Assembly: GCF_004353825.1 (NCBI RefSeq)
Contig: NZ_SMNA01000015.1
Location: 62,001 to 126,000 of the forward strand
Source of the DNA: Occultella glacieicola
Lineage (GTDB): Bacteria > Actinomycetota > Actinomycetes > Actinomycetales > Beutenbergiaceae
DNA: 64,000 nt
Direction of reading: 5' to 3'
Shown here: positions 1 through 64,000 of the stretch, piece after piece
Numbering within the stretch: the first letter of the stretch is position 1
How the letters are laid out: each line of letters opens with the position of its first letter
Notes under the pieces: generated by a model
Database searches by the model: none
Seen by the model: the letters and a program-made list of their open reading frames with translations, nothing else
What the model was told of the DNA's origin: nothing
Position numbers and translations under genes: made by a program

Positions 1-276
1 GAACCCGCCGCCACCGCCGGAGCCCTCGGCGTGCGGGGCGCCCTCGCCGGACGGGCCCATCCCGGCGCCGTCCCCGTAGCCCATGCCCGCGCCGCCGTAC
101 ACCTTCGCGACCGGGATCACCGTGGCGCCGTCGGAGGAGTAGGCCTCGCCGAACACCCGCTTCACGGTGAGTGCGTCGCGGGCGGCCTCGATGGGCAGCC
201 TCGGGTCGCCGTGGGGTGGGCGGGGCGGCTTCGGCGGGTGCTGGTCGTGATCAGGCGTTCCCTCACTCGTATTCAT
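1..276 (-). CDS. GerW/YtfJ-family protein, partial (runs off window start)
   Basis: Not in ORF track. Manual translation from ATG at 276: MNTSEGTPD...LTVKRVFGEAYSSDGATVIPVAKVYGGAGMG...GSGGGGGF, matching the VFGE..(I/V)IPVAKV..G-rich pattern of YtfJ/GerW. Confidence 0.7.
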   Translation of the reverse strand, partial: MNTSEGTPDHDQHPPKPPRPPHGDPRLPIEAARDALTVKRVFGEAYSSDGATVIPVAKVYGGAGMGYGDGAGMGPSGEGAPHAEGSGGGGGF

Positions 277-283
277 CCCACCA

Positions 284-670
284 TCATGACCCCAGCAGGA
301 GCCCGACGGCGAGGCCCAGGGTCGCCGCGAGCACGGTGAGCAGCAACGTCCCGAACGCGCTCACCAGACCCCGGCGCAGATCGCCCGAGGCGACCAGACG
401 GACCGACTCCACCATCGCCGTCGAGAAGGTCGTGTACCCGCCGCAGAAGCCGGTGGCCGCGACCGTGTACACGTCGGCGGAGATCACACCCGTGCTCAGG
501 GCACCGGCGAGCACCCCGATGACCACGGACCCGGTGACGTTGATGATCATCGTCGCGACCGGCAGGAGCCGTGACCACCGCCCCCGGATCGCCCCGTCCA
601 CGGCGAACCGGGCCGCGGCGCCGAGGCCGCCGAGCAGCCCGACGAGGAGGGCCACCAGCACGGGGCTCAT
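284..670 (-). CDS. crcB: Fluoride efflux channel Fluc/CrcB
   Basis: 4 TM segments, GGLGAAARF and GFCGGYTTFST motifs; ATG at 670 overlaps the upstream stop (ATGA). Confidence 0.92.
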   Translation of the reverse strand: MSPVLVALLVGLLGGLGAAARFAVDGAIRGRWSRLLPVATMIINVTGSVVIGVLAGALSTGVISADVYTVAATGFCGGYTTFSTAMVESVRLVASGDLRRGLVSAFGTLLLTVLAATLGLAVGLLLGS

Positions 671-1104
671 CCTGGTCCGCCCGAGCCGGCGGCGCGCCGC
701 CGGTGCCGGGCCCCGGCGAGGGCCACCCCGGCCAGGCACGCCGCGAGACCGAGCACCACGCTCCCGAGCCCGTAGCCGAGGCCGAGCGCGACCTGCCCGT
801 CGGCGAGCAGCTGCTGCACCTCGAGCGCGAGGCTGGAGAACGTGGTGAACCCGCCGAGCATCCCGGTGCCGAGCCCGAGCCGTAGCAGCCGCCGGGTGCG
901 GGTCTCCGCGCCGCGGCGCACGAGGGCTTCGAGGAGCAGGCCGAGCGCGAACGCGCCGAGCAGGTTCTCGACGGCGGTCGCGACCGGCAGGCCGTCGTCG
1001 TGGGGGAGGAGGTGGCCGAGCCCGTAACGGGCCAGGGTGCCGGCGGCGCCGCCGAGCGCGACCACCGCGAGGAACCGTGGGTCGCGGTGTGCCGGGCGGC
1101 TCAC
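667..1104 (-). CDS. crcB: Fluoride efflux channel Fluc/CrcB, second copy
   Basis: C-terminal part of ORF 667..2130; GGAAGTLARY and GMLGGFTTFSS motifs; GTG at 1104 overlaps the USP stop (GTGA). Confidence 0.9.
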   Translation of the reverse strand: MSRPAHRDPRFLAVVALGGAAGTLARYGLGHLLPHDDGLPVATAVENLLGAFALGLLLEALVRRGAETRTRRLLRLGLGTGMLGGFTTFSSLALEVQQLLADGQVALGLGYGLGSVVLGLAACLAGVALAGARHRRRAAGSGGPG

Positions 1105-1610
1105 CGGGCGCCGTCGTGCTTCGCCGGGATCACCAGCACCGGAACGTCCTGGGTGTGCGCGAGGTGACCCGCGACCGACCCACCGATCAGCTCGTTCATC
1201 CAGCCGCCGAAGCCGGGGCGGCGGGTGCCGACCACGATCATCGACGCACCGTGCTCCGCGGCGGCGACCGCCAGGCCCCGGGTGACCTCGCCGATCCGGT
1301 ACTCCAGCGCCCAGGGCACGCCGGTCGGAGCGAGCACGCCGGTGAGACGGGCCACGAGGAGCTCGACCGTGTCGTCGTCGTCCGCGCGGTCCGGGTCCAG
1401 CGGCACGGTCGGCAGCGTCCCGTCGATGCCGACGAGCCCCTCGGAGGCGGCGATCTGCGTGCCGTCGACCCACGTGCACAGCAGTCCGGTGCCCATCGTG
1501 GCGGCGATCTCGGCGGCACGGGTCGGCACCTGCGGTGTCTGATCCGGCTCGACGCCGACCACGAGCGGATGCTCCGGCGCATCCCCCGACCATGGGCGTG
1601 ACGTCCTCAC
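1101..1610 (-). CDS. Universal stress protein (USP)
   Basis: PLVVGVE N-terminal strand; MIVVGTRRPG...IGGSVAGHLAHTQDVPVLVIP USP signature. Confidence 0.88.
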   Translation of the reverse strand: MRTSRPWSGDAPEHPLVVGVEPDQTPQVPTRAAEIAATMGTGLLCTWVDGTQIAASEGLVGIDGTLPTVPLDPDRADDDDTVELLVARLTGVLAPTGVPWALEYRIGEVTRGLAVAAAEHGASMIVVGTRRPGFGGWMNELIGGSVAGHLAHTQDVPVLVIPAKHDGAR

Positions 1611-1761
1611 GTGCTGCTCCCTCCGCCGGGCGCCACTCTACGCGCGACCCATGGTGGCGCCGATCACACTCGGCCCGGTCTGGTTGCGGAAACCCCGTCG
1701 CGGCGGATGATGGTTTCCCACAGGTCCGCCGTGGACCGGATGTGGGAGGGATGTAGGCACG

Positions 1762-1971
1762 ATGGGACGTCACGTACGCGAGGGCGTCGAGGTGGACGCC
1801 GTCCCCGAAGCACCCGAGGCACCCGAGGCACAGTCGGCCGATGAAGCCACCGAGGCGAGCGACGCCGCTGAGGACGTCGCCGACCCCGCGCAGACCGGCC
1901 CGGCTGCGGGCGGCGCCGATGACACCGCTGCGGACGTGCAGGTCTCGAGCCCCGACGACCCGGAGGTCTGA
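1762..1971 (+). CDS. Small acidic, probably disordered hypothetical protein
   Basis: 69 aa, GGGAGG RBS-like sequence upstream, high-GC3 codons, PEAPEAPEA repeat. Confidence 0.5.
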   Translation: MGRHVREGVEVDAVPEAPEAPEAQSADEATEASDAAEDVADPAQTGPAAGGADDTAADVQVSSPDDPEV

Positions 1972-2056
1972 GCGCCCCGCCCCGGATTGCGCGGCCCGGG
2001 GTGCGCGCCGGGCATGATGGTCCCCGCCACCGACCGCATGCCACCGAGGAGCGCCC

Positions 2057-2878
2057 GTGCCGCAGGCCGACCGCAACGACCGCCCGATCGAGACCTTCGA
2101 CGCGTACGTCTTCGACATGGACGGGACCATCTACCTCGGCGACGAGCTCCTGCCGGGTGCGAAGGAACTCGTCGAGCGCCTGCGTGAGCTCGGACGACCG
2201 GTGCGGTTCCTGTCCAACAACCCGACGAAGGACCCGGCCGCCTACGCGGAGAAGTTGGCGCGCCTCGGCCTGCCCACCCCGGTCGAGGAGATCGCGAACA
2301 CGGTCGTCACGACCACCCGGTGGCTGCGCGCGAACGCACCGGGCGCCGTCGTCTTCCCGATCGCCGAACGGCCGGTCGTGGACGCGCTGCACGCCGCCGG
2401 GATCCCCACCTCCGACGACCCGGCCCGGATCGACATCGTGCTGGCCAGCTACGACCGCACGTTCGACTACGCCAAGCTGCAGATCGCGTTCGACGCCCTC
2501 TGGTTCCACAAGAGGGCCCGGCTGATGGCCACGAACCCGGACCGGTACTGCCCTTTCCCCGGCGGGCGCGGCGAGCCCGACGCGGCCGGCATCGTGGCCG
2601 CGATCGAGGCGACCACGGGCGCGACCTGCGAACGTCACTTCGGCAAGCCGGACCCGGCAATGGTCGAGGTCGCCCTCGCCGGCCTGGACGTGCCGCCCGA
2701 GCGGGCGCTGATGGTCGGCGACCGGCTCGCCACGGACATCAAGATGGCGGTCGACGGCGGTATGGCCTCGGCCCTGGTGCTCACCGGGGACTCCACGGAG
2801 GCCGAGGCGGCGGCGTTGCCGCCGCGGGAGCGTCCGACGTATGTCCTCGACCGCATCGATGCGCTCGTGCCCGGGTAG
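2057..2878 (+). CDS. HAD-IIA family hydrolase (NagD-like phosphatase)
   Basis: Motifs [37 protein letters not shown]. Confidence 0.92.
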
Positions 2879-2918
2879 ATTTGGCCCAGATCCCCCTGCG
2901 CCTTCCGTGAGGACCATC

Positions 2919-5261
2919 GTGACCAACGCGCCCGCCGCCGGCAGCACCCACAGCCCAGTCGGTACCGACACCGTCGAGAACGCCGCCGCGACCCCCGACG
3001 TCGACCTCCCGTACGCCGAGCTCGGCCTGAAGGACGACGAGTACGCGCGCATCCGCGACATCCTCGGCCGGCGCCCCACGGCCGCGGAGCTGGCCATGTA
3101 TTCGGTGATGTGGTCTGAGCACTGCTCCTACAAGTCCTCCAAGCGGCACCTGTCCCAGTTCGGGGACAAGACCACCGACGAGATGCGCAAGCACCTGCTC
3201 GTCGGCATCGGCCAGAACGCCGGCGTGGTGGACATCGGCGACGGCTGGGCGGTCACGTTCAAGGTCGAGTCCCACAACCACCCGAGCTACGTGGAGCCAT
3301 ATCAGGGCGCCGCCACCGGCGTCGGCGGCATCGTCCGGGACATCATCTCGATGGGCGCCCGCCCGGTCGCCGTGATGGACCAGCTCCGGTTCGGGGCGAT
3401 CGGCCACCCGGACACCCAGCGGGTGGTGCACGGGGTGGTCTCCGGGGTCGGTGGCTACGGGAACAGCCTCGGCCTGCCGAACATCGGCGGCGAGGTCGAG
3501 TTCGACGCCTCCTACCAGCGCAACCCTCTCGTCAACGCGCTCTGCCTCGGCGTGCTGCGGCACGAGGACATCCACCTCGCCAACGCCGAGGGTGTCGGCA
3601 ACAAGGTGGTCCTGTTCGGCGCCCGCACCGGCGGCGATGGTATCGGCGGGGCCTCGATCCTCGCCTCGGAGACCTTCGACGCGGACAAGCCCTCGAAGCG
3701 GCCGAGCGTGCAGGTGGGCGACCCGTTCATGGAGAAGGTGCTCATCGAGTGCTGCCTCGAGCTCTACGCGGCGCGCGTGGTCGAGGGCATCCAGGACCTG
3801 GGCGCCGCGGGGATCTCCTGCGCCACGTCCGAGCTCGCCTCCAACGGCGACGGCGGCATGCACGTGGACCTCGAGAACGTGCTGCTGCGCGACCCCTCCC
3901 TGACCGCGGGCGAGATCCTGATGAGCGAGTCGCAGGAACGCATGATGGCCGTGGTCTCCCCGGAGAAGCTGGACGAGTTCCTCGCGATCACCGCGAAGTG
4001 GGACGTGGAGACGTCGGTCATCGGCGAGGTCACCGGCACCGGGCGGCTGACCATCGACCACGACGGGCACCGGATCGTGGACGTCGACCCCCGCACGGTC
4101 GCCCACGACGGCCCCGTCTACGACCGGCCCTACGAGCGGCCGGTCTGGCAGGACGCGCTGAACGCCGACGACGCCGCGACGCTGCCCCGGCCCACCACGC
4201 CCGAGGACCTGCGCTCGCAGGTGCTCGCGCTGATCGGCTCGCCGAACCTCGCCTCCAAGGCGTGGGTCACCGACCAGTACGACCGGTACGTGCAGGGCAA
4301 CACCGCCCTGGCCCAGCCCGACGACGCCGGCGTGGTCCGGGTGGACGAGGCGAGCGGGCTCGGCGTCGCCCTGAGCACCGACGCGAACGGCCGCTTCACC
4401 AAGCTCGACCCGTACACCGGCGCCCAGCAGGCCCTCGCCGAGGCCTACCGGAACGTCGCCACCGTGGGGGCCACGCCGCTCGCGGTCACCGACTGCCTGA
4501 ACTTCGGCTCGCCCGAGGACCCCGACGCGATGTGGCAGCTCGTCGAGGCCATCACCGGGCTGGCCGACGCCTGCGTGGAGCTCGGGGTGCCGGTCACCGG
4601 CGGCAATGTCTCCCTGTACAACTCCACCCTCGCCGGCGAGGTCGGTCAGGGGCACATCGACGCCTCGATCAACCCGACCCCGGTGGTCGGTGTGCTCGGC
4701 GTCCTCGAAGACGTCGCCCGGGTCACGCCGTCCGGCTGGTCAGCGCATGGCCAGTTCGTCTACCTGCTCGGGACCACCCGCACCGAACTCTCCGGTTCGG
4801 TCTGGGCCGGGGTGGTCCACGACCACCTGGGCGGCCACCCGCCGGTGGTGGACCTGGACGCCGAGCGCGCCCTCGCCCAGGTGCTCATCGACGCCGCCCG
4901 GCAGTCCCTGGCCGCCGCCGCGCACGACCTGTCCGCGGGCGGCCTCGCCCAGGCGCTCACGGACGCAGTGCTGCGCTACGGCGTCGGCGCCCGGGTGTCG
5001 CTGGCCGAGCTCATGCCCCGGGACGAGATCGACGCCGCGACCGCGCTCTTCTCGGAGTCCGGGGCCCGGGCCCTGGTGGCCGTCGAGCCGGCGAACGTGG
5101 CCGCGTTCGAGGCGCTCGCCGCGACGCACAACGTGCCGCTGCTGCACCTGGGGCAGACCCTCGACGGAGGAGCGGGCCTGGTGCTCGACGGCGCCTTCGA
5201 GATCGGGCTGGACGAGCTCCGCGAGACCCATGAGGGCACGCTGCCGCGCGTCTTCGGCTGA
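2919..5261 (+). CDS. purL: Phosphoribosylformylglycinamidine synthase subunit PurL
   Basis: [43 protein letters not shown] motifs; GTG start after GAGGA. Confidence 0.97.
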
Positions 5262-5307
5262 GACCAGACCGCGAACCGGCGCTGCGACCGGGGTGAGGCG
5301 CCCGTCA

Positions 5308-5333
5308 GTGGGCCGGTATTGACACCGGCCCAC
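5308..5333 (+). terminator. Hairpin after purL, with TTGACA at its apex
   Basis: Perfect 10-bp stem GTGGGCCGGT/ACCGGCCCAC, loop ATTGAC. Confidence 0.5.
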
Positions 5334-5391
5334 CGGGTACGGCTTGATTGTGCCTGATAGGAATTTTCAGCACATCAACGGAGATCTGAAC

Positions 5392-7824
5392 ATGACTTTC
5401 ACGCCGTCACGTCGCCACTTCCTGCTCGGCGCCTCGGCCGCCGCGGCACTCTTCGCCAGTGGGAGCCCGGCGCTACCGGCCGCCGCGGCCGATCCCTACC
5501 AGGAACTGCTCGCCCGGCGTCGCGAGTTCCTCACCGGTGGGTCGCTGGCCGCCTCGCACGTCGGGCTCGCCGCCAAGCGGGCCGCGATCGACGAAACCGT
5601 GTCGGGCCTGCTGGCCACCTTCGAGCGGACGCCGGGACGTACCTACCTCTGGCCGGAACTGCCGGTGAACGGTGCGGGCAACACGGCCGAGGTGGGCAAT
5701 CTGGGGGTGACCGCGAATCAGGTCACCGTCCTGGCCACCGCCTGGGCCTCGGCGGGCAGTCGCTACCACGACGACCCCGACCTGCTCGCGGATCTTCAGG
5801 GAGCGCTCGCGTTCCTGTCCGGGCAGTACCGAGCGGACCGCTCCCGGCCCGGAAACTGGTGGTTCTGGGAGATCGGGCTGCCCCGACAACTGGCGGACAC
5901 CCTGACCCTGCTCGGTGCGAACGTCCCCGCCCAGACCCTGGCGGCGCTGATGGCGGCGGTGCGCTTCCATGCCCCGGATCCGAACGTGCGACGCGGCTCC
6001 ACCCTGAAGGAGACGGGCGCGAACCGGGTGGACAAGGCGCTGTCCTGCATCGTGCGCGGGCTGCTCACCGGCTCCGACGCCGACGTCACGCTCGGCCGCG
6101 ATGCGCTCTCCGACGTGGCCGGCGGCGGGCGCAACAGCCTGTTCAACGTCGTCACCTCGGGCGACGGCTTCTATGCCGACGGTTCGTTCGTGCAACACGG
6201 CTACCTGCCCTACTCGGGCACCTACGGTGGCGTCGCCATCACCGGGGTCGCGGAGGTGCTGGCCATGCTCGCGGGAAGTCGGTGGGCCGTGACGGACGCG
6301 AACCTGGCCAACCTGCTGGACGCGGTGGACACGACGTTCGCTCCGTTCCAGTGGGACGTGCGGACCATGGATGCCACCCGTGGCCGGGCGGTGTCCCGGC
6401 AGGCGGAACGGGACTACGACTCCGGCTTCGCGATCGCCTCGGCGGTCCTGGTACTCGCGGAGTCGGCTCCCGCCGAGCAGCGCTCACGGCACCGGGCCCT
6501 GGTGAAGGGTTGGCTCGAGCGCACCACCGACCAGTCGGTGGCCACGAACGACCAGACGCTCGCAGCCTCGGCGCGGAGCCTGGCCGTGCTGGAGGATGCG
6601 GGGGTGCCGGCAGGTCCGGCGCGTACCGGTACCACGAACACCTACAACCAGGAACGGGTCGTTCACCACCGCGGTGACTGGGCCGCCGTCGTGAACACGT
6701 CCTCGCGGCGGATCGGCCGCTACGAGTGGGGCAACCGGGAGAACAACCTGGGCTGGTACCAGGGCGACGGGGTGCTGTTCGTGTACCACCGGGAGGATCC
6801 GGCGCAGTTCTCGGCGGACTTCTGGCCGACCGTGGACCCCTATGCGTTGCCCGGCATCACGGTCAACGGCGAGTCCCGCGCGAGCGGGGAGGCGGACGGC
6901 ACCGGGATCCCGCGGGCCGGCAACACCTACGCCGGCGGGCTGACCGTCGGCGGCGAGATCGGCACCACGGCGATGGACCTGACCAACGCCACCGGCACCC
7001 TCACCGCGAACAAGTCCTGGTACTTCCTGTCCGGCTCCGTCGTGTGTGTGGGGTCCAACATCGCGGACACCTCGGGAACGGGGGTGCGCACGATCGCCGA
7101 GAACCGCGCGTTCGCCGTCGGCGCCCGTCCCGTGGTGCGCATCGACGGTAGGCCGGCCATGCTGACCGAGGACCTCGCCCCGGCGCGGAACGTGCACGTG
7201 GCGGGCCATGCCGGGTTCGTCGCGCTGACCGCTCCCGGCCGGGCCGAGCAGCGGTTCGGGGTCCGGGCGGAACGCCGCACGGGCACCTGGCAGGCGATCA
7301 ACTCCGGTGGCGACACGGCGGGCTCGGCCGACGAGGTCTCCCGCGACTACGTGCGGATCGAGCACCACCACGAGAGCGAGGCCGGGTGGTACGCCTACGA
7401 GGTGCTCCCGCTGGCCACCCTCGGGGAGACGATGAGGCGGCCCCGGGTCAGCGTGCTGCTCGCCGAGGACCTGGCGCACCTCATCGAGACCCTCGACGGC
7501 GCCCGGATGGGACACTTCTTCGCCGCCGGCGCCTGGGCCGGCTACACGGTCAGCGGCCCGTGCGCGGTGGGACATCGCCAGGTCCCGGCGGCTCCGGGGT
7601 CGGGCGGGCCAGCGCAGGTGCGGACCGAGGTCGTCATCTCCCAGCCGACGAAGTCCGGAGGCCAGGTGACGGTGGAGTTCCCGTTCGACGCGCCGGGCGC
7701 CGTGGTCGACGCCGACGCCACGGTCACCGTGCTGGGCAAGACGCCGCTGAGTGTGCGGGTGGATGCCTCGACGCCGCGCGGCGCCGAGCATCGGATCACG
7801 TTCGGCGGCCGCCGGCGTCGATGA
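5392..7824 (+). CDS. Polysaccharide lyase family 8 (hyaluronate/chondroitin lyase-like), Tat-exported
   Basis: Tat signal SRRHFLL; NWWFWEIGLP, TGANRVD, DGFYADGSFVQH..PYSGTYG and RGRAVSR PL8 motifs. Confidence 0.93.
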   Translation: MTFTPSRRHFLLGASAAAALFASGSPALPAAAADPYQELLARRREFLTGGSLAASHVGLAAKRAAIDETVSGLLATFERTPGRTYLWPELPVNGAGNTAEVGNLGVTANQVTVLATAWASAGSRYHDDPDLLADLQGALAFLSGQYRADRSRPGNWWFWEIGLPRQLADTLTLLGANVPAQTLAALMAAVRFHAPDPNVRRGSTLKETGANRVDKALSCIVRGLLTGSDADVTLGRDALSDVAGGGRNSLFNVVTSGDGFYADGSFVQHGYLPYSGTYGGVAITGVAEVLAMLAGSRWAVTDANLANLLDAVDTTFAPFQWDVRTMDATRGRAVSRQAERDYDSGFAIASAVLVLAESAPAEQRSRHRALVKGWLERTTDQSVATNDQTLAASARSLAVLEDAGVPAGPARTGTTNTYNQERVVHHRGDWAAVVNTSSRRIGRYEWGNRENNLGWYQGDGVLFVYHREDPAQFSADFWPTVDPYALPGITVNGESRASGEADGTGIPRAGNTYAGGLTVGGEIGTTAMDLTNATGTLTANKSWYFLSGSVVCVGSNIADTSGTGVRTIAENRAFAVGARPVVRIDGRPAMLTEDLAPARNVHVAGHAGFVALTAPGRAEQRFGVRAERRTGTWQAINSGGDTAGSADEVSRDYVRIEHHHESEAGWYAYEVLPLATLGETMRRPRVSVLLAEDLAHLIETLDGARMGHFFAAGAWAGYTVSGPCAVGHRQVPAAPGSGGPAQVRTEVVISQPTKSGGQVTVEFPFDAPGAVVDADATVTVLGKTPLSVRVDASTPRGAEHRITFGGRRRR

Positions 7825-7829
7825 CGGGC

Positions 7830-8333
7830 TCAGCGGGTGCTGGCGATCTCGCGGACGAACCGCTCCGAGCGCTCGCGCAGCCCGGCGATCCGGCGCTGCA
7901 CGATCTGCTCACGCGCGGCCTGGTCGCTGGCCTCGACGGGCGTCGGGGTCCGGCGCACGTTGGCCGAGCAGGCGAACGCGCGGCAGATCAGGGTGCCGAC
8001 CGTGTTGCCGCGCCGGCCGGCCTCACCTCCGCGCCGGGCTACGTAGAGCACCACATCGCCGGTTTCGACGACGTCCTCGCACCAGGCGCACATGGCCTGA
8101 CGGCGGGAGCGCCCGGTACGCGCATCGCCGGACTGGAGGCGGATGCCGGTGGGCTCGCCGTCGATCTCGAGCACGGCGTACGCGGACAGCGGGGCCTTCG
8201 GGTCCTGCCAGCCGAGGTAGTCGAGTCGGTCCCAGGCGATCGTGGCGAGCTCGGGCAGGACCGCCCGGTTGGCCTCACCTCGGGAGGCGTTGATGAAGGA
8301 GTTGCGGATCTGCTTCTCGGTCAAGGGGTTCAT
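7830..8333 (-). CDS. FBP-domain protein (FusB/Far-like C-terminal treble-clef zinc finger, EF-G-binding family)
   Basis: IRNSFINASRGEA, WDRLDYLGWQDPKAP, CAWC...GNTVGTLICRAFACS 4-Cys motif. Confidence 0.85.
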   Translation of the reverse strand: MNPLTEKQIRNSFINASRGEANRAVLPELATIAWDRLDYLGWQDPKAPLSAYAVLEIDGEPTGIRLQSGDARTGRSRRQAMCAWCEDVVETGDVVLYVARRGGEAGRRGNTVGTLICRAFACSANVRRTPTPVEASDQAAREQIVQRRIAGLRERSERFVREIASTR

Positions 8334-8424
8334 GGGTCGGGTCTTCCTGGAGGGTCCGGGTCAGGGCAGCATGAAGCCCACCCCATCGCAAGCACTGTCC
8401 GGGTCCGGTCGGTCACCGGCTCGG

Positions 8425-8514
8425 TCAGCTGCGGGTGAGGCGGGCGCCGGCCGGGCCTGAGCAGGCCTGTTCGAACACGTCGGCCACCCCGCAACCTGCG
8501 GTGAGATCCCGCAC
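8425..8514 (-). CDS. Putative leader peptide (uORF, 29 aa) upstream of the FBP gene
   Basis: AGAGGAG RBS 7 nt before GTG at 8514; reads (M)RDLTAGCGVADVFEQACSGPAGARLTRS-stop; below ORF-track cutoff. Confidence 0.45.
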   Translation of the reverse strand: MRDLTAGCGVADVFEQACSGPAGARLTRS

Positions 8515-8659
8515 CTACTCGCTCCTCTTCCGGGCAACACGGCCCGCAGTGGCGGACCCTCGTCCAGGCTACGACCGTTGTCCACCGGATTGTGCAAGCT
8601 CGACGCGATCGCTCACCGCCCCGGTCGCGGATGTGCAGCCGGCATCGGAGACTGGGCCG

Positions 8660-9499
8660 ATGGGAACACCGGAGACCTCCGACCGCGGGCGGGACTCCTC
8701 GCTGCGCCTGCCCGCCCGTCGGTCCGACCGTCCGTGGGCGCGGCGGATCGCGGTCAGCGCCGCGTTCGTGGTCTGTGTGATCGGTTCGATGATCGGGGTC
8801 GGCGTTTTCGGGGGTACGCCGATCTCGGAGGCGGCCGGCGGCCTCCTCGCCGCGGACGGCACTTATATAGCGCCGGGCAGCGGGGCATTCTCGATCTGGA
8901 CCGTGATCTATGTGGGCCTCGGTCTCTACACGCTCTGGCAGTGGTGGGACGCCGACTCGCGCGGCCTGGCGTGGCTCGCCGCGGCCTCGATGGTGCTGAA
9001 CGCGGCGTGGATCCTGGTGGTGCAGGCGGGCTGGGTGCTCGCGAGCGTTCTCGTGATCGCCGCGTTGCTGGGCGTGCTGTCCGCGCTCTTCGTGCGGTGT
9101 CACAGGAACCGTCCGGCCGGTCGGGTCGAGGCGGTCCTGACCGACGGCGTCTTCGGTCTGTACCTGGGTTGGGTCTGCGTCGCGATCTGCGCGAACGTCG
9201 CCGCCGCGCTCGTGGGCGCCGGCTTCGACGGGTTCGGGGCGCCGCAGTGGTGGGCGGTCGGTGTGCTCGCCGTCGCCGCGCTCGTCGGCGTGGCGCTGGC
9301 CCGCTTCGCGGCCGGTCGCCTTGCGGTCGCCGCCGCGCTGATCTGGGGACTGGCCTGGATCGCCGTTGCCCGGGCGGCGACCGAGCCCTCCTCGACGGCC
9401 GTGGCGATCGCCGCGGGAGTCGCGGCCGCCGTGGTCGCCGTGGCCACCGTCGTGACCAGGCTGCGCGGCATGCCCTCTGTCGGGACGCCCGTACGCTGA
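8660..9499 (+). CDS. TspO/MBR-like tryptophan-rich membrane protein
   Basis: IAPGSGAFSIWTVIY, LNAAWI, FGLYLGWVCVA; multiple TM segments. Confidence 0.8.
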   Translation: MGTPETSDRGRDSSLRLPARRSDRPWARRIAVSAAFVVCVIGSMIGVGVFGGTPISEAAGGLLAADGTYIAPGSGAFSIWTVIYVGLGLYTLWQWWDADSRGLAWLAAASMVLNAAWILVVQAGWVLASVLVIAALLGVLSALFVRCHRNRPAGRVEAVLTDGVFGLYLGWVCVAICANVAAALVGAGFDGFGAPQWWAVGVLAVAALVGVALARFAAGRLAVAAALIWGLAWIAVARAATEPSSTAVAIAAGVAAAVVAVATVVTRLRGMPSVGTPVR

Positions 9500-9503
9500 G
9501 CCG

Positions 9504-9953
9504 GTGCGACTGTGGTCCGTTCATCCCCGATACCTCGATCGCCAGGGGCTCACGGCGTGCTGGCGCGAGGCGCTGCTCGCACAGGCCGTTCTGGCCGGGC
9601 GCACCCGTGGGTACACCCGCCACCCGCAGTTGGAGCGGTTCCGCGGTCACGGCCGGCCGATGCAGGCAGTCGGCACCTACCTGGAGGGCCTGGCGGAGCA
9701 GGCGCACGCGCGGGGATACCGCTTCGACGTCGCTCGGATCGTCGAGACCGAGACCGCGGCCGAGCCGATGATCGTGACCGACGGCCAACTGCGCCTGGAA
9801 TGGGCCCACCTGATGACCAAGCTCGGCACGCGAACCCCCGACCTGGCGGAGCGTTGGGCGCCGGTCCGGGTGCCACAGCCACACCCATCGTTCGTGGTGG
9901 TTCCCGGCCCGGTCGCGCCGTGGGAGCGCGCGGTCCCTGACCTCAGATCCTGA
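9504..9953 (+). CDS. Pyrimidine-dimer DNA glycosylase / endonuclease V-like protein
   Basis: MRLWSVHPRYLDRQGLTACWREALLAQAVL..TRGYTRHPQLERF family signature. Confidence 0.85.
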   Translation: MRLWSVHPRYLDRQGLTACWREALLAQAVLAGRTRGYTRHPQLERFRGHGRPMQAVGTYLEGLAEQAHARGYRFDVARIVETETAAEPMIVTDGQLRLEWAHLMTKLGTRTPDLAERWAPVRVPQPHPSFVVVPGPVAPWERAVPDLRS

Positions 9954-9971
9954 CGGCCTCCGTGGCCGTGC

Positions 9972-10541
9972 TCATCGGTCGCCGGTGGCGCCGTCCTCGC
10001 CGTCCTCGGCGACCTCGGTGGCGGTGAGTGCGTCGAGGAAGCCGATCACGACGGCGCGATCGGCCGGGGTGAGTTCCGCGGCCACGGTGAACCGCCGCGC
10101 GTGCTGGCGTCCCACGCTCTCGCGGGCGTCCTTGCGGGTCGCGTCGGTCACGGCGACGGTCAGGGCTCGCCTGTCGCTGGGGTGTGGACCGCGGCGTACA
10201 TGCCCACCCTTCTCGAGCCGGTCGAGCAACTTCGTTGTGGACGCGGTGGAGATGCCCAGATAGTCCGTCAGGGCACCGGGCGTCACGAGACGCTTTTGAT
10301 GGTGCGCGGCAATCAGGTAGCGCAGGGCGCGCATGTCCGTCTCGTTCAGGCGCATGTACCGGCGCGACGACTCGCTCATCCGCTCCGCGGCCTCATGCCA
10401 GTTCCGCAGCGCATTCATGACCTCGACGACCTGTTCGACGTCGGCATCGCTCAGGCCCCGCCGATCGACCAGCTCACCGGTCGAGTCGCCGATGCGTGGA
10501 TCGTGCATGCTTGCTGCGACCTCGTCACGCTTCCCTGCCAC
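9972..10541 (-). CDS. MarR family transcriptional regulator
   Basis: LNETDMRALRYL, TPGAL..YLGISTASTTKLLDRLEKGGHVRR.PHPSDRR; TAGCAT -10 lies 7 nt before the GTG (leaderless). Confidence 0.92.
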   Translation of the reverse strand: MAGKRDEVAASMHDPRIGDSTGELVDRRGLSDADVEQVVEVMNALRNWHEAAERMSESSRRYMRLNETDMRALRYLIAAHHQKRLVTPGALTDYLGISTASTTKLLDRLEKGGHVRRGPHPSDRRALTVAVTDATRKDARESVGRQHARRFTVAAELTPADRAVVIGFLDALTATEVAEDGEDGATGDR

Positions 10542-10626
10542 GGCCTCAATGCTAGCCGAGGAGGGTGAATAGTGCTAGGTTGGCAACGCGCTAAGCAAGT
10601 ATCTAGATAGGAAAGATGATTTGGCC
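10542..10626. promoter_or_regulatory. Divergent MarR/MMPL promoter region with candidate operator
   Basis: AT-rich; perfect palindrome TATCTAGATA at 10600-10609; two TGCTAG motifs. Confidence 0.45.
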
Positions 10627-12831
10627 ATGCAGAGGACCTCGACGACCAACGAACCGAACTCGCCGGGTCGGTCCTCGCGGTGGCTGCGGATCCTGATCCC
10701 GGTGCTCCTGGTCGGGGCCTGGCTGGCCGCAGCGGCGATCGGTGGACCGTACTTCGGCCGGGTCGACGAGGTCTCCACCAACGACCAGACCTCGTTCCTG
10801 CCGGCCAGCGCCGACGCCACGAAGGTCGCCGACCTCCGGTCGGAGTTCGCCGGGGCGGAGACGATCCCGGCCATCGTCGTCTATACCTCCGAGGCCGAGC
10901 TCACCGAAGCGGAACTCACCGAGATCGCGGGTTCGACGGCGGAACTCACCGAGGTCCCCGGCGTCACCGGGGAGGTCTCACCGCCGGTGCCGTCGACGGA
11001 CGGCCTGGCCGTGCAGGTGTTCCTGTCCATCGACCCGGACGCGGACGTCCCCGAGACGGTCGACGCGCTGCGGGAGGAGGTCCGGGCGAGTGTGCCCGAC
11101 GGCGTCGAGGTGCACGTCACCGGGCCGGCCGGGTTCACCGCGGACCTGGTCGACGCGTTCGGCGGCATCGACGGGATCCTGCTCATGGTGGCCCTGGGCG
11201 CCGTGTTCGTGATCCTCGTGATCGTCTACCGCTCCCCGTTCCTGCCGCTCGTGGTGCTGACCACGAGCATGAGCGCGCTCTGCGCGGCCCTGCTCACGGT
11301 CTGGTGGCTCGCGAAGGCCGGGATCGTGCTGCTCACCGGCCAGACGCAGGGCATCCTGTTCATCCTGGTCATCGGTGCGGCCACCGACTATGCGCTGCTG
11401 TACGTGGCGCGCTACCGCGAGGCGCTACGCCGCGTCCCGACCGCGTGGGGTGCCACGAAGGTGGCGCTGCGGGGTTCGGTCGAACCGATCGTCGCCTCGG
11501 GCGGAACGGTGATCGCGGCCCTGCTGTGCCTGCTGCTGTCCGACCTGAACTCCAACAAGTCGCTCGGCCCGGTCGCCGCGATCGGGATCGTGTTCGCCCT
11601 GCTCGCCGCACTCACGTTGCTTCCCGCCCTGCTGCTGCTGACCGGCCGCGGCGTGTTCTGGCCGCGCCGGCCGGTGTATGACGAGAGCATCGGCGACGAG
11701 GACGAGGTGCCCACGACGGGCCTGTGGGCCCGCCTCAGCCGGGCCATCGCGAACCGGCCGAACCAGATCTGGATCGTGACCGCCGTCGCCCTGCTGATCG
11801 CCTGCGCGTTCGTGCCCCAGCTCAAGGCCTCGGGCGTCCCGAGCAGCGACTTCGTGCTCACCGCCTCGGACGCCCGGGACGGGCAGGAGGCGCTCGGCGA
11901 ACACTTCGCCGGCGGGTCCGGTACGCCCGCACTCGTCGTCGTCGACGCCGATGATCTCGAGGTGGCCGCGACCACGATCCTGGAGAACCCGGGCGTCGAT
12001 GCGCTCACGGTGGTCAGCGCGGACTCGCCGAGCGGCTCCGCGGTGGTGACCGCCGACGGTGTGCAGCCGCCCGGCGAGGGCGCGCCCGCGCCCGCGCCGA
12101 CCGAGGTCGACGGCCGGGTCCTGCTCCAGGCCACGCTCACCGACCCACCGGACTCCGACGCGGCCGAGGACACGGTCCGGGAGTTGCGCGATGCCCTCGG
12201 CGACGACGCCCTGATCGGTGGGGAGACCGCGACCGCGGTGGACTCCAACGACGCCTCGACCCGGGACCGGACCCTGCTGATCCCGCTCATCCTGGCGGTC
12301 ATCGCGGTGATCCTGATGGTGCTGCTGCGAGCGATCCTGGCCCCGGTGCTGCTGGTCGCGACCGTCGTGCTGTCCTTCGGCGCGTCGATGGGGGTCTCGG
12401 CGCTGGTCTTCAACCACGTCCTCGGCTTCCCGGGGGCGGACCCGGCCGTGCCGCTGTTCGGGTTCGTGTTCCTGGTGGCGCTCGGGATCGACTACAACAT
12501 CTTCCTGATGAGCCGGGTCCGCGAGGAGTCGCTCGTGCACGGCACCCGCAGCGGCATCCTGCGCGGACTCTCCCTGACCGGGGGAGTGATCACGTCGGCG
12601 GGCGTGGTGCTCGCCGCGACGTTCGCGGCGCTGGCCGTCATCCCGATCCTGTTCCTGGCCCAGCTCGCGTTCATCGTGGCGTTCGGGGTGCTCCTGGACA
12701 CGATCGTGGTGCGCTCGCTGCTCGTGCCCGCGCTGTCCTACTCGATCGGGCGAAGCATCTGGTGGCCGTCCGCCCTGGCGAAGGGTGCTCACGCGGCCGA
12801 ACGCGCCTCCGAGAGCAGCGAACGCAGGTAG
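10627..12831 (+). CDS. MMPL family (RND) transporter
   Basis: Two MMPL repeats; GAATDYALLYVARYREAL and ALGIDYNIFLMSRVREE motifs. Confidence 0.94.
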   Translation: MQRTSTTNEPNSPGRSSRWLRILIPVLLVGAWLAAAAIGGPYFGRVDEVSTNDQTSFLPASADATKVADLRSEFAGAETIPAIVVYTSEAELTEAELTEIAGSTAELTEVPGVTGEVSPPVPSTDGLAVQVFLSIDPDADVPETVDALREEVRASVPDGVEVHVTGPAGFTADLVDAFGGIDGILLMVALGAVFVILVIVYRSPFLPLVVLTTSMSALCAALLTVWWLAKAGIVLLTGQTQGILFILVIGAATDYALLYVARYREALRRVPTAWGATKVALRGSVEPIVASGGTVIAALLCLLLSDLNSNKSLGPVAAIGIVFALLAALTLLPALLLLTGRGVFWPRRPVYDESIGDEDEVPTTGLWARLSRAIANRPNQIWIVTAVALLIACAFVPQLKASGVPSSDFVLTASDARDGQEALGEHFAGGSGTPALVVVDADDLEVAATTILENPGVDALTVVSADSPSGSAVVTADGVQPPGEGAPAPAPTEVDGRVLLQATLTDPPDSDAAEDTVRELRDALGDDALIGGETATAVDSNDASTRDRTLLIPLILAVIAVILMVLLRAILAPVLLVATVVLSFGASMGVSALVFNHVLGFPGADPAVPLFGFVFLVALGIDYNIFLMSRVREESLVHGTRSGILRGLSLTGGVITSAGVVLAATFAALAVIPILFLAQLAFIVAFGVLLDTIVVRSLLVPALSYSIGRSIWWPSALAKGAHAAERASESSERR

Positions 12832-13763
12832 CGGGCGATCTGCACCGGCCCGCTGCGCGGTGCGACGGCCTCGACCTCGGCGTTGTAGTTCGTGTTCGTG
12901 TTCACGTCGTAGGTGAGCACACGTCCGTCCGCGGACTCCAGGAACTCGATGCCGGCGATCTCGATCCCGTGCGCGGCGGTGAACGCGAGGTAGGACTCCA
13001 CGAGCGTCGGATCGACGTGCTCGCGCAACGAGAACAACGACTGGCCCGGGATCGGGGCGAGGGTGGCGCCGGGCGGCAGGATCGGGCGGCCGGTCTCCGG
13101 GTCCAGGGCGCACGCGTCCGCCGGGCAGAGCTGGAACCCGCCGTGCACCGTGTCCGCGCGGATCGCGTACACGAACTCCCCGCCGACGAGCTCCACCCGG
13201 GTGATCGACCCGTCGACCGGGGCGACGTACTCCTGCAGGAGCGTGACGCCGTCGACCGGCTCCTCGTACTCGCCGGCGGCGAGGTCCCCGGCCAGGTCGG
13301 CGACGGCGTCGTAGCGGCGCACCCCCAGGCCCTTGCCGCCCTGGTTGTGCTTGGTGACGAACGGCGTCGGGAAGCCGGCGGCCGCGGCGAGCAGGCCGTC
13401 GGTGCCGATGACCACCCGGGTGAGCGGGACCTCGATCCCCGCCGCGCGCAGGGCGGTCAGCTGGACCACCTTGGACACCTCGAACTCGAGCACGCCGCGG
13501 CCGTTCACCACCCGCCGGCCGGCGGCCTCGGCCCAGGCGAGCACGGCGCGGGTGTGCTCCTTGGCGCCGGCGTGGCCGCGGGTGTGCGCGGAGGCGCTGA
13601 ACCGGGACCAGTACACCCCCGGCGGGGGCTCGGCGCCGAGATCCAGGGCGCCGCCGGTGAGCAGCCACTCCCGGTACGGCACCCCCTCGGCGCCGAAGGC
13701 GGCCGCGAACGGCGCGAACCAGTCCGGGTTCTCGTGGATGACGTGCACGACGGGTTCGGTCAC
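12789..13763 (-). CDS. ATP-grasp protein (RimK/alpha-L-glutamate ligase-like)
   Basis: HENPDW, RFSASAHTRGH, VTKHNQGGKGLGV, LLQEY, GIEF..YDVNTNTNYN. Confidence 0.85.
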   Translation of the reverse strand: MTEPVVHVIHENPDWFAPFAAAFGAEGVPYREWLLTGGALDLGAEPPPGVYWSRFSASAHTRGHAGAKEHTRAVLAWAEAAGRRVVNGRGVLEFEVSKVVQLTALRAAGIEVPLTRVVIGTDGLLAAAAGFPTPFVTKHNQGGKGLGVRRYDAVADLAGDLAAGEYEEPVDGVTLLQEYVAPVDGSITRVELVGGEFVYAIRADTVHGGFQLCPADACALDPETGRPILPPGATLAPIPGQSLFSLREHVDPTLVESYLAFTAAHGIEIAGIEFLESADGRVLTYDVNTNTNYNAEVEAVAPRSGPVQIARYLRSLLSEARSAA

Positions 13764-13779
13764 GCTGGTGCCCCTCGGC

Positions 13780-14163
13780 TCAGGGCCAGACGCGCGCACG
13801 CTCGGCGAAGTCCTTCGTCTGCACGGGCACGATGCAGAACACCAGCCCACCGGGATCGGTCAGGACGCGGTACTCGTCGTGCTCCACCACCACGCGCGCA
13901 CCGAGTTCGAGCAGGCGCGCCGTCTCGGCCGGGACGTCATCGGTCTCGATGTCCAGGTGCACGCCCGGCGGCGTGCCGGTACCGGTGCGCTGCAGGTACA
14001 GGCTGACGTCGCCACCCAGCGCGGCCAGATGCTCGTAGGGCTGCTCCGCGGCCGGATCGCCGGTGGCCGACCCGCCGGTGGCGGCCGCCCAGAATCGGGC
14101 CGCCTCCGGGTAGCGGTCCGCGGGGTGGTCGATGAGGACGACGCCGATCCGACTCCGGTGCAT
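13780..14163 (-). CDS. VOC/glyoxalase family protein
   Basis: AARFWAAA, VHLDIETDDVPAETARLLELGA, VLTDPGGLVFCIV; TACCGT 7 nt before ATG. Confidence 0.88.
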   Translation of the reverse strand: MHRSRIGVVLIDHPADRYPEAARFWAAATGGSATGDPAAEQPYEHLAALGGDVSLYLQRTGTGTPPGVHLDIETDDVPAETARLLELGARVVVEHDEYRVLTDPGGLVFCIVPVQTKDFAERARVWP

Positions 14164-14201
14164 GGTGGACACGGTATCGGTCGTCGCCGGGCCGCGTCCC
14201 C

Positions 14202-14744
14202 TCAGCCGTTGAACACCTGGGGCTGCTCGTCCTCCGGTTCGTCGTCGACGTCGGTGCTGGTGACGTCGTCCAGGTAGCGACCAACCGGACCGGCGTACTC
14301 GCTCAGACTGTCCCGCAGGCCTTCGAGCGCCACGACGGCGGCACGCCGGTCATCGCCCAGGTCCAGGAGAGTGAGGGCCAGGAACGCGCGAGCGGACGCG
14401 GCGTAGGGCGCCACGAGCGTGGAGTCCAGCTCGGCCCAGAGCAGGTCCGCGGCCTCGGTCGCCCGGCCGAGGTTGCGAAGCGTCGACGCGAGCTGGATCA
14501 CCGCCTGCTGGTGGTGCTCCGGGTCGAGCCCACCCGAGAGGGCCCGGCGGTAGGGTGCCTCGGCTCGGTCCTCCTGGCCGGCGAAGTCGTAGGCGCCGGC
14601 CAGCTCGAACGCGGCGAGCGGGTCCCGCTCGTGCCCGGCGACCAGCGCCTCGATCTGCGCCAGGACCTCATCGGGATCGCGGCCCTGCGCGGTCGCCCAG
14701 ATCTCGGCAACCTTCTCGTGCCAGTTCGGTTCGGCGGAGTTCAT
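14202..14744 (-). CDS. Tetratricopeptide repeat protein
   Basis: FELAGAYDFAGQEDRAEAPYRRAL..AVIQLASTLRNLGR helical repeat pattern. Confidence 0.8.
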   Translation of the reverse strand: MNSAEPNWHEKVAEIWATAQGRDPDEVLAQIEALVAGHERDPLAAFELAGAYDFAGQEDRAEAPYRRALSGGLDPEHHQQAVIQLASTLRNLGRATEAADLLWAELDSTLVAPYAASARAFLALTLLDLGDDRRAAVVALEGLRDSLSEYAGPVGRYLDDVTSTDVDDEPEDEQPQVFNG

Positions 14745-14771
14745 GGGCCCATGATGGCGTACCGGGGCCGG

Positions 14772-17700
14772 TCATGGCTCGATCGGCAGGAACCGCACCG
14801 CACTGGTGCGGTGGAACGCGGTGTTGCGAACCTCCAGGGTGACGTTCCCGGCGATGCCCGACGCGAAGTCGTAGGTGCCGAGCGGGCGCCAGTTGTTCGC
14901 CGCCGACCGCTGGCTGATGACGACCTCGTCGACGCCGCCGGCGTGCGTGACCACATAGGCGGCGGAGTCCGTGGTCTCGGCGTTGCTCGGGTACCACACG
15001 GCCACTTCGTAGGTGCCGGACGCAGGGAGGTCCGGCATCCAGGTCGCCGTGCCACCGACCGTCTCCGGCGCGCTGTACCGGGACCGGATGCCGTTCCAGC
15101 CGGTCAGCGAGCTGCGCAGCCACGCGCCGGTCTCGGTGTACGCGGGAGCTTGCAGCTCGTTGTGGATCACGAGGCCGGCGTCCCGGATCCGGGCTCGCAC
15201 GATCGCGGTGTGGACCGTGTCCCAGCGCACCCGGAACTGGTAGGCGGAGCCGTAGCTGGCGCTCGTCGGGGACACCACGTCCCAGGTGTGGGTGTACACC
15301 TCGCCGGGCGCCACGGTCACCTGGGCCTGACGGTCGGTGATCTGCCAGCCGGTCTGGCCGGCGAGATCGAGCGGCCCCGACGCCGGTGCGCCACCGGCAT
15401 TCATGATCGTGGCGGTGAACTGCGCCGCCTCGCCCGGTGCCTGCAGGACCTCCGGGGTGACCCGCAGGGACAGGACGGCGCGTCCGTCGCGCACGGTCAG
15501 CTGGGCCGGCTCCAGGTCCGCGGTGCCGCCCGTCCAGGAGGCGACGGCGGTGAGCGGGTGGGCGCCGAGTGAGGCCCCGGCGGACACGGTCAGGGTGTAG
15601 CTGGCGCTCGCGGTCCCGCCGGCGGGCACGTCGGTCGGGGCGTCGACCGGCGTCAGGGTCCACCCGTCCGGGACGGTCGGTGTCACCACGAGAGCGGCCA
15701 GTGCCGCGTCCCGGCCGTTGCGGACGGTCACGGACAGGTCGACGGTGTCGCCCGCCGTCGCGGACGTCGGCCCACCGATCTCCCCGCCGACGGCGCCGGT
15801 CGCGACCCCGGCGACGGCCGGCGGCACGTGCAGGGTCACCTCGTCCGTGGTCACGCTCGCGGTGAGGACCTGGTAGCTGAACGTGGCCGCGAGATCGTCG
15901 ACGCCGATCGTCCACTCGTTCGGGTAGGCCTTCGGCGGTGTTTCCTGGCTCGGTCCGTCGCCGATCCGGTACCGGAGCGTGGCGGCCTCCTCGGTGTCGA
16001 TGTAGACGTACGCGTCGTAGCCGGCCGCGTCCGGCCGGACCAGCAGGGTGCCGCGGGTGAGCCCGAAGTCCGAGTCCGGGTCGGTGTCCTCGCTGTGGTG
16101 CGAGGCGAGGCCGCGGTCCACGCCGCCGGGCTCCCTCTGCCAGGGGGCGGCGATGGCGACGTCCCGGATCACGACGGAGGCGATCCCCTTCGGGGGCACC
16201 TGGAGCACCACCTGTCCGGCGACGGCCGTACGCGACCTGCGGGCGCCGTCGGGCGTGACGATCTCGACGGCGTTGCGGCGGACGCCGCTCGCGCCGAGCC
16301 CGGTCAGGGCGTTCGCCACGTCGATTCGCACCGTCTGGGCCTGCGCGGACGAGTTCGTCAGGCTCACGTACAGCGAGTCGTTCCCGACGCCGGCGAGCCA
16401 GTTCACGAGCGGGTTGTCGACCTCGATCAGACCCTTCGGGAAGTACGGCCAGACGCCGTCCTCGCCGTAGAACGTGCCCGGGCGGTGCCCGTAGGTGCTG
16501 AACTTGAAGTAGACGAAGTTCGCCTCGAAGGCGCGCGGGTAGTCGACCGCGCCGTTCGAGCGCACGAAATGCTCGCTGAACAGGTAGTCGAGGGCGAGCG
16601 CGAGCTGACCGGGTGCGTGATGGAAGTACACCCCGGACACGCCGACCGGACCCGTGAGCGGGAAGTCCGGCCGCATCGGCGCGGCCTGGTGCTGGCGGCT
16701 GTAGTACCCCGGGTAGTTCCCGAACCGGCCGACCACCAGGTTCTCGGCGATGTCGCCGAGCAGCTCGTCCCCGGTGTAGTGGGCCAGCCGCAGCAACGAG
16801 CCGGCCCAGCACGGGTTCAGGACGAACCCGCCGCCGGGGTTGGGGGTGGTGGAGTCGCCGACCTTCAGGGTGGAGAGCTGCTCGAAGGTCAGACCGTTCG
16901 TGGACACGGTCCACGCCGGCACCTCCTCGGGACTCACGTCCGTGGCGGGGTAGTCGGGCAGGGCGGACGGGGCCCAGTCGTACTGCTGCAGGACCGTCGG
17001 GCCCTCGCCGACCGTGACGTCGCCGCCCGGAACCGGCCGCAGCTGGGTCTGGGTGACGAACCGCCGTGCCTCCAGGTGGGCGCCGGCGAGGAAGACGTCC
17101 TCGCCGGTGAGTTCGTAGAGCAGTACCAGGTCGGACCAATACCGGCTGTAGCCGTAGCCGAAGGAGGACTCGCCGTTGTTCGTCGTGTACGGCGTCTCGA
17201 TGTCGTCGTGCACGTACGCCTCGGCGATCAGGCGGGCTTGCCGCAGCCAGGACGGGTCCCCGGTCAGCTCGTGAGCCGCGAGCGCGACGGCGAACGGGCT
17301 CCGGTGCCCGCCCTGCTTGTTCGCCAGCGCGAGCTCGAGACCGCGGGCGTGCACGCCGCCGTTCTGGCGGCGGGTGAGCTGGTCGATGGCGTTGAGCGTG
17401 ACCGCGTCGAACGGGATGCCGCCGAGGCGGTACAGGTTCACGTCACCGTAGACGTCGCTGCCCTTGATCGGGGTGAACCCGGTGCCGGTCCGGGACAGGT
17501 GGTACTCGATCATGTCCCGGGCGCGGCGGGTGTAGAGGTCGGTGCCCGCCTCGGACCCGACGGGCGTGGTCAGGTAGTGCGCCGAGAGCAGCACCGCGGC
17601 GACGGCGGTGCGCACCGCATCGTCGTTCTCGACGTCGATGAAACCCTTCGCCCGGCTCCACCAGCCCGAGTGGGAGGGCACGAAGTCGACCGAGTCGTCC

Positions 17701-18764
17701 GCATCGGGGCCGTTGCCGAGCAGCTCGACCAGGTTGTGGATGGCGTCCGTGAGTGAGGTGTCGTAGACGTTCTGCCGGTAGCTGGAGTAGGCGTACTCGC
17801 CGCGAGCGAGGTCGGTGTAGGCGTCATGGAGCGCGGTGGGCAGCGCGCACACCCCGAGGGCATGGCCGCGCTTCTCGCCGGCCGCCATCGGGGTCCGGCG
17901 GCCCACCTGCGGGGCGTAGGCGGAGGGCACCACGTCGAGGGAGTCGTTGCGCAGGCTCAGGCCGAACGGCTGCCGGTCCGCGCCGAGTGCCCGCTCGTGC
18001 TCGAACGCGAGGACCTCGGCAGGGATAAAGACGCCGAGCGTGGCGACCTGAGCGCCGAGTGTGCGCTGGGTCAGGGTCATCGGGGCGAACATCTCCCACG
18101 CGGACTTGGGTGCGTAGTCGTTATGGACCACCCGCGCGTGCTGCAGGGCTCCGCAGAGCACCTCGTCCACGCCGGCCAGGTCGGTGACGTCGAAACTCTG
18201 GTAGCCGACCAGGAAGTCGTCGTCGCGCAGCGCCTCGAGCGTGTACTGGAGTTCGGGGTTGTCACCATCGAGGGACCAGCGCAGCACGAGGTCGAACACG
18301 CCCTCGGCGGCCGCGTGCAGCTCCACCGTGCGCTCGCCGACCTGGGTGCAGGAGTCGAACGCCACCCAGTGCGTCTCGAGGGCGTCGTAGATGTAGAGGG
18401 AGTCGCCCTCGGTGGCGCCGGTGAAGACGACCCACTGCTCGTCGAAACGGCCCGCCTCGGTGGTCACGGGCACCCAGGCGCCGCCGACGGCGATCTCCAG
18501 GTCCCGGACCACGGTGCGGCCGCCGTCCCAGACCGCGTCCGAGAAGGTGACGCGGTGCCGCGGCCCCGTGAGCGTGGTGATCGGGGTGACGGTCAGGTTC
18601 GGCTTGTCCACCCGGCGCAGCGCGTCTGCGGGCAGCGGCGGCGCCGTCGTGTCGCGGGGACGCGGCCCGCGGGAGGCAGCCTGGGCGGGATCGGCAAGGG
18701 CGCCGACGACCGGAGGAAGAACAGCCGCGGTCAGGAGCAGCCGCACGGCGTTCCTGCGGCTCAT
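14772..18764 (-). CDS. Large Tat-secreted protein: unrecognised N-terminal core, NEW3-like Ig domains, C-terminal golvesin/xanthan-lyase CBM-like domain
   Basis: MSRRNAVRLLL...AQA Tat signal (alternative ATGs at 18794/18812); VPDGWT..DVPAGGTAS NEW3-like segment; C-terminal ATWMPDLPASGTYEVAVWYP...QR..NNWRPLGTYDF; strong coding bias. Confidence 0.75.
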   Translation of the reverse strand: MSRRNAVRLLLTAAVLPPVVGALADPAQAASRGPRPRDTTAPPLPADALRRVDKPNLTVTPITTLTGPRHRVTFSDAVWDGGRTVVRDLEIAVGGAWVPVTTEAGRFDEQWVVFTGATEGDSLYIYDALETHWVAFDSCTQVGERTVELHAAAEGVFDLVLRWSLDGDNPELQYTLEALRDDDFLVGYQSFDVTDLAGVDEVLCGALQHARVVHNDYAPKSAWEMFAPMTLTQRTLGAQVATLGVFIPAEVLAFEHERALGADRQPFGLSLRNDSLDVVPSAYAPQVGRRTPMAAGEKRGHALGVCALPTALHDAYTDLARGEYAYSSYRQNVYDTSLTDAIHNLVELLGNGPDADDSVDFVPSHSGWWSRAKGFIDVENDDAVRTAVAAVLLSAHYLTTPVGSEAGTDLYTRRARDMIEYHLSRTGTGFTPIKGSDVYGDVNLYRLGGIPFDAVTLNAIDQLTRRQNGGVHARGLELALANKQGGHRSPFAVALAAHELTGDPSWLRQARLIAEAYVHDDIETPYTTNNGESSFGYGYSRYWSDLVLLYELTGEDVFLAGAHLEARRFVTQTQLRPVPGGDVTVGEGPTVLQQYDWAPSALPDYPATDVSPEEVPAWTVSTNGLTFEQLSTLKVGDSTTPNPGGGFVLNPCWAGSLLRLAHYTGDELLGDIAENLVVGRFGNYPGYYSRQHQAAPMRPDFPLTGPVGVSGVYFHHAPGQLALALDYLFSEHFVRSNGAVDYPRAFEANFVYFKFSTYGHRPGTFYGEDGVWPYFPKGLIEVDNPLVNWLAGVGNDSLYVSLTNSSAQAQTVRIDVANALTGLGASGVRRNAVEIVTPDGARRSRTAVAGQVVLQVPPKGIASVVIRDVAIAAPWQREPGGVDRGLASHHSEDTDPDSDFGLTRGTLLVRPDAAGYDAYVYIDTEEAATLRYRIGDGPSQETPPKAYPNEWTIGVDDLAATFSYQVLTASVTTDEVTLHVPPAVAGVATGAVGGEIGGPTSATAGDTVDLSVTVRNGRDAALAALVVTPTVPDGWTLTPVDAPTDVPAGGTASASYTLTVSAGASLGAHPLTAVASWTGGTADLEPAQLTVRDGRAVLSLRVTPEVLQAPGEAAQFTATIMNAGGAPASGPLDLAGQTGWQITDRQAQVTVAPGEVYTHTWDVVSPTSASYGSAYQFRVRWDTVHTAIVRARIRDAGLVIHNELQAPAYTETGAWLRSSLTGWNGIRSRYSAPETVGGTATWMPDLPASGTYEVAVWYPSNAETTDSAAYVVTHAGGVDEVVISQRSAANNWRPLGTYDFASGIAGNVTLEVRNTAFHRTSAVRFLPIEP

Positions 18765-18794
18765 TCCATCAGAAGAGCCATTGATGATCTGCAT

Positions 18795-18847
18795 ACTCGA
18801 CGTCGAGTTCATATAGTGATTCAACGAACCATCAGTCCCGGTGTCAA
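18795..18847 (-). promoter_or_regulatory. Promoter/operator region of the large secreted protein
   Basis: Minus-strand TTGACA near 18842-18847; perfect 14-bp palindrome ACTCGACGTCGAGT at 18795-18808. Confidence 0.45.
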
Positions 18848-18965
18848 GGGTTCTTCGTGAGTCATCCCAGGGGTCGGACGCACTGCTCGCCCGGGGTCCC
18901 GACCCGACGGTGGCGTCCGGGCGGGCGACGGCGGACAATGGTCACCTCGACGAGGTGGCGAGCCG

Positions 18966-20887
<1,922 letters not shown>

Positions 20888-20892
20888 TCCCG

Positions 20893-21615
20893 GTGGCCAC
20901 GACCACCCGCACCGTGGCCCTGGAGATCGCGATCACCGGGGTCCAGGGCGCCCGCGCCGCACTCGACGGGGGCGCGGACCGGGTCGAACTGTGCAGCGGA
21001 CTCGAGGTGGGCGGGCTGACGCCGAGCCTCGGCCTCGTGGACGCCGTGGTCGCCACCGGTATCGACGTGCACGTGCTGGTTCGCCCCCGCCCGGGTGGGT
21101 TCGTGTTCACCGCCACCGAGGTGGAGGTCATGGTCCGCGACCTGGAGCACCTCGTGGACGCGGGCGTGGCCGGCGTGGTGATCGGGGCGCTCACGCCCGA
21201 CGGCGGTCTCGACCGGCACGCCGTCAAGTCGCTGGTGCGCGCGGCCGAGGGGCGCGACGTCACGTTCCACAGGGCCCTGGACGTGGTCGCCGATCGTCCC
21301 CGTGCTCTCGGCGAGCTCGCCGATCTCGGCGTCCGTCGGGTGCTCACGTCCGGCGGCACCGCGCGGGCCGTCGACGGCCTCGCGGTCCTGGCCGACCTCG
21401 CCAGGGCGGCGTTCGGCCGGATCGAGGTGATGGCCGGCGGCCGCGTGGACCCCGAGCACATCCCGTTGCTGCTCGAGTCCGGGGTGGACGCGGTGCATCT
21501 GTCCGCCCGAGTGCCCCGTGAGGACGCCGGGGCCTCCGGGCCGGGTGGTGGCCCGGCCGCCTACTCGGTCGCGGACCCGGTGATGATCGCGCACGCGGCG
21601 GCTGCTCTGACATGA
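20893..21615 (+). CDS. cutC: CutC family TIM-barrel protein
   Basis: C-terminal part of ORF 20500..21615: LEIA, GGADRVELC..LEVGGLTPS, VRPRPGGF, TFHRALD, RVLTSGG. Confidence 0.92.
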   Translation: MATTTRTVALEIAITGVQGARAALDGGADRVELCSGLEVGGLTPSLGLVDAVVATGIDVHVLVRPRPGGFVFTATEVEVMVRDLEHLVDAGVAGVVIGALTPDGGLDRHAVKSLVRAAEGRDVTFHRALDVVADRPRALGELADLGVRRVLTSGGTARAVDGLAVLADLARAAFGRIEVMAGGRVDPEHIPLLLESGVDAVHLSARVPREDAGASGPGGGPAAYSVADPVMIAHAAAALT

Positions 21616-22628
21616 GGGCAGCAGGCCCCGGAGCGTTCGTCATCGCCGTGGACGCCGGCGGCACCCACACGAGGGTGGGCTGTTTCGGCCCGGATGGCGC
21701 GGTCCTCTCGACCGCCGTCGGGCCGGGAGGGAGCCCGCTGCACAACGACGATGCCGCGGCGAACGTGTCCCGGGCGCTGACGGCGGCTCTGGGATCGGCC
21801 GGCCTCGAACCCCGCGACACACTCGCCCTCGCCGTGGGGACCTCGGGGATCAGCCGCGCCGGCTCCAACCAGGGCGACGGCGTGAATGACTGGGCTGGGG
21901 AGTACTACGACCTGCCGGGCCTGACCTGCCCGCGGATCATCGTCAACGATGCCGTGATCGCGCACCGCGGAGCCCTGGCCGGCGGCCCGGGAATCGTCGT
22001 CGTCGCCGGGACCGGATCGATGATCCTGGCGATCACCGAGGATGGTACCGAGATCGAGAGCGGACAGTTCGAGCACTACGCGGGCGGTGCGCGGCACCTG
22101 GTCCACGACGTGATGCACCGACTCCTCAGCGAGACCGATCCGCTCGAGGCCGACCCACTCGCGGCCGACCCGCTCGTACAGCAGGTCCTGGAGTACTGGC
22201 GAGCCGCCGACGTGTCCGACCTGCGCCGGATCGTCCTGGAACTCGGCAACGTCGACCGGAACGTCCGCAAGCGCCGCTACGGCGACCTCGCACCCACTGT
22301 CACCGCGGCCGCGGATGAGTCTGCGCTGGCCGACGCCGCGCTGCGCTCGCTCGCGTCGAAGACCGCCGACGGCGTTGCCGTGCTGGCGCCGTCGATCGGG
22401 ACACGGCCGGTGCCGGTGGCCGTCTCCGGCTCGCTGGCCGGCGATCCGGCGTTCGTCAGCCGTCTCGGCGACGCCCTGAGCGCCGCCCGAGGGGTGCCGA
22501 CCCGTCTCGTTGCCTCGGTCATGGATCCCCTGGGTGGCGCCGCCCTGATCGCCTACGAACTCGCCGGGATCGACGCGAGCCGCCAGCTCGGCGAGCGACT
22601 GGCTACGGCCCTGGCGTTCTCCGGATAG
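21612..22628 (+). CDS. BadF/BadG/BcrA/BcrD family sugar kinase (GlcNAc-kinase-like)
   Basis: AVDAGGTHTR, IVNDAVIAHRGAL, VVVAGTGSM; ATGA overlap with cutC stop. Confidence 0.85.
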   Translation: MRAAGPGAFVIAVDAGGTHTRVGCFGPDGAVLSTAVGPGGSPLHNDDAAANVSRALTAALGSAGLEPRDTLALAVGTSGISRAGSNQGDGVNDWAGEYYDLPGLTCPRIIVNDAVIAHRGALAGGPGIVVVAGTGSMILAITEDGTEIESGQFEHYAGGARHLVHDVMHRLLSETDPLEADPLAADPLVQQVLEYWRAADVSDLRRIVLELGNVDRNVRKRRYGDLAPTVTAAADESALADAALRSLASKTADGVAVLAPSIGTRPVPVAVSGSLAGDPAFVSRLGDALSAARGVPTRLVASVMDPLGGAALIAYELAGIDASRQLGERLATALAFSG

Positions 22629-22791
22629 CCGAGTCGGACCACCCGTCGTTCAGGTGATTCGGCCGGGGCCGTTCACTGCGGCCCGGCTCGTTCGTGGTGT
22701 CCGTGCTCCGGTGCTTGTCTCACCGCTTCGATCGCTGCGACCGCGCTCCGGAATGTCATGCGAACATATAGCCCTCACGACTGGAGAAATC

Positions 22792-23655
22792 ATGAAGGTC
22801 TATGCCCATCGCGGTGCATCGCTCGAGCATCCCGAGAATACTCTCGCAGCGTTCACGCGTGCCGTTGAGCTGGGTGCGGAAGGAATCGAGCTCGACTGTT
22901 ACAAGGCGAAGGACGGCACCGTCGTCGTCATTCATGACAACACTCTCGACCGCACCACGAACGTGACCGGAGCGGTGAAAGAATGGACCGCTGCAGAACT
23001 CCGCGACGTCGATGCCGGCAATGGCGAGCACGTCCCCACGCTCAAGGAGGTGCTGACGTTGGTCGCGGGCAAGATCCGGGTCAACGTCGAGGTCAACGAC
23101 CCGACTGCCGTCGAGGGCGTCATCGAGGTCACCGGCAGCATCGACGGCCTCGATTGGTTCGCCTCGTCCGCGCAGTGGGAGGTCCTGGCCGAGCTCCGCG
23201 AGCGTGCCGGTGCCGACGTCTACCCCCTGACGATCGGCACCGCGGAGAATGCCGCTGCGATGATGTCGCGCCAGCACGACCAGATGACCGAGGAGCAGGT
23301 CACGAACCTGCGCGCGTGGGCACGCCAGTGGCCGGAGGCGGTCGGGTTCGCGAAGGAGATCGGTGCCGCCGGGCTGTCGATCTACGAGGTTGGCCTCACG
23401 CCCGGGATCGTCGCCGCCATCCACAAGGCCGGCCTCGAGGTGTGGGCCTGGACGATCAACGATCCGGCCCGCGCTGACGAGCTCGCCGCGATGGGGGTCG
23501 ACGCCGTCTGCACCGACGCACCCGCCGAACTGATCGCAGCGCGTGAGGTCGCTCCAGGGGGGCCGCCGGCTGATCGACCTCGTGCACACCTGCACGAACG
23601 CCCTGCCCGGCTCGACCGGGCAGAGCGTCCGTGGCGGATGCCGACCAGCACCTAG
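22792..23655 (+). CDS. Glycerophosphodiester phosphodiesterase (GDPD, cytoplasmic UgpQ-like)
   Basis: AHRGAS.EHPENTL, IELD, HDNTLDRTT, AWTIND, GVDAVCTD; GGAGA RBS; no signal peptide. Confidence 0.92.
   Translation: MKVYAHRGASLEHPENTLAAFTRAVELGAEGIELDCYKAKDGTVVVIHDNTLDRTTNVTGAVKEWTAAELRDVDAGNGEHVPTLKEVLTLVAGKIRVNVEVNDPTAVEGVIEVTGSIDGLDWFASSAQWEVLAELRERAGADVYPLTIGTAENAAAMMSRQHDQMTEEQVTNLRAWARQWPEAVGFAKEIGAAGLSIYEVGLTPGIVAAIHKAGLEVWAWTINDPARADELAAMGVDAVCTDAPAELIAAREVAPGGPPADRPRAHLHERPARLDRAERPWRMPTST
23598..23628. terminator. Hairpin just beyond the stop of the convergent ABC binding-protein gene
   Basis: ACGCCCTGCCCGG-CTCGA-CCGGGCAGAGCGT (one mismatch). Confidence 0.5.
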
Positions 23656-25034
23656 AGGTAGGGCTCGACGTTCTGCTCGAAGGCCCGCTGGAACTCGCTC
23701 GTGAGCGACGGGAACACGTCCTCGGCGTTCTCGCCGGACAGGATGATCCGTTCGAAGTGCTCCGTGATCAGCAGGTCACCGCCGGGGAGCAGTGCCCGGG
23801 CGTAGTCCTGCACCTGCGTGATCGCGAGCTGGTCGATCGGGATCTGGCGGTCCGGGACCTCCTCGATCCCGGCCTTCATCGTGTCCGTCTCCAGAGCGGC
23901 GCCGCGGGTGGGCACGTAGCCGGTCCCGATGGAGAACCGTGCGCTGTTCTCCGGCGTTGTGAGGTGCTGGAGCAGCATCCCGCCGGCGAGCTGCTTCTCC
24001 GGTGTGGTGGCTGAGATCGCCAGGCCATTCCCCCCGGTCGGGACACGTGGGGCGTCGGCCGGCACGGTCCCGCCCGGCATGAACGCCACACCGAGACTCG
24101 GCAGCAGTTCGCGGTAGCTGGTGATGCCGCCGGTGGAGCCGAGGATCGACCCGTACAGGCCGGAGGTGAACTCGGCGGCCAGGTCGACCCCCACCTTCGA
24201 CCAGGCGTCGGGTCCGTTGAAGGCATCGCGGTAGAAGTTCCCGACCCAGAGCGCCTCCTCGCTGTCGAGGGTCCACTCCCACTCGTTCGAGTAGCGGGCC
24301 CCGTGCGCCCACAGCACGTTCTGGGCGATCCATGCGGTGCCCGACGGGCCGGGCGCGGCCCATCCCATCGGCGCGCCGCCGGCCGGGACCACCGACGCCA
24401 GCTGGGGGCTCCACTCCTGGAACTCGGTCCAGGTCTCGGGGCCACGGTCCGGCAGGCCCGCCGCCTCCCAGAGGTCGGTGTTGTAGTAGAACATCGGCGT
24501 CGAGCGGCCGTATGGCACGGCCCAGTGATGGCCGTCGAACTCGTAGTCGTCGTAGAGCGCACCCTGGAAGTCGTCGACGTCGACCTCCAGGTATGCGAGC
24601 AGATCGTCGACCGCCATCGTGCTGCCGGTCAACAGGTACTGGAACCAGAACACGTCCGACGCCTGGGCGACGTCGGGCTGCTCGGAGGTGCCGAGCGAGG
24701 CGCGGAAGTTCTGTGCGAGCTCCTCGTACGAGCCGCCACCAGAGACGGCGTTGACGGCGATGCCGGTCGCTTCGGTGAACTCCTCCAGGAGTGCGACCTC
24801 CACGTCGCCGCCCCACGGCAGTGCCATGAACGTGATCTCATCGGCGGGCTCGATCGAGGCCCAGTCGACGCCGGCGGAGGTCTCGCTCGCGCCGTCGTCG
24901 GGGCCACCGACGGTAGGGCCGGAGCACGCTGCCAACAGCCCACCCCCGAGGCCGAGGCCGCCGAGTTGCAGGACGTTCCGACGCGAAGGCCGACCGAGAC
25001 GGCCGAGGGCGATGAGTTCGTTGCTTGTACGCAT
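23652..25034 (-). CDS. CUT1 ABC substrate-binding lipoprotein (UgpB-like), Tat lipoprotein
   Basis: PSRRNVL Tat motif with LAAC lipobox; VPYGRSTPMFYYN, GPETWTEF, VPTGGNGL, TGYVP; AAGGAG RBS. Confidence 0.9.
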   Translation of the reverse strand: MRTSNELIALGRLGRPSRRNVLQLGGLGLGGGLLAACSGPTVGGPDDGASETSAGVDWASIEPADEITFMALPWGGDVEVALLEEFTEATGIAVNAVSGGGSYEELAQNFRASLGTSEQPDVAQASDVFWFQYLLTGSTMAVDDLLAYLEVDVDDFQGALYDDYEFDGHHWAVPYGRSTPMFYYNTDLWEAAGLPDRGPETWTEFQEWSPQLASVVPAGGAPMGWAAPGPSGTAWIAQNVLWAHGARYSNEWEWTLDSEEALWVGNFYRDAFNGPDAWSKVGVDLAAEFTSGLYGSILGSTGGITSYRELLPSLGVAFMPGGTVPADAPRVPTGGNGLAISATTPEKQLAGGMLLQHLTTPENSARFSIGTGYVPTRGAALETDTMKAGIEEVPDRQIPIDQLAITQVQDYARALLPGGDLLITEHFERIILSGENAEDVFPSLTSEFQRAFEQNVEPYL

Positions 25035-25093
25035 GCGCGACTGCTCCTTCAGGATGGTGGGACAGGGGATGGGACAGGGTGAAGCCGGATGGC

Positions 25094-26011
25094 TCACCCG
25101 GTGACTGCGCCGGTGGTGAGGCCGGCTACGAGGCGCCGCTGGACGAACAGGAAGATGACGAGCATCGGGACGGTGACGACGGTGGTGGCGGCCAGCAGCA
25201 CGCCCCAGTTCTGGACCCCCTCGAGGTCCTGCAGGTGGGTGAGGCCGACCGGAAGGGTCATCAGTTCGGGGGTTCTGGCGATCAGGCTCGGCCAGAGGTA
25301 CTCGTTCCACTCACTGACGATCGTGACCAGGGTGACGGCGGCGATCGTGGGTGCGGAGATCGGGACGACGATCTGGAACAGACGGCGCAGGTGACTTGCG
25401 CCGTCGAGTTCTGCCGCCTCGGTGAGCGAATGCGGAAGCTGCATGAACTGCTGCCGGAAGAGGAAAGTTCCGAACGCGCTTGCGAGACCGGGCACGATGA
25501 TCCCCGCATAGGTGTTGGTCCAGTCCAGTCCCGCCACCAGCACGTAGTTCGGGATGATCGTGATCTGGCCAGGGATCAGTAGCGTGAACAGCAGCACCGT
25601 GAATGCGATCTTCTTGAAGGGCACCTCCACGAACACCAGGGCGTAGGCGCAGCCCAGCCCCAGCAACACCTTGAACAAGGTGCTGACCGCCGTGATGGCG
25701 ACGCTGTTGGCGATCATGCGTGGCAGCGGGATCGAGTTGGCGACCGCGACGAAGTTGTCGAGGTCCCACGACGAGGGCAGCAGCTGCAACGGCAGGGTGC
25801 TGATCTCCGAGTTGGTCTTGAAGCTCGCCAGCACCATCCAGATCAGCGGAAACGCCATGACCAGGGTGCCGAGCAGCAACATGACGTACAGGCCGGCGTC
25901 GAGCAGGACCGAGCCCGGCCCGCGCCGGCGCCGACGATGCCGGCCGATCGCGGGGTCTGTGGCGGTGGGGGCCGGGGTGGCCCCGCGCCGCTGGGTCAGT
26001 GCATTGGTCAC
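25094..26011 (-). CDS. Carbohydrate ABC permease (UgpE/MalG-like)
   Basis: EAAELDGA motif, WNEYLWP, FLFVQRRLVAG. Confidence 0.93.
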   Translation of the reverse strand: MTNALTQRRGATPAPTATDPAIGRHRRRRRGPGSVLLDAGLYVMLLLGTLVMAFPLIWMVLASFKTNSEISTLPLQLLPSSWDLDNFVAVANSIPLPRMIANSVAITAVSTLFKVLLGLGCAYALVFVEVPFKKIAFTVLLFTLLIPGQITIIPNYVLVAGLDWTNTYAGIIVPGLASAFGTFLFRQQFMQLPHSLTEAAELDGASHLRRLFQIVVPISAPTIAAVTLVTIVSEWNEYLWPSLIARTPELMTLPVGLTHLQDLEGVQNWGVLLAATTVVTVPMLVIFLFVQRRLVAGLTTGAVTG

Positions 26012-26943
26012 TGGTAATGCACCCGCCTTTCGACGAACTTCATCTGGATGACCGTGATGACGAGGAGCAGCACGAACAGCACCGTGGCGACCGCAGATCC
26101 GTAGCCGGCACGGCCGATCTGGAAGCCCTCGACATAGACCTGGAACATCAGAGTCTTCGTCGAGCCGAGCGGGCCGCCGTTCGTCATCGCACGGATCAGG
26201 TCGAAGGACTGCAGTGCGCTCAGGGTCAGCGTGATGAGCAGGAAGAACGTGATCGGGCCGAGCAGCGGCAGCGTGATCCGGGAGAACGTCCGCAGGGTTC
26301 CGGCGCCGTCGAGAGCGGCCGCGTCACGCAGGTCCTGCGGTACCGACTGCAGGCCGGCCAGGTAGATCAGCGCCACATATCCGACGTGCTTCCAGAGGGT
26401 GACGACGATGATCATCAACAGAGGCCACGGTTGCTGCGTGAACCACTCCGGCGAGGCGACGTCGAACCAGCCCAGCACGATCGCCAGCAGCCCGATGTTC
26501 GGGTTGAAGATGTAGATCCACAGGAACCCGACGGCGATTCCGGACAGCACGTACGGTGCGAACGTCACGGTGCGGACGATCCCGCGGCCCGCCAGCTTGC
26601 GGTTGAGCGCGAGTGCGAGGGCAAGGCCTCCCGCCATCCCGCCGGCGACCGTGCACAGGGCGTAGAGCAGCGTGGTCAGCAGCACCCGCGGCGTCTCGGG
26701 GTCGTTGAACCACTCGGCGTAGTTCCCCAGGCCGACGAACTGCGCCATCTGGGAGCCGAGGTTCCAGTTCAGCAGCGAGTAGTAGAAGCTCAGGAACATT
26801 GGCCGATAGGTGAACACCATCAGCACGAGATAGTTCGGGCCGGCCAGCAGCAGGAAGATCCCGATGTTGCGCCGGAGCTTCTTTCTACGTGCCGTCGCCC
26901 GCCGTGTCTCTGGTACGGCGATGCCCAAAGTAGGAGAACCCAT
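26008..26943 (-). CDS. Carbohydrate ABC permease (UgpA/MalF-like)
   Basis: FVGLGNY, YLAGLQSVP..DAAALDGA, TNGGP; start uncertain. Confidence 0.92.
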   Translation of the reverse strand: MGSPTLGIAVPETRRATARRKKLRRNIGIFLLLAGPNYLVLMVFTYRPMFLSFYYSLLNWNLGSQMAQFVGLGNYAEWFNDPETPRVLLTTLLYALCTVAGGMAGGLALALALNRKLAGRGIVRTVTFAPYVLSGIAVGFLWIYIFNPNIGLLAIVLGWFDVASPEWFTQQPWPLLMIIVVTLWKHVGYVALIYLAGLQSVPQDLRDAAALDGAGTLRTFSRITLPLLGPITFFLLITLTLSALQSFDLIRAMTNGGPLGSTKTLMFQVYVEGFQIGRAGYGSAVATVLFVLLLVITVIQMKFVERRVHYQ

Positions 26944-27149
26944 ATGGAAAGCGATCCGATCGGGTGGGTGTCAAGGTGTGGACGATCCTCATAAATGAAA
27001 CACGTGGCGCGAAGGACGTGCCCCAGAAAAGGTGCACGCATGGGCGGACCGACGACCTCCAACAATGCGCACGTCGAAACAATCGCATCTCATGGTGTCC
27101 CGATGCGCAATCGCATCACAACAACCGGCTCACCACATTTCGACTCCTT

Positions 27150-28169
27150 TCAGAGCAATACGGTCGCTCCCGTGCGGACCGAGTCGTATGCCGCCTGCAC
27201 GATCCGCACCGTGCGCAGCCCGGAGCGCCCGTCCGGTTGTGGGGCTCGGCCGGCGGCGATCGAAGCGAGGAACTCGGCGATCATCGCGGTGTCCGGGTCG
27301 GTGCCGTAGGAGAGCCACAGACCGTTGCCACGCGTTTGCGAGTGCCCGTCGACGCGGGTGTTGAACGCATCCATGTCGGCGATGCCACGGTCACCGGTCA
27401 ACTGGAGCGTCAGCCCGCCCCACGTCGGGTAGCTGTCCGGCCTGGACCAGCTGCAGTCGATCGTGACGACCACGCCGCCGTCGAGCTCGATCGAGATCAG
27501 GCCACCGGTCTCGACCCCGACCTCACCGTGCAGGACCGTGTTGCTGAGTGCGTAGACGCTCCGGGCGGCGACGCCGTCGAAGAGGCTGTCCAGCAGGTCG
27601 GCCACGTGCACCGTATGGTCGGTGATCGACCCGCCGCCGGCGAGCTCCGGGTCGACGAACCAGGATCGGTCCCCCTTGGGCAGCTTGCCGTTGTTGGCCC
27701 CGACCACTGCGCGGACCTCGCCGACGGCGCCCGCGTCGTAGGCCCGCTTGAGCGCCTTGAAGGCCGTCGAGAACCGCACGGGGTGGGCGACCATGAGGTT
27801 GACGCCCGCCGACTCGCAGGCCGAGACCATGGCTTCGGCATCGGGCACCGACGTGGCCAGGGGCTTCTCGCACAACACGTGCGCGCCCTGCGCCGCTGCC
27901 TGCTCGACCAGCGGGAGGTGCCGTACGTTCTCCGCGCAGATGACGACGGCGTCCGGTCCCCACTCCCAGACCGCCTCGTAGGTCTCGAGGTAGCGGACGC
28001 CGAGTTGTGCGGCCAGGACAGTCCCGCCGCTCTCGCCGACCGGACGCTCGCCGTGGTCGGGGTCGGCGGCGACGAGCTCGATGTCCCGACGCCCGTTCAG
28101 TGCCCGCACATAGGACAGCGCATGCGGGTGCGCGAAGGACAGTACGGCGATCTTCAGTGGGGACCTCAT
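27150..28169 (-). CDS. Gfo/Idh/MocA oxidoreductase (SFAHxH variant)
   Basis: HVLCEKPLA, AGGGSITDHTVH; N-terminal VLSFAHPHA in place of GxGxxG. Confidence 0.9.
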   Translation of the reverse strand: MRSPLKIAVLSFAHPHALSYVRALNGRRDIELVAADPDHGERPVGESGGTVLAAQLGVRYLETYEAVWEWGPDAVVICAENVRHLPLVEQAAAQGAHVLCEKPLATSVPDAEAMVSACESAGVNLMVAHPVRFSTAFKALKRAYDAGAVGEVRAVVGANNGKLPKGDRSWFVDPELAGGGSITDHTVHVADLLDSLFDGVAARSVYALSNTVLHGEVGVETGGLISIELDGGVVVTIDCSWSRPDSYPTWGGLTLQLTGDRGIADMDAFNTRVDGHSQTRGNGLWLSYGTDPDTAMIAEFLASIAAGRAPQPDGRSGLRTVRIVQAAYDSVRTGATVLL

Positions 28170-29194
28170 GCCGCCACCTCGACGTTCCCGATCGGTGCGA
28201 CGGCGACCGGTTGCCCAATCTGCAGCGACGTGACGGCGGCCTCGGCGACCAGGATCGCCGCCAGCCCGTCCTCGGCGCTGACCCGGGGTGGGTCGCCGCC
28301 CATGAAGGCGCGGGCGATCTCGCTCAACTCCAGCTCGAACGGACCGACACCACTGACCTCGGGCAGCAGGCCGGTCCCGGCCCTACCGTCGTGGCCGGCG
28401 CCACCGTCGATGACGAGGGGCTTGTGCTCGGCGGAGTCGTGCCGAAGGATCCCGCCGGTGCCGGCGATCTCGAACGTCGTCCGGAAGGCCGTGCCGGGTC
28501 GCGCCCAGGTACCGGCTGCGTGAGTGATCGCACCGCTGTGGTGCTGCAGGATCACATGCGCGCTGACCACGCCGTCCTTGCCCGTTCCGGTGCCGGCCTG
28601 CCGCGCGAACACCGTGCCGACCGGGCCCGCGTTCCAGCATGCGAAGTCGAGGTCGTGGATCATCTGGTCGAGGATCACACCGCCGGAGGCCTCCTCGTCG
28701 TGGAACCAGTCCATGTCGGGCCGGGAACCCGTGCGGGTGAAGCGTTGGACCGCGACCGTGCCGATGGTGCCGGCGGCCACCTCGCGGTGCATCGACTCGT
28801 ACTCGCTGAAGTAGCGGACCACGTGACCGGGGTAGAGCTGCACGCCCGCGGCACGGCAGGCCTCGATCGCCAGGCGGGCATCGGTTGAGGTGCGAGCCAA
28901 CGGCTTCTCGCAGAACACGTGCTTACCGGCCGCCGCGCCCGCCTGGACATAGCCGAGATGCGACGGCGTCGGGGTGACGATGTCGACGACGTCGACCAGG
29001 TCGAGCAGTTCCGCGAACGAGTCTACGGCCACGCCCCCATGGCTCGCCGCGAGAGCCTGCGCCCCGGCCGTCGAGAAGTGGCTGATCTCCGCGCCGATGC
29101 TCAGCCAGGCCGACAGATGGGCACCGGCGATGCCGCCGGCGCCGATCATGCCGACACGTAGCGGGGGTGGCGCAGGGGTGACCTGGACAGTCAC
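28166..29194 (-). CDS. Gfo/Idh/MocA oxidoreductase
   Basis: IGAGGIA, TPTPSH, VFCEKPLA, SGGVILDQMIHDLD; GTGA overlap with ROK stop. Confidence 0.92.
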   Translation of the reverse strand: MTVQVTPAPPPLRVGMIGAGGIAGAHLSAWLSIGAEISHFSTAGAQALAASHGGVAVDSFAELLDLVDVVDIVTPTPSHLGYVQAGAAAGKHVFCEKPLARTSTDARLAIEACRAAGVQLYPGHVVRYFSEYESMHREVAAGTIGTVAVQRFTRTGSRPDMDWFHDEEASGGVILDQMIHDLDFACWNAGPVGTVFARQAGTGTGKDGVVSAHVILQHHSGAITHAAGTWARPGTAFRTTFEIAGTGGILRHDSAEHKPLVIDGGAGHDGRAGTGLLPEVSGVGPFELELSEIARAFMGGDPPRVSAEDGLAAILVAEAAVTSLQIGQPVAVAPIGNVEVAA

Positions 29195-30375
29195 GGGCGT
29201 TCCTTCCCTTGGTGGTCCGGCTCTTCGTGGTTCGAGGTCCTGGCTGCGATCACGGCGTCGACCAGTGGGTCGGCGGCCGCTGCCGTGAGCTGGGCTCGTC
29301 GAACGCCGCCGAGCGCCACGGCGGAGTCGGTGAGTGCGGACACGGTGAGCGGGGTGCGCCAGCCGCGCGGGTCGGCAGCGGATGCCAGATGGGCGCGCAA
29401 CCCCTCGACGATCCGTTCGCCGGCGCCGGACAGGCCGCCACCGATGACGACGACCTCGGGGTCCAGGACCGCCGTCATGAACCGGATCGTGCGGGCGAGC
29501 TCGGCGCAGTAGCGGTCGACGCGGACCTGGCTGTCGGCCTCCCCGGCGGCGGCCTTCGCGAAGACCGCGGCGACCTGGGCGCTGGTTGCCGAGCTGTCGC
29601 CGAGCAGCACACCGGGGGTGTCGAAGAACAACTCGGGCACGGAGCCGATCTCTCCTGCCTCGCCATGGCGACCCGTCACGATCTGCCCGTCGATCATGAT
29701 CGACGCTCGCGCGCGCCAGCCGGCGAGGAGGTACAGGACGTCCCGATGGTTGCGAGCCGCGCCGCGCCACTGCTCGGCCAGCGCAGCGAGGTTGGCGTCG
29801 TTGACGAGTTCGACATCGGCGCCGGCCCACTCGGCGAGCTGAGCACGGATGTCGGAGCCACTCCAGCGGGGCACCACCACGGACCGTGACAGGCGGCCCT
29901 CGGAGTCCACGACACCTGGGACGCCGACGGCGAGGGACCGCAGCTGATCGACCCTGATCCCGAGCTCGTCGGTGGCGTCCTGGACGGCGCGCTCGACCAG
30001 TTGGAGGAGCTCTGGGCCGTCCGCTCCGCTCGGCACCGCGGCCCGGTGGGTGACACGGATCGTGCTGTCGATATCCGCGATCATCACCAGGATCTCGTGC
30101 CTGCCGACATCGACACCGGCCACGAACGCCGCGTCGGGGTCGATCGCGTAGCGGCGTGCCGGTCGACCCGCGCCGCGAGTGCGGTCGCTCTCGCCCCCGC
30201 CCGGTTCCTGCGGCCGGATCATCCCGGTCGCGACGAGTTCGGCGAGGATGACCTCGAGCGTCGGCCGCGACAGTCCGGCGGTTCCCCGCAGCTCGGTGAC
30301 GCTCGCCGGGCCGCCGGTAGCCAGCACGCGCAGAACGGCGGCGGTGTTGGCCCGGCGTTGTAGGTCTTGCGTCAT
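29191..30375 (-). CDS. ROK family transcriptional regulator
   Basis: N-terminal HTH (AGLSRPT..GAGRPA), GVPGVVD, NDANLAALAE, GEAGEIG, VVIGGG. Confidence 0.93.
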   Translation of the reverse strand: MTQDLQRRANTAAVLRVLATGGPASVTELRGTAGLSRPTLEVILAELVATGMIRPQEPGGGESDRTRGAGRPARRYAIDPDAAFVAGVDVGRHEILVMIADIDSTIRVTHRAAVPSGADGPELLQLVERAVQDATDELGIRVDQLRSLAVGVPGVVDSEGRLSRSVVVPRWSGSDIRAQLAEWAGADVELVNDANLAALAEQWRGAARNHRDVLYLLAGWRARASIMIDGQIVTGRHGEAGEIGSVPELFFDTPGVLLGDSSATSAQVAAVFAKAAAGEADSQVRVDRYCAELARTIRFMTAVLDPEVVVIGGGLSGAGERIVEGLRAHLASAADPRGWRTPLTVSALTDSAVALGGVRRAQLTAAAADPLVDAVIAARTSNHEEPDHQGKERP

Positions 30376-30376
30376 G

Positions 30377-30411
30377 GCTAATACGCTAGGCCTATTAGCG
30401 GAAGTGCGCAA
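30377..30411 (-). promoter_or_regulatory. Leaderless promoter and palindromic operator of the ROK operon
   Basis: TTGCGC-N17-TAGCGT-N7-ATG; palindrome GCTAATA-N9-TATTAGC (30377-30399) spans the -10. Confidence 0.7.
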
Positions 30412-30450
30412 GGATGACGTGACGATCGCCGTCAAGCGTTCGTCCGATGT

Positions 30451-31110
30451 TTACCCGAACGTCGTCCACTGTCCTTCGGAGACCACCTCGACGGCCCCGT
30501 CGACGACCGTGAAGGCGCTCTGTTCGTCGATGGCATAGGCGGGCCCGCCGATGTCGGTGGCCCACCGCTGCGCATCGGCCAGGGAGTTGCCCGGGAAGGC
30601 GTTCAGGTGCGGGAAGATCGAGAAGTCGACGACGCCAAGGGTGCGGTCGTCCGGTGCGGACGGCCACTCGACGAAGTACTCCCCGATCCGGGGTGCCATC
30701 ACCATGCTCCCGGCGCTCACTTCGACCCAGACCGTGTCGGCCAGCGCAGGCAGGCGCTCGGCAAGCCCCGACTCCCGCATCCAGTGGGCCAGGTACGTCG
30801 CGTCACCGCCGTCGACGAGGAGCACCTCGGCGTCGCGGGCCCAGGGGACCCATCGCTCGGTGCCGATGGTGGGCAGCGCGGTGAGCTCGAGGACGCCGAG
30901 CGAGCACCAACCGAGGCCGGTGAAGTGCTGGAAGTCGGGGTCGGCGGCGATGAGGCCCCGCACCGATCGCGGACCGCACATCGGGTGACCCCACTGCGCG
31001 GTCGGGACACAGAGGGCGTGACACTCGGCCACCGGTTTGCCGAGCAGCTGCACTAGTGCCGAGTGGATGCTCGGGTTCGTGACGCCGCCCGAGGTGAGCA
31101 GGAGCCTCAC
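30451..31110 (-). CDS. Peptidase E / S51 family (type 1 glutamine amidotransferase-like)
   Basis: LLLTSGG, VDGGDATYL, VSAGSMV, IFPHL; GGAGG RBS. Confidence 0.85.
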   Translation of the reverse strand: MRLLLTSGGVTNPSIHSALVQLLGKPVAECHALCVPTAQWGHPMCGPRSVRGLIAADPDFQHFTGLGWCSLGVLELTALPTIGTERWVPWARDAEVLLVDGGDATYLAHWMRESGLAERLPALADTVWVEVSAGSMVMAPRIGEYFVEWPSAPDDRTLGVVDFSIFPHLNAFPGNSLADAQRWATDIGGPAYAIDEQSAFTVVDGAVEVVSEGQWTTFG

Positions 31111-31213
31111 GGTGCCTCCAGAGATTGAGCGCAACGGATGGATGCAGGGTCAGACCCGGGCCTGCGCCGGAACTCGTCGAAGTCCGGGCCCGCCTGTCGC
31201 CGCAGGCCAGGGC

Positions 31214-32005
31214 TCATCGAACGGCCCGCTGCTCCACGGTGAGGATCTCGGACCCGTCCTCGGTGATGGCGATCGTGTGCTCGCTGTGCGCGGTCCGGCA
31301 GCCGGTCGCGCTTCGGAGGGTCCATCCATCGGCGTCGGTCACCAGCTGATCGGTGTCGGCCATCACCCACGGTTCCAGTGCGAGCAGCAGTCCGGGACGC
31401 AGTCGGTAGCCGCGGCCCGGTCGCCCGGTGTTCGGGATGTGCGGATCCTGGTGCATCGTCGATCCGATGCCATGGCCCCCGAAGTCGGTGTTGATGGAGT
31501 ACCCGGCCGCGGTCAGAACCGAGCCGATGGCATGGGAGATGTCGCCCAGACGAGCGCCCGGTCCGGCGGCGGCGATGCCCGCGGTCAGTGCGCGCTCGGT
31601 CGCCTCGATCATCGCGGCGCTCTCGGCACCATCGGTGAGTCGGGCGTCGCCCACGATGAAGCTGATGGCGGCGTCCGCGGCGACACCTCCGTGGGTGACC
31701 GCGAGGTCGAGGGTGAGCAGGTCGCCGTCGGCAAGGGTGTAGTCGTGCGGCATCCCGTGCAGCACGGCGTCGTTGACCGCCGTGCAGATGTAGTGGCCGA
31801 AGGGACCGCGTCCGAACGACGGCGCGTACTCGACGTAGCAGGACTGCGCCCCGGCCTCGGCGATCATCGCCTCGGTCCAGGCGTCGATGTCCAGGAGGTT
31901 CGTGCCGACCAGACTCCGGCTCTTCAGTGTCTGCAGGATGTCGGCGACCAGACCGCCGGTGTGTCGTGCCTGGGCCACCTCGGCGGGTCTGAGGATCTCG
32001 ATCAC
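31214..32005 (-). CDS. map: Methionine aminopeptidase type I (accessory paralogue)
   Basis: ICTAVNDAVLHG, DLA..AADAA, GGHGIG..MHQDP, LEP, AHSEHTIA. Confidence 0.93.
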   Translation of the reverse strand: MIEILRPAEVAQARHTGGLVADILQTLKSRSLVGTNLLDIDAWTEAMIAEAGAQSCYVEYAPSFGRGPFGHYICTAVNDAVLHGMPHDYTLADGDLLTLDLAVTHGGVAADAAISFIVGDARLTDGAESAAMIEATERALTAGIAAAGPGARLGDISHAIGSVLTAAGYSINTDFGGHGIGSTMHQDPHIPNTGRPGRGYRLRPGLLLALEPWVMADTDQLVTDADGWTLRSATGCRTAHSEHTIAITEDGSEILTVEQRAVR

Positions 32006-32024
32006 GAGGTGCCTTCCGAGCGCT

Positions 32025-32068
32025 TCCAATAACTATCCCGGCCATATTATCCCGGTATTACTATTGGA
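32025..32068. promoter_or_regulatory. map/XRE divergent operator region
   Basis: AT-rich; TATCCCGG direct repeats at 32034-32041 and 32048-32055, flanked by inverted TCCAATA/TATTGGA; TACTAT 7 nt before the XRE ATG. Confidence 0.65.
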
Positions 32069-32071
32069 GCC

Positions 32072-32455
32072 ATGGTCAGGTTGCCACTCACCCCCGCAGA
32101 GGTCGAGCGCGGCCGCCGACTCGGTGCGCTGTTGCGGCGCGCCAGGGGAGCGCGCTCGATGCTCGAGGTTGCGCTCGACGCGGGCGTCTCACCCGAGACG
32201 CTCCGGAAGATCGAGTCGGGCCGCGTCGCGACCCCCGCCTTCTCGACCATCGCCGCGATCGCCGATGTCCTCGGGCTCTCGCTCGATATGGTCTGGGCCG
32301 CGATCAACGAGATTGAACGTGGTGCGCCATCGAACCTCGAAAAGTTGATCGCCGAGGGCGGGGTGACTCCCGCGCGCACCAAGCGGCACGCGCTCCCAGC
32401 ACCGGTGGAGTCCCGGGGCGCCGTGAGTGACCTGGTCGCTGACCAGCGTCGTTGA
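32072..32455 (+). CDS. XRE family HTH regulator with antitoxin-like C-terminal extension
   Basis: AGVSPETLRKIESGRVATPAF HTH; extra ~45-aa tail ending VSDLVADQRR. Confidence 0.88.
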   Translation: MVRLPLTPAEVERGRRLGALLRRARGARSMLEVALDAGVSPETLRKIESGRVATPAFSTIAAIADVLGLSLDMVWAAINEIERGAPSNLEKLIAEGGVTPARTKRHALPAPVESRGAVSDLVADQRR

Positions 32456-32502
32456 TCGCCTATCTCGACACTGGCGTTGTGACTCTTGCGCTCACGCCGG
32501 GT
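32452..32502 (+). pseudogene. Truncated VapC/PIN toxin relic
   Basis: TTGA start/stop overlap; reads MIAYLDTGVVTLAL (PIN N-terminal xxYxDT strand), then runs antisense into the MFS gene. Confidence 0.5.
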
Positions 32503-33924
32503 TCAGGCCAGGCGCCGCCGTTCGTCCACGACGGCGATCACCAGTGCCACGGCCACGATCGCCAGCACCACCCGCAGGCTCAGGGACATCGCGTGGTCGT
32601 AGTCGCCCGAGGCGGCGAGAGTGGAGAAGAACACCGCGGCCGTGGCGGCCACGCCCACCGAGGTGCCGACCCGCTGGCCGGTCTGCAGGGCACCCGCGGC
32701 CACGCCGGCGTGATGCACCGGCACGTCGGCGAGGGTGAGGGCCTGGTTCGGGGAGATCACGATGCCGTTGCCGAACCCGGACACGATCAGAACCGCCGCG
32801 ATCCACCAGATGATCGATTCGCCGTCGAACAGGCTCACGAGTACGTCGGTGGCCGCGATGCCGATCAGCATCAGCACGATGCCGGCCACGACCAGCCGTC
32901 TCCCGAACCGGTTCACCCACTTGCCGCCGAGCCAGGCCGAGAGGGATCCGGCGAGCGCGAACGGGGTGAGCACCAGGCCGGCCTGCCACGGCTCGAGGCC
33001 CAGTCCGTTCTGCAGGTACAGGGTCGAGACCAGGAAGATCCCGGTGAACCCGCCGAAGTAGGCCATCCCGAGAGTCGCCCCACGGGTGTACGACGGCGTG
33101 TGGAGCAGGTCCGTGGTGATCACCGGTTGGCCGCCGCGTGCCTCGAGCCGACGCTCCCACCACCCGAACGCTCCCAGGGCGACCGCGGCCACGACGAGCA
33201 GCCACCAGGGTGCGTCGGTGAACGAGCCCTCGGAGACCTGCACGAACGGGAACAGGAAACTCAGCACTGCGATCCCGAGCAGCGCCAGCCCGGGCACGTC
33301 CAGGCTCGCTCGGGCGCCCGGCGCGCGGGCGGGACGCACCCTGGGCAGCAGGCGCCAGGCGAGCGCCAGGGCGATCAGCCCGACCGGGACGTTCACCAGG
33401 AACACCGCCCGCCAGCCCTGTTCGGGGCCGAACGCGGCGATCAACGCGCCGCCCAGCAGCGGTCCCACGGCAGTGGAGAAACCGACGGTCGCGCCGAACC
33501 AGCCGAACGCACGGCCACGGTCCGGGCCGCTGAAGAGCTCCTGGATCATCGCGATGACCTGCGGGTTCAGCAGCCCCGCGGCCGCGCCCTGGAGGAGCCG
33601 GCCGACCGCCAGCATCGGCGCGGACGCGACCAACCCACACAGCGCACTGGTCAGCACGAACAGGGTCAGGCCGATCAGGAACATCACCCGGCGCCCGAAC
33701 AGGTCACCGAGCCGGCCGGCGGGTACCAGGACGAGGCCGAACGCGAGCGTGTATCCGGCCACGATCCACTGCAGGTGGGACGGGCTGGCGGTCAGGGCAC
33801 CTTCGATCGAGGGCAGGGCGACGTTGACGATGGAGACGTCGAGCAGGGTCATGAAGCCCGCGGTCAGGCAGACCGCGAAGGCACGCCAGGGACGGCTCAC
33901 GGCGGCGGGTGGGGTGGTGGGCAT
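32503..33924 (-). CDS. MFS drug:H+ antiporter (DHA2/EmrB-like)
   Basis: FMTLLDVSIVNVALPSI, WIVAGY, GRLGDLFGRR, FLVNVPVG. Confidence 0.93.
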   Translation of the reverse strand: MPTTPPAAVSRPWRAFAVCLTAGFMTLLDVSIVNVALPSIEGALTASPSHLQWIVAGYTLAFGLVLVPAGRLGDLFGRRVMFLIGLTLFVLTSALCGLVASAPMLAVGRLLQGAAAGLLNPQVIAMIQELFSGPDRGRAFGWFGATVGFSTAVGPLLGGALIAAFGPEQGWRAVFLVNVPVGLIALALAWRLLPRVRPARAPGARASLDVPGLALLGIAVLSFLFPFVQVSEGSFTDAPWWLLVVAAVALGAFGWWERRLEARGGQPVITTDLLHTPSYTRGATLGMAYFGGFTGIFLVSTLYLQNGLGLEPWQAGLVLTPFALAGSLSAWLGGKWVNRFGRRLVVAGIVLMLIGIAATDVLVSLFDGESIIWWIAAVLIVSGFGNGIVISPNQALTLADVPVHHAGVAAGALQTGQRVGTSVGVAATAAVFFSTLAASGDYDHAMSLSLRVVLAIVAVALVIAVVDERRRLA

Positions 33925-34026
33925 CAGGGCTAGGTCTACCACGCAGTCCCGACTCCCGAACCCGGTGCCCAGCGGGTGACCGGCGTGTCCCGTCCGTGCC
34001 CTCGCGCGGGCACGGACAATGCAGGG

Positions 34027-35025
34027 GTGCCCCTCATCGACAACGCCGTGTACGTCGACGGCGCGCGGATCGCCGATCCCGCGAGCCTCGACCAGACGTT
34101 CGAGTACCTGCGCACCACCGGTGGCCTCGGCTGGATCGGCCTGCTGCGGCCGACGGACGACGAACTGACGACCGTGGCGGAGGAGTTCGGGCTGCATCCA
34201 CTCGCCGTCGAGGACGCGCGTACCGGCCACCAGCGCGCGAAGCTCGAACGCTACGAGGACACGCTCTTCGTGGTGCTGCGGCCAGCCTGGTATGAGGACG
34301 CGACCGAGACGGTCGAGTTCGGTGAGCTGCACGTCTTCGTCGGCCACGACTTCGTGGTCACGGTGCGCCACGGTGACGCGCCGGACCTCTCCCGCGTGCG
34401 GAGCCGGATGGAGACCGAGCCCGACCTGCTCGCCCGGGGCGCACAGGCCATCCTGTACGCGATCCTCGACGAGGTCGTCGACCAGTACGAGCCGGTCATC
34501 CGCGGGGTCGAGAACGACATCGACGAGATCGAGGACGCACTGTTCAGCGACACCCGGATGGCGCTGTCACGGCGGATCTACGAGCTCTCCGGCGAGGTGA
34601 TCGCCTTCCAGCGCAGCACCCAGCCGCTGGCCGGGATGCTCGAGGCGCTCCAGCGTGGCGAGCAGAAGTACGGCATCGACGTCGAGTTGCAGCGGCTGGT
34701 CCGCGACGTCGCGGATCACGTCATCCAGGTGACCGACCGGATCGCCTCGTTCCGCGCCATCCTCGACAACGCGCTCACCGTCAACGCGACGATCGTCACG
34801 CAGCGCCAGACCGAGACCGCGCTGGAGCAGAACGACCAGGTGAAGAAGATCTCGGGCTGGGCGGCCATCCTGTTCGGTCCGTCGCTCGTCGGCGCGATCT
34901 ACGGCATGAACTTCGACCACATGCCCGAACTGCACTGGGCGCTCGGCTATCCCTTCGCGCTCGCACTGATGGCGGCGACGAGCCTGACCCTGTGGCGCAT
35001 CTTCAAGTGGCGCAAGTGGATGTAG
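34027..35025 (+). CDS. corA: Magnesium/cobalt transporter CorA family
   Basis: LHPLAVED, HQRAKLERY, IYGMNFDHMPEL. Confidence 0.93.
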   Translation: MPLIDNAVYVDGARIADPASLDQTFEYLRTTGGLGWIGLLRPTDDELTTVAEEFGLHPLAVEDARTGHQRAKLERYEDTLFVVLRPAWYEDATETVEFGELHVFVGHDFVVTVRHGDAPDLSRVRSRMETEPDLLARGAQAILYAILDEVVDQYEPVIRGVENDIDEIEDALFSDTRMALSRRIYELSGEVIAFQRSTQPLAGMLEALQRGEQKYGIDVELQRLVRDVADHVIQVTDRIASFRAILDNALTVNATIVTQRQTETALEQNDQVKKISGWAAILFGPSLVGAIYGMNFDHMPELHWALGYPFALALMAATSLTLWRIFKWRKWM

Positions 35026-35035
35026 CCGCGGACCG

Positions 35036-37072
35036 CTATCCCTCGCGGATCACCAGCACGTCCTTCGGGGCCAGCCGCAGCGTCTCGCCCGCCGCGATGA
35101 CCCGACCGGTCAGCACGTCGGTCCCGCTGGTGTGGGCGGCGACCTCGACCGGCTCCTCGCCATGCCAGAGCACGAACGAGTGGCGCACGCCTTCGCGCTC
35201 ACGCACGCTCACCTCGAGCTCGGGTTCGTCGGGGTAGGGCCCGAGCAGCCCGTGCCCGGCCAGGGCGGTCCGCACGACCCAGGCGACGCCGTCGGCGGCC
35301 AGCTGCGTACCCACGTACCAGGCCGCGCCGGCGCGCCCGCCCGGCCGGTACCGGGTCACGGCCGGCTCGCCGGCATAGAAGTCGGCGCCGTAGGTGCCGA
35401 CCACGTCGGCGCCCTCGGGCACGAGCACCTCCATGACGAGGTGGCCGTCCGCGGTCAGCGCGGCGCCACCGTCGGCGCCGTCCGGATCGGTGAGGGTGAC
35501 CGGGTTCGCGACGTCACGCGGTTGCGCGTCCGTCTCGGCCACCCGGACCCCGAACAGGGACGTGAAGCCGCCCGGGTCGTCGCCGAGGAAGGCGTTGTCG
35601 TCGACGTCCACCCGCCCGGACAGGAATGACGTGAGCACCGTGCCGCCGCGGGCGACCACGGCCGCGAGCCGCTGGGTCAGGTCGCCCTTGACCATGTGCA
35701 GCAGCGGCGCGAGCACGACGTCGTAGCCGGCCAGGTCCGCGGTCACGGGCACCACGTCCAGGTCCACGTTCGCCTCCCACAGCGCTCGGTGATAGCCGAG
35801 CACCACGTCGGGATAGGTGACGTGCCGGTTCGGACCGTCGGAGATCTCCGCCGCCCACCAACTGTCCCAGTCGAACAGCAGCGCCACCCGCGCCGGGGTC
35901 CGGGCACCGAGCGTGGCATCGCCGAGCCGCTCCAGCTCACCGCCGAGCGTGGCCGCCTCCGTGAACGCGCGGGTGTCGGTGCGGCCGGTGTGGTCGAGAA
36001 CCGCGCCGTGGTACTTCTCGCACGCCCCACGGGACTGGCGCATCTGGAAGTACAGCACCGCGTCCGCCCCGTGCGCGACGGCCTGCCAGGACCACAGCCG
36101 CAGCACTCCGGGCCGCTTCACCGGGTTCACGTCCCGGCTGGCCGTGGTGGTGGGGGTCTGCTCCATCACCCAGAACGGCGCGCCGTCCTTCAGCCCGCGC
36201 ATCAGGTCGTGGGTGAACGCCATCCGGGCCTGGGCGTGTTCGTTCGGCGGGTAGTTGTCCCAGGTCGCCAGGTCCAGGTGCTCGGCCCAGCGGTGGTAGT
36301 CGATCGGGCGGTACATGCCCATGAAGTTCGTGGTCACCGGGGTGCTGGGGTCGTGCTCGCGGATCGCGGCCTTCTCGTCGGTGAAGTTGCGCAGCATCGC
36401 GTCCGAGGTGAACCGGAGATAGTCCAGGGTGATGCCCTGGAACGCGGTGTGGTTCGGTCCCCGCCAGTGCTCGGTGAGCGCGCTCGGCGGCTCGATCTCA
36501 TCCCAGTCCGTGAACGTGTGTGACCAGAACGTGGCGTTCCAGGCGTGGTTGAGCCGGTCCAGGTTGCCGTACCGCGCACGCAGCCAGAGGCGGAACGCGG
36601 CCGCGCAGTTGTCGCAGTAGCAGGCGCCGCCGTACTCGTTGCCGACGTGCCAGGCGATCAGGCCGGGGGTGCCGGCGTAGCGTTGCGCGATCCGCCCGGC
36701 GAGCGCCGCGGAGAGCCGCTGGAACACCGGCGAACTGGGGCAGTGGTTGTGCCGTTGCCCGTACCGGTGCCGGCGCCCCTCGAAGTCCGTGCGGTTCACC
36801 TCCGGGTGAGCCTTGGCCAGCCATGGCGGCAACGCCCCGGTCGCGGTGGCCAGCACGATCTTGCGGCCCTCGGCGACGATCCGGGCCACGATCGCATCCA
36901 GCGTCGTGAAGTCGTAGGCGTCCTCGCCGGTCTGCAGGTGAGCCCACGCGAACACCCCGACGGTGAGGGTGTCGATGCGGGCCAGGGAGAACGCCTCGTG
37001 GTCGGCCGCCCAGACCTCCTGCGGCCACTGCTCCGGGTTGTAGTCGCCGCCGTAGGCGATCTGCTCAGCCAT
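35036..37072 (-). CDS. Beta-galactosidase, GH42
   Basis: YGGDYNPEQW, WHVGNEYG (acid/base), CYCDNC, WVMEQ (nucleophile), EKYHGAV. Confidence 0.95.
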   Translation of the reverse strand: MAEQIAYGGDYNPEQWPQEVWAADHEAFSLARIDTLTVGVFAWAHLQTGEDAYDFTTLDAIVARIVAEGRKIVLATATGALPPWLAKAHPEVNRTDFEGRRHRYGQRHNHCPSSPVFQRLSAALAGRIAQRYAGTPGLIAWHVGNEYGGACYCDNCAAAFRLWLRARYGNLDRLNHAWNATFWSHTFTDWDEIEPPSALTEHWRGPNHTAFQGITLDYLRFTSDAMLRNFTDEKAAIREHDPSTPVTTNFMGMYRPIDYHRWAEHLDLATWDNYPPNEHAQARMAFTHDLMRGLKDGAPFWVMEQTPTTTASRDVNPVKRPGVLRLWSWQAVAHGADAVLYFQMRQSRGACEKYHGAVLDHTGRTDTRAFTEAATLGGELERLGDATLGARTPARVALLFDWDSWWAAEISDGPNRHVTYPDVVLGYHRALWEANVDLDVVPVTADLAGYDVVLAPLLHMVKGDLTQRLAAVVARGGTVLTSFLSGRVDVDDNAFLGDDPGGFTSLFGVRVAETDAQPRDVANPVTLTDPDGADGGAALTADGHLVMEVLVPEGADVVGTYGADFYAGEPAVTRYRPGGRAGAAWYVGTQLAADGVAWVVRTALAGHGLLGPYPDEPELEVSVREREGVRHSFVLWHGEEPVEVAAHTSGTDVLTGRVIAAGETLRLAPKDVLVIREG

Positions 37073-37760
37073 TGATGAAGTTCTCCTCGAGGTGGTCGCG
37101 GACGGGACGCTCGCCGCGCAGCAGCAGCCAGATCAGTGGCGCGGCGGCGAGCACGGGCAGCCAGTCGGAGACGCCGAGCGCGGCACCCGCGACGATCGCC
37201 ACCAGTACGGCCACCCCGATGCTCGCCATGGGCTTCGCGGTCAGGTAGTAGATGCTCAGCCGGGCGACGTCCCGGGTGCGCAGGTTGTACAGGGACGAGA
37301 TCACCACGGCGTGGCCGCTGGCCACGAGCAGGCCGAGCCCGACGGCGGCGCTCACCGCGCCGAGGAGGGTGCGGACCGCGGGTGGTCCGGTGACCGCGTC
37401 CAGGTTCGTCAGGTTGATGCCGAGCAGTGTCAACGCGGCGAGGGTCGGCACCCACCAGCGCAGCACGTCCCACACGCAGCGGCGGTAGCCGCGCAGGAAG
37501 TGCCGGGCCGGCTCGGGGTCGGCGTCCTCGCCGAAGGCCCGCCACGCGTACAGGGCGGCGCCGGTGGCCGGGCCCAGCGGGATCAGGGCGAGCGCCATCA
37601 GGGGGATGTTGCTCGCGACCGGCAGCAGGAGCAGCAGCAGGAGCAGGCCCGGCAGGGACGCCAGGACCCAGCACACCTCGAGGACCACGAGCCAGTGGAT
37701 CACGGAGGCGGCTCGTGAGATCGGGCGGCTGGAGAACTCGGGCTGGGTCATGGTCGTCAT
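37065..37760 (-). CDS. YesL/DUF624-like membrane protein
   Basis: LGPATGAALYA..ARHFLRGYR; multiple TM segments; typical position in a sugar ABC operon. Confidence 0.75.
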   Translation of the reverse strand: MTTMTQPEFSSRPISRAASVIHWLVVLEVCWVLASLPGLLLLLLLLPVASNIPLMALALIPLGPATGAALYAWRAFGEDADPEPARHFLRGYRRCVWDVLRWWVPTLAALTLLGINLTNLDAVTGPPAVRTLLGAVSAAVGLGLLVASGHAVVISSLYNLRTRDVARLSIYYLTAKPMASIGVAVLVAIVAGAALGVSDWLPVLAAAPLIWLLLRGERPVRDHLEENFING

Positions 37761-37801
37761 TGTGTCGGTTGGCTCCGGTCGTAGGTGACGGCGGACGTGC
37801 C

Positions 37802-37831
37802 GCCGCCCGGCACCGGATGGTGCCGGGCGGC
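37802..37831 (-). terminator. Intra-operon stem-loop downstream of the binding-protein gene
   Basis: Perfect 13-bp stem GCCGCCCGGCACC-GGAT-GGTGCCGGGCGGC. Confidence 0.7.
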
Positions 37832-37834
37832 AGT

Positions 37835-37894
37835 GCCTTGGTCTGCCTTGGTCTGCCTTGGTCTGCCTTGATCCGCCTCGGTCCGCCTCGGGGA
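37835..37894. repeat. 10-bp tandem repeat, 6 units
   Basis: GCCTTGGTCT x3, then GCCTTGATCC, GCCTCGGTCC, GCCTCGGGGA. Confidence 0.9.
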
Positions 37895-37898
37895 CGAC

Positions 37899-39572
37899 TC
37901 AGCCGGCGCTGACGTCGGCCGCCTCGTTGACGAGGTCGACGTACCGGGACATCCCAGCCGCCTCGAGCTCGGCGGCGTAGGCGTCCCACTCGTCGAGGGA
38001 GCGCTGGCCGAGGATGAACGCCGCCGTGTTCTGCATGACGTTGTCCTGCAGGGCGGTCTGCAGCAGGGAGGCCTGCTCCCGCTGCATCTCGTCCATCGTG
38101 ATCGCGGGGCCCTGGGGGGCGACGTCCTTCTCATTCATCGCGTTCAGGAAGTCCACCACCTCCGGGCGGAGCATCGACTGGACGAGCTCCGCGGTCGCGC
38201 CGTGGTTGAGCATCCAGACACCGTTGTGGTACCCGTAGTCGGTGTTCAGGGCCTCCGGTGCGCCCGGGTTGAGGCCGTTGATGTCGATCGTCTCGACCAG
38301 GGTCCGGGTGCCGTCCGCGGCGGTGTTGAAGGTCTCGCCCTCGACGCCCCACTTGGCGAACTCGAGGCCCTCGTCGGAGTAGTACAGCCAGTCGACGAAC
38401 TGCAGCATGGCCACGAAGTTCGGCGAGTCGGCGGCGTCCGCGGAGAACGCGATCCCGGACTCGAACCGGCCGCCGGTGCCGGCGTCCATGATGTTGCCGG
38501 CGGGGCCCGCGGGCACGGTCAGGTAGCGCACCTCTGCCTCGGTGTTCCCGGCGTCCGTGAACGCCTGTCGGTAGCGCAGGATCTCCTGGTCGTTGACCCC
38601 GATGGCGGCGGACTGACCGGAGGTGAACTTCGCGATCGCGGCGTCATCGTCCTGGGTGAGCGACTCCGGGTCGAGCAGCCCGTCCGCCACGAGACCGGAG
38701 AAGTAGGTGATCAGGTCCCGGTAGCCGTCGGAGGCGCCGGTGTAGATGTACTCCTCGGCCTCGGGGTCCCAGGTCACGCCGTCGCCGAAGCCCCAGCCGG
38801 CCTCGGTGCCGAAGTTCCCGGACGCCGCCTGCAGGGTGGCCTCGAGGGGACCGTTCGTCGACCAGCGGTCGGAGTAGGGGTAGGCGAGATCCGGGTTCGC
38901 CTCCTGGACGATCGCCAGTTGCTCGGCGAACTCGTCCCAGGTCTGCGGGTCCTCGGTGATGCCGGCGGCCTCCCAGAGGTCCGCGCGGATCGCGATCGAG
39001 TAGGCGGGCTTCGGGTTCTCATGCAGGCCCGGCAGCAGATAGAAGTTGCCGTCCTCCTGGCGGAGCCGGTCCACGTCCTCGGTGAGGCCCCACTCCTCCA
39101 TCTTCTGGGTGAAGTTCGGCAGGTACTCCAGGTACTGCGAGATCGGGAGGATGGCTCCGCTGCCGGTGAACGGCTCGATGTCCGCCGCGTAGGTGGACGG
39201 GATCAGCATCGGGGCGTCGCCGGCGCTGATCAGCAGGGACCGGCGGTCGTTCCAGTCCGAGAGCGGCACGTTCACGTAGTCGAAGGTGACGTTGTTGTCC
39301 GCCTCGAGGTGCTGCAGGATCGACCAGTCCTCGTTGAAGGGGTAGTTCGGGTGGTCCCGGTAGAGCAGCGAGAACTCGACCGGTTCGGTGGCCACGAACG
39401 TGGTGCCGATGTCGTAGTCCTCCATCGCGCCGACCATGTTGTCGTCGAGCGCGCCCGGCTCGGGGCCATTGCCCTCGCCGGAGTCGTCGCCGTCGGAACT
39501 GCACGCCGCGAGGGTGATCGCCAGGGCCGCGGCGAGCAGGCCCGCGGCCGCCTTCTTTCCATTCCTTCTCAT
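37899..39572 (-). CDS. Sugar ABC substrate-binding lipoprotein (LplA-like)
   Basis: LAAC lipobox; LLISAGDAP, IRADLWE, WGVEGET; GGAGG RBS. Confidence 0.92.
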   Translation of the reverse strand: MRRNGKKAAAGLLAAALAITLAACSSDGDDSGEGNGPEPGALDDNMVGAMEDYDIGTTFVATEPVEFSLLYRDHPNYPFNEDWSILQHLEADNNVTFDYVNVPLSDWNDRRSLLISAGDAPMLIPSTYAADIEPFTGSGAILPISQYLEYLPNFTQKMEEWGLTEDVDRLRQEDGNFYLLPGLHENPKPAYSIAIRADLWEAAGITEDPQTWDEFAEQLAIVQEANPDLAYPYSDRWSTNGPLEATLQAASGNFGTEAGWGFGDGVTWDPEAEEYIYTGASDGYRDLITYFSGLVADGLLDPESLTQDDDAAIAKFTSGQSAAIGVNDQEILRYRQAFTDAGNTEAEVRYLTVPAGPAGNIMDAGTGGRFESGIAFSADAADSPNFVAMLQFVDWLYYSDEGLEFAKWGVEGETFNTAADGTRTLVETIDINGLNPGAPEALNTDYGYHNGVWMLNHGATAELVQSMLRPEVVDFLNAMNEKDVAPQGPAITMDEMQREQASLLQTALQDNVMQNTAAFILGQRSLDEWDAYAAELEAAGMSRYVDLVNEAADVSAG

Positions 39573-39645
39573 TGTTTCCTCCGGGGTTGAACGTCGTCGT
39601 TCACGACGGTTTGGGGACTTGCGGTCGGATGGGAGTGAGCGCGGG

Positions 39646-40569
39646 TCAGCCCTTGACCGAGCCGAGCATCACGCCCGAGACGAAGTACTTCTGGATGAAC
39701 GGGTAGAGGCAGATGATCGGCAGCACGGTCAGCACCATGGTCACCGACTGCACGTTCGCGGCGATCTGCGCGCCGTCGGAGCCGAGGCCCTCGGTGCCGG
39801 TGGCCGCGGCGAGCAGATTCCGCAGGTAGACCGTGACCGGATACAGCTCGGCCCGGTCCAGATAGAGGAAGGCGCTGAACCAGGAGTTCCAGAACGCGAC
39901 GGCGTAGAACAGGATCATGGTGGCCAGCACCGCCTTGCTCAGCGGGATCACGATCCGGAAGAACACCCCGTACGTGGACAGCCCGTCGATCGCGGCGGCC
40001 TCCTCCAGCTCGGTGGGGAAGTTCTCGAAGAACGACTTCATGATCAGCAGGTTGAAGACGCTGATCGCGTTCGGGACCACGATCGCCCAGATGGTGTTCT
40101 TGAACCCGAGCTCGTTGATCAGCAGGTAGTTCGGGATCAGGCCGCCGTTGAAGAACATCGTGAACACCGCGAGCCCGATGAAGAACTGGCGGCCCTTGAG
40201 GTACGTGCGGGAGATGGCGTACGCGAACGTGGTGGTCAGCGCGATCGCGATGGCGGTCGCCACCACGGTGTAGACGACCGTGTTCTTGTAGTTGATCCAG
40301 AACATGTCGTCGCTCATCACCGCCAGGAACGTGGTGGTGTTGAACCCGCGCGGGATCAGGTTCACCTGCCCGGAGACGATGAAACCCTCGGAACTGAACG
40401 CCTTCGCGACCAGGTTGACGAACGGGTACAGGGTGAGCCCGCAGATGATGGTCAGCACCACGATGTTCGCGGCGCTGAACGCCTTGTAGCCGCGGGTGTC
40501 CTTGACCGTGGTCGAGGACCGGCGGACGGCGGCCAGGTCCGGTGAGGCCTGGATCGGATCGGTGGTCAC
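39646..40569 (-). CDS. Sugar ABC permease (LplC-like)
   Basis: FFNGGLIPNY, EEAAAIDG, YPFIQKYFVSG. Confidence 0.93.
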   Translation of the reverse strand: MTTDPIQASPDLAAVRRSSTTVKDTRGYKAFSAANIVVLTIICGLTLYPFVNLVAKAFSSEGFIVSGQVNLIPRGFNTTTFLAVMSDDMFWINYKNTVVYTVVATAIAIALTTTFAYAISRTYLKGRQFFIGLAVFTMFFNGGLIPNYLLINELGFKNTIWAIVVPNAISVFNLLIMKSFFENFPTELEEAAAIDGLSTYGVFFRIVIPLSKAVLATMILFYAVAFWNSWFSAFLYLDRAELYPVTVYLRNLLAAATGTEGLGSDGAQIAANVQSVTMVLTVLPIICLYPFIQKYFVSGVMLGSVKG

Positions 40570-41603
40570 CACAGGGAGCTCCCGACGACTCGACGCGAGA
40601 TCGCGTTGGCGGACAGGACGAGGGTGAGGCCGATGAGTGCCTCGAACAGGCCGATGGCCGTGGAGTAGGAGTAGCTGCCGGACTGGATGCCGACCCGGTA
40701 CAGGTACGTGGAGATCACGTCCGCCGTCGAGTAGATCAGCGGGTTGTACAGGAGCAGGATCTTCTCGAACCCGACGGCCATGAACTGGCCGATGTTCAGG
40801 ATCAGGAGCACCACCATCGTGGGCCGGATGCCGGGCAGGGTGATGTGCCAGGTCTGGCTCCACCGGTTCGCGCCGTCGATCCGGGCGGCCTCGTACAGCT
40901 GGTCGTCGATCGTGGTCAGCGCGGCCAGGTAGAGGATCGTGCCCCAGCCGACGGTCTGCCAGATCTCCGAGGAGACGTAGATGGGCCGGAACCAGGACGG
41001 GTCCTGCATGAAGGAGATCTGATCCATCCCGACACCGGCGAGGATCTGGTTGATGGTGCCGTTCAGCGACGTCAGCTGGAGGACGACGCCGGCGACGATC
41101 ACGATCGACATGAAGTGCGGGAGGTAGGTCACCGTCTGCACGAACCGCTTGAACTTGCGCGACCGCAGCTCGTTGAGCAGCAGGGCGAGGATCACCGGCA
41201 GCGGGAACACGATGATCAGCGTCAGCCCGCCGAGGATCAGGGTGTTCGTGAACACCCGCCAGAACGTCGGGTCGTTGATGAACATCTCGACGTAGTACAG
41301 GCCCACCCACTCGTCGCCGAACATCGAGCCACCCGGCCGGAACCGGCGGAACGCGATGACGTTCCCGAGCATGGGCACGTACCGGAAGATGATCAGGAAC
41401 ACCACCGGCAGCACGAGGAACGTGTACAGGCGCCAGTCCTTGCGCAGCGCCTGCCGCCAGGTGACCTGGTGGCCCTTCGAGCGGCCCCTCAAGCGACCTG
41501 GCCGGGCGGGCGGGCCGCCTGGGCCTGGCGGCTTCTGGACGGCGACGGCGCCCGCGGACTCTGCGGGTGCGCTCTCGGGGGCGAGCGGGTCCCGGATCGT
41601 CAC
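40566..41603 (-). CDS. Sugar ABC permease (LplB-like)
   Basis: QTVTYLPHFMS, LYEAARIDGANR, DVISTYLY; GGAGG RBS with GTGA overlap. Confidence 0.93.
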   Translation of the reverse strand: MTIRDPLAPESAPAESAGAVAVQKPPGPGGPPARPGRLRGRSKGHQVTWRQALRKDWRLYTFLVLPVVFLIIFRYVPMLGNVIAFRRFRPGGSMFGDEWVGLYYVEMFINDPTFWRVFTNTLILGGLTLIIVFPLPVILALLLNELRSRKFKRFVQTVTYLPHFMSIVIVAGVVLQLTSLNGTINQILAGVGMDQISFMQDPSWFRPIYVSSEIWQTVGWGTILYLAALTTIDDQLYEAARIDGANRWSQTWHITLPGIRPTMVVLLILNIGQFMAVGFEKILLLYNPLIYSTADVISTYLYRVGIQSGSYSYSTAIGLFEALIGLTLVLSANAISRRVVGSSLW

Positions 41604-44011
41604 TGGGTCACCTCCGCTGGTTGGTGGGCGGCTTCGATGACGACGGCGCAGCGAAGGGCACGGTCGGGTCCGGTCTCGCGTTCGGTTCCGGTCAGGCGCA
41701 GCGGCAGAGCCGCCTCGATGTCCGTGCTCGAGCGCGCGAGCCGCAGTTCGACGGCCCCGGGTTCGACGATCCGTCGGCCGGTCAGGCCGGTGAAGGAGGT
41801 CAGGTCCGCGGGGACCGTGAAGCGGACCAGGGCGGCCTCCCCGGACTCGAGCGGCACCCGGGCGAAGCCGATCAGCCGCTGCACCGGGCGGGTGACCTGG
41901 GCGACGGGGTCGTGCAGGTAGAGCTGGACGACCTCGGTGCCGGCCCGGTCGCCCGTGTTGCGCACGGTCACCTCGACGGTCACTTCGCCGGCAACGTCCC
42001 AGTCGGCGCTCTCTCCGGCAGTGCCGGCCACCCGCGCCGCGCTCCACTCGAACGAGGTGTAGGTGAGCCCATGGCCGAAGCCGAACAACGCCGTCGGGTC
42101 GAGGTTCGAGACCCCGGACCGGCCGCCGAGCGGCGCTGTCAGGTAGGTGCCCGGCCCGCCGGTCGGGTTGCGCGGCACGCTCACCGGCAGGCGGCCGGAG
42201 GGCGCCACCGTCCCGGTCAGCACCTCCGCGATCGCGCGCCCGCCGAGTTGGCCCGGGAAGAACGTCTGCACGATGGCGGCCGCGCGACCGGCGTAGGCGC
42301 CGAGCGCGTACGGGCGGCCGCTCAGCAGCACCAGGACCACCGGGGTCCCGGTCGCGAGCACGGCCTCGACCAGGTCGGCCTGGATACCGGGCAGGTGCAG
42401 GTCCTCGGCGTCGCAGCCCTCGCCGGAGGTGCCCCGTCCGAACAGTCCGGCCCGGTCCCCGACCGCCACCACGGCCACGTCCGCCGCGGCCGCGACGCGG
42501 GCCGCCTCGTCGAGGCCGGACGGGTCGGGGTCGGTGACGTCGCAGCCGCGGGCATGGGTGACCTCCAGCCCGGCGTCGGTCAGTGCGGCGCGCACGGTCG
42601 GGATGTCGAGACCGATCGGGTGCTCGGGGTGCTGCACCCCCACGTGCGCGGGGAAGGAGTAGCAGCCGAGCATCGCCATTTCCTCGTCGGCGAGCGGGCC
42701 GACGACGGCGACCCGCGCCCCGGGCGCGAACGGCAGGGTGGTGCCGGGGTTGCTGAGCAGGACGACGGCCTCGCGGGCCAGTCGCAGCGCGACCTCCTTC
42801 GAGGCCGCGGTGTCGAGGATGCCCCCGTCGACCCCGTCGGCCCTGACGCCGACCGGCTCGGGGGAGTAGCCGGGATCGAGCAGGCCGAGGTCGATCTTCT
42901 GGCGGAGCACCCGGTGCAGCGCCCGGTCCACGAGCGCGACGTCGACCAGACCGCCGCGCACCGCCTCGAGCAGCGGTGCACCGAACGCGTCCACGCTCGG
43001 CAGTTCCACGTCCACACCGGCCCGCAGGGCGAGGCCGGCAGCCTCGCCCGGACCACCGGCGACCCGGTGCAGCTTCTCGAGGAACCGCACCCCGAAGTAG
43101 TCCGCGACCACGGTGCCCTCGAATCCCCACTCCTCGCGCAACAGGCCGGTGAGCAGGCGCCCGTCGGCGGCGGACGGGACGCCGTCGATCTCGGTGTAGG
43201 AGTGCATGACCGACCGGGCGCCGCCCTCCCGCAGGGCCACCTCGAACGGCGGCAGGATCACATCGGCGAACTCGCGGGGGCCGATCGAGACCGGGGCGAG
43301 GTTGCGGCCGGCCCGCGAGGCGGAGTACCCGGCGAAGTGCTTGAGGGTGGCCACGATGCCGGCGGACTCCAGGCCGCGCACGTACGCGGCACCGATCTCG
43401 CCGACCAGCTGGGGGTCCTCGGCGATCGTCTCCTCGGTTCGGCCCCAACGGTAGTCCCGGGTCACGTCGAGGACCGGGGCGAGGCCCTGATGCACCCCGA
43501 CGGCGCGCATGGACGCACCGATCTGCGTCGCCATCTCGGCGACCAGGTCCGGATCGAAGGTGGCGCCCCAGGAGAGCGGGATCGGGTATGCGGTGGCCCG
43601 CCAGGCGGCGAAGCCGGCGAGGCACTCCTCGTGCACCTGGGCGGGGATGCCGAACCGGTTGGCCGCCATGATCTCCCGCTGGGAGCTGGCCAGGGAGCGG
43701 GCCCCGGCGGCCGGGTCCACGGGGGCGGTTCCGAACGGGCGGGTCAGCTGGCCGAGTCCGCCGTCGATGACCTCGGTCCAGCCGAGATCGTCGCCGGTCA
43801 TGTCGCCCTGGTTGGGGGCGACGCCGCCGCCGGAGGCGTCGGCGCCGACCCAGAGCCCGACGAGCTGGCCGACCTTCTCCTCGAGGGTCATCTCGTCGAT
43901 GAGGGCGTCGGCGCGCTCGCCGCTCGTGCGGCTGGGGTCGCGCCACGGTTGCCCGACCGCGCCGGACGCCACGGCAGGCATGGCCGCGCCGTTCGTGATC
44001 TCCGTGGTCAT
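41600..44011 (-). CDS. GH3 beta-xylosidase/beta-glucosidase (BxlA-like)
   Basis: MTLEEKVGQL, HEECLAG, RWGRTEE, LKHFAGY, VADY nucleophile, FGHGLTYTSF, C-terminal Fn3. Confidence 0.94.
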   Translation of the reverse strand: MTTEITNGAAMPAVASGAVGQPWRDPSRTSGERADALIDEMTLEEKVGQLVGLWVGADASGGGVAPNQGDMTGDDLGWTEVIDGGLGQLTRPFGTAPVDPAAGARSLASSQREIMAANRFGIPAQVHEECLAGFAAWRATAYPIPLSWGATFDPDLVAEMATQIGASMRAVGVHQGLAPVLDVTRDYRWGRTEETIAEDPQLVGEIGAAYVRGLESAGIVATLKHFAGYSASRAGRNLAPVSIGPREFADVILPPFEVALREGGARSVMHSYTEIDGVPSAADGRLLTGLLREEWGFEGTVVADYFGVRFLEKLHRVAGGPGEAAGLALRAGVDVELPSVDAFGAPLLEAVRGGLVDVALVDRALHRVLRQKIDLGLLDPGYSPEPVGVRADGVDGGILDTAASKEVALRLAREAVVLLSNPGTTLPFAPGARVAVVGPLADEEMAMLGCYSFPAHVGVQHPEHPIGLDIPTVRAALTDAGLEVTHARGCDVTDPDPSGLDEAARVAAAADVAVVAVGDRAGLFGRGTSGEGCDAEDLHLPGIQADLVEAVLATGTPVVLVLLSGRPYALGAYAGRAAAIVQTFFPGQLGGRAIAEVLTGTVAPSGRLPVSVPRNPTGGPGTYLTAPLGGRSGVSNLDPTALFGFGHGLTYTSFEWSAARVAGTAGESADWDVAGEVTVEVTVRNTGDRAGTEVVQLYLHDPVAQVTRPVQRLIGFARVPLESGEAALVRFTVPADLTSFTGLTGRRIVEPGAVELRLARSSTDIEAALPLRLTGTERETGPDRALRCAVVIEAAHQPAEVTQ

Positions 44012-44062
44012 CAAGACCTTCCTGTCCACCGCTCTGTGGGCCTCGGCTGCTCCGCCGCGACA

Positions 44063-44130
44063 CGAAACTTTCGGAACATCTCCGATACTTTGTGGTGGTG
44101 ACTTTAAGGTGCGTCCGGGAGCGATGTCAA
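44063..44130 (-). promoter_or_regulatory. Promoter and LacI (BxlR-type) operator of the GH3 operon
   Basis: TTGACA(44125-44130)-N18-TAAAGT(44101-44106); palindromes CGAAACTTTCG (44063-44073) and TCGGA-N5-TCCGA (44071-44085). Confidence 0.75.
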
Positions 44131-44193
44131 CGCATCGCGGTAACGGAACGAGAACACTTGCGGCGCGGGTGTCGGCGAGTGGTAGCGTCGCCC

Positions 44194-44204
44194 CGAAAGT
44201 TGCG
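44194..44204 (+). promoter_or_regulatory. Second, imperfect LacI operator upstream of the regulator gene
   Basis: CGAAAGTTGCG, 1 mismatch from CGAAAGTTTCG. Confidence 0.55.
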
Positions 44205-44223
44205 GGAGGAGGTGGGGTCGGTC

Positions 44224-45258
44224 ATGACGCAGTTCTCGGACACCGGGCCGGACGCTCCGCGCAAGGCGACGATCGCCTCGATCGCCACCGAGGCGGGGGT
44301 CTCGGTCCCGACCGTCTCGAAGGTGCTGAACGGACGCCCCGACGTCTCGCAGAGGACCCGCGAACGGGTCGAGGAGGTGCTCGCCCGGAACAACTACCGG
44401 CGCCGCCGGTCGAACGGTCCCGCGGGACCGGCGCTCATCGATCTGGTGTTCCACCAGTTGGGGTCGCCGTGGGCCATCGAGATCATCCGCGGCGTCGAGG
44501 CGGTCGCGGCGTCCGAGCACGTGGGCGTGGTGCTCTCCGAGCTCGGTGGCAAGCACCGCCCGCCCCAGGAGCTTCTCGATGCGGTTCTGGCCAGGCGCCC
44601 GTTGGGGGTGGTGCTCGTGCTGTCCGGCCTGGACCGCGAGCAGCGGCACCAACTGGAGAGCCGATCGATCCCGTTCCTGGTCGTGGACACCGACGGCGAG
44701 CCGCCGGCGGGCGTGCCCACGGTCGGGTCGAACAACTGGAGCGGCGGGCTGAGCGCCACCCGGCATCTGATCGAGCTCGGCCACCGTCGGGTCGCCGTCA
44801 TCAGCGGTCCCGCCGACGTCCTGTGCAGCCGTGCCCGCGTCGACGGCTACCGGACCGCGCACGACGAGTCCGGGGTGCCGCTCGACCCGGCCCTGACCCG
44901 GTACGGCGACTTCAGCGTCGACGGTGGGCACAGGTACGGCCTGGAACTGCTGAGCCTGCCGGACCGCCCGACCGCGATCTTCGCGGGCTCGGACATGCAG
45001 GCGCTCGGCGTGCTGCGGGCCGCCGACGAGCTGGGCCTGCGGGTGCCCGAGGACGTTTCGGTGGTCGGCTACGACAACCTGCCGCTGGCCGAGTGGGTGG
45101 TGCCGCAGCTGACCACGGTGAACCAGCCGCTCTACGACATGGGCGCGACGGCCACCCGGATGCTGCTCGGCATCGCCAGGGGTGAGGCGCCCATCAACAG
45201 GCGCCTCGACCTGGCCGCCGAACTCGTGGTGCGCCGGTCCACAGCCCTGCTCGCCTGA
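44224..45258 (+). CDS. LacI family transcriptional regulator
   Basis: TIASIATEAGVSVPTVSKVLNG, VPEDVSVVGYD, LTTVNQP. Confidence 0.95.
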   Translation: MTQFSDTGPDAPRKATIASIATEAGVSVPTVSKVLNGRPDVSQRTRERVEEVLARNNYRRRRSNGPAGPALIDLVFHQLGSPWAIEIIRGVEAVAASEHVGVVLSELGGKHRPPQELLDAVLARRPLGVVLVLSGLDREQRHQLESRSIPFLVVDTDGEPPAGVPTVGSNNWSGGLSATRHLIELGHRRVAVISGPADVLCSRARVDGYRTAHDESGVPLDPALTRYGDFSVDGGHRYGLELLSLPDRPTAIFAGSDMQALGVLRAADELGLRVPEDVSVVGYDNLPLAEWVVPQLTTVNQPLYDMGATATRMLLGIARGEAPINRRLDLAAELVVRRSTALLA

Positions 45259-45526
45259 CTGCTCCGCCCCCCACGCGCCCCCACGCGCTGCCCTCGCGCT
45301 GCCCGATGCGCCGCCACGCACCCGCTGACCTCGGCTACGACCGTCGGGGACGGTCAGGGTCAGCGGCCCGGGCAGATCGGCCGGTCGAGGGAGCGGGTCC
45401 GCGCGTCCGAGCCGGGTGGGAGGGACGGTGGTGCCACCTCCACCCGGCTGCGGCACAATGGCCAGCGGCGCCCCGATCGACGACGTGGGGCGAACCCCGA
45501 GCGCGGTGAAGGTGGTCCAACAGGCG

Positions 45527-46933
<1,407 letters not shown>

Positions 46934-47006
46934 CCTGGCCCGCACGGTCCGCCCGCCCGGCCTGCTGCCGGCATATTCCCTTGCCCGGCCGCCTACCGTC
47001 GGTGGT

Positions 47007-48053
47007 GTGAACGATGGCGGCACGAAGTCTGGCAACGGGCGGATCTCCCGGGTCGACCGGGGATCGGTCCAGGTGCTGCTGCCTGCTGACGGCACCGAGC
47101 CCGGCACGCTCGATCCACGGGCGGAGCCGGTCGAGCTGACCGTGCCGACCGACCGGGCCGGCACCCTGCCGGCCGTGGTCGGCGACCCGGTGCACCCGGC
47201 CGTCGGAGACCGGGTGGTCATCGACGGTGACCGGGTGTTCGTCGCGCCCCGTACCAGCGAGTTGTCCCGGGACGGCTCCGACCGCACGTCCCTCGAGCAG
47301 GTGATCGCCGCGAACGTGGACGTGGTCGTCATCGTTGAACACCTCGAGCCCACGCCATCCCTCGGCCGCCTCGAACGGATGCTGACCATCGCGTGGCGCT
47401 CCGGAGCGATCCCGCTCGTGGTGCTGACCAAGTCCGATCTCGTCTCCGACACCGAGCACTGGGTCGGTGAAGCGGAGGCGGTTGCGCCAGGGGTCGGCGT
47501 GGTCGCCGTGAGCGCGAGCACCGGTGCCGGCCTGGACGATCTCGACACCGCCCTCGCCGGCGCCCAGACCCTGGTGCTGATCGGGCCCTCCGGCGCGGGC
47601 AAGTCGACGCTGGTCAATGCGCTCTCCGGGTCGGACGTGATGATCACCGGTGCCGTCCGCGGCGACGGCCGCGGCATGCACACCACCACGCACCGTCAAC
47701 TCGTGCCGCTGCCCGGCGGGCGGCTGCTGATCGACACCCCGGGCCTGCGCTCGGTCGGGATCGTCGCCACCGAGGAGGCGGTGGCCGCCACCTTCGAGGA
47801 CATCGAGGCGCTCGTCGCACTGTGCCGGTTCAACGACTGTGCGCACGAGCAGGAGCCGGGCTGCGCCGTCGTCGCGGCACTCGACGCCGGCGAGCTCAGC
47901 GAGCGACGGTTCACCTCCTGGCGCAAGCTCCAGCGGGAGGCGCGCCGGCAGGCCGCCCGGGCCGACCAGCGGGTCGCCGCCGAGCAGCGACGCCAGTGGC
48001 GCACCCGGGAGCGTTCGTCCCGGGAGGCAGCCAGGCAGCGGGCGCGGCGCTGA
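47007..48053 (+). CDS. rsgA: Ribosome small subunit-dependent GTPase A
   Basis: Circularly permuted G motifs TKSD, GPSGAGKST, GMHTTT, DTPG; CRFNDCAHEQEPGC zinc finger. Confidence 0.92.
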   Translation: MNDGGTKSGNGRISRVDRGSVQVLLPADGTEPGTLDPRAEPVELTVPTDRAGTLPAVVGDPVHPAVGDRVVIDGDRVFVAPRTSELSRDGSDRTSLEQVIAANVDVVVIVEHLEPTPSLGRLERMLTIAWRSGAIPLVVLTKSDLVSDTEHWVGEAEAVAPGVGVVAVSASTGAGLDDLDTALAGAQTLVLIGPSGAGKSTLVNALSGSDVMITGAVRGDGRGMHTTTHRQLVPLPGGRLLIDTPGLRSVGIVATEEAVAATFEDIEALVALCRFNDCAHEQEPGCAVVAALDAGELSERRFTSWRKLQREARRQAARADQRVAAEQRRQWRTRERSSREAARQRARR

Positions 48054-48071
48054 CCCTCGAGGCCGCAGCCC

Positions 48072-48104
48072 CCCCGTTGAACGTTCCATGACCCTCCGGT
48101 GAAC
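48072..48104 (-). promoter_or_regulatory. PHO-box-like 11-nt direct repeats upstream of the nuclease/nucleotidase gene
   Basis: GTTCACCGGAG / GGTCATGGAAC / GTTCAACGGGG in tandem. Confidence 0.5.
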
Positions 48105-48204
48105 TCCGACGCGGAAGGTGCCCGAATCCCTTCCAGGTGTCACCGGAGGGCGCTACCGTGCCGGGTACCCCCTGTTGTCTGGATCACACAAAGGATGCCC
48201 CCAC

Positions 48205-51200
48205 ATGTCACCATCCTCCAGGGGCGGTCGCAGGCATGCGTTCCGTCCCATAGCTACGATCACGACGCTCGCGCTCGCGAGTCTCGGCGCCGCGGCTCCC
48301 GCGTTCGCCGCCACCGAACCACCCGACAGCGACCCCGGCAGCGCCGCCGCGACACTCTCCTCGGGGGATGAGAGTGCCGCATTCGCGCAGACCGACGGCT
48401 CGATCTTCATCAGCGAGATCCACTACGACAACGCGGGCACCGACGCCCGCGAGTTCATCGAGATCCAAGCGCCGGCCGGGACGAACCTGAACCGCTGGAG
48501 CGTGGTGCTCTACGGCGCCGACGGCGTCGCGTACGACACCTCGAACGTCCGAGGCTCGGCTCGCAACGGCACCGTTGTGCTGAACTACGGATCCGAGTCC
48601 ATCGTCAACGGCACCGGTGGCGTCGCCCTGGTGAACCCCGACGGCGGCGTCGTCGAGTTCATCTCCTACGGCGGCGCGATCACCGCGGCCGACGGCCCGG
48701 CGGCCGGACTGGCCAGCACCGACATCGGCGTGCAGCAGTCCGAGGCCGAGCGAGGCCTGACACTGCAGCGGATCGGCACTGCGTGGACCGGCCCGGTCGC
48801 CAGCACGCAGGGCGCGCCGAACCCCGAGCCGGAGCCGGAGCCCGAGGTCGAGGCGTTCATCAGCGAGATCCACTACGACAACGTCGGCACCGACGTCGGC
48901 GAGGCGATCGAGGTCCAGGCCACCGTGGGGGCGGACCTGACCGGCTGGACCCTGGTCCTCTACAACGGCAACAACGGCGGCCCCTACGACACCGACGCGG
49001 TCGGCGGCGTGGTTCCGGACGCCGGGGTGCTCGTCGTCGAGTACCCGGAGAACGGCATCCAGAACGGATCGCCCGACGGCGTCGCGCTCGTCGACGCGGA
49101 CGGCAACCTCGTCGAGTTCCTCACCTACGAGGGCAGCTTCGCCGCCGTCGGCGGCCCCGCGGACGGCGTGACCGGCACCGACATCGGCGTCGAGCAGGGC
49201 TCCTCGAACCCGATCGGGGAGTCCCTGCAACTGATCGACGGCGTCTGGACCGGCCCCGCCCCGGAGTCGTTCGGTGCCATCAACACCGCCGACGACCCGG
49301 GTGAGCCCGGCGAGCCCGGTGAGGACACGCACACCATCGCCGAGATCCAGGGCACCGGGGACGCCTCCCCGGTGGCCGGCCAGACCGTGACCACCACCGG
49401 TGTGGTCACCGCGGCCTACCCGACCGGCGGCTTCGACGGGTACTACCTGCAGACCGCGGGCAGCGGCGGCGATGCCGATCCGAGCACCCGGACCGCCTCC
49501 GACGGCGTGTTCGTGTACTCGGCGGCGACGGTCGGTTCCGTGCAGGTCGGCGACCACGTCCAGGTGACCGGCTCGGTCGTGGAGTTCAACGGCCTCACCG
49601 AGATCACCGTCGGCGCCGGTGGCGCCGTGGTGCTGGACACCCCGGCCGAGGCGGTCAAGCCGATCGAGGCGTTCGCCCTGCCCGGCACGGACGCCGAGCG
49701 GGAGGTCTTCGAGGGGATGCTCGTCGCCCCCGTCGCCGACTACGTGGTCTCCGACACCTACGCCCTCGGCGGGTGGGGTACCAGCGCGTTCGGGTCCATC
49801 GGGCTCGGCCTCGGTGGCCCGCTCGTCCAGGAGACGGATGTCGCCCTGCCCGGCACGCCCGAGTTCGACGCGGTCGCCGCCGACAACGCGGCCCGCGCCA
49901 TCACCCTCGACGACGGGCAGTCCGCCCGTACCGCGACCAGCGCGAACGTGCCCTACCTGACCGGAGCGCCGAACGTGCGCACCGGCGCCGGGCTCACGTT
50001 CTCCGCCCCGGTCATCGTCGACTTCCGGTTCCAGTGGAACTTCCAGCCGACGGCCCCGGTCGACGGCAACGCCGACGACGTGGTGCTGTTCAACACGGGC
50101 AACACCCAGGAGGCGAACGCCACCCCGCAGGACGTGGGCGGTGACCTGAGTATCGCGACGTTCAACGTGCTGAACTACTTCACCACCCTCGGCACGGACC
50201 TGCCCGGCTGCGTGCCCTACACCGACCGGGACGGCAACCCGATCACGGTCAACACCGGGTGTGACGCCCGTGGCGCCTGGGACGAGGCGAACCTGCAGCG
50301 TCAGCAGGACAAGATCGTCGCGGCCATCAACGGCCTCGGCGCGGACGTGGTCTCCCTCGAGGAGATCGAGAACTCGGCGCAGTTCGGGCAGGACCGGGAC
50401 GCCGCGCTCGCGGCCCTCGTCGACGCCCTGAACGCCGACGCCGGGGCCGGCACCTGGGCGTTCGCGCCCTCGCCGGCCGTGCTGCCGGACCTGGCCGACC
50501 AGGACGTCATCCGGAACGCGTTCATCTACCGGCCGGCGAGCGTGGAGCTCGCCGGGGACTCGGTCGTGCTCGTCGGCTCGGCCGCGTTCGACAACGCCCG
50601 CGAGCCGCTCGCCCAGGCCTTCACCGCCGTCGGCAGCGACTACACCTTCATCGCCGTCACGAACCACTTCAAGTCCAAGGGTGGCGACTGCGGCGACCTG
50701 CCGGAGGGCTGCTTCGACGCGGACCGGGTGGCCCAGGCGCAGGCGCTGACGGCGTTCGCGCAGGACGTGGCCGACGCCGCCGGGGTGGAGGACATCTTCC
50801 TGCTCGGTGACTTCAACTCCTACGGAGCGGAGAACCCGGTCGTCGCGCTCGAGGCGGCCGGCTACACCAACCTCAACACCGAGGAGACCACGTACGTCTT
50901 CGACGGCAAGGTCGGCTCGCTCGACCACGTGTTCGCCAACGCCTCCGCCCTGGAGACCGTCACCGGCGTGGACGTGTGGAGCATCAACTCGGTCGAGTCC
51001 GTGCTCGCGGAGTACTCGCGGTACAACTACTTCGCCAGCGAGCACTTCCAGCCCGGGACCCAGTTCCGGGCCTCGGACCACGACCCGATCATCGTCGGGA
51101 TCGACGTGCCGGAGGATGTCACGCCCACGGTGGACATCAACCTCCTCTCGATCAACGACTTCCACGGTCGGATCGAGGCGGGCGGCGAGTCCGCGGGCGG

Positions 51201-53079
51201 TGCCGTGCTGTCCTGCGCGGTCGACACGTTCCGCGCGCAGAATCCGAACACCCTGCTCGTCTCCGCCGGGGACAGCATCGGGGCGTCGACGTTCACCTCG
51301 TTCATCGCCGGCGACCAGCCGACGATCGACGTGCTGAACACGATCGGCCTGGACGTCTCCGCGTTCGGCAACCACGAGTTCGACCAGGGTCAGGACGACG
51401 TGAACGACCGGGTGATCCCGGCGTCGAACTGGCCGTACGTGGCCGCGAACATCGTGGACGCCAACGGTGACCCGGTGTACGACCCGTACACGATCCTCGA
51501 CGTCGACGGCATCTCGGTCGGCTTCATCGGTGCGATCACCGAGGAGATGCCGGCCCTGGTCTCCCCGGCCGGCATCGAGGGCCTCACCTTCAGCGACATG
51601 GGTGAGGCGGTCAACTCGTACTCGGCGCAGCTCTCCGACGGCGACGACGCCAACGGCGAGGCGGACGTGATCGTGGTGCTCGTGCACGACGGCGCGTCGT
51701 CCCCGGACCTGGCCAGCGCCGACGGCACCCCGTACGGCGACCTGGTCGCCGGCGCGGACGCCAACATCGACGCGATCATCTCCGGGCACACCCACCAGGC
51801 CTACGTCCACGACGTCGACGGCCTGTGGGTGACCCAGACCGGCCAGTACGGCGAGCGGCTGGGCCACCTGGAGTTGACCGTCGACCGCGCCTCCGGTGAG
51901 GTCACGGCCGCCACCGCCGAGAACGTGGACCTGGTCCCCGTTGCCGGCAACCCGACGGCGACCCCGCCGATCCCGCGGGAGACGTTCTGTGCGGGTGACC
52001 CCGAGGTCCAGACGATCATCGACGAGGCGGTGGCCGTCGCCGACGAACTCGGCGCCGTCCCGCTCGGCGAGATCACGGCGGACTTCAACCGGGCCCGCCA
52101 GAGCAACGGCTCGGAGAACCGCGGCGGCGAGTCCACCCTGGGGAACTTCGTGGCGGACGTCCAGCTCTGGGCGGCGCAGCGGACCAACCCGAACGCGCAG
52201 ATCGCCATGATGAACCCGGGCGGGCTGCGGGCGGACATGACGTACGCCGCCTCCGGCAACGAGGGCGACGGCGTGCTCACCTACCGCGAGGCGGCGATCG
52301 TCCAGCCGTTCGCGAACACCCTGGTCACCACCGTGCTCACCGGTGACCAGATCGCCCAGGTGCTCGAGGAGCAGTGGCAGCCCGCCGCGGCCTCCCGCCC
52401 GTTCCTGCGGCTCGGTGTGTCGGCGGGCTTCACCTACACCTATGACCCGAACGCCGCAGCCGGCGAGCGGATCCTGGAGATGACCCTGAACGGCGAGCCG
52501 ATCGACCCGGCCGCGCAGTACACGGTCGTGGTGAACTCGTTCCTGGCCTCCGGTGGTGACAACTTCGCCACCCTGGCCGAGGGCACGAGCACCGCCGACT
52601 CCGGTCAGAGCGACCTGGTCGCCATGGTGGACTACATGGCCGAGTTCGGTTCGGCTTCGCCGGACCTGGCCCAGCGCGCCGTCGGCGTCAGTTGGGTCTC
52701 GGACCCGGCGGCCGAGTACGCGGCCGGTGACGAGATCGCCCTGGACCTGTCCTCGCTGGCCTTCTCTGCCGGTGAGCCGGTTCCGGCGGAGGTCGCGATC
52801 ACCCTCGGCGGTCAGCAGGTCGGGACCGCTGCGGTGGATCCGGCCATCGTGGACACCACCGACGAGGTCGGCCGGGCCCAGGTACGGGTGACCGTGCCCG
52901 AAGGTCTGGAAGGCACCGTCGACCTCGTCATCACCGATGACAACGGCACCTCGGTGACCACCCCCGTCACGGTGGCGGCCGACGAGGAGCCCGAGGAGCC
53001 GACGAACCCGTGGGAGGCGTTCGCCCGCTTCCTGTGGGCGCTGCTGAAGTTCCTGTTCCCGTGGTGGCCGTGGCCGTGA
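48205..53079 (+). CDS. Secreted multidomain nuclease: 2x lamin-tail-like, OB fold, ExeM/NucH EEP endonuclease, 5'-nucleotidase
   Basis: Signal peptide; FISEIHYDN x2; ATFNVLNYF, NHFKSKG, GDFNSY, SDHDP; INDFHGR, AGD, GNHEFD, SGHTHQ, NPGGLR. Confidence 0.92.
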   Translation: MSPSSRGGRRHAFRPIATITTLALASLGAAAPAFAATEPPDSDPGSAAATLSSGDESAAFAQTDGSIFISEIHYDNAGTDAREFIEIQAPAGTNLNRWSVVLYGADGVAYDTSNVRGSARNGTVVLNYGSESIVNGTGGVALVNPDGGVVEFISYGGAITAADGPAAGLASTDIGVQQSEAERGLTLQRIGTAWTGPVASTQGAPNPEPEPEPEVEAFISEIHYDNVGTDVGEAIEVQATVGADLTGWTLVLYNGNNGGPYDTDAVGGVVPDAGVLVVEYPENGIQNGSPDGVALVDADGNLVEFLTYEGSFAAVGGPADGVTGTDIGVEQGSSNPIGESLQLIDGVWTGPAPESFGAINTADDPGEPGEPGEDTHTIAEIQGTGDASPVAGQTVTTTGVVTAAYPTGGFDGYYLQTAGSGGDADPSTRTASDGVFVYSAATVGSVQVGDHVQVTGSVVEFNGLTEITVGAGGAVVLDTPAEAVKPIEAFALPGTDAEREVFEGMLVAPVADYVVSDTYALGGWGTSAFGSIGLGLGGPLVQETDVALPGTPEFDAVAADNAARAITLDDGQSARTATSANVPYLTGAPNVRTGAGLTFSAPVIVDFRFQWNFQPTAPVDGNADDVVLFNTGNTQEANATPQDVGGDLSIATFNVLNYFTTLGTDLPGCVPYTDRDGNPITVNTGCDARGAWDEANLQRQQDKIVAAINGLGADVVSLEEIENSAQFGQDRDAALAALVDALNADAGAGTWAFAPSPAVLPDLADQDVIRNAFIYRPASVELAGDSVVLVGSAAFDNAREPLAQAFTAVGSDYTFIAVTNHFKSKGGDCGDLPEGCFDADRVAQAQALTAFAQDVADAAGVEDIFLLGDFNSYGAENPVVALEAAGYTNLNTEETTYVFDGKVGSLDHVFANASALETVTGVDVWSINSVESVLAEYSRYNYFASEHFQPGTQFRASDHDPIIVGIDVPEDVTPTVDINLLSINDFHGRIEAGGESAGGAVLSCAVDTFRAQNPNTLLVSAGDSIGASTFTSFIAGDQPTIDVLNTIGLDVSAFGNHEFDQGQDDVNDRVIPASNWPYVAANIVDANGDPVYDPYTILDVDGISVGFIGAITEEMPALVSPAGIEGLTFSDMGEAVNSYSAQLSDGDDANGEADVIVVLVHDGASSPDLASADGTPYGDLVAGADANIDAIISGHTHQAYVHDVDGLWVTQTGQYGERLGHLELTVDRASGEVTAATAENVDLVPVAGNPTATPPIPRETFCAGDPEVQTIIDEAVAVADELGAVPLGEITADFNRARQSNGSENRGGESTLGNFVADVQLWAAQRTNPNAQIAMMNPGGLRADMTYAASGNEGDGVLTYREAAIVQPFANTLVTTVLTGDQIAQVLEEQWQPAAASRPFLRLGVSAGFTYTYDPNAAAGERILEMTLNGEPIDPAAQYTVVVNSFLASGGDNFATLAEGTSTADSGQSDLVAMVDYMAEFGSASPDLAQRAVGVSWVSDPAAEYAAGDEIALDLSSLAFSAGEPVPAEVAITLGGQQVGTAAVDPAIVDTTDEVGRAQVRVTVPEGLEGTVDLVITDDNGTSVTTPVTVAADEEPEEPTNPWEAFARFLWALLKFLFPWWPWP

Positions 53080-53126
53080 TGAGCCTGGGCTGGGCCTTCT
53101 GGAGTTCCTAGCCCGGTAGGCAGACC

Positions 53127-53165
53127 CGGACGCCCGGTCCCCGTCAAGCGGGGGCCGGGCGTCCG
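53127..53165 (+). terminator. Hairpin after the nuclease gene
   Basis: CGGACGCCCGGTCCCCG-TCAAG-CGGGGCCGGGCGTCCG. Confidence 0.65.
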
Positions 53166-53215
53166 CACGTGTGCGCCCCGTACCCCTGCGTCCTGGCCCG
53201 TCACAGCCGCTCGAC

Positions 53216-53285
53216 TCAGTCACCGGCCCCTCGAATCAGTCGGCGCAGAGGGGCGTGCCGACTGACTCGAGGGCTTGGCGACTGA
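53216..53285. repeat. 70-bp imperfect palindrome (REP/MITE-like)
   Basis: 31-nt arms with 6 mismatches around an 8-nt loop. Confidence 0.7.
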
Positions 53286-53313
53286 CACCGCCGGGACCGG
53301 TAGGTTCGGGAGC

Positions 53314-53673
53314 GTGGCACGACGGCGGATCAGCACCGAGCAGGGTGAGGCGGCACTGTCCGCGTGGCGGGCCGGGGGCGCGCGGACGGCGCCGGCCGAG
53401 GTCCGTACGGCGGTCCGGTACTGCCTCGAGGAGCTCGGCGAGGTGGCGCCCGGCAACTCGGTCGAGGTGCGGGTCCCGCCGGCCGGGGTGGTCCAGGCCA
53501 TCGAGGGCCCGCGGCACACCCGCGGCACACCGCCGAACGTCGTCGAGATGGACGGCCAGACCTGGCTCGGTCTGGCCACCGGCGAGCTGACCTGGGCCGA
53601 CCAGGTTGCCGCCGGCCGGGTCCGGGCGTCCGGGCAGCGCGCCGACCTGACCGGGGTGCTCCCACTGTTCTGA
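53314..53673 (+). CDS. Bacterial sterol-carrier (SCP)-like protein
   Basis: APGNSVEVRVPP..VQAIEGPRHTRGTPPNVVEMD..WLGLATG..ASGQRADL. Confidence 0.88.
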   Translation: MARRRISTEQGEAALSAWRAGGARTAPAEVRTAVRYCLEELGEVAPGNSVEVRVPPAGVVQAIEGPRHTRGTPPNVVEMDGQTWLGLATGELTWADQVAAGRVRASGQRADLTGVLPLF

Positions 53674-53770
53674 GCTGCCCGGGTCGGCCGGGGCGCGAGC
53701 GCCGTTATCCGCCGGTCTCTGCCGGTCTCGGCCGTTCGGTGCCGCGGTGGCCGCGCGGTACCGTCGGGGC

Positions 53771-54367
53771 ATGAGCACGTTGGAACAGGGCGATCACGAG
53801 CCCGAGGGCGAACGGGAGCCGATCCCGCCGCTTCCCGGTGCGCCGGCCGAGCAGGACGAGGCCGCGCCCGTCGAGGGGGGCGACGCGGGCGGCCAGGACG
53901 ACGCCGTCGAGGAGGGCGCGCCCGTCGAGGAGGGCGACGCCTCGCCGGCCGACCCACCCGCCGTATTGGCCCCCGACGTGATCGGCGAGCGGAACGACAC
54001 GTCTCTCGAGCCGGCAGCCGGGACGGATCCCGGCGTCGTCCCCCAGGAAGAGGAGCCGCCGGCCTGGGCCGGTTCCGCCGAACGGATCTCGGACCCCACC
54101 ACCCTGGACCTCGCCGCGATCGCGGACCGTCGCCGGGTCCGGCGCGCACCCCGGTTCGGCCGGTTCGCCGGGTTCGGCGTCGCCCTCGGGGTCATCATCG
54201 CGTTCGCGCTGTCCCGGATGGGTGTCCCCACCGAGTACCTCGACCGTGGTGGCATGTTCCTCCTCCTGGTGGCACTGCTCGCCCCGTTCTGCGCTCTGGT
54301 CGCGTGCCTGATCGCGGTGCTGTTGGATCGGACCCACAAGCGTGACCTGAGGGCCGAACCGCACTGA
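53771..54367 (+). CDS. Hypothetical membrane protein (acidic N-terminus, 2 TM)
   Basis: VRRAPRFGRF followed by two TM helices; TACCGT 6 nt before ATG. Confidence 0.7.
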   Translation: MSTLEQGDHEPEGEREPIPPLPGAPAEQDEAAPVEGGDAGGQDDAVEEGAPVEEGDASPADPPAVLAPDVIGERNDTSLEPAAGTDPGVVPQEEEPPAWAGSAERISDPTTLDLAAIADRRRVRRAPRFGRFAGFGVALGVIIAFALSRMGVPTEYLDRGGMFLLLVALLAPFCALVACLIAVLLDRTHKRDLRAEPH

Positions 54368-54427
54368 GCCCGGTGCGGCGGCGACGCCGGCCCGACCCCG
54401 CACCGACCCATCCCGGAGGAGCCCGAC

Positions 54428-55909
54428 GTGCCTCGTCGAACCGTTCACCTCGATTCCGCGGCCACCCAGACCGTCGGCCCGGCCCTCGCCGAGATCCGGA
54501 GGGAGCTGGACGTCCCCGGACCGTTCAGCGAGGCTGCGGTCGCCGAGGCCGAGGCAGCCGCCGCGGCGCCGCCGACCGGCGGGACGGATGCCACCGATGT
54601 CGAGTTCGTCACGATCGACCCACCCGGCGCGAAGGACCTCGACCAGGCGCTGCACCTGTCCCGCGAGGGTGACGGGTTCCTGGTCCGGTACGCGATCGCG
54701 GACCCGGCGTCGTTCGTGACGCCCGGTGGCCCGATCGACACCGAGCTCGCCGACCGGGGGGTGACCTTCTACGGCCCGGACGGGGCGATCACCCTGCACC
54801 CGCCGGTGCTGTCCGAGGGGGCCGCGAGCCTGCTCGCCGATGTCGAACGGCCCGCGTGTCTGTGGGAGATCGGTCTGGACGCGACCGGTGAGATCACCTC
54901 GGCGAAGGTGTACCGGGCCAGGGTGCGCAGCCGCGAGCAGCTCACCTATGACGAGGTCCAGGAGCGTATCGACGCGGGCACCGCGAGCGAGTCCCTCGCA
55001 CTGCTGGCCACGGTCGGACCGTTGCGTCAGGAGCGGGAGCGCGCCCGTGGCGGCGTCTCCCTGGAGATCCCCGAGCAGGAGGTGGATGTCGACGACGGCG
55101 GCTACCGCCTCGCCTACCGCGCCACGTTGCCGGTCGAGGAGTGGAACGCGCAGATCTCCCTGCTGACCGGGATCGCCGCGGCCGCTCTGATGCGCGGCAA
55201 GCGGGCGGGGATCTTCCGCACCCTGGAGCCGGCCGACCCCCGCGACGTGACACGGCTGCGCCGGGCCGCCCACGGACTCGGCATCGACTGGCCCGAGGAC
55301 GCCGGCTACGGCGATGTCCTCGCGACCCTCGATGCGACGGTGCCCGCCCACGCCGCCTTCGCCCACGAGGCGACGTCCCTGTTCCGGGGCGCCGGCTACC
55401 TCGACTTCGACGGGGACCTGCCGCCGAGCTCCGAGCACGCGGCGATCGCCGCCGAGTACGCCCACGTCACCGCGCCGCTGCGTCGGCTGGTGGACCGGTA
55501 CGGGCTCGAGGTCTGCCTGGCCGCCAGCGCCGGGACCGACGTGCCGGACTGGGTGCGCGAGGCACTGCCGCGGCTCCCCAAGATCATGAACCGGTCCGGC
55601 CAGCGCGCGAACTCCTACGAGCGAGCCTGCGTGGACCTGGTCGAGGCGGTGCTGCTGCAGCCGCGAGTGGGGGAGATATTCGACGGTGTGATCGTCGATC
55701 TGCTCGAGCGCAGGAACAACGGTGCCGCCGCCGACGCGCCCGAGGCGAGCACCGCCGTCGGGCAGGAGGGCACCGTGGTGCTTGCAGACCCGGCCGTACG
55801 GGCGACGGTGACCGGCACCGACCTGCCGCTCGGGGAGTCGGTACGGGTCCGGCTGACCGAGGCCGACCCCGGCTCACGCACCGTCCGGTTCGAACACGGG
55901 GCCGACTGA
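54428..55909 (+). CDS. RNB-domain exoribonuclease (RNase II/R family)
   Basis: FVTIDPPGAKDLDQAL, YAIAD, YAHVTAPLRRLVD; GGAGGAG RBS. Confidence 0.92.
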   Translation: MPRRTVHLDSAATQTVGPALAEIRRELDVPGPFSEAAVAEAEAAAAAPPTGGTDATDVEFVTIDPPGAKDLDQALHLSREGDGFLVRYAIADPASFVTPGGPIDTELADRGVTFYGPDGAITLHPPVLSEGAASLLADVERPACLWEIGLDATGEITSAKVYRARVRSREQLTYDEVQERIDAGTASESLALLATVGPLRQERERARGGVSLEIPEQEVDVDDGGYRLAYRATLPVEEWNAQISLLTGIAAAALMRGKRAGIFRTLEPADPRDVTRLRRAAHGLGIDWPEDAGYGDVLATLDATVPAHAAFAHEATSLFRGAGYLDFDGDLPPSSEHAAIAAEYAHVTAPLRRLVDRYGLEVCLAASAGTDVPDWVREALPRLPKIMNRSGQRANSYERACVDLVEAVLLQPRVGEIFDGVIVDLLERRNNGAAADAPEASTAVGQEGTVVLADPAVRATVTGTDLPLGESVRVRLTEADPGSRTVRFEHGAD

Positions 55910-55956
55910 GCCCCGGCCGAGTTCGCCACCGGTGATGCCTGTGGGACCATGGTGGC

Positions 55957-57540
55957 GTGGTACGCGGAGATGGCCGGCTGTCGCATGAACTCATCCCAGG
56001 CGAGAAGGCCCCGCAGGACGCGTGTGGCGTCTTCGGGGTCTGGGCTCCCGGTGAGGAGGTGGCGAAGCTCACCTACTTCGGGCTCTACGCCCTGCAGCAC
56101 CGCGGCCAGGAGTCGGCCGGCATCGCGACCAGCAACGGCGAGCAGATCCTCGTCTACAAGGACATGGGCCTGGTGTCGCAGGTCTTCGACGATATGTCGC
56201 TGCGCACCCTCACCGGCCACATCGCACTCGGCCACACCCGCTACTCGACGACCGGGGCGAGCACCTGGGAGAACGCCCAACCGACCCTCGGCCCGACATC
56301 GACGGGCACCGTGGCCCTCGGCCACAACGGCAACCTGACGAACACCAGCGAGCTGATCGCCCTCGTCGGGGAGCGGTACGGCCCCGAGGAGCGCAAGAAA
56401 CTGCTCGACGGCGGAGCCTCCGACACCATGGTGCTCACCGCGCTCCTGTCCGGAGATCCCGAGCACACGCTCGAGATGACGGCCATGGAGGTGCTGCCCC
56501 GCGTGCGTGGCGCGTTCTCGCTCGCGTTCATGGACGAGCACGCCCTGTACGCGGCGCGGGACCCGCAGGGCATCCGCCCGCTCGTGCTGGGCCGACTGGA
56601 GCGTGGCTGGGTGGTCGCCTCGGAGACCGCGGCCCTGGACATCGTGGGCGCGTCGTTCGTGCGCGAGGTGGAGCCAGGCGAGCTGATCGCCATCGACGCG
56701 GACGGCCTGCGCACGCAGCGGTTCGCCGAGGCCGCGCCGAAGGGCTGCGTGTTCGAGTACGTGTACCTGGCCCGCCCGGACACCGCGATCGCCGGCAAGT
56801 CCGTGAACGCCGCCCGGGTGGCGATGGGCCGCGCGCTGGCGCGCGAGCACCCCGCGGAGGCGGACCTGGTGATTCCAGTACCGGAGTCCGGGACCCCGGC
56901 CGCCATCGGGTACGCCGCGGAGTCCGGCATCCCGTTCGCGCAGGGGCTCACCAAGAACGCCTACGTCGGGCGCACGTTCATCCAGCCGAGCCAGACGATC
57001 CGGCAGCTCGGCATCCGGCTGAAGCTGAACCCGCTGCGCGAGGTGATCTCCGGCAAGCGACTCGTGGTCGTCGACGACTCGATCGTGCGGGGCAACACCC
57101 AGCGCGCGCTCGTGCGGATGCTTCGCGAGGCGGGGGCCGCCGAGGTGCACGTGCGGATCTCCTCGCCGCCGGTGAAGTGGCCGTGCTTCTACGGCATCGA
57201 CTTCGCCACCCGGGCCGAGCTGATCGCGAACGGGCTCAGCGTCGAGGAGATCGGGCACGGTCTGGGTGCGGACACCCTGGGCTACATCAGCCTCGATGGC
57301 ATGATCGAGGCGACGGAGCAGCCCGCGTCGCGGCTCTGTGCGGCCTGTTTCACCGGCAAGTACCCGATCGAGATCGGGGACGGGGCCGCGGTCACGCAAC
57401 TCCTCGACCAGGAGGAGCTGCCGATCATGGCGGGGCCCGGTGACCGGCTAGGCGACGAGGCACGGCTGGGCGCGCCCGAGGATGGGCTGAGTTCCCTGAC
57501 GGTCGCGACCGGCGGCGCCGGGGCGCTGATGCACCCGTGA
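55957..57540 (+). CDS. purF: Amidophosphoribosyltransferase
   Basis: CGVFG, LQHRGQESAG, GHTRYSTTG, VDDSIVRGNT. Confidence 0.97.
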   Translation: MVRGDGRLSHELIPGEKAPQDACGVFGVWAPGEEVAKLTYFGLYALQHRGQESAGIATSNGEQILVYKDMGLVSQVFDDMSLRTLTGHIALGHTRYSTTGASTWENAQPTLGPTSTGTVALGHNGNLTNTSELIALVGERYGPEERKKLLDGGASDTMVLTALLSGDPEHTLEMTAMEVLPRVRGAFSLAFMDEHALYAARDPQGIRPLVLGRLERGWVVASETAALDIVGASFVREVEPGELIAIDADGLRTQRFAEAAPKGCVFEYVYLARPDTAIAGKSVNAARVAMGRALAREHPAEADLVIPVPESGTPAAIGYAAESGIPFAQGLTKNAYVGRTFIQPSQTIRQLGIRLKLNPLREVISGKRLVVVDDSIVRGNTQRALVRMLREAGAAEVHVRISSPPVKWPCFYGIDFATRAELIANGLSVEEIGHGLGADTLGYISLDGMIEATEQPASRLCAACFTGKYPIEIGDGAAVTQLLDQEELPIMAGPGDRLGDEARLGAPEDGLSSLTVATGGAGALMHP

Positions 57541-58661
57541 GCGAACAGCCCGGCCCGGTCACCTACGCGTCCGCCGGTGTGGACACCCACGCCGGGGACA
57601 AGGCCGTCGAACTGATGAAGGATGCCGTGCGGGCCACCCACGGACCGCAGGTCCTCGGTGGCGTCGGCGGGTTCGCCGGGCTGTACGACGCGAGCGCGCT
57701 GTTGACGTACCGCAAGCCGTTGTTGGCCACGTCCACGGACGGCGTCGGCACCAAGGTGGCGATCGCCCAGGCGATGGATGTGCACGACACCATCGGCTAC
57801 GACCTCGTCGGCATGGTGATCGACGACATCGTCGTGGTCGGCGCGAAGCCGCTGTTCATGACCGACTACATCGCCTGCGGGAAGGTGGTCCCGGAGCGGA
57901 TCGCCGACATCGTCCGCGGCATCGCGGGTGCGTGCCAGGTGGCGGGTGCCGCGCTGGTCGGCGGTGAGACCGCCGAGCACCCCGGCCTGCTGGAGCCGGA
58001 CGAATACGACGTGGCCGGCGCCGCCACCGGCGTGGTCGAGGCCGACGCACTGCTCGGCCCGGAGCGGGTCAGGGCCGGGGACGTGCTGATCGCACTGGGC
58101 GCCAGCGGGCTGCACTCCAACGGGTACTCGCTGGTGCGCCGGGTGGTCTCCCTCGCCGGATGGACTCTGGACCGGGACGTGCCGGAGTTCGGGCGCACCC
58201 TCGGGGCTGAGCTGCTCGAACCGACGCGGGTCTACGCGGCCGACTGCCTGGCGCTCGCGGCCGACCCGGCGGTGAGGGTGCACGCGTTCACGCACGTCAC
58301 CGGTGGGGGGCTCGCGGCGAACCTGGCCCGGGTCCTCCCGGAGGGTCTGGTCGCGACCGTCGACCGGTCCTCGTGGGTGGTGCCGCCCGTGTTCGACGTG
58401 GTGCGCCGGCTCGGCTCGGTGCCGTGGGCGGACCTGCAGAACACCCTCAACCTCGGGGTGGGCATGGTGGCCGTGGTTGACCCGGCCGGTGTTGACGCCA
58501 CGCTCACCCGGTGCCGTGAGCTCGGGCTCCCGGCCTGGGAGCTGGGTACGATCGCGGCGGCGGACACCCTGGCTGCCGACGGCTCGGCCGAGGTGATCTC
58601 CGGGACCAAGGGCGTGCACGGCGGGGGTGTGCGCCTCGTGAACGAGTACCGGACGACCTGA
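57537..58661 (+). CDS. purM: Phosphoribosylformylglycinamidine cyclo-ligase
   Basis: TYASAGVD, TDGVGTK, GGETAEHPG, SGLHSNGYSL, HVTGGG. Confidence 0.97.
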   Translation: MSEQPGPVTYASAGVDTHAGDKAVELMKDAVRATHGPQVLGGVGGFAGLYDASALLTYRKPLLATSTDGVGTKVAIAQAMDVHDTIGYDLVGMVIDDIVVVGAKPLFMTDYIACGKVVPERIADIVRGIAGACQVAGAALVGGETAEHPGLLEPDEYDVAGAATGVVEADALLGPERVRAGDVLIALGASGLHSNGYSLVRRVVSLAGWTLDRDVPEFGRTLGAELLEPTRVYAADCLALAADPAVRVHAFTHVTGGGLAANLARVLPEGLVATVDRSSWVVPPVFDVVRRLGSVPWADLQNTLNLGVGMVAVVDPAGVDATLTRCRELGLPAWELGTIAAADTLAADGSAEVISGTKGVHGGGVRLVNEYRTT

Positions 58662-58667
58662 GTCCCC

Positions 58668-58768
58668 TGCGCAACGCCTGACGGCGCGTCGTTGCGCAAC
58701 CACCCGACCCTGCAGATGTGTGGCAGCGGTGTGATTCCGACGTACCCGGTGCGTCGGAATCACACCGC
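58668..58768. repeat. Two palindromes between convergent purM and DUF3073
   Basis: TGCGCAACG...CGTTGCGCA (58668-58698); perfect 17-bp arms GCGGTGTGATTCCGACG/CGTCGGAATCACACCGC (58726-58768). Confidence 0.8.
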
Positions 58769-58932
58769 AACAGGTCGCCACCCACACCACGCCGTCGGGC
58801 AGCACCGTGAGGCAGCCCTCCCATCGTCAGTGCGACGGACCGGCCGACGCCCGCCGCCGGACGGCGGCGCGCCTCGATGGCCCCACCTACGCACGTGCGC
58901 CCGGCGGGCCGGGCCTGCCCCAGTTCAGCGGA

Positions 58933-59124
58933 TCAGTTGCGCCGCGACTGCGGCGACCACTCGTCCTCGTCCTCGGGCGGCGGTACGTCGTACCTGTCCG
59001 CGAGGTCGGTCTGGGTCGGACCGGTCAGTTCGCGCTCGAGCGCGCGATAGTCCGTCTCGGGGCTGTAGTACTTCAGCTGCCGAGCGACCTTGGTCTGCTT
59101 CGCCTTTTGACGGCCGCGCCCCAT
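58933..59124 (-). CDS. DUF3073 family protein
   Basis: MGRGRQKAKQTKVARQLKY; usual position after purM. Confidence 0.92.
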   Translation of the reverse strand: MGRGRQKAKQTKVARQLKYYSPETDYRALERELTGPTQTDLADRYDVPPPEDEDEWSPQSRRN

Positions 59125-59341
59125 GGCGTGACCCCCTCCGCATTGGTGCCGGTGCCACACCGTCCGGGGACGTAGTGACGACCGGGAATGGGTTATCTGT
59201 CGTGGGTCCACCGTACCTTGTCGCGACGGTGATGGGCGAACCCGTTTGTAGGAACGAACGCTCCGGCACCCCTATTCCGCTGACGGAGTAACCGGCGGCC
59301 GAGGGGACGCTTCGTGCGGCCCGAGCGAGCCCGGTCAGGAC

Positions 59342-59650
59342 TCAGCGGCTGCGACGCAGGACCGAGATCCCAACGATCGCTGCCACCACGGTCGCCGCCG
59401 CGCCGACGATGCCGATCGCCTTCGGGTTACCGGCCTTGACGTCCTCGGCGAACGACTTCGCGTGGTCGGCGGTGCTGCCCGCGAGGTTCTTGGCCTGGTC
59501 CGTGAGGTCGCGCACCTGCCGGCGCGGATCGACCCGGTCGGTCAGCTCATCCACGGTGCGGGTGAGTTCGGCGCGGGTACGCAGCAGGTCCGCCTCGATC
59601 TCGGCCGCCGTGCGCTTACGGGTCTCGGGCTTGTCCTGCTCGGTGCTCAC
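59342..59650 (-). CDS. DUF3618 family protein
   Basis: EIEADLLRTRAELTRTVDELTDRVDP plus C-terminal TM. Confidence 0.85.
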   Translation of the reverse strand: MSTEQDKPETRKRTAAEIEADLLRTRAELTRTVDELTDRVDPRRQVRDLTDQAKNLAGSTADHAKSFAEDVKAGNPKAIGIVGAAATVVAAIVGISVLRRSR

Positions 59651-60054
59651 GACTTGACCCCCGCCTTGATGGCCTCGATGTCCTTCATCACGTTCTCCTT
59701 GGTCTGCGGCGACGGCGCGTTCTTGAGCGTGGCGCGACCGACCAGCGCGGCGATGGCTGCGATCAGCAGGACCACGCCGGCGACGATCAGTGCCGCCGCC
59801 CAGTAGGGCAGCACCGTGGCGAGCCCGAACATGGCCGCGGTGAGCAACCAGCCGAGACCGAAGAGGGCGAACACCCCGGCCACCGCGAAGAGCGCGCCGG
59901 TCATGCCCAGCGACTTGCCCTTCTCGGCCAGCTGCGCCTGGGCGAGCTGGAGTTCGTCCCTCACGAGGGTCGAGAAGTTGTCGGTGAGTTTGCCGACCAG
60001 CTGGCCGATCGACGGTTCGTCCGCCTTCGGCGGGGGTGTTCTGCTGTCAACCAC
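59647..60054 (-). CDS. Actinobacterial holin-like membrane protein (holin-X/YhjD-type)
   Basis: SIGQLV..STLVRDELQLAQA plus 2 TM; coupled to DUF3618. Confidence 0.85.
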   Translation of the reverse strand: MVDSRTPPPKADEPSIGQLVGKLTDNFSTLVRDELQLAQAQLAEKGKSLGMTGALFAVAGVFALFGLGWLLTAAMFGLATVLPYWAAALIVAGVVLLIAAIAALVGRATLKNAPSPQTKENVMKDIEAIKAGVKS

Positions 60055-60162
60055 CGTGACTCACCTCTCCTGGACTCGTCGCGCGTTCCGCGCGGACGTA
60101 CTGGGTACAGCCAATCGTGCCAGGAGGCGATCGGCAACACGGTGCGCCGCGCGCCCCGTCCG

Positions 60163-62760
60163 TCACTCCTGTGCGATCGCCTGGAGGACGGGGAGCCGGG
60201 AGGCCCGGATCGCCGGCCAGAGCGCGGCGATCACGCCCACCACGGCGGACAGGGCCACGATCACGGCGAGCTGGTCCCACGGGACGGCGAGGACGGACAG
60301 GCCCTGATCGGCGAACACCGACCGGACCGCCGCGGCGAGCGCCACCCCGACCACGACGCCGACGACCGTTCCGAAGATGGCGGTCAGCACGGACTCGATC
60401 ACGATCGTGGTGGACAGCTGCAGGCGGCCGAGGCCGACGGCGCGGATCAGGCCGATCTCCCGGGTGCGTTCGATCACGGACAGCGCGAGCGTGTTGACGA
60501 TGCCGAGCACCGCGATCACGACCGACAGGGCCAGCAGGGCGTAGATGATCACGAGCGCCTGGTTGACCCGGTCCGCGATCTGGTTGACCAGTTCCTCCTC
60601 CGTCAGCGCCGTCACCGTGACGTACGGCTCGAGGATGGTGTCGAGCTGCTCGCCGAGCTCGTCGGGCGAGACCCCCTCGACGCCGTCGACGGCGACCATC
60701 ACCACGTTCGCCGGCGCCGGGCCGAGGAGTTCGGTGAGCTGGTCCTGGCCGATGGTGACATCCGCGTTCAGGGCCTGGGAGTTCGTGATGACACCGACGG
60801 TCAGCGTGAGCTCGGTGACGTCGGTGCGCAGGGTGATCCGGTCACCGAGTTCCCAGCCGTACTCGAGGGCGGCACTCGTGTGCACTGCTGCCTCGCCGTC
60901 GGCCAGGGTGGCCAGGTCCCCGGAGAGGGTCTCGATCTCCAGGGTGGTGCCGAACGCCTCCGGGGGCACTCCGATGACCGTGGTGGAGGTGGGCTCGAGG
61001 CCCGGGCCGCTCAACTGCACCGGGGCGGTGGCCACCGCGTCGGCGCGGGCGACGTCCTCGAGGTCGGCGATGGCGGTGACCGCCTCGGCGGGCACCGCGT
61101 TCGTGGCGGACATGACCACGAAGTCGGCTCGGTACTCGGACTCCACGATCGCCGTCGTCGACTCGCGGGCGGAGGCGGCCAGCACGGTGCACGCGGCGAC
61201 CAGGGCCATGCCGATCATCAGCGCGCCCGCGGTGCTCGCGGTTCGGCGTGGGTTGCGCATGACATTGCCGCGGGCGAGCCGGCCCAGCGGTTTGATCGCG
61301 GCGACGAACGGTGCCGCGAGCACTCCGAGGGTGGACCGTGCGATCACCGGGGAGAGGGCGAGCATCCCGACCAGGACCGCGCCGGCGCCGATCCCCAGCC
61401 ACGGTCCGGGGCCGAGCCCCCACCAGGGCGTCTCGTCGGTGGCCACGGCCACGGACACGTAGGTGGCGGCGACCCCGATCAGCAGCAGGGCGGCGCCCGC
61501 CAGGGCTCGCCATCGCAGGGACTTCTCGGTGACCGTGACGTCGTCGCGCATGGCCTCGACGGGCGCGGTCAGGGCGGCCCGGCGGGCCGGCACGGCCGCG
61601 GCGACGAGGCTGACCAGGGTGCCGATGCCCAGGCACAGGGCCGCCGTGAACGCGGTGACCGGGGCGTCACCGGTGAGGTTCATGCCGAACCGGGACAGGA
61701 TCCAGCGGATCAGGTCCACCAGGGCCACCCCGCTGATCAGCCCGATCGCGGAGCCGACCAGCCCGACTGCGAACGCCTGGGTGAGCACGACGGCGAAGAC
61801 CTGTACCGGGGAGGCGCCGAGCGCGCGGAGCAGTGCGTACTCCCGTTGGCGTTGGCGCACCGACATCGCGAACGTGTTCGTGATGATGAACGCGCCGACG
61901 AAGAGCGCGATGCTCGCGAAGACCAGCAGGAACGTGCCGATGAACCCGATGATCTCGTTGATGGCCGCGGATGCCTCGGCGCGGACGTCGTCGCCGGTGC
62001 GGGCCTCGAGGTTGTCGTCCGGGTGGTCGGCCAGGACCGTCTCGGTCATGGCGTCCACGAGATCCGTCTGGCTCACACCGTCCTCGCCGTAGACGGCGAT
62101 CGAGTTCACCAGCCCGTCCGGGGCGAACAGATCCGCCGCGACGTCGGCGTCCAGGAACGCCAGGGTGGCCCCGGAGGTCGGGGAGTCGTAGCCGCCCTCG
62201 GCGACGACCGTCACCTCCCGGACCTCGCCGCCGAGCACGACGGTGGTGGTGTCGCCGAGCGCCAGACCGGAGGTCTCCAGGGCGCTGCTCTCCAGGCCGA
62301 TCTCGTTCGGGCCCACCGGAACCTCGCCCGCGACCAGGTCGACGGCCGGGTCGTCGGGGTGCAGCGCGAGCGCGAGGCTGGGGGCCTGGCCGTTGATCAC
62401 GGCGGTGCCGTCCGCGCCGACGATCACGATCGGGCCCTGGACGTCGGGCAGGGCCTGGGCCACGCCTTCGACGTCGGCGAGCTCGTCCGCCAGCGTGATG
62501 TCGATGCCGTCCCGGGCGCCGCCGAAACCGGCGCTCGGGTCCGGCGGCCCGTCGGGGAGGCCCTCCTCGGTGGTGGAGATGCTGCGCAGGTACGCGTCAC
62601 CCTGGAGCGAGCTCTCCACGATCGAGTCGAACGTGTCCGACAGCATGGCCCGCAGGATGAAGGTGCCCGCGACGAACGCGACGCCGAGGACGACGGCGAG
62701 CACGGACAGGGCGAACCTGACCCCGTGCGCACGGATCTCGCGCAGGCTGACCCGTAGCAT
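60163..62760 (-). CDS. ABC transporter permease, FtsX/MacB-like
   Basis: NTFAMSVRQRQREYALLRALGAS, RNPRRTASTA, NTLALSVIERTREIGLIRAVG. Confidence 0.93.
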   Translation of the reverse strand: MLRVSLREIRAHGVRFALSVLAVVLGVAFVAGTFILRAMLSDTFDSIVESSLQGDAYLRSISTTEEGLPDGPPDPSAGFGGARDGIDITLADELADVEGVAQALPDVQGPIVIVGADGTAVINGQAPSLALALHPDDPAVDLVAGEVPVGPNEIGLESSALETSGLALGDTTTVVLGGEVREVTVVAEGGYDSPTSGATLAFLDADVAADLFAPDGLVNSIAVYGEDGVSQTDLVDAMTETVLADHPDDNLEARTGDDVRAEASAAINEIIGFIGTFLLVFASIALFVGAFIITNTFAMSVRQRQREYALLRALGASPVQVFAVVLTQAFAVGLVGSAIGLISGVALVDLIRWILSRFGMNLTGDAPVTAFTAALCLGIGTLVSLVAAAVPARRAALTAPVEAMRDDVTVTEKSLRWRALAGAALLLIGVAATYVSVAVATDETPWWGLGPGPWLGIGAGAVLVGMLALSPVIARSTLGVLAAPFVAAIKPLGRLARGNVMRNPRRTASTAGALMIGMALVAACTVLAASARESTTAIVESEYRADFVVMSATNAVPAEAVTAIADLEDVARADAVATAPVQLSGPGLEPTSTTVIGVPPEAFGTTLEIETLSGDLATLADGEAAVHTSAALEYGWELGDRITLRTDVTELTLTVGVITNSQALNADVTIGQDQLTELLGPAPANVVMVAVDGVEGVSPDELGEQLDTILEPYVTVTALTEEELVNQIADRVNQALVIIYALLALSVVIAVLGIVNTLALSVIERTREIGLIRAVGLGRLQLSTTIVIESVLTAIFGTVVGVVVGVALAAAVRSVFADQGLSVLAVPWDQLAVIVALSAVVGVIAALWPAIRASRLPVLQAIAQE

Positions 62761-63551
62761 CAGGAGGCGTCCCGCTCCCGTGCCTCGCCCAGAGCGGCGA
62801 GGGCCTCGAGGATGTCCGCCTCGGCGGGGTCGTGGAGTTCGCCGACCAGGGCGCCGTCGGCGAGGAAGACCACCCGGTGCGCGTAGGAGGCCGAGCGCGG
62901 GTCGTGGGTGACCATCACCACGCTCTGGCCGAGGTCGTCGACGCTGCGGCGCAGGAAGCCGAGGACCTCGCCGGCGGCCCTGGAGTCGAGGTTGCCGGTG
63001 GGCTCGTCGGCGAACACGATCGACGGCTTCGCGACCAGGGCGCGGGCGCAGGCCACGCGTTGCTGCTGCCCGCCGGACAGTTCCGTGGGCCGGTGGGTGA
63101 GGCGGTCGCCGAGACCGAGGGTGTTGATGACGGTGTCGAAGCGCTCGCGGTCCACCGGGGTGCGCGCGATGTCCAGGGGGAGGGTGATGTTCTCGGCCGC
63201 GGTCAGCGTGGGGACCAGGTTGTAGGCCTGGAACACGAACCCGATCCGGGTGCGTCGCAGGGTGGTGAGCTGGCGCTGGGACATCGAGGAGATCACCCGG
63301 CCGTCCACCTCCACCGTGCCGGAGGTGGGCGTGTCCAGGCCGGCCATGCAGTGCATCAGGGTGGACTTGCCCGAGCCGGACGGGCCCATGATCGCGGTCA
63401 GCCGGCCTCGGCCGAGGTCCACGTCGACGCCGCGCAGGGCATGCACGGCCGTGGCACCGGTGCCGTAGACCTTGGTCAGCCCACGGGCGGACGCGATCGG
63501 GTCATCAGCGGGTTCGGGAGAGATGGAGGCGGGAGCGGCGTGTCGGCCCAT
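62760..63551 (-). CDS. ABC transporter ATP-binding protein (LolD/MacB-like)
   Basis: GPSGSGKST, LSGGQQQR, FADEPTGNLD, VTHD; start uncertain. Confidence 0.94.
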   Translation of the reverse strand: MGRHAAPASISPEPADDPIASARGLTKVYGTGATAVHALRGVDVDLGRGRLTAIMGPSGSGKSTLMHCMAGLDTPTSGTVEVDGRVISSMSQRQLTTLRRTRIGFVFQAYNLVPTLTAAENITLPLDIARTPVDRERFDTVINTLGLGDRLTHRPTELSGGQQQRVACARALVAKPSIVFADEPTGNLDSRAAGEVLGFLRRSVDDLGQSVVMVTHDPRSASYAHRVVFLADGALVGELHDPAEADILEALAALGEARERDAS

Positions 63552-63719
63552 GGTGCGATTATTCGTGGTCTCCTCGCGCGAGGGGATCACTCACGAGGGG
63601 GAGATGCCGACGGCGGACTACGACCGGGGGCGCAGCCGCGGGGTCGTCGCGGCGCGTGACCCACCGTGACCAACCGCGCCGCACGCACCCGACGCACGCT
63701 CCGCCGTCGGGCATGAGAA

Positions 63720-63747
63720 ACGCCGCGAACCGAGTGGTTCGCGGCGT
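63720..63747 (-). terminator. Terminator after tRNA-Phe
   Basis: 12-bp stem ACGCCGCGAACC/GGTTCGCGGCGT with 4-nt loop and a short U-rich tail on the minus strand. Confidence 0.75.
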
Positions 63748-63759
63748 CTGCTCCGTGAG

Positions 63760-63832
63760 TGGCTCCGACCGGCGTCGATCCGGTGACCTTTCGATTTTCA
63801 GTCGAACGCTCTACCAACTGAGCTACAGAGCC
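63760..63832 (-). tRNA. tRNA-Phe (GAA)
   Basis: GGCTCTGTAGCTCAGTTGGTAGAGCGTTCGACTGAAAATCGAAAGGTCACCGGATCGACGCCGGTCGGAGCCA; CCA not encoded. Confidence 0.96.
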
Positions 63833-63842
63833 TTGAAACGAA

Positions 63843-63868
63843 CGCCCGGTCATCTGCATGACCGGGCG
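63843..63868 (-). other. Stem-loop in the tRNA-Asp/tRNA-Phe spacer
   Basis: 11-bp stem CGCCCGGTCAT/ATGACCGGGCG. Confidence 0.6.
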
Positions 63869-63877
63869 GATGTTTCG

Positions 63878-63951
63878 CGACCCCGACCGGACTTGAACCG
63901 GCGACCTCCGCCGTGACAGGGCGGCGCTCTAACCAACTGAGCTACGGGGCC
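63878..63951 (-). tRNA. tRNA-Asp (GTC)
   Basis: GGCCCCGTAGCTCAGTTGGTTAGAGCGCCGCCCTGTCACGGCGGAGGTCGCCGGTTCAAGTCCGGTCGGGGTCG; CCA not encoded. Confidence 0.96.
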
Positions 63952-63993
63952 TCAGGTGAGGCTTGAGTCTACGTGTGATGCAATTGTGGTGCG

Positions 63994-64000
63994 TACCCCC
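63994..64000 (-). tRNA. Probable 3' end of tRNA-Glu (partial)
   Basis: GGGGGTA acceptor-stem end; Glu-Asp-Phe is the usual actinobacterial cluster order; only 7 nt visible. Confidence 0.45.

Follow-up and report, generated by a model that had tools for sequence, protein, structure and literature searches.

Clinical resistance to fusidic acid is most commonly due to FusB-type proteins, whose chromosomal relatives are suspected of being housekeeping factors of translation. A regulatory system of this kind is that of staphylococcal fusB on pUB101, for which a 2025 review (PMC12493156) states translational attenuation, in agreement with the leader-dependent induction that a preliminary description of the locus considered here had named. 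In the account given in that review, ribosomes inhibited by fusidic acid stall in the leader, an alternative mRNA structure forms, and expression is turned on; as far as the same account goes, the regulation of FusB homologues is unknown. The staphylococcal arrangement is given elsewhere as "aj1-LP-fusB" (PMC12561750). In actinobacteria, the upstream open reading frame (uORF) of whiB7/wblC is described as a system in which inefficient translation signals translation stress, and in which the position of the ribosome selects the structure of the leader (PMC10274678). Other uORFs, those of toiL (topAI-yjhQ) and of erm, cat, and msrD, are described as sensing ribosome-targeting drugs by codon-specific stalling (PMC12121999, PMC5499644, PMC10314930).

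Here, we consider a 64,000-nt stretch of the Occultella glacieicola genome (assembly GCF_004353825.1, contig NZ_SMNA01000015.1, positions 62,001 to 126,000; hereafter the window), the minus strand of which carries an FBP_C gene and, ahead of it, a short uORF. From sequence comparison, we think it probable that this conserved uORF is a ribosome-pausing sensor that sets the expression of the downstream gene. The preliminary description knew of no account of such a system, and our literature search likewise found none on actinobacterial FBP_C proteins or on the uORF. The gene referred to as "fusB SCO6589" (PMC7157823) is an EF-G paralogue and is not relevant to FBP_C.

A stand-alone FBP_C protein

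The gene at 7830..8333 (minus strand) encodes a stand-alone protein of 167 residues, which matches the Pfam family PF16571 (FBP_C) with an E value of 7.2e-56 over profile positions 1-155 of 155, and thus as a full-length domain. Four cysteines (C82, C85, C117, and C122) are invariant in 16/16 aligned FBP_C sequences, and in a PDB profile search, residues 19-128 align to residues 100-203 of FusC (2yb5; E 1.2e-7) with the cysteine pairs matched. The AF2 model of the protein has a pLDDT of 90, and the top nine PDB matches that Foldseek returned for it are all FusC or FusB (E 1.9e-5 to 5.7e-3). Judged from these comparisons, the product is homologous to the zinc-finger domain of treble-clef type at the C terminus of FusB/FusC and is without the N-terminal domain. 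The helical N-terminal domain of FusB is absent from the protein by two measures, as Pfam finds FBP_C only and the PDB matches begin at FusC residue 100; the role of that domain in FusB-type proteins is a subject of PMC12008383. The designation "FusB-like" in the preliminary description holds for the domain and for the fold matches, but not for the architecture as a whole, given the missing N-terminal domain. We predict that the product acts on EF-G or on the ribosome; that it is FusB-like in releasing EF-G is something we infer. A complex prediction for the protein with residues 405-704 of EF-G from the same genome gave scores of 0.00, 0.62, and 0.01, to be read beside a mark of 0.32, and these speak neither for nor against binding.

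The likely ribosome-binding site (RBS) of the gene is a weak one, GGAAG at 8343..8347 (minus strand), which by direct reading stands 10 nt before the ATG at 8333. A layout of GGAAG or GAAAG followed by ATG after 9-12 nt is common to most orthologues when the last 85 nt of 72 leaders are aligned. A search for a downstream operon partner of FBP_C produced genus-level clusters only, the largest covering 8/80 loci, with ORF calls that are unreliable at such GC content. Two further coding possibilities in the leader, an in-frame N-terminal extension of the FBP protein and a conserved second frame, were rejected, as stops and frames vary among relatives.

A conserved frame ahead of FBP_C genes

The uORF occupies 8425..8514 on the minus strand, where the ORF list, profiles, and codon statistics define a frame of 29 codons, with a GTG start and a TGA stop (8427-8425), that encodes MRDLTAGCGVADVFEQACSGPAGARLTRS. 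By direct reading, its Shine-Dalgarno (SD) region is AGAGGAG at 8528-8522, of which GAGGAG (8522..8527) lies 7 nt before the GTG. The consensus of the family is M..AG[C/S][G/E]VAxxACSG.., usually in 26 codons, and relative to this consensus the uORF of the window has three extra codons (9 nt), inserted between VA and ACS.

The preliminary description had pointed to an unannotated uORF, itself preceded by a strong RBS, within the leader of the FusB-related gene, and this uORF is genuine. A nucleotide profile (nhmmer) matches 70/80 of the closest FBP_C loci, these being the closest 80 of 593 relatives, and the matches span several actinobacterial orders; the same profile matched 0/21 distant FBP_C loci and 0/25 loci carrying a nucleotide pattern by chance. 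Searching by peptide pattern together with an SD found the uORF in 77/98 loci. It is not obligatory, since 10/80 close FBP_C genes and 21/21 distant ones are without it. The genome of O. glacieicola itself holds one match to the uORF profile (E 9.6e-12), all others having E>1. A sequence model run on 151 genomes of the order gave 27 matches at E<=1e-3, of which 16 sit 100-260 nt upstream of a PF16571 match on the same strand; at E<=1e-5 there are 15, with 13 adjoining an FBP_C gene, one at a contig end, and one inside a long ORF. A bare nucleotide pattern proved too loose as a uORF detector and was replaced by profiles: in its minimal form it gave 8 matches in the own genome, against 6 for a control pattern, with the leader as the sole uORF, and across 401 genomes of the class it gave 19 matches against 4 for the control, only one of the 19 being a true uORF, again upstream of an FBP_C gene.

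Further statistics come from 72 non-redundant leaders, which were chosen for having a frame. They start with ATG in 65 cases and GTG in 7 and stop with TGA in 72/72; the frame is 26 codons long in 43/72 leaders and 25 codons in 16/72, with an overall range of 22-35. GAGGAG is present in 60/72, mostly at a spacing of 6-7 nt, and the spacer between the uORF and the main gene measures 48-327 nt, with a median of 160. Related sequences are not independent, and all p-values in this study are overstated for that reason. By these comparisons, the uORF at 8514-8425 is conserved far beyond chance, and it is likely translated.

Constraint on the peptide and on the codons

Because one conserved Gly codon of the uORF, that before the Cys/Ser position, uses all four synonyms (GGG 13, GGT 12, GGA 12, and GGC 10), selection acts on the peptide. 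The Ala codon of the conserved block is divided in a similar way between GCG (26) and GCA (23). There is further constraint at the nucleotide level, as seen from GRG-GUG-GCC and G-GCC-UGC-UCR being fixed at synonymous sites. The end of the conserved peptide block is the predicted pause site, which in the window reads GCC TGC TCA GGC (A17-C18-S19-G20; 8455..8466, minus strand). The codons there are GCC in 56/56 and TGC in 55/56 sequences, followed by TCG (33), TCA (19), or TCC (4) for Ser, and at the level of the peptide A, C, and S are each found in 72/72 non-redundant leaders, in alignment columns that are invariant.

Upstream of these codons lies an internal heptamer, GGGGTGG at 8484..8490 (minus strand), formed by codons G9-V10 and the first base of A11. 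In its general form, GRGGUGG, it occurs in 64/72 leaders; the codon ahead of GUG is GGG (27) or GAG (26) only, with no other Gly or Glu codon in use, and the distance from GUG to the invariant GCC codon is 9 nt in 63 of the 64 leaders, while in the window it is 18 nt. We take GRGGUGG to be complementary to the 3' end of 16S rRNA, an assumption on which the SD-like reading rests. The 16S rRNA 3' end (anti-SD) was looked for in the draft genome and was not found. The complement of the invariant 12-nt core is not enriched in the spacer or in the 5' UTR relative to shuffles (mean z +0.27 and +0.13, respectively). In a consensus fold of the Cellulosimicrobium subset, GCCUGC pairs with an invariant GCGGGC, a pair with no variation by which it could be tested. 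The uORF of the window is itself atypical, with its GTG start and with a 9-nt insertion that doubles the distance from the SD-like element to GCC.

Fixed nucleotides could also mean that the conserved block is mainly a nucleic-acid element, such as a protein- or RNA-binding site or a structured RNA, in which the frame is incidental. Consistent with this are the invariance of GUGGCC, GGCCUGCUC, and GRG at synonymous positions and the G/E position, at which chemically unlike residues are exchanged and a purine is kept. However, the block contains a Gly codon that is four-fold free, and the variants GCGAAVSACSG and GSGVGHQACSG hold the peptide pattern and change the nucleotides. In addition, an SD at 6-7 nt, a start, a TGA, and the frame are found in 72/72 leaders, although these were selected for a frame; no complement is enriched in the leader; and there is no Rfam match, a scan of 7600-9000 at E<=10 having returned best E values of 0.52-7, all far under the gathering scores. 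We regard a mainly nucleic-acid role as quite improbable.

That the peptide is conserved while synonymous sites at Gly and Ala are free would also fit a small trans-acting protein, which might be a partner of the zinc-finger protein, its antagonist, or a cofactor carrier, and whose position would then reflect only co-expression in a two-gene operon. The Cys of ACS is invariant, a second Cys/Ser stands 7 residues earlier, and the uORF co-occurs strictly with one FBP_C clade, all of which speak for such a protein. Yet conservation covers only about 12 residues, the C-terminal 10 vary freely and remain C-rich as RNA, the frame ranges over 22-35 codons, and nucleotides are fixed at synonymous sites; moreover, the long and variable spacer before the main gene is paired by the uORF tail. 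A short conserved core, fixed synonymous sites, and a long tail-paired spacer are typical traits of leader peptides, and a trans-acting product is in our judgment improbable.

The predicted 5' end of the transcript and a long-range pairing

A -10-like box, TAGCCT, lies at 8566..8571 (minus strand), as judged from TANNNT position statistics and an upstream alignment. TANNNT has 33 matches in 65 leaders, every one of them at 45-90 nt ahead of the uORF start, that of the window being at -57, and in the 105 nt scanned in these 65 leaders, none falls at -120..-101 or -44..-15. From this box, we predict a transcription start near 8560. As the TANNNT box is confined to 45-90 nt before the uORF start, CCTGGA (8568-8563) is most likely promoter DNA. 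The caveat in the preliminary description, that TAGCCT as a -10 would truncate the 5' arm of its proposed pairing, is upheld by the conserved position of TANNNT in relatives. When folded from about 8560, the RNA is predicted to begin with a terminal hairpin (8541..8558, minus strand), in which GGTCCGC (8558-8552) pairs with GCGGGCC (8547-8541) across the loop CACT. Similar hairpins after the -10-like box in other genera were noticed by eye in the upstream alignment.

The pairing in question was the core of the earlier model. There, the 5' arm CCTGGA[CGA]GGGTCCG (8553..8568, minus strand) would have two alternative partners, the RBS region (8358-8346) and a site just after the uORF stop (8407-8401), and a ribosome stalled in the uORF would shift the choice and free the RBS. 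By direct reading, every sequence element listed for this model is present at its minus-strand position: the arm is complementary to CGGACCCTCCAGG (8358-8346) over 6+7 bp with a 3-nt bulge, the second partner CGGACCC is at 8407-8401, and an MFE fold of the RNA begun at 8575 contains the long-range helix. The pairing is nevertheless at chance level. When the 5' region is paired with the RBS region, the duplex has an energy of -27.4 kcal/mol, versus -23.7+-3.5 for dinucleotide shuffles, with 143/1000 shuffles as good (16/300 when the bounds are slightly different); in 194/300 shuffled leaders, one segment or another equals or betters the real leader in its pairing with the RBS region; and the whole-leader fold has z = -0.42. 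In the equivalent test on three congeners, 179/300 and 80/300 shuffles were as good for two, and 17/300 for the third, which uses a different pairing. The scheme of alternative pairings is not kept in congeners. Furthermore, CCTGGA overlaps the conserved -10-like box, and the GGGTCCG that is left after a start near 8560 goes into the local 5' hairpin. We consider this model very improbable indeed; an attractive long-range pairing in one GC-rich sequence was a chance feature.

The tail-spacer helix and the output step

The part of the uORF beyond the conserved block (8425..8457, minus strand) is C-rich and G-poor by composition and in folds makes a long helix with the spacer, in which it is the 5' strand. 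It varies as peptide and stays C-rich as RNA: from +5 to +40 after the Ser codon, the mean of 72 leaders is 0.50-0.57 for C and 0.23-0.26 for G. This composition makes the tail a possible Rho-loading tract. In MFE folds of the window and its congeners, the spacer partner (8361..8398, minus strand) comprises GCGATGGGGTGGGC at 8389-8376 and CCTGA at 8365-8361, and an alternative local spacer hairpin would pair GGGC (8379-8376) with GCCC (8367-8364).

Several observations bear on this helix. The tail-spacer duplex has a mean z of -0.99, and in the ensemble, pairing between tail and spacer amounts to 21.3 pairs versus 17.2 with shuffled spacers, being higher in 46/72 leaders (Wilcoxon p 2.5e-4, for sequences that are not independent). 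The probability of pairing to the spacer is highest at the Gly codon right after Ser. In the Isoptericola-type group, 5/23 pairs of the helix show compensatory changes, and the Promicromonospora group has the same architecture, with an insertion of 0-58 nt restricted to the loop. The spacer motif YGCCCAC occurs in 21/72 leaders, against 7.4+-2.6 in shuffles. For the window's own family, a consensus fold of 9 leaders gave only 2 pairs, from a poor alignment.

Modeling gave little sign of a switch at the main RBS. We modeled ribosome masks over the Ser codon, the stop, the tail, and the whole uORF, and in an equilibrium model of 72 leaders, RBS accessibility was 0.48 both in the free leader and with a ribosome on the Ser codon, 0.50 with one on the stop, and 0.51 with the tail covered; shifts between ribosome positions had Wilcoxon p from 0.07 to 0.98, with no consistent effect. 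A simple translational attenuator that unmasks a sequestered RBS, as put forward in the preliminary description, was not reproduced by this model. As for transcription, a U-rich window (>=5 U in 8 nt) was found in 5/72 spacers and in none after a strong hairpin, which speaks against a canonical terminator, and a consensus promoter/terminator scan of 7700-8800 returned 0 sites of either kind.

The strong SD, the failure to model a structural switch, and the lack of a terminator would all suit a uORF that is translated and is not a sensor, one that serves constitutively to unfold the leader, protect the mRNA, or hold downstream translation at a fixed low level. But such a role would leave unexplained why a 12-residue peptide is kept across orders together with invariant codons, as any helper ORF would serve, and we hold it to be about as improbable as a trans-acting peptide.

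Proposed mechanism

We most likely have here a new leader-peptide regulator that acts through ribosome pausing, as far as sequence comparison can tell. In this mechanism, ribosomes translating the uORF would slow or stall once the upper exit tunnel is filled by the conserved nascent peptide, at which moment the invariant GCC-UGC-UCR codons would occupy the decoding sites. Three features would converge at the stall point, namely the end of the peptide block, GRGGUGG 9 nt upstream, and the base of the long GC-rich helix between the spacer and the C-rich tail of the uORF. The persistence of this tail-spacer helix would depend on whether the ribosome remains there or continues through the tail, and would in turn determine the folding of the remaining leader or the exposure of the C-rich tail. 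An impairment of elongation or translocation would be the signal, in keeping with a product predicted to act on EF-G or the ribosome. In our view, the most likely outputs would be Rho-dependent attenuation of the tnaC kind or a kinetic, non-equilibrium effect on translation initiation.

A more specific version, which we put forward tentatively and consider rather unlikely, is that the uORF is a translocation-stress sensor in a feedback loop with an EF-G- or ribosome-binding factor. Here, the internal SD-like GRGGUGG would hold the 16S tail 9 nt behind GCC-UGC-UCR, the long GC-rich helix would begin directly ahead of these codons, and the nascent peptide AGCxVAxxACS would fill the upper exit tunnel; the three together would therefore make one translocation step depend on EF-G to an unusual degree. 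With EF-G trapped or in short supply, ribosomes would dwell, the tail-spacer helix would survive, and the FusB-like protein would be made. If true, the uORF would represent a new family of arrest peptides, and no regulator of a chromosomal FusB homologue would have been described before it.

Leaving the feedback loop aside, a leader peptide that occurs across several orders, and almost only before FBP_C genes, suggests a factor that is switched on by a translation-derived signal, and a defined 12-residue peptide with a few fixed codons is now available as a testable target. Should the peptide prove to be an arrest sequence, it would add a new family to a short list and might be used in high-GC bacteria to report on inhibitors of elongation or translocation.

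Comparison with known systems

Compared with SecM, TnaC, ErmCL, and the RAPP class, the uORF consensus contains, to our knowledge, no arrest motif like RAPP or RAPG. The uORFs of toiL and of erm, cat, and msrD have, as described, either a terminator or a hairpin that sequesters the RBS; no sign of one or the other is seen here, and the peptide is unlike theirs. The uORF of whiB7/wblC is closer in that it is likewise actinobacterial and in that a ribosome whose position chooses between leader structures is also what we propose. As described, however, the whiB7 uORF is variable in length and sequence, is alanine-rich, and acts through a Rho-independent terminator, whereas the uORF studied here has a near-invariant core, and its leaders have no U-tract terminators.

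In dnaX and prfB, an internal SD-like element and a downstream hairpin accompany programmed pause or frameshift sites. The leaders in our set resemble these in having an SD-like heptamer about 9 nt before fixed codons and a stable helix right after them, but they lack a slippery heptamer, and a conserved alternative frame was not seen; the analogy extends to pausing only. In the tnaC leader of the E. coli tryptophanase operon, stalling blocks the loading of Rho. The likeness there lies in a leader about 24-26 codons long whose conserved residues are mid-peptide, a long variable spacer, and a C-rich stretch at and after the end; in contrast to tnaC, the uORF is not known to have a ligand, and its predicted pause falls some 10 codons ahead of the stop instead of at the stop.

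Staphylococcal fusB, of pUB101 and the resistance islands, belongs to another phylum and is likened to our locus by its description. It differs in that the actinobacterial protein is without the FusB N-terminal domain, and in that the actinobacterial peptide shows strong conservation across several orders; the modeling of the actinobacterial leaders gave no RBS-sequestering switch. What the two systems, as described, have in common is a short translated leader, predicted in our case, placed ahead of a gene of the FusB family.

The locus and its product

The FBP_C gene (ATG at 8333 to stop at 7830, minus strand, 167 codons by direct reading) is preceded on the same strand by a 29-codon frame from the ORF list, the uORF (GTG at 8514 to TGA at 8427-8425), with a GAGGAG Shine-Dalgarno (SD) sequence at 8527-8522, 7 nt ahead of its start. 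The region 8334-8656 is a divergent intergenic one, between the FBP_C gene and a plus-strand membrane-protein frame starting near 8657, to which a Pfam search assigned no family. This neighbour (8657-9499, plus strand) is a hydrophobic protein of roughly 280 aa; its listed ORF begins at 8435, overlapping the uORF region, and the ATG near 8657 is the likely start. A polysaccharide lyase family 8 gene (5344-7824, plus strand) ends 6 nt from the FBP_C stop at 7830, so that the two convergent genes almost touch and leave no space for separate terminators.

FBP_C (PF16571, E 7.2e-56, profile 1-155 of 155) covers the entire protein and is the sole Pfam family assigned, and four Cys are invariant in an alignment of 16 homologues. 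A profile of these homologues matches residues 100-203 of FusC (2yb5) with E 1.2e-7, and FusB with about 5e-3. The nine best PDB matches of an AlphaFold model (pLDDT 90, pTM 0.85) are all FusC or FusB (E 1.9e-5 to 5.7e-3, TM 0.43-0.55), the tenth falling to E 0.08. Because the Pfam, profile, and structure matches agree, we assign the protein as the FusB C-terminal zinc-finger domain with a long C-terminal helix, the N-terminal helical bundle being absent from sequence and model. In FusB, according to PMC12008383, the bundle is wedged into the gap between domains I and V of EF-G, and the C-terminal domain pairs with EF-G domain IV and contacts the small subunit. Homology suggests that the FBP_C protein may likewise act on EF-G or the ribosome.

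The uORF is conserved and marks one FBP_C clade

FBP_C loci were gathered in two ways: from close-relative genomes, where a homologue was present in 17 of 41, and from a named genome collection, of which the best 80 of 593 relatives were kept (identity 54-82%). The named loci come from Occultella, Ruania, Pseudactinotalea, Cellulomonas, Cellulosimicrobium, Promicromonospora, Isoptericola, Actinotalea, Pedococcus, Intrasporangium, and Blastococcus, and also take in Nocardioidaceae and Motilibacteraceae MAGs. In 77 of the 98 loci, the 450 nt ahead of the gene contain a frame with SD-like sequence, start codon, and a peptide of the form ..AG[C/S][G/E][V/A][A/G]xxACS... The search missed 8 of 18 loci from the relatives and 13 of the 80 named ones; two of these 13 have too short an upstream sequence to judge, L044 has the uORF farther upstream, and L007, L009, L043, L046, and L077 carry recognisably divergent versions. 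Of the 80 named loci, 70 are matched by an nhmmer profile built from the SD-to-ACSG stretch.

Removal of identical leaders left 72, which were chosen for having the frame, so that their figures give its form and not its frequency. The start codon is ATG in 65 and GTG in 7, and the stop is TGA in all 72; 43 frames have 26 codons and 16 have 25, the full range being 22-35. A GAGGAG SD is present in 60 leaders, mostly 6-7 nt from the start; the Ser of ACS lies 10 codons from the stop in 45, and the spacer from stop to main start spans 48-327 nt (median 160). The window's copy is atypical: it begins with GTG and carries three additional codons (VA-DVFEQ-ACS, not VA-xx-ACS; insertion region 8467-8481, minus strand). 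In the three congeners the uORF has the usual 26 codons and begins with ATG. Of the 63 leaders of the uORF alignment, at least 90% have C directly behind the start codon (ATG-C..), irrespective of the amino acid.

In the window's own genome, which holds a single FBP_C gene, the profile has a single match (E 9.6e-12, window 8530-8454), all others having E>1. Scanned over 151 genomes of the order, a sequence-only covariance model gave 27 matches at E<=1e-3 in 24 genomes, and 16 of these matches lie 100-260 nt upstream of a PF16571 match on the same strand. At E<=1e-5, 13 of 15 adjoin an FBP_C gene. One other lies at a contig end, in a genome whose FBP_C gene is at another contig end, and one, inside a long open frame and lacking SD and start, was taken as spurious. 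The remaining weak matches do not adjoin FBP_C, or fall in genomes without it. Since PF16571 occurs in 63 of the 151 genomes, the uORF is the mark of one clade of the family; its presence in 0 of 21 FBP_C loci of a class-wide sample (35-52% identity) agrees with this. Two genomes have two FBP_C genes, Actinotalea solisilvae (L087 and L088) and one genome of the order scan, G523 (contigs C31 and C78; L152), and in each only one copy has the uORF leader, L088 and the second G523 copy being without it.

Selection acts on both peptide and codons

Codon usage was counted in 56 leaders anchored by nucleotide pattern (three mis-anchored). The third base is free in the Gly before Cys/Ser (GGG 13, GGT 12, GGA 12, GGC 10), and the Ala before that Gly is also free (GCG 26, GCA 23, GCC 3), as predicted by selection on the peptide; the peptide pattern is kept despite nucleotide changes in GCGAAVSACSG (Promicromonospora) and GSGVGHQACSG (Isoptericola). 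A nucleotide constraint is seen in the Ala and Cys of ACS, fixed as GCC (56/56) and TGC (55/56), with the Ser partly fixed (TCG 33, TCA 19, TCC 4), and the Gly/Glu before Val is GGG (27) or GAG (26) and nothing else, fixed but for one purine. From this last codon comes a heptamer, GRGGUGG, in 64 of the 72 leaders, 9 nt ahead of GCC in 63 of these; we take it to be a complement of the anti-Shine-Dalgarno sequence at the 3' end of 16S rRNA, an end that was not found in the window's draft genome. Because of the three extra codons, the window's heptamer sits 18 nt ahead of GCC. Over several orders, GRG-GUG-GCC and G-GCC-UGC-UCR keep the same bases at their synonymous sites (window 8455-8490, minus strand; loci L020-L099), and no enriched complement of this core was found elsewhere in the leader.

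Probable promoter and leader RNA structure

The preliminary description, which proposed mutually exclusive long-range pairings forming a translational attenuator, picked out the right object, a genuine conserved uORF ahead of a FusB-related gene, and its sequence elements are found where it placed them (minus strand): the complementary segments (8568-8553 and 8358-8346), the second CGGACCC (8407-8401), the uORF, its SD, and a -10-like box, TAGCCT (8571-8566). Its RNA structure is wrong. The pairing of 8568-8553 with the RBS region is within chance, and its 5' arm overlaps the likely promoter. The duplex formed by the 32-nt RBS region with the 47 nt preceding the uORF SD has -27.4 kcal/mol, against -23.7+-3.5 for dinucleotide shuffles, and is reached by 143 of 1000 shuffles (16 of 300 with other bounds). 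In 194 of 300 shuffled leaders, some segment equals or exceeds the real leader in its pairing with the RBS region, and in three congeners 17 (a different pairing), 179, and 80 of 300 shuffles were as good.

Upstream sequence of sufficient length was available for 65 leaders, and their 33 TANNNT matches all lie 45-90 nt before the uORF start, with none in the flanking 20 and 30 nt; 29 of the 65 leaders have one between -80 and -45, and others, as judged by eye, have CANNNT at the corresponding position. The window's TAGCCT lies at -57, and transcription is therefore predicted to start near 8560, which would leave CCTGGA (8568-8563) untranscribed, as the preliminary description had itself cautioned of the 5' arm. 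RNA folded from 8560 begins with a terminal hairpin of GGTCCGC (8558-8552) and GCGGGCC (8547-8541). Upstream of the -10-like box (8575-8600, minus strand), a small AT-rich patch is followed by TGGACA/TGGCCA, e.g. AATCCGGTGGACA, which we considered as a candidate WhiB7-type promoter; both are conserved in the family by eye (aligned positions in L002-L006), and the spacing of the patch to the box varies by about 11 nt among genera. In Isoptericola (L092-L098), the 5' hairpin is followed, some 20-30 nt ahead of the uORF SD, by a four-U run, unusual for these GC-rich leaders; although the arrangement resembles a terminator, its place is upstream of the uORF.

The structure we find instead joins the uORF tail, the part after the Ser codon, to the spacer. 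The first half of the uORF is G-rich, and the tail is rich in C and poor in G (C 0.50-0.57 and G 0.23-0.26 across some 40 nt). Tail-spacer complementarity exceeds that of shuffled tails (mean z -0.99; 15 of 72 leaders below -1.64), and ensemble pairs number 21.3, against 17.2 for dinucleotide-shuffled spacers. Pairing is higher than in shuffles in 46 of the 72 leaders (p 2.5e-4, the sequences being related), and is highest at the Gly codon after Ser. Consensus folding of ten Isoptericola-type leaders gives a helix of 23 pairs, 5 of these pairs showing compensatory double changes. For Promicromonospora, where nine of ten leaders were used, it gives the same architecture, with the stop codon within the helix, a 0-58 nt insertion limited to the loop, and no double changes, and for Cellulosimicrobium, where 8 of 14 leaders were used, it pairs GCCUGC with an invariant GCGGGC. 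Nine leaders of the window's own family gave no consensus (2 pairs); an equivalent helix appears in the minimum-free-energy structures of the window and two of its congeners. The spacer also carries a partly conserved, over-represented block (YGCCCAC in 21 of 72 leaders, against 7.4+-2.6 in shuffles; GTGCMC in 27, against 11.9+-3.4). No canonical terminator-like site was found in the window around the leader, only 5 of the 72 spacers have a U-rich window, none after a strong hairpin, and no Rfam family matches the leader. An equilibrium RBS switch was not seen, the main RBS being about half unpaired in all modelled states.

A proposed mechanism

The conservation, specificity, codon pattern, and tail-spacer helix are observed. 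The uORF leader, on a FusB-related gene, most likely belongs to the leader-peptide regulators as a real member, one of which we found no earlier description. We infer that the element encodes a leader peptide, whose translation the mRNA monitors. Arrest peptides usually end their conserved residues at the point of arrest, downstream residues being unmade at arrest, and here the conserved residues end at ACSG, the predicted point. Also at this point lie the fixed codons, with the SD-like heptamer 9 nt behind them, and the tail-spacer helix begins there. A ribosome paused at that position would not disturb the helix, and one running through to TGA would melt it, its strands becoming exposed or re-paired. 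Since neither terminators nor a modelled RBS switch were found, we favor as output either Rho-dependent attenuation, acting on the C-rich tract, or a kinetic effect on translation initiation. As the input we propose a slowing of elongation or translocation, in keeping with the role predicted for the product.

Comparison with known systems

The closest functional precedent is the staphylococcal fusB leader. According to a 2025 review, the stalling of ribosomes blocked by fusidic acid induces fusB through attenuation; that review also states the regulation of FusB homologues as unknown (PMC12493156). The staphylococcal arrangement of leader and fusB appears as "LP-fusB" in PMC12561750. Among actinobacteria, the closest precedent is the whiB7/wblC leader, whose uORF is described in PMC10274678 as variable and alanine-rich, acting via a Rho-independent terminator. 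Nothing was found on actinobacterial FBP_C proteins or on the uORF in searches of open-access article text. In architecture, the system nearest to the FBP_C leader is tnaC.
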